From positions 1 to 25,492 of the forward strand of contig JBBCAX010000069.1 of the NCBI GenBank assembly GCA_051382335.1: DNA of 25,492 bases, written 5' to 3'. The translations under genes were made by a program, and so were the position numbers. Of this stretch, positions 1 to 25,492 are shown in pieces. The notes beneath the pieces are model-generated. The model was not told where the DNA came from and did not search any database. It saw nothing but the letters and a program-made list of their open reading frames with translations. Positions within the stretch are counted from its first letter, which is position 1. Every line of letters begins with the position of its first letter. Origin of the DNA: Deltaproteobacteria bacterium TL4. GTDB lineage: Bacteria > SAR324 > NAC60-12.

Positions 1-2
1 AA

Positions 3-854
3 GGCGGATTAGGCCCCGGAGGCGTTGCGGGAACCGTGGGTGCCGCGGTGGTTGTGCTGGGCGTCCTCTCTGAGCAGGGAAAAGACGAGGGAGGCGATAG
101 CGGTGACAGTGGTTCCTCTGCGTCCTCAACCCCTCCCACAGGAAGCGTCTTAGCCGCAGTGGATGCTGATGGCATGGTTCACCTTTCAGGGGGAACGTTT
201 CAAATGGGAAGTACCACTGGAGACAGTGATGAAACCCCAGTACATAGCGTCACTTTGAGCAGTTTTTACATTTCAGAGGCAGAAGTAACCGCAGGGGAAT
301 ACAAAGCATGTGTTGATGCGGGAGGGTGTACCGCCGCGGGTTCAGGAAGTTATGCTACCTACAAGGTCTCCGGCCAGGAAAATAATCCTATTAATTATGT
401 GAGTTGGGATGACGCGCAAAGTTACATCACGTGGCTTAATCAAAGCTCAAGCAGGAGTTATCGTCTTTGTAGCGAAGCGGAGTGGGAGTATGCGGCAAGA
501 GCTGGGACGACGACGGCTTGGTCCTGCGGAGATAGTGAGTCCTGTTTGAGTAATGTCGCTTGGTATAGCGCAAATAATTCGCCTGATGGGACGAAAGCCG
601 TGAAAACCAAGACAGCAAATGCCTGGGGATTATATGACATGCATGGAAATGTTTGGGAATGGGTTAATGATTGGTATGGCTCTTATAGCAGCGGCAGTGT
701 AACGAATCCTACTGGTCCTGCTTCTGGCTCCAACCGTGTGGGTCGTGGCGGCGGCTTCGGCGACGACGGCGGCTTGCGGTCGGCCGATCGCAACTACGAT
801 TCGCCGGGCGGTCGCTACAGCATCCTCGGTTTCCGCCTGTGTTCCAGTTTGTGA
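3..854 (+). CDS. FGE-sulfatase (SUMF1/CLec-fold) domain protein, 5'-partial; candidate DGR target
   Basis: Motifs FQMGS, ETPVHSVTL, PINYVSWDDAQ, YRLCSEAEWEYAAR, NAWGLYDMHGNVWEW, RGG...RSADR...GFRL. The frame stays open back to position 3 (GGLGPGGVAGTVGAAVVVLGVL, hydrophobic, then a Gly/Ser linker), so the true start lies upstream of the window. Confidence 0.92.
   Translation, partial: GGLGPGGVAGTVGAAVVVLGVLSEQGKDEGGDSGDSGSSASSTPPTGSVLAAVDADGMVHLSGGTFQMGSTTGDSDETPVHSVTLSSFYISEAEVTAGEYKACVDAGGCTAAGSGSYATYKVSGQENNPINYVSWDDAQSYITWLNQSSSRSYRLCSEAEWEYAARAGTTTAWSCGDSESCLSNVAWYSANNSPDGTKAVKTKTANAWGLYDMHGNVWEWVNDWYGSYSSGSVTNPTGPASGSNRVGRGGGFGDDGGLRSADRNYDSPGGRYSILGFRLCSSL
729..839 (+). other. Putative DGR variable region (VR)
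   Basis: Abrupt GC-rich tail. None of the 41 codons from 729 to 851 ends in A, and non-conserved positions are NNC/NNT codons (ggt, ggc, gac, gac, gat, aac, tac, gat, ggt, tac, agc, atc), compatible with A-mutated AAY template codons. Confidence 0.6.
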
Positions 855-930
855 CCCTTGGCGCTTTTACCCTTTTACCCTTGGAAAAACAGGGACTTGA
901 AAAGGTTTTGATGAGCAGAACAGGTCAATA

Positions 931-1062
931 ATAGGTCTGACGCAGTTCAGACCTAATTAGACCTGATTTTAGGTCTAATGGTAGTAGGAGTCAAGAAGTG
1001 ACTGATTTAGGCCTGATTTAGGCCTGAAATTGTATAGAAATCAGGTCTATTTTCAGGCCTGA
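931..1062. repeat. Array of eight 10-bp pseudo-palindromes, consensus TYAGRYCTRA
   Basis: Copies at 931 ATAGGTCTGA, 947 TCAGACCTAA, 957 TTAGACCTGA, 969 TTAGGTCTAA, 1007 and 1018 TTAGGCCTGA, 1041 TCAGGTCTAT, 1053 TCAGGCCTGA. Confidence 0.8.
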
Positions 1063-1066
1063 TTTC

Positions 1067-1115
1067 AATACACGTGCATGAAATCAGGTTTGTAGTCCCG
1101 CCTTTAGGCGGAAAG
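1067..1115 (+). repeat. Left half of a GTAG-type REP/REPIN element (interrupted)
   Basis: AATACACGTGCATGAAATC...GTAGTCCCGCCTTTAGGCGGAAAG closely matches 5403-5451. Hairpin CCGCC-TTTA-GGCGG at 1098-1111. Confidence 0.8.
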
Positions 1116-1203
1116 GTGTGCCTGACATGGCACGAATCCAGGAGGTAGAAGTCCTCTCACCGCCCTGTTAGGAGGGAAGGTGTAGCCGAAACCAAGGGTG
1201 TCG
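1116..1203 (+). mobile_element. 5' fragment (domain I) of a group IIC intron
   Basis: Begins GTGTGCCTGACATGG (GUGYG 5' consensus), contains GGAGGTAGAAGTCCTC and TAGCCGAAACCAAGGGTGTC, which resemble IIC domain I as I recall it from the O. iheyensis intron (GUGUGCCCGGCAUGG...UAGCCUAACGCAAGGGUGUC). It lies 4 nt after a hairpin. No RT ORF or domain V follows. Confidence 0.72.
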
Positions 1204-1285
1204 GAAGAAACTCAACTATGGAATGAGAATTAAATAACTTTCCCATTTGCTCTGGCCCTTGATTTTACCGGGATTTCACGATGGA

Positions 1286-1342
1286 GTAGGAGTGCAAAAG
1301 CTTGCTTTTGCCCAACTCAGGTCCTTTCTGGCAAAAGCAAGC
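1286..1342. repeat. Truncated GTAG-type REPIN
   Basis: GTAG-GAGT-GCAAAAGC-TT-GCTTTTGC hairpin, plus a 13-bp inverted repeat GCTTGCTTTTGCC (1300-1312) / GGCAAAAGCAAGC (1330-1342). The right arm breaks off at 1342. Confidence 0.65.
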
Positions 1343-1675
1343 CCCAAAATCTATTATGAGGCTCTGGCAAAAGGCATCGAAAAAGGCCGAGAAGAAGGCA
1401 TCGAAAAAGGCCGAGAAGAAGGCATTGAAAAAGGCATTGAAAAAGGCATTGAAAAAGGCATTGAAAAAGGCATTGAAAAAGGCATTGAAAAAGGCATTGA
1501 AAAAGGCATTGAAAAAGGAGAAATTATTTTATTGGGTCGGCTATTACGGAAAAAGTTTGGAGATCAAGCATATGATTTATATCAAAGTCAACTCAATCAG
1601 TGTCGTTTAGAAGAAATTGAACTCTTGTTGGAACGTATTATCACCGCGACAAAAATCGAAGAGGTTTTCAATTAA
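1343..1675 (+). pseudogene. C-terminal fragment of an Rpn/YhgA-associated DUF4351-type protein
   Basis: IYYEALAKG(IEKG)n...LLGRLLRKKFG...LEEIELLLERIITATKIEEVF is a typical DUF4351-type tail. The N-terminus of the 1247 ORF runs through REP sequence, and no nuclease domain is present. Confidence 0.75.
1373..1516 (+). repeat. 12-bp coding tandem repeat (GIEK/GREE x12)
   Basis: GGCATTGAAAAA occurs as 8 perfect copies at 1421-1516, preceded by 4 variant units. Confidence 0.95.
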
Positions 1676-1723
1676 CTCGTCCAGGTAGCTCTCCGAGAAT
1701 ATAGTGCTCAAGATAAGTTTTGT

Positions 1724-1779
1724 CCTGGGAGCGAGGGCGTCCCGCCCTCCGGTGAGGGCAAGATGCCCTCGCTCCCAGG
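1724..1779. repeat. REP-like inverted repeat
   Basis: CCTGGGAGCGAGGGC...GCCCTCGCTCCCAGG 15-bp IR with internal GAGGGC/GCCCTC hairpins. Confidence 0.8.
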
Positions 1780-1809
1780 GAAAAAACTTTCCTGGACAGC
1801 TATACATAA

Positions 1810-1898
1810 GTAGGGTGCCGCTCAAGCGAAGCGAGCGCGCCAGAAAGCAGCGGTCTCCTTGTTTGTGGTGCGCTCGCTTCGCTTAAGCGGCACCCTAC
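1810..1898. repeat. GTAG-type REPIN
   Basis: GTAGGGTGCCGCTCAAGCGAAGCGAGCGCGCCA ... TGGTGCGCTCGCTTCGCTTAAGCGGCACCCTAC, a long near-perfect IR bounded by GTAG/CTAC. Confidence 0.85.
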
Positions 1899-1946
1899 AA
1901 CCCCTTCTCGGACAGCCTCCTGGGAAAATAGCTCGAAAATGTTACC

Positions 1947-2124
1947 CTAGGTGGCTGTCCGAGAACTCGTAGGGTGGGTTAGACAGAATCAAAGCGAAGT
2001 CGTAACCCACCAATTTTAATACGAAACGCCTCATTTTGCTCCAGAATACCTGGTTTTTGGTGGGTTACGCCTTGCGGCTAACCCACCCTACGGATTCACA
2101 TTCTATTCTCGGACAGCCTCCTGG
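1947..2124. mobile_element. MITE-like unit 2 enclosing a GTAG REPIN
   Basis: CTAGGTGGCTGTCCGAGAA (1947-1965) / TTCTCGGACAGCCTCCTGG (2106-2124), the same ends as unit 1. Confidence 0.6.
1969..2091. repeat. GTAG-type REPIN
   Basis: GTAGGGTGGGTTAG...CGTAACCCACCAA ... TTGGTGGGTTACG...CTAACCCACCCTAC. Confidence 0.85.
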
Positions 2125-2327
2125 TACGTTGTCTCGAACCGCTTCTAACGTCCCGTGTCGCAGTAGCGGACGAATAGTTTTTTTATTCACCACGGTTGGT
2201 ACCTTAGGAACAAGAATTAAATAACTTCCTCTTTTAACGCAGAGGGCGCAGAGGACACAGAGAAACGTAGAGGGAATTTTATAATTTTATTTAAAGGAAG
2301 ACTAACCACTCTCAGCAAGGAAGGATC

Positions 2328-5300
2328 ATGTTAGAATCTGTAAAACCCAAAAAAGCGATTCGACAAATCAAAAAACGAGTTCATGTTTTTCGAAAAGGAG
2401 CGAAGAATACCTTGGAATTGCTCCGAGAAGGACGTTTAGGTGCGCCTTATAAAGCCGCCTTTGCTGTGCTTTATGAAGATCCTGTTTTTAAATTACGTCG
2501 TTATCTTCCAGGTGACGCGCCTTCACATGAACCAGGAAAAACCATTTTACTTGTCCCTCCATTGATGGTTGCCTCGGAAATATATGATATCTCTCCTGAG
2601 TTGAGTGCGGTCAGTTGGTTGGTGGCCCAAGGTGTGGATGTGTGGTTGGTTGATTTCGGCGAGCCGAAATCGGAAAAATATGGATTACAACGGACTTTGG
2701 ATGATCATGTCGATGCGGTCAGTATCGCTGTTGATAAAGTGAGGGAACTCACAGGAGAAAAGGTCCACCTTGCCGGATATTCACAAGGCGGGATGTTTGC
2801 GTATCAATGTGCGGCTTACCGCGAAAGTGAAGGGTTGGCCTCTGTGATTACGTTTGGAAGTCCCGTCGACATTCATCGGAATATCCCTAACGTTAACGAC
2901 GATATTGCCGGTCGAATTGTTCATACCGCGGGTCGAGCTTTGACCAAACCTCTGGAACACTTTGAAGGCTTGCCAGGTTCGCTGACCAGTAAAGGTTTTA
3001 AAATGCTCAGCGCCTCGAAAGAAGTGAAGCAAATGCTGGGAATTTTCAAAATCCTTCATGACCGGGAAGCGTTAGAACAGAGGGAACGGCGAAGGCGTTT
3101 TCTGGCAGGCGAAGGTTTTGTCTCCTGGCCAGGGCCAGCGTTACATGAGTTTGTTCGGGAAATGGTCATCAACAACCGTATGCTATCCGGTGGCATTGTG
3201 ATTAAAGGGAAAACCATCTCACTTTCCGAGATCACCTGTCCTGTTCTTTACTTTGTCGGCAGCCGGGACGATTTTGGCCGTCCTCCTTCAGTCAGAGCCA
3301 TTAGAAACGCCGCTGTCAATGCGGATATTCATGAAGTTGAATTACATGCGGGGCATTTTGGTTTAGTGGTGGGTTCTAAATCGTTAAGAATTACCTGGCC
3401 TTCGGTTGTCACATGGATGGGATGGGTTAGCGGAAAGGGGGAATTGCCCGATTCTGCTCCGGAAAAAAGAGAGGAAAGAGAGGCAGACTCTAAAGAGGAT
3501 GGTAATTTAATAGCGCCTCTCTATGATTTTGCTACCGATATTCTGGATGGGTTATGGCACCGGTTAGGGGATGTCTCTCTCGAAGTTTCTGAAATGCTGG
3601 ATATTGTCCGATGGCAATTACCCCGAATGGCACAAATTCGTCAGTTGGAAAACTACACCCGCGTGAGCATCGGACGTATTTTACAGGAGCAAGCGGAGTC
3701 CATTCCCAAGGCCACCTTCTTTTTATGGAAAGGCAGCGCTTTTACCTACGCACAAGCAAATCAACGAGTGAATCAAATCCTTTCGGGGATTATTGCGTCT
3801 GATCTCAAACCAGGGGAACACGTTGGCATTTTCATGAGTAATCATCCCGATTATCTGACAACCGTGGCGGCCTTAAATCGCTTAAACGCGATTGCCGTTC
3901 TTTTAAACGCAGAAGCCAGAGGCGAATCCTTAAAACACGCCATAGAAGCGGGGAAGGTCCAAAATATCATTATCGACCCTAATCATATCGCAGCGATGCA
4001 AGACCTTGCCTTTGCGGGAAAATGCTGGGTTCTGGGCAAAAGCAGTGAGCCCCTTCCTTCCTTCATGGAAAGTTTGGACGATTCTATGGACAGTGAGGAT
4101 GAGGAACTTCTTAGTCGTTATCCCTTAAATTCAGGTATTGCGGAAGACGTGGCTTTATTGATTTTCACCTCAGGAACAACAGGACTTCCCAAGGCTGTTA
4201 AAATCACGAACCGTCGCTGGAGTATTGCCGCCTTGGCAACGGCCGCATCCGCCACTATCACCTCCAAAGATACGGTGTATTGCTGTCTTCCTCTCTATCA
4301 TTCAACAGGCATGTTGGTCGCGGTTGGAGGCGCTTTGGTAGGAGGGGCCCGGCTTGCGTTAGCACCCCGTTTTTCCACAACCACCTTCTGGAATGAAGTT
4401 CGTCGTTATGGAGTAACCATTGTGGGCTATGTTGGAGAAATGTGTCGGTATTTAATCAACATGCCCCCGAATGAACATGAAAAACAACATTCCATCCGCT
4501 TGTTTGCTGGCAGCGGAATGCAGAAACAGGTGTGGAAAATGCTCGTAGAACGCTTTGCCCCTGAACGGGTGATGGAGTTCTATGCGTCTTCTGAAGGAAA
4601 CGCGATTCTGGCCAATCTGAGTGGCGAGAAAATAGGCTCGGTGGGACAGCCCTTGAGTGATTCCAGCCATGTTGAATTGATCCGGTATGATATCAATGAA
4701 GATCAGATTGACTGGGATGACAAAGGAAAGCCGCAACGCTGTGATCCTGAGGAAACAGGCTTACTCATTGCCAAGATTGATGAAACGCATCCTTTAGGAT
4801 ATTTTGACGGTTATGCCGAAGAAAAAGACACCAACCAGAAAATCTTAAATAATTTATTCAAAAAGGGAGATGCCTGGTTTGTTACCGGAGACCTCTTAAA
4901 ACGTGACGCGGAGGGCGACTTTTGGTTTGTTGATCGTTTAGGCGATACCTTTCGTTGGAAAGGTGAAAATGTTTCCACACAGCAAGTCTCAGCCGTGATC
5001 AGTCAAGTGCCCTTTGTCGGAATTGCTAGTGTGTATGGCGTCACCATTCCAGGCCGAGAAGGCCGTGTGGGGGTTGTCGCGCTGGAACTCAAACCAGGAA
5101 CTGTTTTTGATGGCAATTTATTATTCCAACAGGTGGAAGAAAACCTTTCTCAAGCAGCCCGTCCCCGAGTGATTCGGATAGTCTCCCGGATTGAAACAAC
5201 AGGCACCTATAAGTTTATTAAATACTCACTTCAAAAGCAGGGGGTTGATCCAGAACAGACTGATGACGCACTCTATCTCTATGATCTTCGCACTAAAACT

Positions 5301-5345
5301 TACCGGTTGATGCACCTTGAAGATTATCCTGAGGCTATTGATTAG
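2328..5345 (+). CDS. Bifunctional PhaC-like alpha/beta hydrolase fused to a FATP-type long-chain acyl-CoA synthetase (Rv1683-like architecture)
   Basis: N-terminal part: LLVPPLM, GYSQGG nucleophile elbow, GSRDD, AGHFGLVVG. C-terminal part: IFTSGTTGLPK, LPLYHS, YVGEMCRYL, EFYASSEGN, TGDLL, DRLGDTFRWKGENVST. RBS AAGGAAGGA upstream. Confidence 0.9.
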   Translation: MLESVKPKKAIRQIKKRVHVFRKGAKNTLELLREGRLGAPYKAAFAVLYEDPVFKLRRYLPGDAPSHEPGKTILLVPPLMVASEIYDISPELSAVSWLVAQGVDVWLVDFGEPKSEKYGLQRTLDDHVDAVSIAVDKVRELTGEKVHLAGYSQGGMFAYQCAAYRESEGLASVITFGSPVDIHRNIPNVNDDIAGRIVHTAGRALTKPLEHFEGLPGSLTSKGFKMLSASKEVKQMLGIFKILHDREALEQRERRRRFLAGEGFVSWPGPALHEFVREMVINNRMLSGGIVIKGKTISLSEITCPVLYFVGSRDDFGRPPSVRAIRNAAVNADIHEVELHAGHFGLVVGSKSLRITWPSVVTWMGWVSGKGELPDSAPEKREEREADSKEDGNLIAPLYDFATDILDGLWHRLGDVSLEVSEMLDIVRWQLPRMAQIRQLENYTRVSIGRILQEQAESIPKATFFLWKGSAFTYAQANQRVNQILSGIIASDLKPGEHVGIFMSNHPDYLTTVAALNRLNAIAVLLNAEARGESLKHAIEAGKVQNIIIDPNHIAAMQDLAFAGKCWVLGKSSEPLPSFMESLDDSMDSEDEELLSRYPLNSGIAEDVALLIFTSGTTGLPKAVKITNRRWSIAALATAASATITSKDTVYCCLPLYHSTGMLVAVGGALVGGARLALAPRFSTTTFWNEVRRYGVTIVGYVGEMCRYLINMPPNEHEKQHSIRLFAGSGMQKQVWKMLVERFAPERVMEFYASSEGNAILANLSGEKIGSVGQPLSDSSHVELIRYDINEDQIDWDDKGKPQRCDPEETGLLIAKIDETHPLGYFDGYAEEKDTNQKILNNLFKKGDAWFVTGDLLKRDAEGDFWFVDRLGDTFRWKGENVSTQQVSAVISQVPFVGIASVYGVTIPGREGRVGVVALELKPGTVFDGNLLFQQVEENLSQAARPRVIRIVSRIETTGTYKFIKYSLQKQGVDPEQTDDALYLYDLRTKTYRLMHLEDYPEAID

Positions 5346-5423
5346 TTGGAACCGGCTTATTTAACTTTGATACGCTTCCACAAGCTCTCATGGCATTAGG
5401 GTAATACCCGTGCATGAAATCCT

Positions 5424-5488
5424 GTTCGTAGTTCCGCCTTTAGGCGGTAAGCCTTGCAGAAAAGCCGCCTAAAGACGGAACTACGAAC
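5424..5488. repeat. Intact GTAG-type REPIN (same family as 1067-1115)
   Basis: GTTCGTAGTTCCGCCTTTAGGCGG ... CCGCCTAAAGACGGAACTACGAAC. Confidence 0.85.
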
Positions 5489-5572
5489 TTTTCACAATGA
5501 CTTCAGAAAAACTCGCTATAATTTTATAAGTAGCTGTAATTAAAATACTTATTATTATTTTCCAAATTTCAT

Positions 5573-5823
5573 TCACGGATATTGGGCATTAGGGTACTGT
5601 CGCTCAGGATCATAATTATCAGCAAGGTCTTTTAGTGCGTTTTGTACACCATCTACAAGAGGATTATCGGCTATAGTCATCGTTTCGCCAATGTCCCTTC
5701 GACTTCGCTCAGGGAACGCACTCGGAGGCTGAGCGGAGTCGAAGCCGGATTTCAAAGATAGCTGCCTTTTGGCGAAACGATGACTATAGCCGGATTATCT
5801 TTGAAGAAATAGTTGTTTTCCAT
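5573..5823 (-). pseudogene. Small 45-aa ORF interrupted by a MITE
   Basis: Removing the 113-bp insertion (one CTATAG kept) gives MENNYFFKDNPAIADNPLVDGVQNALKDLADNYDPERQYPNAQYP*, with GAGGA 8 nt before the ATG. Confidence 0.5.
5671..5789. mobile_element. MITE with perfect terminal IRs and an internal hairpin repeat
   Basis: CTATAGTCATCGTTTCGCCAA (5671-5691) / TTGGCGAAACGATGACTATAG (5769-5789). Inside: CTTCGACTTCGCTCAG...CTGAGCGGAGTCGAAG. Confidence 0.8.
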
Positions 5824-5933
5824 GTCGTGAGTTCCTCAGCTTTTGGTTAGGGTCATTTTCTTGCATTATCTTTTCCGCCCATAAATAACTAATCTCCAGC
5901 CCTGGCCATTACTACTTAATCTGTTACGAACTC

Positions 5934-7235
5934 ATGCATTGTATGGAAACTTGCACCCTTCATATTAAGCGATTTTTTGTCCTCTTGATACTCCTTCAAT
6001 GCTGCCTTCCGTATGAAGTTTTTGCCCTGTTCTTTGAACGTCGTACGAAACCTGTAGACGGGGAAAATTCTTATTTTTTCTATCCTGTCGCTTACACCGT
6101 ACCTGGCTTCGGAGCTGGCGCCGGTCTGGGTTGGACGGCTACGGAAGTGTTGGGAGAGGGATCGGACATCACGTTGCTTCATGCTGAAGGAGATTGGGCC
6201 TTTGACTCCGCGATCCTTACAGACTTGCCTCTTTTTACTCAACACTTGACGTTCTCCGCTGTTTACGCGGATCTCTATGACGGAGGTGCCAATTTATACG
6301 AACGGGGACCTGACTCCAGTGAGGAGCCTGTTCTTAAACTAGAATTGGACCGTCTGCTTACACGGGCAGCGGAAGTCAGTCTCAACTTATTTGAGAGTCA
6401 ACTGGAATTATATTACGGCGTTGCCCTCAGTCTACCCCTGGTGAAACAACTGGATTTTGGGAACTCTGAGGATCCCGAAGCGACCGAAACCCGGATCTAT
6501 CAGTTTCTTTTATTTTTAGATTTGCAAAGGCTCTTTGTCACCCGCAAAGGCTTTTACCTTGATGATACTGATGATCGACGTGATCCTCATGTTGGATATC
6601 GATTTCAGTTCGAACAATATGGTTTTGAGCTTGAAGGAAACTGGAAAAGCTATCATGTAGATGATTATAGCCTGACGTTTTTCATTCCTAATGAAGACGA
6701 TTCCGCTGTATGGGTATTTAACGCGTTTTACTCGGAAGCGGTTGTAACCCAACCCGCCTCGCTTGAAGGGATTGATGAAAGCCGATGTCTGGAACAGAAT
6801 GAGGATTTAACAGAAGAACAACGACAGCAATGCTTAGTATTTATCCGGGCTTTTAACCGCTTTGTGAAGGAAGAAGGCAACACCGCGGACGCGACCAGTT
6901 TGGGGGGACTTCAACGATTGAGAAGCTATCCACAGGGACGATTCCACGATAGTTATTCAACATTTTTTGGAATTGAATATCGCTCATATTTTTTAGAAGG
7001 CTGGAATCCTTTTGATCTGTTTATTGAAAAAGGAGTTTTTAATGGACTTCAATTAGCGTTATTCCATGAAATGGGGCAAGTGGGACCTACCAATGATCAG
7101 ACCTTGTTCGAAAACATGAAAACTTCTACAGGTTTGGGTTTACGTTTTCTTTTCAGTTCTGTTGTGGTGCGTTTTGACTATGCTGACGGTGCTGAAGGAA
7201 GCCAGACCACCGCCTTTATTGGATACCCTTTTTAA
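5934..7235 (+). CDS. Omp85/BamA-TamA-like outer-membrane barrel without POTRA domains
   Basis: Signal-like N-terminus, amphipathic strands, LGGLQRLRSYPQGRF (loop-6 VRGF-like motif), GLGLRF, and C-terminal FIGYPF. The start could be 5943. Confidence 0.75.
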   Translation: MHCMETCTLHIKRFFVLLILLQCCLPYEVFALFFERRTKPVDGENSYFFYPVAYTVPGFGAGAGLGWTATEVLGEGSDITLLHAEGDWAFDSAILTDLPLFTQHLTFSAVYADLYDGGANLYERGPDSSEEPVLKLELDRLLTRAAEVSLNLFESQLELYYGVALSLPLVKQLDFGNSEDPEATETRIYQFLLFLDLQRLFVTRKGFYLDDTDDRRDPHVGYRFQFEQYGFELEGNWKSYHVDDYSLTFFIPNEDDSAVWVFNAFYSEAVVTQPASLEGIDESRCLEQNEDLTEEQRQQCLVFIRAFNRFVKEEGNTADATSLGGLQRLRSYPQGRFHDSYSTFFGIEYRSYFLEGWNPFDLFIEKGVFNGLQLALFHEMGQVGPTNDQTLFENMKTSTGLGLRFLFSSVVVRFDYADGAEGSQTTAFIGYPF

Positions 7236-7241
7236 GGGCGC

Positions 7242-7904
7242 TTAATCGCAAGCACGAGGCCAGCTTTGCTGTGTATTGGGTGGTTTGGTCTTTGTAGGTT
7301 TCTATCAACTCATTGTTTTTGACAAAGAGACTGGAGGTTGTTGAATCGGGCCAGTCGATAGTGAAATCACTGTAGGTTCCAAAAGCATTCGGACGGGTAC
7401 GAATTCCTGAATCAAGGGTGCAGAAAATAACTGTGTTGTCTGGACGGAAATCATAATACCATGAGGCGTTATCTTCTGTAGAGGACGCACCCCAAGTATT
7501 GTGAAAATATTCGTCTCACATGCTGAAGGCCAGTCCTCTGCGATTGAATAGACGGTGGTTATCTGATTATAATCTTCTACCATTTTTCGGTCTGAAAGTC
7601 CCAGCGTGGAAATATGAGTCTCGTCCCAACTGATTTGGTTTGTGGAAAGTGTTCCTTTCGCTTGGGTGACAGGAAGGTTTGATTCCAATTTACAATGGTA
7701 AATCACAGCCTCCGATAGGATTTTATAAGCCCAAGTCGTGTCATTTGCAGTGGCAACCCAAGTTCCTGTGTAACGGATCGATTGGCAAGGAATCGGCCAG
7801 GTTCCTTGGGAATATACGGTGTTTTTTCCTTCGTAGCTTTCCATCATTTTCCCCTCGACTAAACTCAACTCTGACGTTTTTCCTGTATTCCATAATCGCT
7901 GTCC
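7242..7904 (-). pseudogene. 5'-truncated, twice-frameshifted protein with tandem ~90-aa Cys-containing beta repeats
   Basis: Repeat ends TVYSQGTWPIPC, TTVYSIAEDWPSAC and TTQYTA-SWPRACD* are recovered by frame changes near 7516 and 7265. Confidence 0.65.
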
Positions 7905-8336
7905 CTAGAAGGGATAGACCGATTGATAATAATCCAAACCGATATTCCATTGATAGGGCCGATAATAATTGGCTCCAAGCATCAGAACGGTTCCGCCATT
8001 AGTCGCGTCATGAGTTGATTCAATATAATGAATTCCAGTTCTGAGCTTCCAGGATACAAGGCTGTAATTGGTATAAACCGCGGTATAGTCCAATTGTTTT
8101 AAATGGGGCGGAGTTTGATTTTGAATCCTTATATAATCCAAGGCCCCTTCAAAACTATGCTGCAATCCATACCCGACATAAAGATAAACCCCTGTTGCTT
8201 GCGCTGATTCTTTCGAAGCTGAGTTTTCATAACTCAACGCTGTGCCATAAACGGAAGTGCCCCTACTCACAGTTTCCTGGGCCACTCCTGTGAATGCGAG
8301 GCTGAGCAATAAGAGACTAAGGAGAAACTGTTTCAT
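7905..8336 (-). pseudogene. N-terminal part of a secreted outer-membrane beta-barrel protein, probably truncated
   Basis: Signal peptide MKQFLLSLLLLSLAFTGVAQ and Tyr-rich alternating strands. It ends after 143 aa at a TAG, followed by unrelated repeat-protein sequence. Confidence 0.6.
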
Positions 8337-8640
8337 AGCGAACCTTAACTAACTCCATGGTTCCCGCTTTGAATGTTTTGAAACTGAAAAACTCCCCGAT
8401 TTCAACGTGAGTCGGGATGTTTAGATTCCAAAACCGGGAAGTAATCGTACCCTCTATGGTGCGTTGATTGACAAAATGGTGCTGAGTGTGCACTTTGCTC
8501 AATTCGTGATGAAAAGAACTTAAAAAAAGAATGAAAGCCCGTGTGACAGGACCAAAAACGACGTCTACCGTCAGGTAATCGTTCCAGCTTAAATTTTTTT
8601 TATAAACAAGGGGCAATTGAGGCAAGGCCATCAGCATCAC
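8317..8640 (-). pseudogene. Probable C-terminal fragment of a larger gene joined to the ATP-grasp truncation point
   Basis: An open 107-codon frame that starts exactly at the ATP-grasp break with no RBS and overlaps the next start. Not ATP-grasp-like; identity uncertain. Confidence 0.4.
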
Positions 8641-9436
8641 TCTAACTCAAACGCGGATTTCCATTTGAATTCCTTTAGAAAATTATTTGCGGCATTCAGC
8701 ATTTTTTCGTTTTTGACGGTGACTCCCGTCCAGATTTTCCCCAAGGAGGTAATCCCCATTTTTTTGATTCCCACGCACCCCAGCGATTGTCCTTCTCCAT
8801 CACCAACACCCACGACGTTCATCTCAACACCGGAAACCACCTCCTGAACGATGATAGGATAACCCCATTCGGCTGTGATCTGGTGCAAATGTTCTACCGC
8901 CTCCTGGGTTGTCTCACAGCGGTAGGCTTTATAGAAAATGCCCTTGACCATTACAGGAAGCCCAATCTCATCAATGGCTTTTATCAACTCATCATAAGAG
9001 GATACCACTCGGGTCTTGGGGAGCTGAATATTAATTTTATCAGCAATCGTGTTCAATTGATCTTTGCCCCTCAAACGAAACTGCTCCGATGAAGGTAAAA
9101 AGGTTTTAATATCGTGACTTTCAATTTCATCCTGATATTTCATATAAGCGGGAAGTTCCGTGTCCAAGGTTGGGAGCACAAAATCCAAACCATAAGATTT
9201 TTTAATGTACAAAAGCCTCTCAATAAAAGCGTCAGGGCTACTGGAAGGATAAGGCATGATGTAGGTTTATCCATCAGCCAGTCCATGTAATAGCCCGGTT
9301 CCATGGCGTCATATCCCAAACCGACTATCTTGATGTTTAGCTCCGGATCTTCTTTCAAGCTGCGGGCTACACCAACCCCTGGACCCGGATTATCCACAGC
9401 GTTTATTCCTGAAACTCCAACAATTATTTCATCCAT
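8637..9436 (-). pseudogene. ATP-grasp ligase (CarB-like), frameshifted and C-terminally truncated
   Basis: GINAVDNPGPGVGVARSL...LPTLDTEL...PVMVKG...IIVQEVVSG.E.NV...FELE. One extra A in the 9266-9268 run joins the two ORFs (DKTYIMPYP). It stops before the expected EINPR motif. RBS AAGGA upstream. Confidence 0.85.
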
Positions 9437-9542
9437 CAGGATCCTTTCTTATCTCCCATTGAGTGGCTTATCACTTCACTTCGTTTCTTGTAGTTCCGTA
9501 TCAGAAAGACTTCTATCAGAGATTTTTTCATTTAATAGTCAT

Positions 9543-9589
9543 TCTCTGTGTCTCTGCGTCTCTGTGGCAAATACCCCTGAACAGTTACG
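9543..9589 (-). repeat. Short CACAGAGA-type intergenic repeat element
   Basis: Minus strand reads CGTAACTGTTCAGG...CCACAGAGACGCAGAGACACAGAGAA. A related CGCAGAG/CACAGAG run is at 2236-2270. Confidence 0.5.
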
Positions 9590-9830
9590 TTAATAAAAGC
9601 CGATACGTTCGCAGCAGGTTGACAAAATCGGTGAGATCTTTTTCCGCTTGATCCGCGGTTACTTCGAATTGATCCGCGAATTGATCCGCGATTTCCGAAA
9701 GCGATTTACCCTCTTTCAAGCCTGTAATTCCGACAATACCTGTCTGATTGACCGTAAAACTTTCTCCAGTTGTAGGATCAAAGATGAAACCTTCGTTGTT
9801 GATCGCAAGATGTTGCAGTCGTTGAGACAT
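9585..9830 (-). CDS. PqqD-family (RRE-like) protein
   Basis: 81 aa: EGFIFDPTTGESFTVNQTG...SEIA..FA..FEV....AEKDL..FV..L. RBS AAGGAG upstream. Confidence 0.88.
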   Translation of the reverse strand: MSQRLQHLAINNEGFIFDPTTGESFTVNQTGIVGITGLKEGKSLSEIADQFADQFEVTADQAEKDLTDFVNLLRTYRLLLT

Positions 9831-10137
9831 GAGGACTCCTTTATAAAAATATTCTGCATAGAGCTGACTAAAAGGCTAATGAACTCTAATACTTACTTTC
9901 AAATGATTACTATTGTGTCAAGGTTTTTATGGGTGGGGTTCCAAGAGCATTCAATAATCCCTATGAAATTTTGTCAATCGATTCAGTTTCTTGTAGAACT
10001 GAGCAAAAAGAGCAGGAATCAGGACGCGTTAGAGAGCACGTTCGGAATTGTATCGGAGGAAACGCGAAAATGATAAGAACATCCTATAAGCAGGTTTCCT
10101 CGCGGGGTTTTATGTTTTAATGAATATGCCAGCTTTT

Positions 10138-10782
10138 CTAGAAATTCCATCCAATGTTGATATGAACATAGGGGAAAGTTGCGAAAGCGGACATTGAGTC
10201 TGCAAAATCGTCTTCTTCTTTCTGAATCTCTTCGTCGGGGATTACTGAATATACTCCTGCTGCTTCCATATCGACAGTAGGATTTCCTCCAGAAATAACG
10301 CCAAAGCCCAAGCCTCCGGAAAGACCAAAATCAGCGATCCAGTTCCATCCTAAGCCAACGTTAAATGCTGGAGAAGGAAAATCAACTTTCACAGCAAGCA
10401 CTCCCTCTTCCCCAGAATCTCCAATAAGACTGGTCCCACTAGCTTCCACAGTCCATGATCGGTTCACTACACCGCCTTGTAGAAAGAAAGAACCTTTGAA
10501 AGGAGAGACTCGTAACATCACTACCTGGGTACTGAAATCAAGAGTGGCTTCAACGGTACCTGCTGCGTCTGTACTCGATTGGGATATGCTGGTTGAGGTT
10601 GCTTCCAAACCAAGAAAAATAACATCGTTTATATGATATCCCGCATGTAATCCTGGACCCACTGTTGTCGCGGCCAACTGAATCTGAAGGGGGCTCTTAC
10701 CTTCAGCATAAGCTGAAGAAGACACAAGCATAATTCCAAATACTATCAATAACGCTTTATTCAAGATAGATGTAAATTTCAT
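10138..10782 (-). CDS. Outer-membrane beta-barrel protein
   Basis: Signal peptide ending AYA, Gly/aromatic strands, and C-terminal beta-signal FPYVHINIGWNF. Confidence 0.8.
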   Translation of the reverse strand: MKFTSILNKALLIVFGIMLVSSSAYAEGKSPLQIQLAATTVGPGLHAGYHINDVIFLGLEATSTSISQSSTDAAGTVEATLDFSTQVVMLRVSPFKGSFFLQGGVVNRSWTVEASGTSLIGDSGEEGVLAVKVDFPSPAFNVGLGWNWIADFGLSGGLGFGVISGGNPTVDMEAAGVYSVIPDEEIQKEEDDFADSMSAFATFPYVHINIGWNF

Positions 10783-11003
10783 AAGCCTCTATAATAAAAA
10801 ATTAATTTGAATATCTCAGGGAAATCATCCCCGACAGGCAAGAGCCAGCGTAATAACAGCCCCAGAATATACTCGCAATATAAATTATTTCAATAATATT
10901 CACTCGTCATGCAAGGCCCAAAGGTTTTATCTCAGCATTTTTTCCAGGCTGAGGGTCCCTTTTTCAGCGCTTCAAAGTTGAGGCTTAAATTTAAAAAAGT
11001 ATT

Positions 11004-12092
11004 TTATTTTAGCACGCTAGAGGAGCCGGAATTGTTTGCGACCTCTTGCAACCACGGAACAGAGCACAAGTTCGGATTTTGAGTCCATTGTTGAAACAAG
11101 GTCCTGAGGGTGGTCCATGAACGTAGAGCCGGTTGGTGTTCTAATAAACCATGAATCTCTTTTAAGGTTTTTGGGATCGCTTCCAGAAAGTAAAACTTCC
11201 CTTTTTCCAAAGATAAGTGTCCATAGGTCCCTAAAGAGCGCAGACGACGGATTAACACAAAATGATAGAAGTCCTCCATAAATTGTTCAGGATTCACGTT
11301 CATCCATTGAGCTAATTTTTGGAGATAAAACAAAATCAGTTCATGCCTTAACTCATCGTCCAAACCTGAGCGTGAAGCATAAAGCACCGCGGCCAAATCA
11401 TAATGCAGTGCCCCATGACATCCCGATTGGTAATCAATAAAATAAGGTTCGTTGTTTTTCCACATGATGTTTCGAGACTGGAAATCACGATAAACAAAAG
11501 CATTTCTTTGGACACTGGCAACTCGAACAATAAGTCGATCCAATTCCAGTTGTAAGGCGAGGGTGTGTGGGGTTTCCGGAGTTAGTCGATTCCAAAAATA
11601 AGTTTCAAAATAGTGGATGTCTTTGCTGAAAGCGTGGTGGTCCAATTGACGTTCTGTGGGACAAAAGGAATAATCCAAACCATGATTTCCGTCAATTTGA
11701 ATTTTTGGCAACCAAGCCAGGACTTTTTGATAAGCCGCAAGTATGGCTTTCCGATCCTCAGCCAAGGACAAATTCCAATGGTCTAACTGATCCGCCAAAG
11801 TTAAGTTGCCCAAATCTTCCAACAGGTAACACCCTTGTTCCAAATTTTGCGAGTAAATTGCGGGGACAGGGATGCCACATTGAGCAAAATGGCGTGATAA
11901 AAAAAGGAAGGCTTCATTTTCTGCTCGATCAGGGCTGGTGACACCTGCGCAAGATTGTCCCTCTCCGCCATAAAAGCGGAAAATTTTTCGGTCAGAACCA
12001 TCCCCCTTTAGAGACACAGGTTCGGAGACCGGAGGTGTTAAGTGTTGTTCTGCGAGTTGAGTTAATGCCAATAGATCAGACCTCTGAATCAT
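11004..12092 (-). CDS. APH-family phosphotransferase, AmgK-like (anomeric MurNAc/GlcNAc kinase-like)
   Basis: LKGDGSDRKIFR, LLEDLG, YRDFQSRNIM, IDYQ, YDLA. RBS GGAGAGG upstream. Confidence 0.85.
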   Translation of the reverse strand: MIQRSDLLALTQLAEQHLTPPVSEPVSLKGDGSDRKIFRFYGGEGQSCAGVTSPDRAENEAFLFLSRHFAQCGIPVPAIYSQNLEQGCYLLEDLGNLTLADQLDHWNLSLAEDRKAILAAYQKVLAWLPKIQIDGNHGLDYSFCPTERQLDHHAFSKDIHYFETYFWNRLTPETPHTLALQLELDRLIVRVASVQRNAFVYRDFQSRNIMWKNNEPYFIDYQSGCHGALHYDLAAVLYASRSGLDDELRHELILFYLQKLAQWMNVNPEQFMEDFYHFVLIRRLRSLGTYGHLSLEKGKFYFLEAIPKTLKEIHGLLEHQPALRSWTTLRTLFQQWTQNPNLCSVPWLQEVANNSGSSSVLK

Positions 12093-12358
12093 TTCCTCTC
12101 CCTAATTATTTTCATTATTCCAAGAGTCAAAAAGTTGGTTATTGAATTGCATTTCTTGCTCCGTGTATGCAATAAATAAGCATCACCTTTCTACCAGATA
12201 AAATCATGAGGTAAGTTTAAATGACTTCATCCGGGTCTGATCCCATTTTAGCCCATTTTGACATCAAATGTATCGTTTCCACGTAAAACGCTGGAACGAT
12301 TTGAGGGGACTGAAACAGGATTAAACCTCACTTTTCAACCTTCTGACATTCTAATCCA

Positions 12359-15172
12359 TTGCTCTTCAAATTCAATGCCTTTTTGCAAATATGTTTGAGT
12401 TTATCTATCCCTCTATTGATGTTTTCAACAACGTCAGGTGCGGCTCCTCAAGATGCGTCCTCTCTTCCTCATTACCAAATTGAGGTACAATTCCAACAGG
12501 AAAAGCAGCGTCTTGTAGGGGAAATTCGTGTGACCTTTGCCTCTGCGAACTATCCTGGAGACATGCTTCTCTTTGCCTTGCCCATGAACCGTTTTATGGC
12601 CCCAGATAAGAGAGGCGCACGGAAAGACCTGCAAACTCCCATTTTTGCGATTGATGTTCTGGAACACATTGTTGATGATCCGATGTATCCCTATGGATTC
12701 AACGGGGGGAACATTATCATTCAAGCCGTTAGAAATACGAAAAACCAACCTTTGAAATATTCCATAGGAGACAATCCTGCTCTTCCTTTAGGGTATTCGC
12801 CAAAGCGAGGACTTCTGAAAATTTTTCTCTCCAAACCTATTTTTAACAACACGATTGTGATCAAATTCAAAACGACATTCCCGAGGCGTTTTGAGGAAGG
12901 TTTGGTTCGCAATGATCTGGTGACCGTCCTGTGGCATCCTGTCTTGCTGCCATACAAAAAGGGGCAATGGGTAAAGGATCTTCTGGAACCAGCTCCGGGA
13001 ACGTATGAAGTCCAGTGGTCTGCGACCACAGACGGCACACTCATCACAACCTCGGATCATGTGCTCCAGGGAAAAGCCCATCAAAAATACACGCTTCCCG
13101 CCATCAATTATCCCGTTAAATATTTTCCACTGATCTTTTCCCCTAACTATGAATATTTTAACGACGCTTCTCACGCTGTGGAAAGTTATTATTATAAAAG
13201 TGGAAATGAGCGCCTTGCTTTAAAGATGCAACAATGGAGCCTAGAGTTTCTGCAATTTGTGAAAGAGCAATATGGCCTCGATTCTCCCTGGAAGACTGTC
13301 CGGATTGTGGCAATCCAGGGAAACCAGGAGCAAATCAATGTGGTGAATAACCTGGTCCTGGTCACAACCCCGCATTACAAACGAAGTGCTTTTCTGGATC
13401 GGCGGGTTTTGGGGTTTTTCATCCGGGGAATGGCTCAACTATGGTTTGGAGAACGTGTTTGGAATAATTTGGATACTCAATTATGGCTGAATATGGGGAT
13501 TCCTGCCTTCTTCAGTTTGAAGTTTTTTGACTATAAGTTTGGTCATGATGGACGAATTTTTGATTTTATGGATTGGCTCAATCCTCATTACAGAGAACAT
13601 TTTTTTGAAAGTATGGTCCGTGATATTCGGCCTGTGTCTGATCTTCCCATCATTACCTCTCTCAATGCGTTACATGAAGTCCGAATCTACTTAAAAGTGG
13701 TCACTTACAAAACGGGTTTAGTCTTGTCCATGTTAGAATATCTGATTGGGAAAGAGAATTTTAAACTGGGGTTAGCTCACTTTTTGGAAACATCTCAATA
13801 TCAGGTTGCGACGATAGAAACCCTTCAAAAGTCAATGGAACAATTTCACCCTGATTCTTTGCAATGGTTCATTGCTCAATGGTTTTACTCAACCAAACTT
13901 CTGGACTATGCGATAAAGGAGGTATCCTACCAAAGCTTGCCTGAGGATCTCTATGAAGTTCGGATCATTGTAAAAAAGAATGAAAAAGGGCAAATGCCCA
14001 TTCAAGTGGTACTGATTACTGATGATGGCACACAGCACAGAAAGATGGCAAGAGGCAACCAGGAGTATGAATTGCTGGAGTTTATCACACGCTCGCCCCC
14101 TGATGTCGTGTCTCTGGATCCTGACGAAGAGTTGCTTGAAACCTCACGCCAGAATAACCATACTTTTTATTTTTACAGGGTTCGTTTTGCTTTTGATTGG
14201 AAAAAGAACAGAGAAATTCTCGTCACACTTGTTCCTCAAGGATACAGTAATGCGATTGACGGTAATTTATTTGGAATTAAAGCGAGTCATCGATGGGATA
14301 ACTATACCATTGCGGTCACACCAGGCTATGGCACAAAAAGCGATCAGTTGGTCTACATCGCAACTATGGAGCGAAGAAACTTGATCCGCAACGGATTCAC
14401 TGTCAGTTTTGGTTTTTCACGTTTAGCCGGGATGGAATCGCGGGGAATTTCTTCTGGATATTCTTCTCCCTTACATCAGGAAGAATTATCGTATAATTTT
14501 ACCGCAAGTTTAGCACAGGAACGCGCCTTTGAAACTCGAAACACCAATAGTCAGGAAAATGGAATTTCAGAAACAGGCGATGTGAGTAATTTATCGTTGG
14601 AACATCAAGGCAGTGTCGGCTTTTATAATTTATATTTTCTCTCTTGGTCTCTGAGAATGGAACAACCCCAGACTGATTTTGGCTCAGATTTCAGTTACAC
14701 CCTGTGGATGTCTCGAATGGAACATATCCTAAAAATAGGCTTCCGACAACAAATTGAATGGGAATGGATTTACAACACAACTCAAGGCACAACCCCTTTA
14801 CAAAAGAAACATCAATTAGGGGATCCCAAAGTCCTGAGAGGTTATCCTCAACGGACATTACTTCGGGATGACACCGTTCTTGCTTCGCGCGTAGACTATC
14901 GTTTTCCTCTTGTTGCGTCATACTGGTGGGGCGATGTTACTTCTTTGGGTGTAAGGGGCAGCTTTTTTTATGATCAGGGAAAAGCCTGGTCTATTAATCA
15001 ATCACCCGGAGAGGTTCCCTTGAGGCAAAATGTGGGAATTGGCATAGAGTGGAACGTCAACGCGTTAACCTTGGTGGAAACACCCTTTAAAATTCAGGTG
15101 GCTTACCCCATCAATGACCCTGACTTTGACAAACCGCAGTTTATTCTGTTTGAGGCGTTGAGTTTTTTTTAA
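12359..15172 (+). CDS. M1 aminopeptidase-like domain (zinc ligands lost) fused to an Omp85-like C-terminal barrel
   Basis: M1 scaffold: AQLWFG, WLNMG, YKTGLVLSML, L.WF..QW, LDPD..L.E....NN. Barrel: LGDPKVLRGYP, FYDQG, GIGIE, C-terminal FF. The start is uncertain (TTG 12359 or a later ATG). Confidence 0.8.
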   Translation: MLFKFNAFLQICLSLSIPLLMFSTTSGAAPQDASSLPHYQIEVQFQQEKQRLVGEIRVTFASANYPGDMLLFALPMNRFMAPDKRGARKDLQTPIFAIDVLEHIVDDPMYPYGFNGGNIIIQAVRNTKNQPLKYSIGDNPALPLGYSPKRGLLKIFLSKPIFNNTIVIKFKTTFPRRFEEGLVRNDLVTVLWHPVLLPYKKGQWVKDLLEPAPGTYEVQWSATTDGTLITTSDHVLQGKAHQKYTLPAINYPVKYFPLIFSPNYEYFNDASHAVESYYYKSGNERLALKMQQWSLEFLQFVKEQYGLDSPWKTVRIVAIQGNQEQINVVNNLVLVTTPHYKRSAFLDRRVLGFFIRGMAQLWFGERVWNNLDTQLWLNMGIPAFFSLKFFDYKFGHDGRIFDFMDWLNPHYREHFFESMVRDIRPVSDLPIITSLNALHEVRIYLKVVTYKTGLVLSMLEYLIGKENFKLGLAHFLETSQYQVATIETLQKSMEQFHPDSLQWFIAQWFYSTKLLDYAIKEVSYQSLPEDLYEVRIIVKKNEKGQMPIQVVLITDDGTQHRKMARGNQEYELLEFITRSPPDVVSLDPDEELLETSRQNNHTFYFYRVRFAFDWKKNREILVTLVPQGYSNAIDGNLFGIKASHRWDNYTIAVTPGYGTKSDQLVYIATMERRNLIRNGFTVSFGFSRLAGMESRGISSGYSSPLHQEELSYNFTASLAQERAFETRNTNSQENGISETGDVSNLSLEHQGSVGFYNLYFLSWSLRMEQPQTDFGSDFSYTLWMSRMEHILKIGFRQQIEWEWIYNTTQGTTPLQKKHQLGDPKVLRGYPQRTLLRDDTVLASRVDYRFPLVASYWWGDVTSLGVRGSFFYDQGKAWSINQSPGEVPLRQNVGIGIEWNVNALTLVETPFKIQVAYPINDPDFDKPQFILFEALSFF

Positions 15173-15322
15173 TAAAAGACGGATTATGCTGTGGCATGAG
15201 AAACGTAATAGCTGGAACTTTGCCTCAAAAACTGGGAAAACGCCACAAAATGAAACATTCATGTTCGTGAAATTATTTTCGAAAGTTATGGATTGGTGTT
15301 TTTTAATTCAATAAGGAGGGGT

Positions 15323-16417
15323 ATGCAGTGCAGTCTGAGAGAATTGTGTGAAAAATTTGGAGTTTCTTTTTCTGGGAATGGTGATTTGATCATCAGCCAT
15401 GCGTGTGGACTGGATGATTTGCAACCTGGTGGCATAGCGTACATTACTTCTCCTAAAGGCTTAACGAGTGTGCCTCTTCCCGTAGGTGTGACGAGCAGCG
15501 CAACTGTTAGTTTGAAGGGGGCGTCGGATCAAGTCGCGATCATCGCACCCGTAGATGTTCAAAGTTCCGGACATAATTTGGTTTTTACGGAAGACCCTCT
15601 TTGGCTTCACGTTCGGGTCACAGAGTATTTTAATCCGCATCAAATTCCCTCAGAAGGCATTCATCCAAGTGTTGTTATGGGTGAGAATGTTCATCTGGGT
15701 GAAAATGTATTTTTGGGGGCAAATGTGGTCCTTTATGATGGTGTTCAAATCGGGAATGGTTCTGTGTTACATGCAGGCGTTGTGGTCATGAATCAAAGTG
15801 TGATTGGGGAGGAATGTCTTCTCTATCCTGGTGTCGTGATTCGAGAAGGGTGTGCCATTGGGAATCGGGTTGCAATTCATGCTAATGCGGTCATTGGTTC
15901 CGATGGGCATGGTTATTTCCAAAGAAAAGGCATTAATATAAAAATTCCTCAGGTAGGCAGTGTTCTGATTGAAGATGACGTGGAAATAGGCGCGTGTACC
16001 ACCATTGATCGGGCTCGATTTACTCAGACGGTTATCAGAAAAGGCAGTAAGCTCGATAACCAGGTCCAAATAGCACACAATGTAGAAATTGGAGAACAAG
16101 CGTTAATATCGGCACAAACCGCGATCGGCGGAAGTACAAAAACCGGGCATCACCTCATTATGGGAGGGCAGTCAGGAATCAGAGATCATGTTGAGGTTGG
16201 CAATCATGTAACCGCGGCGGCACGCGCAGTGATCACTTCCAAGGCAAAAGACAATGAGATTTTAGGCGGTATGCCTTCCCGTCCTCTAAATCAATGGCGC
16301 ACGATGCAAGCACAGCTTAACCGACTTGATGAGCTTTTTGATCGTGTTCGATACTTGGAAGAACAAACAGGCGTTAATCTGTGGCAAAATAATAAAAACG
16401 ATTCCAAAAAGGACTGA
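15323..16417 (+). CDS. lpxD: UDP-3-O-(3-hydroxyacyl)glucosamine N-acyltransferase
   Basis: Hexapeptide repeats, IGSDGHGY, KIPQVGSV.IEDDVEIGACTTIDR, KLDNQVQIAHNV. AAGGAGG precedes the ATG at 15323. Confidence 0.95.
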   Translation: MQCSLRELCEKFGVSFSGNGDLIISHACGLDDLQPGGIAYITSPKGLTSVPLPVGVTSSATVSLKGASDQVAIIAPVDVQSSGHNLVFTEDPLWLHVRVTEYFNPHQIPSEGIHPSVVMGENVHLGENVFLGANVVLYDGVQIGNGSVLHAGVVVMNQSVIGEECLLYPGVVIREGCAIGNRVAIHANAVIGSDGHGYFQRKGINIKIPQVGSVLIEDDVEIGACTTIDRARFTQTVIRKGSKLDNQVQIAHNVEIGEQALISAQTAIGGSTKTGHHLIMGGQSGIRDHVEVGNHVTAAARAVITSKAKDNEILGGMPSRPLNQWRTMQAQLNRLDELFDRVRYLEEQTGVNLWQNNKNDSKKD

Positions 16418-16425
16418 CCTCACAC

Positions 16426-17652
16426 TCATTGATTCAGAAAGTAATCCTGGATTCCATTAAAAATACCTTCAGCCGTTGCTTGTAAGAAGCTGTCATTTCT
16501 TAAACGTTCGTTCTCTTTGGGGTTGGTAATGAAAGCGAATTCAAGTAAGGCCGCTGGCATTTCTGCTTCCAGTAAAATCAGGAAAGGCGCTTCTTTTACT
16601 CCAAGATCGCGTGGAATTAAGTGATATTGAGAACCCAAAGTCTGAAGAAGTCGAGTCTGAATGGAATGAGCTAAGCGGTTGGAATGAGAAGCAAACTGTA
16701 AACTAAGCAGGTCTCTCAGGATCGTATTGAATTGTTGTACGGCCTCACCACTCATCGCGTTTTCACGTGTTGCCAGTTCCAAGGCTTGGGTATTGGTTGT
16801 CGCCTCAAGATAGTAGGTTTCGATTCCGTGTACTTTTGGATCCGTATTGGCGTTGATGTGAATCGATACGAATAAATCTCCCTTGATGGTTCGTGCCATC
16901 ATGGCTCGTTGTTCTTTGGATAAAAACTGATCCTTTTCTCGTGTTAGCGTTACCTGCACTGAGGTGCGTTTGAGAAAGAGGTGCTTCAATTTCAAAGCGA
17001 TGTCCAAAGTAATGGCTTTTTCGCTAATACCTTGTTCAGAGGCTCCAGGGTCATTCCCACCATGTCCGGGATCAATAATTACATGCCTTGTGTTGGATGG
17101 GTGTGGTGATTTTGTTGTATTTGTAGTGAGAGAGGGTTGGTGTGTTCTCTGAAATTCCAGATTAATGATGTTCTGCTCCCAGTTTTCATAAGTCACAGCT
17201 TTTAAAGTTATCGGAGCTCTGAACTCCATAAATAATCGAGTTATACGTGGTGTGAAGGACGTAACGTTTAGGCGTTGCATCAGACTATTTTTTTCTTCCA
17301 GCATGGCAGTCGCCTGACTTTCATGTTGGCTGTCCAGCAAATCAACATAGAATCCATAGGTGGTGTTTTTTTGCGGGGATCCTGTTAATTGACCGTAAAT
17401 GTAGGGAATCCTGCGATTGGTTTGAATTACAATTTTAGTCCAATTGGTGGTAGACCAATATTGAATGGCTTCGATTCTTGCTTTGGGGAGGACACGCGAT
17501 TCTTCCAAGGGCATCGAAGATACTCCGTATTGAGGCGTAAGGAAATGGTCTCTCGGAGCGGGACTGTCGGCGGGTGGTATTGCAAAGGACGGATGAATGA
17601 GAACAATCAAGGTTAAGGTGGAACAAAAAAACCGAAACCACACATTTCTCAT
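16426..17652 (-). CDS. N-acetylmuramoyl-L-alanine amidase (Amidase_3, AmiC-like, with an AMIN-like N-terminal region)
   Basis: IIDPGHGGNDPGA, EK..TL, LTR, FVSIHIN, LLEFAFITN. The ATG at 17652 overlaps the upstream stop (ATGA) and is followed by a signal peptide. Confidence 0.92.
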   Translation of the reverse strand: MRNVWFRFFCSTLTLIVLIHPSFAIPPADSPAPRDHFLTPQYGVSSMPLEESRVLPKARIEAIQYWSTTNWTKIVIQTNRRIPYIYGQLTGSPQKNTTYGFYVDLLDSQHESQATAMLEEKNSLMQRLNVTSFTPRITRLFMEFRAPITLKAVTYENWEQNIINLEFQRTHQPSLTTNTTKSPHPSNTRHVIIDPGHGGNDPGASEQGISEKAITLDIALKLKHLFLKRTSVQVTLTREKDQFLSKEQRAMMARTIKGDLFVSIHINANTDPKVHGIETYYLEATTNTQALELATRENAMSGEAVQQFNTILRDLLSLQFASHSNRLAHSIQTRLLQTLGSQYHLIPRDLGVKEAPFLILLEAEMPAALLEFAFITNPKENERLRNDSFLQATAEGIFNGIQDYFLNQ

Positions 17653-19853
17653 GAAGCACGCCTTTCGCTCATCGGGGTGTTGCCTCGCGCAGGAGGACTC
17701 CATGCCGGGAGTTTATGAGAAAAGGACTCTTTTTGCGGCTGCGATGTCATCAACGTAACAAAAGGGATCAGCATTTTCAGTTCTTTGCGCAGACCCATCC
17801 GTCTAATTTCAAAACGATCTTTCATTAGGAGTAACGGAAATTGTGAAAACGCTTTGAGTAAATCCATTAACATCAAGGTTTTAGGTAAACCCTCATACAG
17901 GCTGGAATAAGAACCTGCCAAAGCGAACAAAGAGCGGGATAAATGAATATAGTCACCTTTAACAACGAGCCCCAAGTGTTGGGTATTGGACATAAGGTGC
18001 ATGACGGTTTGGCATCGTTTATACAATCCTTCAAGACCTTCTTGAGCCAGGACGGATAGAAAGTTTTTTCCTAGAGGCTTTAGGTCTTTCTTCTTCAGCG
18101 TGTCTTTCAACGCATTACATATTTCTTCACGTCGCTCTAAATTAGCTTCAGGGTCAGTACTGATATTAATCAAGGCATCAGTGAGACGGTCAACATCGGC
18201 AGAGATAGCCCCGACCAAGTACTCCCATACGGGTTCCCATTTGCCTTTCAGATGAACCGTGTTTCCCCAATCGATGAGATAGATTTCCCCTTTGGGACTG
18301 ACCATCACATTGCCTGGGTGCAAATCTCCATGAAATTCATGGTAAACGAAGATGTGTGTCAGGACGGTAAACAAAAAGCGATCGGCGACCTCACGTTGAA
18401 ATTTCTCTTTCTTTTTTCCTGAGTACTTGGAGGTGGCCTGGCTGAGGCTCATTGCGCCATCAAGGTACTCCATCTCCAAAATACGACGGGTGGCAGAATA
18501 GACTTCAGGCACTTTCCATGCTTTGGATTCTTGTGCTCGCAGGGCGAACTTTTGTTGGATCTCCGCTTCATCTTCGAAATTCAATTCACGCTGAAATCCT
18601 TCTATAAACTCTTCAACCTGTTCTTGTAGCGCTTCAAGGAATGGTGCCAGTTTGGAATGAGGGGCCCAGTATTGACTACTGACAAGAGCGAGTCCAATCA
18701 CGGTTTTGCCCATTAAAAACTCACGGTCCAGGTTATGTCTTCCAATCTTGATGATGATCGGAACCAATACTTCTTTACCCTCAATTTCCATCGGTTTTTT
18801 GGCCAGGTAAACGGAACCAATCGAGCCGGACTTGATGGGGTTTTCCGCATCGAAACCAAAGTAACATTCATAGGGGCTTTTACCAAAACATTCTTGAAAG
18901 GCGTCAAGGACTTCGCTTGCGTTCATTGGCGGAACATCTTCCTGGAAGACCTGAAGTTCTTTGGAAATTTCTTCGGGGAGAAAATCCGAGTTTGCTGCGG
19001 CGACTTGTGCCATTTTAATAAAGAAAGGTCCGAATTCACGTACCATCCGAGCCACAATCTGAGCTTGTGTTCCGAAATCCCTGGGATCTGTCTGGAAAAA
19101 AGGCTTAATATAGCGCAAGGCTTTGATCTGGCGTCTGATAATTTGGAGATCTCCGCGGATTACATGAACGCGGTTGATCAGTTCATTGAGCTTTTCCTGG
19201 TTAATCTTACGCGTTTCTTTCAGCAGATTGATTAAGTCAAACAAGAGAGGTTCATAGGTATGTAATACCAGTCTCAGTATATCGAGCGATACCTCATCAA
19301 GTCCTTTCAGTTCCGGAACACTGAACAGTTCATGGAAAAATGTCCAAAATTCATTAATAATGACTTCAGGAACAGGAACAGGACTCCGAGCAATAGATTG
19401 GTTAATCACATACCGGATTAGACTTTCTGTTGTATTTTCATTAGGTATGAAATTTTGTTCCCGGAGGTATGTGGTCAGTTTACGCGTTTGTTGGGTGAGT
19501 GGATGATCATAAAGTGCGGCAAACAAGTTGTCCAAGGTTTGGGTAAGCTGCTCTCGAGTGATCGTGTCATTAGCTACCAGCAGTTGAGAGATTGGAAGAA
19601 AAGCCTGAGGAATTTTAAAGGTTCTGTAGGTAAAGGCTCCCGCTTCCTTGAGCAACTGTTCTGTACGCTGGAATAATGATGCGGCTGCGGCATGGGTCGC
19701 TTTTTTTTGTTTCTTTGGCGCGCTTTCTGTTTCCGCTTGTGGCTTCTGAGTAAACTCAAGCAGCGGTTTTTCTTTGTAAAGAGGCATGGTGACGACTTTG
19801 CTCTCACTTTCGCTATTTTTTTTCGGAACCATTCTTTTCTGTACTGGGCTCAT
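17649..19853 (-). CDS. ABC1/UbiB/AarF-family atypical kinase with a long N-terminal extension
   Basis: GPFFIKMAQ, QEDVPP, SGSIGSVY, RELNFEDEA, MEYLDG, FHGDLHPGN, IDWG. Confidence 0.9.
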   Translation of the reverse strand: MSPVQKRMVPKKNSESESKVVTMPLYKEKPLLEFTQKPQAETESAPKKQKKATHAAAASLFQRTEQLLKEAGAFTYRTFKIPQAFLPISQLLVANDTITREQLTQTLDNLFAALYDHPLTQQTRKLTTYLREQNFIPNENTTESLIRYVINQSIARSPVPVPEVIINEFWTFFHELFSVPELKGLDEVSLDILRLVLHTYEPLLFDLINLLKETRKINQEKLNELINRVHVIRGDLQIIRRQIKALRYIKPFFQTDPRDFGTQAQIVARMVREFGPFFIKMAQVAAANSDFLPEEISKELQVFQEDVPPMNASEVLDAFQECFGKSPYECYFGFDAENPIKSGSIGSVYLAKKPMEIEGKEVLVPIIIKIGRHNLDREFLMGKTVIGLALVSSQYWAPHSKLAPFLEALQEQVEEFIEGFQRELNFEDEAEIQQKFALRAQESKAWKVPEVYSATRRILEMEYLDGAMSLSQATSKYSGKKKEKFQREVADRFLFTVLTHIFVYHEFHGDLHPGNVMVSPKGEIYLIDWGNTVHLKGKWEPVWEYLVGAISADVDRLTDALINISTDPEANLERREEICNALKDTLKKKDLKPLGKNFLSVLAQEGLEGLYKRCQTVMHLMSNTQHLGLVVKGDYIHLSRSLFALAGSYSSLYEGLPKTLMLMDLLKAFSQFPLLLMKDRFEIRRMGLRKELKMLIPFVTLMTSQPQKESFSHKLPAWSPPARGNTPMSERRAS

Positions 19854-20036
19854 CGTGTCTCTTGTGGTAGTAACGATCGTTTTGAAGGACTTCTAGGGTC
19901 TGTGCGTGGGCGTCTGTTTTTTCATAAAATAAGGATCAAGAGTCCAAATAACACCAGATTAAAAAATTTCCCCTTTAAATAATCCTTTTCTTGGTTCGGG
20001 TCAATGACTAAATGAATTCAAAAGCATTTATTAGGT

Positions 20037-23000
20037 TTATTTAGCATTAAGTGACTGAAGATAAACTCCAATTTCTTTTGATAATTGGATCGCTGTTTGA
20101 TGTTCCTTTTGGAATTCAGGCGGTGGGGCTGTTTTTGCGACCAGATCATACTCTTTTTGGGCAAGCTGTAGTTTTTCCTGGTAATGATAAAGCCGTCCCA
20201 AGTGGAAGTGGATCAACAGATACCAGGGCGATTTTTGAGGAATGTTGCGCTTAGCCAGGTTTTCCAGCATCTGACTTGCCCTTGAAATTTGGTTGGCTTT
20301 GCTATCGAGGTTCGCTAATAAAAAAATGGCTTCCAATTCTTCATCAGAAGTTCCTCCTTGATCGGCCTTGATTAACCAGTTTCTTGCGTCTTGTTGGGGG
20401 GTGACTTTTTTATAGGCTTCAGGAGGGAGCAATTGAACCAGAGTTGAACCAATAACATAGGCAAAGTGTTGTTGGTGTTGGGGTTTTAAACGGGGATAAT
20501 TTTCTTCGTAGATTTTTACTTTTTCTGTAAGCTTGTTTTCAAGGGTATAAAGAATACCCAGTTTTTCAATAAAAAAGACACGAGAGTCCAGGTCTTCAGG
20601 CGATAAATTCGCTAAGGCCTGAAGATAAAGGGATTCTGCGCGTTGGAGGTCCTTGAGCTGTTCATAGGCTTGGGCTTGCATTGCGAGGGACTGCGGGGTT
20701 TTTGCGTGCGTCAGATTTTTGGGGGACAGGAGTGTATAGGCATTCAGCACGGCTTGCCAGTTCTTTTGTTGGCTTTCTGCCAAGACTAATAGATCAATGA
20801 CTTGAGGGTCTGATTGCAGAACTCGGGTTTTTAGGTTCTCATTGATGAAAGCGGAGAGTTCTTTCCACGCTTTTGCTGAAACCAAAGTGTTGAGTTTTTG
20901 TTGAATGCGGAACTGTTTGATTTCTTGAATCCGCTGAGTGGCTTCCAGTTGAAGTTTTTGTTGCTCCTCTGATTTTGTTTTGAAGGCGACTACCGCTTGT
21001 AATGAGGTTACGGCTAAATCCCATTCTTTTTTTTGAAGGTGGATCATTGCCAACTGAAAGTGAATAGGCACAAACCAGCGTTGTTCGCTGGGTTTACGGA
21101 GAATCAATTCTGATAATATCTGAATCGCTTGCTCAAAATTTTGTGAATTACTTTCAACTTGGCTTAGAAATAAAAGCGCATTGATTTCTATTTCTTCGGT
21201 TCCGCCTTGATCTACTTTTTTCAACCAGAGTCGGGAGGATTCTACATTTTGTAAGGAGTGGTAGTACACTTGTCCTAGGTAAAAGGCATATTGTTGTTGT
21301 TTTGGTTTGTTTTGCAGGAAGGGGATTAGGTGTTTTTCATAAATTTTGGTCACTTTTTGAAAAGCCTTTTCTTTCAAATAAAGGTCGGCCAATCTCAGTA
21401 CGAGGGGTTCACGTAATTCGGTATCTGTTTCTTTTAGTTGAGCTAAGGCCTTTTCATACAGTAGTTGACTTGGTGCGGATTGGTTCAAAATTTGATAAAC
21501 TTGTGCCCAGTTCATCAAATTTTGTGCTGTGTTGACGTCTTGAGGGTATTTTACTTCCCATTGCTGGTAAAGCGTGACAATGTGAGGCCAATTTTGATTC
21601 TGATGAAGAGCAAAAATCCATAAGCGATAATCCTCACTACTCAATACAAATTCAGGGAGTTGAGAAAACTTCTCCATCCATGAGATTAGAGCGGACCATT
21701 CTTTGAGTTGTTGATAAACGATTTGTAAGGGGCGAAATACTACTTTTTGGTATTCTGGAACGTTGGTTAGGGCAGATAGCTTCGATTTGGCTTCTACCCA
21801 TTTTTCCTTCCGAAGATAACAACTTCCCTGGATGTACGAAAAATAGTTTAATTTCTCCGGTGAGAGGTTTTGCGGTAACGGAGTGAGTTCTTTGAAAATA
21901 GAGTCACAGTCTTGTTGCTTGAAATAGAATTGAATCAGTTCTGTTTTGAAATATAAACGGTGGTCTTCTTGCAACGTGGCGTTGGTCTTTGCATCAATAA
22001 GGAGCGCCTTAATCCTATCGGTTTGCTGGGTTTGCTGGTAAAGGTCCAATAGCTTTTGAATGGAAGAAAAGCTGCCGGCATAGTTTGTGGTTCTTAATGC
22101 CGCTTCAAGTGTTTCTGCCGCAAGTTTGGGTTTATTGTTTTTAATTTGAATTTGGGCCATGTGGGATAACACTTCTCCTAAATAAACGGTATCTTTGCTG
22201 GAATGATATTTTTCATAGAAAGCCAACGCTTTTTGGAGTTCTTGCTGTTGTTCAAAGAGAACTCCTAAGCGGAAAAAAGTAGTGGGTTTATAGGTCGTTT
22301 CGTTAGTCTCCAAATAGTTTTGATAAAGGTGAATCAATTCCAGGCGAATGTTGTCAGAGGGGGTTTCGGATTCAGACGGTATCGCGTCTGACGAGGCGTC
22401 TAAGGCGTGCGAAGGATTTTGTCGTTGTTGAAGTGATTCTGCGTAAGACATTTCTGCTTTCCAAAAAATTGCTGAAGCGTAAAGTGAGGAATCAGGATAG
22501 CTATTAAGCAGAATATCAAAAAATAATTTAGATTGTGAAAATTGTTGTAATTCTCGTTGATTGAGTCCAATTTGGTAGTAGATAAACGCATTCCGCTCTT
22601 GATGATCCGATTGTTGGGCATATTGCAAGAGCCATTGTTGAGCTTGATCCCACTTCTTTTGATAGTGAAAGGACCATCCAAGAATGTATAACCGCTCCAA
22701 TTGATCTTTGTGAAGAAGTGGCGCTGCTTGAAATTCCAAAAGATAGTTGAGGACTTGTTGATAAAAAAATTGTGCTTTTTCAAGAGTCTGCTGACTTCTG
22801 ATCTCCTCTGCGTGGTAAAATGAAGCGTATCCCAGCCAGTAGCGAGCCTCATCACGCAACGTACTCTGAGGAAAATCGGTTAGAAATTGTTGCAGTTGTT
22901 TAAGCGCTTCTTGGTAGTTTTGAAGTTGAGCGAGAAGTGCGCCAATATCCAAAGATACTCTCGCTTTTTTGGAACTGTGGGGGTATTGCTCCAGAAATGA

Positions 23001-23282
23001 TTGGTGTAGAGAGAGCGCTTGTTTTGAGTTGAGATTGGCTTGTTTCAGAGCATGGGCTTGGGAATAAGACGCGTTTTCTCGATATTGTCCTTGAGGAAAG
23101 GAAAGTAGATAACTGCTCGCCACTTGATAAGCGGAAGAATATAGTTCGTCCTCAACCAAGCGGTCCATAAACTCAATTTGCTGCTGTTCCGTCAGTCCTT
23201 CTGTCCAGATAGTTTGGCTTTGAACCTTTGAGAAAACAAGGGTGCCAAACAAAAAGCACAGGAGTATTTTATTCACAAACAT
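20037..23282 (-). CDS. Large secreted tetratricopeptide-repeat protein
   Basis: Signal peptide and multiple TPR-like helical pairs (FL..YP.S, A.YWLG). Confidence 0.88.
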   Translation of the reverse strand: MFVNKILLCFLFGTLVFSKVQSQTIWTEGLTEQQQIEFMDRLVEDELYSSAYQVASSYLLSFPQGQYRENASYSQAHALKQANLNSKQALSLHQSFLEQYPHSSKKARVSLDIGALLAQLQNYQEALKQLQQFLTDFPQSTLRDEARYWLGYASFYHAEEIRSQQTLEKAQFFYQQVLNYLLEFQAAPLLHKDQLERLYILGWSFHYQKKWDQAQQWLLQYAQQSDHQERNAFIYYQIGLNQRELQQFSQSKLFFDILLNSYPDSSLYASAIFWKAEMSYAESLQQRQNPSHALDASSDAIPSESETPSDNIRLELIHLYQNYLETNETTYKPTTFFRLGVLFEQQQELQKALAFYEKYHSSKDTVYLGEVLSHMAQIQIKNNKPKLAAETLEAALRTTNYAGSFSSIQKLLDLYQQTQQTDRIKALLIDAKTNATLQEDHRLYFKTELIQFYFKQQDCDSIFKELTPLPQNLSPEKLNYFSYIQGSCYLRKEKWVEAKSKLSALTNVPEYQKVVFRPLQIVYQQLKEWSALISWMEKFSQLPEFVLSSEDYRLWIFALHQNQNWPHIVTLYQQWEVKYPQDVNTAQNLMNWAQVYQILNQSAPSQLLYEKALAQLKETDTELREPLVLRLADLYLKEKAFQKVTKIYEKHLIPFLQNKPKQQQYAFYLGQVYYHSLQNVESSRLWLKKVDQGGTEEIEINALLFLSQVESNSQNFEQAIQILSELILRKPSEQRWFVPIHFQLAMIHLQKKEWDLAVTSLQAVVAFKTKSEEQQKLQLEATQRIQEIKQFRIQQKLNTLVSAKAWKELSAFINENLKTRVLQSDPQVIDLLVLAESQQKNWQAVLNAYTLLSPKNLTHAKTPQSLAMQAQAYEQLKDLQRAESLYLQALANLSPEDLDSRVFFIEKLGILYTLENKLTEKVKIYEENYPRLKPQHQQHFAYVIGSTLVQLLPPEAYKKVTPQQDARNWLIKADQGGTSDEELEAIFLLANLDSKANQISRASQMLENLAKRNIPQKSPWYLLIHFHLGRLYHYQEKLQLAQKEYDLVAKTAPPPEFQKEHQTAIQLSKEIGVYLQSLNAK

Positions 23283-23306
23283 AGTTGTTTCAATTAAAGA
23301 TAAAAA

Positions 23307-23621
23307 TTATTCAGGAATCTGGGTGATAATGAATTCCCACTGTTCAGGTGTCAGGTTTTGAATCTGAATGACTTTTGAGCGACTTGTATGACCTTGAAGT
23401 ATGGTTATGTTAGCTTTAGCAGTTTTAAAGGCTTTGGCGAGAAATTCAACGCATTTTTCATTTGCCCGATTATCCACTGGCGGTGCCGCGATTTGCAGAT
23501 TGATTTTCCCATTTTGAACCTTTTGCCATCGGGTTTTTGATGCGCGAGGTTTGATCCGCAAATCCAGTGTCAAAACACCCTCTTTCCAAACATAACCTCT
23601 TGAAGTCGTTGCCTTCATCAT
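23307..23621 (-). CDS. DUF167 (YggU/UPF0235) family protein
   Basis: IKPRASK, IAAPPVDNRAN, I..G.TSR.K. Confidence 0.92.
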   Translation of the reverse strand: MMKATTSRGYVWKEGVLTLDLRIKPRASKTRWQKVQNGKINLQIAAPPVDNRANEKCVEFLAKAFKTAKANITILQGHTSRSKVIQIQNLTPEQWEFIITQIPE

Positions 23622-23635
23622 CCTCGTTGTGTGGG

Positions 23636-25363
23636 TTACAATTCTGGAAATTCTTTTTCTTTGATGAGTGTCATGTATTTGATCACTTTTTCAATGACGG
23701 CAGGGTTGGTTACAGGGTACTCATGGAAAATTTGTCCTGATACTGAACGCTCTTCAACGGCCTCTCCATATTTGGAGTCAGCTTCTTTAGCGGCAAAGAC
23801 GAAGTAAGGGATAAACGTGTATTCATCACCTCGGCTGTATCCCATTCCCTTTGATTTTGTTTTGGCCTCACCTCCTAAAATAAACAGAAAATCCGTAGAT
23901 TTTTCGCCTAGTATATGTTGAATCAGAAAGGGAACCGTCCAGTCATGTTTAGGTGTTCTGCGTCTTGCTACTCCATTTTCGCCATAGGTGCTCATCATTT
24001 TATTGACCAGTTTGGTCAGTAAGTTAAAATGACTTCCCAACTTAACACGGCACATGGACAGCTGACCATTGTACTTGGATGCCGATTGACAAAGAAAGAA
24101 AAACGGAACTTGTTTGGCTTTAAGCGGAGTTATCTTGATCTCTGGTTCGGGTTCGGGTTCGGGTTTAGGTTCCGGTGCGGGAAGATGCTCCATTTTCTTT
24201 TGAGGAGGCGGTTCAGTCTTCCTGAATAGTTTTTTCAGTTTGTCCAAAGGGGATCGAAACAGTTTTGTCGAATTTTTGACATTTTGTTTGAATTCCCCCA
24301 GGTCTCCATGCTTTTCACTCAGAGAGGGGATTTCTGCCTTGTGCTGATCATCGACTTGTTCATTGACTTGTGCGACAAGGTTATTAAATTTATTACCGGG
24401 AAGTTGCTTGAGCAATGCAATTTCTTTACTCGGATCCTCAGCAATCCAGGAGGCGATGGTTCTTCCATCGACTTCACAGTTTTCATAAATTTTTTGCTTA
24501 TCAGGATTGTTTTTAAGCCGTTTCTCAAGCCAGTCAAGTAGATATTCCTGTTTCAGAATTTCGAAGTGATAGTAATTATAGTGGTATTCGTGGGCTTTCG
24601 ACGCAATTTTGGTGACGAGTCCCGTTCTGAAGTATATTAAAAAGAAAAGATTGCGGTAATCATATTTTTCAATTACATGAGGGTAACAATAAAGTATTCT
24701 CTTCTCTCGACGCTCCAAAATGCTAGGACCGCTCAGATATTCAACATCCAATTTTTGGTAGATGTATTTTTGGTGCTCAGGCATTACCGAATATTTGACC
24801 AAAACTTTTAAGACTTCTCGGAGTTCTTCCAATATTTTCTTCTTTTCTTCATCGGTAAAACGAGATTTAAACTGCTTTTCTGGATTTCCTATCGTCTTAC
24901 GCATGACATCGATGCATTCAATGGTTTTCTTGATTTTATAGATATCGTATAAAATATGGGCTTCCTTCTCGTAGGGATCTCTTTCCAAATACTCCATCTG
25001 GCCCTCTTTAATTTCAAGCTGGAAGAAGTGAACGAGAAAATCACGAATCCCGCCTTCAGAGTTAAAGGGGAGGATGAAACGGGTGGCTTCTTGCTGGGGT
25101 TCTGGATCCATCGCTTGAACTTCCGCAAGTTTCGGATCAATAAATTGATTTAAAAACCGTCTGGCTCCATTGGTTTCCTGAACGGAAGGCGCTGTTGACT
25201 CAAATTCAATTTCAAAATATTCTTCCTGTTTTTTCTTGAGATGAGTTTGCCACTTGGTTGATTCGGATTGCAACTTCTTCAGGTGGGCGCCCATGTCTTT
25301 GATGGTTTCGGTATGAATCAATTGCGTGACAGAACGATTTGGCTTGGAATCTGACTCTGGCAT
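23636..25363 (-). CDS. Hypothetical protein (575 aa) with a Pro/Glu linker
   Basis: Long Lys/Glu-rich ORF that is first in a same-strand run. PAPEPKPEPEPEPE separates two regions. No family recognised. Confidence 0.8.
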   Translation of the reverse strand: MPESDSKPNRSVTQLIHTETIKDMGAHLKKLQSESTKWQTHLKKKQEEYFEIEFESTAPSVQETNGARRFLNQFIDPKLAEVQAMDPEPQQEATRFILPFNSEGGIRDFLVHFFQLEIKEGQMEYLERDPYEKEAHILYDIYKIKKTIECIDVMRKTIGNPEKQFKSRFTDEEKKKILEELREVLKVLVKYSVMPEHQKYIYQKLDVEYLSGPSILERREKRILYCYPHVIEKYDYRNLFFLIYFRTGLVTKIASKAHEYHYNYYHFEILKQEYLLDWLEKRLKNNPDKQKIYENCEVDGRTIASWIAEDPSKEIALLKQLPGNKFNNLVAQVNEQVDDQHKAEIPSLSEKHGDLGEFKQNVKNSTKLFRSPLDKLKKLFRKTEPPPQKKMEHLPAPEPKPEPEPEPEIKITPLKAKQVPFFFLCQSASKYNGQLSMCRVKLGSHFNLLTKLVNKMMSTYGENGVARRRTPKHDWTVPFLIQHILGEKSTDFLFILGGEAKTKSKGMGYSRGDEYTFIPYFVFAAKEADSKYGEAVEERSVSGQIFHEYPVTNPAVIEKVIKYMTLIKEKEFPEL

Positions 25364-25492
25364 TTTTACTTTACTCTCAGAAAATAAATCTTCATTAATG
25401 AGTCTGTTTATTTAGTTGTTTATCTAAAATTTCTATAAATTTTATTTCGACGAACTTTTTTTAAAAAAAGTCCAACCAATTTCATTTCGCCT

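Follow-up and report, generated by a model that had tools for sequence, protein, structure and literature searches.

A truncated gene at the edge of a contig from Deltaproteobacteria bacterium TL4 ends in what we read as a DGR variable region (VR). It matches a template repeat (TR) on another contig at all non-adenine positions and is very probably rewritten in trans by the cassette to which that template belongs. The analysed window is the whole of contig C69 (25,492 nucleotides), part of a 6.59-Mb assembly in 445 contigs (genome handle G000). Because the window begins at the contig edge, the open reading frame at 3-854 lacks its 5′ end; its features are collected in Table 1. An earlier note, made from the letters of the window alone, had picked out this gene by a switch to GC-rich codons near its 3′ end, and the counts bear this out: none of the final 41 codons ends in A, compared to 49 of 242 upstream (p about 9e-5), and GC content is 67% compared to 52% upstream. 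The NNY codons that it described at the variable positions were likewise recovered, with those opposite adenine-bearing variable template codons all ending in C or T, except for one synonymous change of TCA to TCG.

A blastn search of positions 691-920 against the genome returned AAC-rich copies on C156, C58, and C208, diverged coding copies on C60, C166, and C54, and a gene end only on C226. The copy on C156 (TR156; positions 1962-1835, minus strand) is AAY-rich and non-coding and begins about 25 nt past the stop codon of an RT. When VR and TR were compared with unbiased scoring, the C69 VR differed from TR156 at 16 of 29 adenines and at none of 93 other bases, along with one 3-nt deletion (Fisher p 1.6e-12). 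The search that the earlier note had proposed thus found a non-coding copy differing only at adenines and by one codon, behind an RT fragment, so that both a template-like copy and a DGR-class RT exist in this genome and the call of a variable region is upheld. Moreover, the template that had been predicted from the window by itself was verified almost base for base, agreeing with TR156 at 94 of the 96 bases written out.

Six templates were tested in this way. The C69 VR showed two non-adenine mismatches to TR58 and three to TR208, whereas TR133, TR387, and TR153, which belong to other template families, gave 12 to 15 and were rejected as donors. The VR is one codon shorter than all three template copies of its own family, and the VR on C166 has an extra codon at the AAC run where one is deleted in C69. 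Sister VRs had changed 14 of 31 (C60), 14 of 31 (C166), and 19 of 31 (C54) adenines, with three, zero, and one non-adenine changes, respectively. Over the four VRs, adenines were replaced by G 38 times, by T 21 times, and by C four times, and codon positions 1 and 2 held 62 of these 63 changes. By computation, TR156 permits 15 variable codons, or about 10^17 protein sequences. The end of the region is IMH-like, being identical between VR and TR over 825-847 and divergent beyond, a pattern repeated in five target ends. This 23-nt end had no exact match in metagenome and viral contigs, and the TR region had no match in any of the five relatives tried, in a search run without a positive control. 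Neither the in-frame indel nor the non-adjacent target is new, since Wu et al. 2018 (PMC5758913) report in-frame indels beside AAC as well as non-adjacent targets in 45 of 372 DGRs.

Table 1. Coordinates of features in the window (contig C69)
Feature	Positions	Strand	Remarks
DGR target gene	3..854	+	5′ end cut at contig edge; Gly/Ser linker, then FGE-type CLec domain
Hydrophobic Gly/Ala/Val stretch	12..68	+	Mean hydropathy 1.76; follows lipoprotein-like signal in C63 paralogue
PF03781 FGE-sulfatase (CLec) domain	165..839	+	Residues 55-279 of ORF 3-854
Variable region (VR)	726..824	+	16/29 template adenines changed (count over 726-847); one codon deleted beside AAC run
Invariant end common to VR and TR, IMH-like (putative function)	825..847	+	Homology to TR ceases at 847
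Stop codon and pyrimidine-rich direct repeat (CCCTT.. / TTTTACCC x2), candidate target mark	852..884	+	Motif scans
3′ flank	855..960	+	93-97% identity among sister targets; their coding parts upstream of VR 64-72%
AT-rich hairpin, C-GNA-G loop	933..954	+	GCA here, GTA in C60 and C166; 78 nt past stop
First arm of dispersed palindromic repeat	1092..1111	+	Similarity to C226 (probable cis target end) ends at 1114
5′ stub of group II intron-like element	1112..1218	+	95% to sequence ahead of C120 RT gene; no Rfam match in window
Half of short dispersed element (MITE-like)	1216..1342	+	
C-terminal fragment of DUF4351/EKG-repeat gene	1342..1675	+	Full gene behind TR spacer on C156 and C133
Remnant of DGR TR 3′ spacer	2124..2203	+	94% to C387, different TR family

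The FGE-type CLec domain named in the earlier note was recovered both as PF03781 and by comparison with known structures. Treponema TvpA (2Y3C) was the second PDB sequence match (E 1.6e-25), aligned through the VR, and a structure model built from a 36-sequence alignment (pLDDT 94.5, compared to 34.6 for a single-sequence model) matched it at a TM of 0.82. The protein is predicted to have the FGE-type CLec fold of TvpA, with the VR at its C terminus. The top fold matches of the model were FGE enzymes, as would be expected if this were an ordinary formylglycine-generating enzyme whose codon pattern arose by chance. Such enzymes carry a catalytic cysteine pair after the RGG motif, and the insert bearing it is a gap in the alignment with 6MUJ, on which ground we rejected enzyme activity. 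Together with the adenine-specific template match, a TR-VR pair that refutes it, this leaves the ordinary-enzyme reading with practically no chance of being right.

The description of the protein as membrane-anchored could not be read from the window, in which the N terminus is missing, but a lipoprotein anchor is likely from a paralogue. Bases 1-133 of C69 match, at 97% identity, a C63 gene that starts with a lipoprotein-like signal, namely a basic N terminus, a hydrophobic core, and Cys22; an N-terminal signal of this kind is a more likely anchor than the Gly/Ala/Val stretch at the start of the window. By analogy with TvpA and with the clade 5 targets described by Roux et al. (10.1101/2020.04.01.020958), surface binding is the likeliest role. 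The genome also has long FGE paralogues that resemble surface proteins and contain repeated modules bounded by cysteines (G000:C60:11840-14053, C208:12133-13837, and C367:3-1012), of which those on C208 and C367 are broken.

Three more genes (on C60, C166, and C54) and the gene end on C226 have both the TR and the 3′ flank in common with C69, as had been predicted of paralogues. Identity among the sister targets is only 64-72% upstream of the VR, rises to 97-100% over 825-854, and is 93-97% in the 106 non-coding bases that follow: the 3′ module either moves or is preserved as a block. An IS lies right behind the flank hairpin on C60.

Of the claim that this is a remote target served in trans, the first part holds only in a limited sense. 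The template is on another contig, and the reported lack of a template or RT nearby was confirmed, since neither an RT match nor a TR was found anywhere in the 25.5-kb window, of which 24.6 kb lie downstream of the target. The assembly is fragmented, however, and whatever precedes base 1 is unassembled; as used by Wu et al. (PMC5758913), a remote target is one over 100 kb from its RT. The distance between the C69 gene and its TR may in fact be short, given that the gene begins at base 1 of its contig and that a second target can directly adjoin the TR downstream, as in the TG-HRDC-AVD-RT-TR-TG architecture of Prosthecochloris. The C69 gene would then be a second target a few kilobases downstream of the TR, with the cassette just off the 5′ end of the contig. 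We consider this arrangement improbable, because behind TR156 come at least 1.8 kb of other sequence before the contig ends, the DNA behind TR58 and TR208 is unrelated, and the three sister targets sit inside contigs of 12 to 44 kb without a TR of this family.

The favored reading, service in trans by the TR156 cassette, calls for machinery of which the assembly holds pieces. Directly ahead of TR156 lies an RT gene cut by the contig edge, of which the final 121 codons are present. The only PDB match of this fragment, a weak one (E 0.009), was 8UB7, which we take to be the Bordetella phage DGR RT; the fragment shares 66% identity with the full-length RT of C153 (RT153), which itself matched 8UB7 at E 1e-55 and a group II intron RT at 3e-23. 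C153 is a complete sister cassette of architecture C1 (TG-HRDC-AVD-RT-TR), with a PEGA-FGE target, HRDC (PF00570), Avd (PF22296, NF033474), RT, and TR, and its own VR differs from its TR at 22 of 36 adenines and at none of 93 other bases. The cassette of the C156 family is represented by two ends only, RT-TR on C156 and VR-HRDC on C226, which starts at the VR end, continues with the same flank as C69, and breaks off inside the HRDC gene at the contig edge. Neither the cognate Avd nor the N-terminal part of this RT was found in the assembly, which holds only C-terminal and middle pieces of the RT and four Avd matches, none of this family; other copies of the RT end (C58, C208, and C68) are truncated, deleted, or without a TR.

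The absence of these parts means that the cognate cassette may be broken. If so, the C69 VR would be a fossil, written by TR156 at an earlier time and now frozen beside a dead cassette, in keeping with the many decayed DGR pieces elsewhere in the genome (C58, C208, C387, C207, and C133) and with decayed cassette pieces in the window itself. Against this, TR156 shows no non-adenine mismatch to the VR, the private changes of TR58 and TR208 are absent from the VR, and C156 and C226 each break off within an open gene at the contig edge, which is what a gap in the assembly would produce. Loss of the middle between C226 and C156 to such a gap is plausible, because no exact neighbor of either contig end was found in the assembly, the shortest contig has 1008 bases, and the layout of C153 predicts a gap of about 1.06 kb. 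We therefore regard a frozen target as unlikely, though by no means negligible.

Alternatively, TR156 RNA could be copied by the RT and Avd of C153, the only full RT plus Avd of CLec1 type in the assembly. The C153 target carries the same post-stop repeat as C69 (see below), and the TR 3′ spacers of C156, C208, C153, C133, and C387, together with the remnant in the window, align at 63% mean column identity, with compensatory changes in 5 of 27 predicted pairs. Yet spacer likeness is also expected from common descent, and C156 has an open RT end of its own that is only 66% identical to RT153. We give such borrowed service little credence. As an observation apart, a conserved spacer of 130 to 150 nt follows the TR in four TR families and has left an orphan piece in the window (2124-2203); Rfam gave no credible match in window 1-6000 or at the TR spacers.

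On the favored account, and following the known mechanism, the TR would be transcribed and its RNA copied by RT plus Avd with errors at adenines. The resulting cDNA would replace 726-824 and alter up to 15 codons, whose residues would sit in the binding face of what is probably a surface lipoprotein. The cognate cassette would run target-HRDC-Avd-RT-TR, starting on C226 and finishing on C156, and the repeat past the stop would likely mark the gene as a target.

How the C69 copy came to stand alone is suggested by the debris behind it. There is about an even chance that it descends from a duplicated cassette from which HRDC, Avd, RT, and TR have been lost. Three of the four starts of the DUF4351/EKG-repeat gene in the genome come right after a TR spacer; the tail of this gene in the window is weakened as a marker of cassette deletion by the presence of about a dozen copies or fragments genome-wide, which is why we put the chance no higher. 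For Treponema, extra targets have been suggested to be leftovers or duplications of a core module (PMC4891356). Elsewhere in the window, dense palindromic intergenic repeats occupy 920-1060, 1690-1960, and 5414-5496, an element at 1700-1810 has over 150 blast matches in the genome, and 2328-5345 encodes a 1005-aa fusion of alpha/beta-hydrolase and AMP-binding (acyl-CoA synthetase-like) domains.

The genome as a whole is rich in DGRs. A scan of 497 AAC-rich candidates yielded four TR families with targets, namely C156 (four full VRs), C135 (seven), C153 (one), and C207 (three), for a total of 15 full VRs plus one VR end; the TRs on C133 and C387 had no VR in this genome-wide scan. In the C135 family (G000:C135:17554-20653, C34, C53, C187, and C172), one TR matches seven Lcl_C VRs, the RT carries a MutS_I tail, and the targets are followed by GATTATTT direct repeats at the same position as the repeat of C69. 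A third FGE template lies in a deleted cassette (G000:C207:12949-13078) and has three VRs (C302, C394, and C3) with two to three non-adenine mismatches each and no repeat, one of them frameshifted. Two further FGE ends (G000:C253:57898-58839 and C116 near 13646) have VR-like codons, with 1 to 2 of 38 ending in A, and no template match; these genes are possibly former DGR targets. Because RT153 was matched at E 1e-30 in only one of the 44 other genomes of the family searched, the DGR expansion looks lineage-specific among those genomes.

The post-stop direct repeats reported by the earlier note are in place, with CCCTTGG at 855-861 and again at 878-884 and TTTTACCC twice, starting at 865. A 16-mer of this repeat occurs eight times in the genome at no more than one mismatch, six times directly behind the VR stops of two TR families and twice behind group II intron ends. 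Allowing up to four mismatches, the 19-mer follows five of 3681 ORF ends (ORFs of at least 200 codons, this genome), and all five belong to DGR targets; none of six TR flanks has it. The repeat behind the stop is a likely mark of the gene as a DGR target. The two intron ends, at G000:C387:130-270 and at G000:C304 (minus strand, near 381), are each followed by a few bases, a stop, and the same repeat, and on C387 a broken HRDC-Avd-RT-TR stands downstream; a group II intron appears to have inserted twice at the end of DGR target genes.

At the position of the repeat, a GC hairpin directly after the IMH was ruled out by shuffle folding of 840-930, where no significant fold was found; for the first 60 to 90 nt after the VR, folding was no stronger than in shuffled sequences (z about +1). 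Nor did a scan for terminators detect one on the plus strand behind the target gene. A GC-rich inverted repeat follows the IMH in only 34% of DGRs listed by Wu et al. (PMC5758913) and is not universal; how cDNA finds dispersed targets elsewhere is the question on which the repeat bears.

An exact scan of metagenome contigs found the repeat at 119 or more loci. Among the 119 matches listed, 46 (44 of them distinct) lie just behind the end of an FGE/CLec1-type gene on the same strand, 45 are plain low-complexity arrays, and 28 are other matches. At 80% identity, each of the 44 distinct loci listed falls into a cluster of its own, and their GC content ranges from 37 to 69%. Among them, the gap from stop to repeat is 9 nt in 14, as in C69, and flank columns outside the searched motif are kept, with T at −12 in 38, T at −6 in 42, and G at −3 in 35. 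In the 26 of these 44 with enough upstream sequence, A-ending codons make up 2% of the VR zone, compared to 19% upstream. Since only two of the 44 (L082 and L111) show a clean template in the fetched DNA, and two more a poorly matching one, most of these ends are VR-like rather than proven targets. Ten additional FGE ends occur in the metagenome loci, and only 3 of them carry the repeat when three mismatches are allowed. A GNA-loop hairpin occurs within 75 nt as well as the repeat in 13 of the 44 listed loci (shuffle mean 1.0). In a relative, L014 (G016:C159) is an FGE gene with a VR-like end and an exact repeat; in that 88% complete genome, an RT153 query found no DGR RT, and no matching TR was found. 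Viral contigs gave three matches to the 19-nt repeat, none at an FGE gene or RT.

We also assembled a set of DGRs independently of the motif, by RT or target similarity, comprising 5 of 12 plasmid records, the relative L034, and six further loci. All 10 FGE-type VRs in this set (Prosthecochloris, 2; Acaryochloris, 3; Anabaena, 2; Microcystis, 2; G004, 1) have the repeat near the stop at one to four mismatches, compared to none of eight other VRs, which have 7 to 10 mismatches.

Rho loading sites are C-rich and G-poor, as the repeat is, so that it could be a transcript 3′ element of this type, or an inherited passenger, rather than a targeting signal. This is a real possibility, although we lean against it. 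The repeat is not universal (the three C207-family FGE targets lack it, and the Lcl_C family has a different short repeat), and the low-complexity arrays make up a good part of the metagenome matches listed. Nevertheless, among ORF ends in TL4 the repeat is confined to DGR targets, and its position and strand are kept across loci of widely differing GC content. In L071 it is retained behind an internal FGE domain, within a reading frame that runs on, and in L147 it precedes the stop codon. Four loci (L071, L050, L094, and L147) have tandem FGE domains with the repeat, or a worn form of it, in frame behind an internal VR-like end.

A broader proposal, about as likely as not, is that FGE/CLec1-type cellular DGRs in several phyla mark their targets with a conserved, pyrimidine-type direct repeat of about 32 nt, TAACCCTTTGC-N-CTTTTACCCTTTTACCCTTTG, about 9 nt past the stop, where phage DGRs use a GC hairpin. 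It would serve as a portable address, read in the DNA by its sequence, through which one template reaches dispersed genes, perhaps a protein-binding or strand-opening site for cDNA entry. Conserved cis features have been suggested as activators of remote targets (PMC7517822), and the hairpin is described as helpful, not essential, with efficiency linked to replication direction (PMC12875486). The repeat does not always replace a hairpin, given that 13 of the 44 listed loci have both and that strong or weak stem-loops are listed by Wu et al. (PMC5758913) for some cyanobacterial DGRs. No description of the repeat was found in the literature consulted, including PMC10907252, PMC4143802, 10.1101/2024.11.15.621889, and the Wu supplement; subscription papers, figures, and bioRxiv supplements may show it. 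Its presence in cultured strains of Prosthecochloris, Acaryochloris, Anabaena, and Microcystis makes the targeting question testable by mutagenesis. If the targeting role is true, remote targets could be found without their template, and cellular DGRs might be redirected to chosen genes.

Among known systems, the closest in layout is plasmid pPAES01 of Prosthecochloris aestuarii DSM 271 (NC_011061.1), which has the order of C153 (FGE target-HRDC-Avd-RT-TR) and is no. 95 in Table S1 of Wu et al. 2018 (architecture C1, CLec1; PMC5758913). Among plasmid matches to RT153, its RT is the best, at 53% identity, and both of its FGE targets carry the repeat at two to three mismatches; that table lists no GC-rich stem-loop behind either VR. 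Its DGR is plasmid-borne with two adjacent targets, whereas in TL4 at least five target ends on separate contigs share one TR, and at least three other TR families with targets stand beside the C156 family. The TR of pPAES01 (L176:8728-8830) is shorter than both VRs through internal deletion, and Wu et al. list indels of 24 and 30 bp for this DGR.

The DGR of Treponema denticola ATCC 35405 (no. 97 of the same table, with no GC-rich stem-loop listed there) likewise combines an FGE-type CLec1 target (TvpA), an HRDC gene, and many non-adjacent targets, most of which have predicted lipoprotein signals (PMC4891356). Unlike C153, it has the order TG-TR-HRDC-RT, without Avd. Trichodesmium erythraeum IMS101 (PMC4143802) also has one TR with many dispersed FGE-type targets (12 reported), but its cassette has no HRDC, and strong stem-loops are listed for adjacent targets. 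Bordetella phage BPP-1 (Guo et al. 2011, PMC3240598) shares with C69 an invariant VR end and a cis element at the VR and not at the TR. Elements of the BPP-1 type are described as 7- to 10-bp GC-rich stems with a GRNA loop, 4 to 34 bp from the VR, whereas C69 has a pyrimidine direct repeat in the place of the hairpin and an AT-rich hairpin 78 nt out. Set against these systems, the C69 gene is, by its tested features, a CLec1/FGE DGR target of the HRDC type, and DGRs of this kind with non-adjacent targets are known; the repeat is the more unusual element.

Follow-up and report, generated by a model that had tools for sequence, protein, structure and literature searches.

Bacterial group II introns are credited with three target specificities, namely homing sites, terminators and attC sites (2015 review, PMC4424553). 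As characterized by Toor et al. 2006 (PMC1702495), class C introns carry a CGC triad, a domain V shortened by 2 bp and an AGGAA epsilon-prime motif, and lie behind terminators "or other inverted repeats". According to Leon et al. 2010 (PMC3001079), IIC introns lie after palindromic sequences, and Miura 2022 (PMC8919778) counts hairpins without a U tail as terminators. Because of these three statements, hairpin targeting in general must be considered as already known. The nearest individual systems are the class C introns B.h.I1 (Toor et al. 2006) and GsI-IIC (PDB 6ar1), together with IIC-attC intron S.ma.I2, which Leon et al. describe as targeting the attC bottom strand. Variety g6 is described as lying outside monophyletic class C, with a similar RNA, and is often found near hairpins (PMC4244168 and PMC8919778). 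On the side of the target, IS elements are known to target REPs (PMC1525189), and the REP/REPIN-RAYT systems are characterized by a GTAG foot, an imperfect palindrome, inverted doublets and arrays flanking a Y1 transposase (PMC3116915 and PMC6006769). In the literature searched, no title or abstract dealt with REP-targeting group II introns, a result on which subscription papers and supplements may bear, and the accessible portions of PMC2936281 and bioRxiv 10.64898/2026.09.22.753630 make no link between group II introns and REPs.

We analyzed a stretch of 25,492 nucleotides of Deltaproteobacteria bacterium TL4 (hereafter the window), which is contig C69 of an assembly of 6.6 Mb in 445 contigs. 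Positions 1116-1215 are the dead 5′ end of a group II intron belonging to a sister lineage of class C, and this intron is likely to have entered a REP doublet by retrohoming with a four-base EBS1 and a one-base EBS3, the target being hairpin-forming single-stranded DNA. The features on which the analysis is based are as follows.

886..1066, plus strand: upstream flank common to the filled copy on C365 (blastn 96.5%) and to the empty allele on C226 (95.5%)
1067..1084, plus strand: left terminal inverted repeat of a MITE-like element of ~180 nt carrying a REP doublet; 59 matches
1092..1111, plus strand: REP arm of family A, with a GTAG foot and a 5-bp GC hairpin (1098-1102 with 1107-1111); 73 arm matches in the genome
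1112..1115, plus strand: terminal AAAG of the 5′ exon, a candidate IBS1; 3 of 4 Watson-Crick pairs with EBS1 read as CTTG
1116..1215, plus strand: 5′ end left over from a class C-like group II intron of family W; 96 of 100 positions identical to C120:1581-1680
1220..1342, plus strand: left part of another MITE-like element, after the break point, inserted at or next to TA; terminal repeat with 43 matches
1709..1794, plus strand: empty family B (GGAG) REP doublet; 1773/1774 is the position filled by the sister intron family S on four other contigs
5403..5583, plus strand: MITE-like element without an intron, whose family A REP doublet (subfamily A2) is complete; REP arms at 5428-5447 and 5465-5484, terminal repeat on the right side at 5566-5583

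The stub comprises 100 nt rather than the ~88 nt given in the preliminary description, and its BLAST match runs on to 1218. It holds the GUGYG start and the first stems of domain I, in which 10 of the 16 consensus pairs show compensatory changes (alignment of 16 sequences). EBS1, the RT and domains II to VI are all missing; the stub can therefore neither splice nor move by itself and is inert. Searching the window against Rfam gave no group II match, and the two matches at E<=1 were both miRNA models on the hairpin at 5403. The longer copy on C120, 96% identical to the stub, did match RF02001 at 70.9 bits (gathering 32) and runs on into an RT (TIGR04416, 327.8 bits for a cut-off of 300); RF02001, RF00029 and TIGR04416 were all found on copies 94-96% identical to the stub. 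A BLAST search of the genome with an 88-nt part of the stub returned five near-identical copies including the window (94-100%) and four distant ones. Of the checks proposed at the outset, the covariance models gave a group II match on C120 and none on the window itself, and BLASTN led to an RT-bearing copy on C120. No complete family W copy was found in this assembly: C120 is cut by the contig end, C237 contains a MITE and part of the interior of C431 is deleted.

The 49-nt repeat at 1067-1115 is 88% identical to 5403-5451 and then diverges, as had been described. In the copy at 5403 a second arm follows, the two arms being 24 nt long and 96% complementary, and the element folds as a long hairpin (z -7.2), while the copy at 1067 switches to GTGTGCC at 1116, four bases behind the REP arm 1092-1111. 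Family A is an imperfect palindrome with inverted doublets, of which 26 are empty and fall into two subfamilies, A1 (15 copies) and A2 (11 copies, including 5403). On C302 and C414 its arm is found beside genes for Y1 transposases; the C302 protein matches NF047646, a REP-associated tyrosine transposase, by a narrow pass (80.4 bits for a cut-off of 80). The arms of family B likewise flank a Y1 domain on C336. These data support the identification of the hairpin ahead of the stub as a RAYT-associated REP, with the GTAG foot, imperfect palindrome, inverted doublets and Y1-flanking arrays of the described REP/REPIN systems. In contrast to the REP-targeting IS elements, the invader here is a retroelement, and the doublets are carried in MITE-like elements with their own terminal repeats, which may move them. 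The type of end found at 1067..1084 occurs both on short elements that carry REPs and on longer unrelated interiors.

Several additional observations concern the surroundings. REP doublets of several families lie inside MITE-like elements with own terminal repeats (5403-5583, 1709-1794, 1220-1342), and one MITE-like end also occurs on longer elements, possibly autonomous IS. The same intergenic regions are densely occupied by additional inverted-repeat elements from other families (1810-1898, 1963-2097, 5668-5792). At the start of the window (3-854) lies a gene with an FGE-sulfatase domain, the 3′ end of which (721-855) differs from C156 by mismatches located at A positions in 19 of 20 cases, with similar sequences on C58 and C208; such A-biased mismatches are the pattern of a diversity-generating retroelement target. 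A gene fragment that contains EKG-type repeats of 12 nt and matches DUF4351 weakly occupies 1343-1675, and on C365 a similar piece is located upstream of the intron stub instead.

The C120 RT has the GsI-IIC RT as its best solved relative (277 bits, versus 138 for LtrA) and shows the Pfam domains RVT_1 and GIIM only, without an endonuclease domain; full-length proteins of its clade have 424-442 amino acids as trimmed. We scanned GTDB with this RT, covering 22 of 64 parts, and retained the best 80 of 537 loci. Among these 80, the clade loci (L062-L104) share 55-65% RT identity with C120 and have full lengths of 2024-2056 nt, while the control loci (L105-L141) share 49-53%, carry the CGC triad and measure 1863-1952 nt. 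Within the same 80 loci, every one of the 34 clade loci that include a domain V had an AGC triad, as do the four family W 3′ ends, and the motif FADD occurred in 40 of 43 clade RTs versus 1 of 37 controls, 36 of which have YADD. A careful tree was then computed from 45 chosen rows (15 clade, 20 class C and 10 other RTs, these outgroups being without an assigned named class and the g2 and g6 references lying outside the set). All 15 sampled AGC rows formed one branch (support 100/99). Its sister group, at 98/92, comprised the 20 class C rows, two integron-associated references among them, and both together were separated from the 10 other rows at 100/100.

Domain V spans 30 nt in 31 of the 34 clade loci and in 26 of the 32 controls, compared with 34 nt in two outgroups, and the d region has the canonical length; domain I is ~50 nt longer than in class C, through one stem. 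The epsilon-prime region, placed according to our own reading of Toor et al. 2006, is GGAAG in 22 of 33 clade loci and AGAAG in 8, including family W. For EBS2/IBS2, a weak test over 33 loci revealed no excess complementarity between exon positions -5 to -20 and either the domain I insert or the rest of domain Id. The clade shares with B.h.I1 and GsI-IIC an RF02001 domain I, a short domain V, an EBS1 of 3-4 bp, an EBS3, the lack of an EBS2 signal, an RT with GIIM and without endonuclease, and intergenic hairpin targets, but differs by AGC in place of CGC, by FADD, by the longer domain I and by a varied EBS1. On sequence grounds the lineage appears to work like IIC introns yet lacks the CGC triad, and we therefore file it as a sister variant of class C proper rather than as a plain member; of the initial reading as a IIC intron fragment, the intron remnant stands and the class is amended. 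The IIC-attC introns (Leon et al.) offer a parallel, being a class C lineage specialised on a non-terminator hairpin of another mobile-DNA system, but the integron-associated RTs nest inside the CGC branch, apart from the clade. The g6 row of Desulfotalea (2093 nt, domain V-VI span of 84 nt) differs in these lengths from the clade (2024-2056 nt, ~70 nt). The table of Miura 2022 (PMC8919778) files 2023-nt Methylomonas introns under C; because this is the length of the Methylomonas-type members of the clade, the clade has probably already been collected under C uncommented, an argument from length only. The clade domain V pattern gave 0 matches in viral sequences, and a search of 60 other genomes with the intron 5′ part found a relative in one, G009, where it lies at a hairpin resembling an IS200/605 end by eye.

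Within the TL4 genome, family W shows three 5′ events, one in family A on C69 and two in the GGAG-type family B on C120 and C431. The sister family S, 70% identical to W, has four 5′ ends, all in family B, where 178 matches to the second arm were found, 135 continuing as CCCAGG and 4 into the intron; its 3′ junctions restore an uninterrupted REP doublet exactly in 3 of 3 cases. Altogether, 9 of 9 clade 5′ ends (7 events) are located at family A or B arms, versus 0 of 37 for the co-resident attC-type family, and these arms plus 35 nt make up 0.19% of the genome. Family W has four 3′ junctions, of which the one on C405 is in an array of tandem GGAG repeats, that on C133 in an RT gene, that on C237 in gene-like DNA and that on C431 in an IS200-like end; none of the four continues a family A or B doublet, and three are not in REPs. 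The high-copy attC-type family carries the CGC triad and groups with integron-associated introns, 23 of its 37 sites ending in TTGT.

Some copies merit separate mention. Four attC-type copies are found directly behind domain VI of another intron, as tandems (5′ ends of the family e.g. C177:103, C152:167, C217:476, C400:1514). Both REP-inserted families have ORF-less derivatives that keep domains I, V and VI (C103:28864-29523, 660 nt; C431:321-942, 622 nt). A further family W 3′ end, at C133:37632, directly adjoins an RT frame that lies close to a sequence resembling a template repeat; the intron may have been inserted in the RT gene of a DGR.

The targets were further evaluated across genomes. 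The site table holds 94 clade sites from 35 genomes and 25 control sites, after addition of 80 fetched regions, removal of near-duplicates and of exons shorter than 25 nt, and the collapse of three family S sites into one row. The counts are descriptive and not a test, because only surviving insertions are seen and related introns are not independent of each other. A T-tract is present at 2 of the 94 clade sites versus 19 of 25 controls (background 4.8%). As the initial reading supposed, relatives were located in repeats of the REP type, both in TL4 and in other phyla, rather than behind ordinary terminators. Of the 94 clade sites, 48 bear a crude REP signature, as do 9 of the 25 controls (background 13%); in 20 of 35 genomes no fewer than half of the sites bear it. 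A perfect GC hairpin ending within 15 nt upstream occurs at 33 of 94 clade sites and 16 of 25 controls (background 9.5%), and the median z of the hairpin signal is -1.3 at clade sites versus -6.2 at controls. Many clade insertions are situated inside the hairpin stem or loop and not a few bases behind it, so that the insertion distance first described, correct here with four bases, does not hold throughout the lineage; this position and the scarcity of T-tracts distinguish the clade from terminator-type class C introns.

Individual genomes vary. All three sites in G070 are at the foot of GTAG/GTAA hairpins, in a repeat with 7 matches (control 0); most of the 11 sites in G088 are REP-like, their repeat family having 11 copies (control 0), one of them near a Y1 transposase; the repeat families at clade sites of G075 and G065 give 24 copies (control 0) and 178 matches (control 3), respectively. 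The position within the repeat is fixed in G070, G065 and family S. Targets are mixed in G089, G063 and G078, with a REP signature at 1 of 8 scored sites in G089 and another site there in an apparent other RT gene. A general GTAG pattern exceeds its control in some genomes only and is uninformative in GC-rich ones, and a pattern designed for G071 gave 0 matches in G071. By eye, one clade intron (L086:1826) lies inside an apparent attC top strand, a Bacteroidales intron of the control group with a CGC triad (L112:1919) lies in a REP-like inverted repeat, and the 5′ exons at L080:1827 and L069:885 resemble the reverse complement of domain VI of another intron. In the TL4 genome every clade 5′ end is at a REP of family A or B; with about half of the clade sites overall bearing the signature, the use of REPs supposed in the initial idea is a preference and not a rule.

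Two readings of this preference were considered. We tentatively propose, from sequence comparisons, that a widespread sister lineage (AGC, FADD, extended domain I) may be specialised on the single-stranded hairpins of HUH/Y1 systems, chiefly REP/REPIN, through recognition by the RT and a 4+1 guide retuned in each host. It is possible, if rather unlikely, that no REP-specific recognition exists and that a 4+1 base match with local single-stranded DNA structure suffices; The predominance of REPs would then reflect that no harmless extragenic hairpin is commoner in these hosts and that insertions in genes are purged. Such relaxed opportunism would account for the mixed targets of G089, G078 and G063, for the weak hairpin signal, and for the attC-like site, the antisense intron ends and the IS200-like ends seen by eye among the targets, and it suits the "other inverted repeats" of Toor et al. 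Terminators, however, are harmless hairpins too and yet only 2 of 94 sites have a T-tract; in one genome 9 of 9 clade ends and 0 of 37 attC-type ends are at REPs; and the position in the repeat is fixed in three cases. These points separate the two readings incompletely, because a GC-rich EBS1 alone would exclude T-tracts. It is likely that such repeats are the main landing pads of the lineage, which is almost never found behind terminators.

The guides covary with their targets. Over 31 distinct EBS1/IBS1 pairs, counted from the alignment with three interrupted loci and five stubs excluded, 95 of 124 positions are Watson-Crick pairs (null 37.4 +/- 5.2, maximum 62), with 26 different EBS1 sequences among the 31. 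For EBS3 and IBS3, the first 3′ base, 21 Watson-Crick and 5 GU pairs account for 26 of 28 (Watson-Crick null 8.5). Read in the alignment register, EBS1 of family W is GCTT, which pairs 4/4 at the C431 junction and 2/4 with the candidate IBS1 AAAG of the window, AAAG being the sole case of the 31 in which the first EBS1 base is unpaired. Moved one base on, the register CTTG fits AAAG 3/4 and TAAG 4/4 counting wobble, and EBS3 then pairs with C, the next base in empty family B and A2 sites. The pairing suggested earlier for AAAG and TAAG is thus plausible, and the predicted homing position in the element at 5403 would be 5451/5452.

The copy at 5403 had been taken as the empty site. It is indeed empty, but as a member of the sister subfamily A2, while the filled copy at 1067 belongs to A1, and it was ruled out as the exact empty allele; the flank-matched allele is C226:1-291, 95.5% identical to window 824-1114. 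The junction-bearing copies on C69, C183 and C365 have their upstream flank in common (~230 nt in the case of C365; on C183 the whole 96 nt present, which include just the last 47 bases of 886..1066). As they share junction and flank we count them as one event, or partly an assembly effect, and rejected a count of three insertions. The point at which the stub breaks off contains TA in all of them; the MITE-like element that comes next is the same on C69 and C183 and a different one on C365.

One base of the junction deserves attention. The G ahead of the intron is absent from all 15 empty A1 copies, the C226 allele included, and is native to family B sites, where 56 arms are followed by AAAAGC, as well as to the C120 junction. 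Since it is missing from A1, the 1115/1116 junction may be recombinant: a family B intron copy (AAAAG, then intron) would have been joined to an A1 doublet by recombination or end-joining over the A run of 3-4 bases, and the junction would not be a homing product. The region also consists of elements nested in one another, and in the C431 copy the 5′ flank does not match the 3′ flank. We nevertheless judge this origin improbable, as a single A-to-G change, or the AAG of A2, would give the same junction, the position agrees with the site predicted from EBS1 (CTTG) and EBS3, and the intron begins exactly at its own first base. Family W would either use two registers, which the loop sequence would allow, or have borrowed the junction from a family B copy; recombination at 1116 would leave the lineage-level result untouched.

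That an ordinary terminator-type IIC intron adjoins the repeat by chance is hardly credible: although its first 32 nt are common to canonical IIC introns and a metagenome pattern scan gave 24 loci, 18 with a T-tract, these loci have a short domain I (ending at 255-256 in 14 of 14 where found) and their 5′ segment scores 10-30 bits on the clade profile versus 78-82 for window-type stubs, no terminator-like site lies at 800-1400, junction included, and the 96%-identical copy has its RT in the AGC clade; tree placement and the same-genome counts refute it. The 24 loci were accordingly set aside as canonical short-domain-I introns and not this lineage, and a terminator at the junction was likewise rejected.

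Retrohoming into the REP doublet, the reading we retain, might have proceeded as follows. Mohr et al. 2018 is reportedly the source for class C reverse splicing at the fork with a stem-loop replacing EBS2. By analogy, the intron would have entered single-stranded DNA at the fork by class C-style reverse splicing (PMC4424553 and PMC8919778), and the REP stem-loop would substitute for EBS2. The site table suggests that the lineage may have traded terminators for REP/REPIN and similar extragenic hairpins, a move that GC-rich guides could have helped, and that EBS1 may have been retuned to the repeats of each host. To judge from the copies, TA-targeting MITE-like elements would have landed ~100 nt into the intron after its insertion; the rest of the intron would then have been lost and the stub duplicated together with its flank.

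A REP-using sister lineage with an ancestral-type AGC triad bears on the evolution of hairpin recognition and of the IIC ribozyme. Its naturally varied guides are ready substrates to separate recognition by base pairs from recognition of the stem-loop, and intact multi-copy members of the clade exist in named methanotrophs. Such a lineage also links retroelements to REP/RAYT turnover. If the proposed specialisation is true, it would add REPs and similar hairpins to the three recognized target specificities as a fourth, and the intron would ride the spread of REPINs and of the MITEs that carry them.
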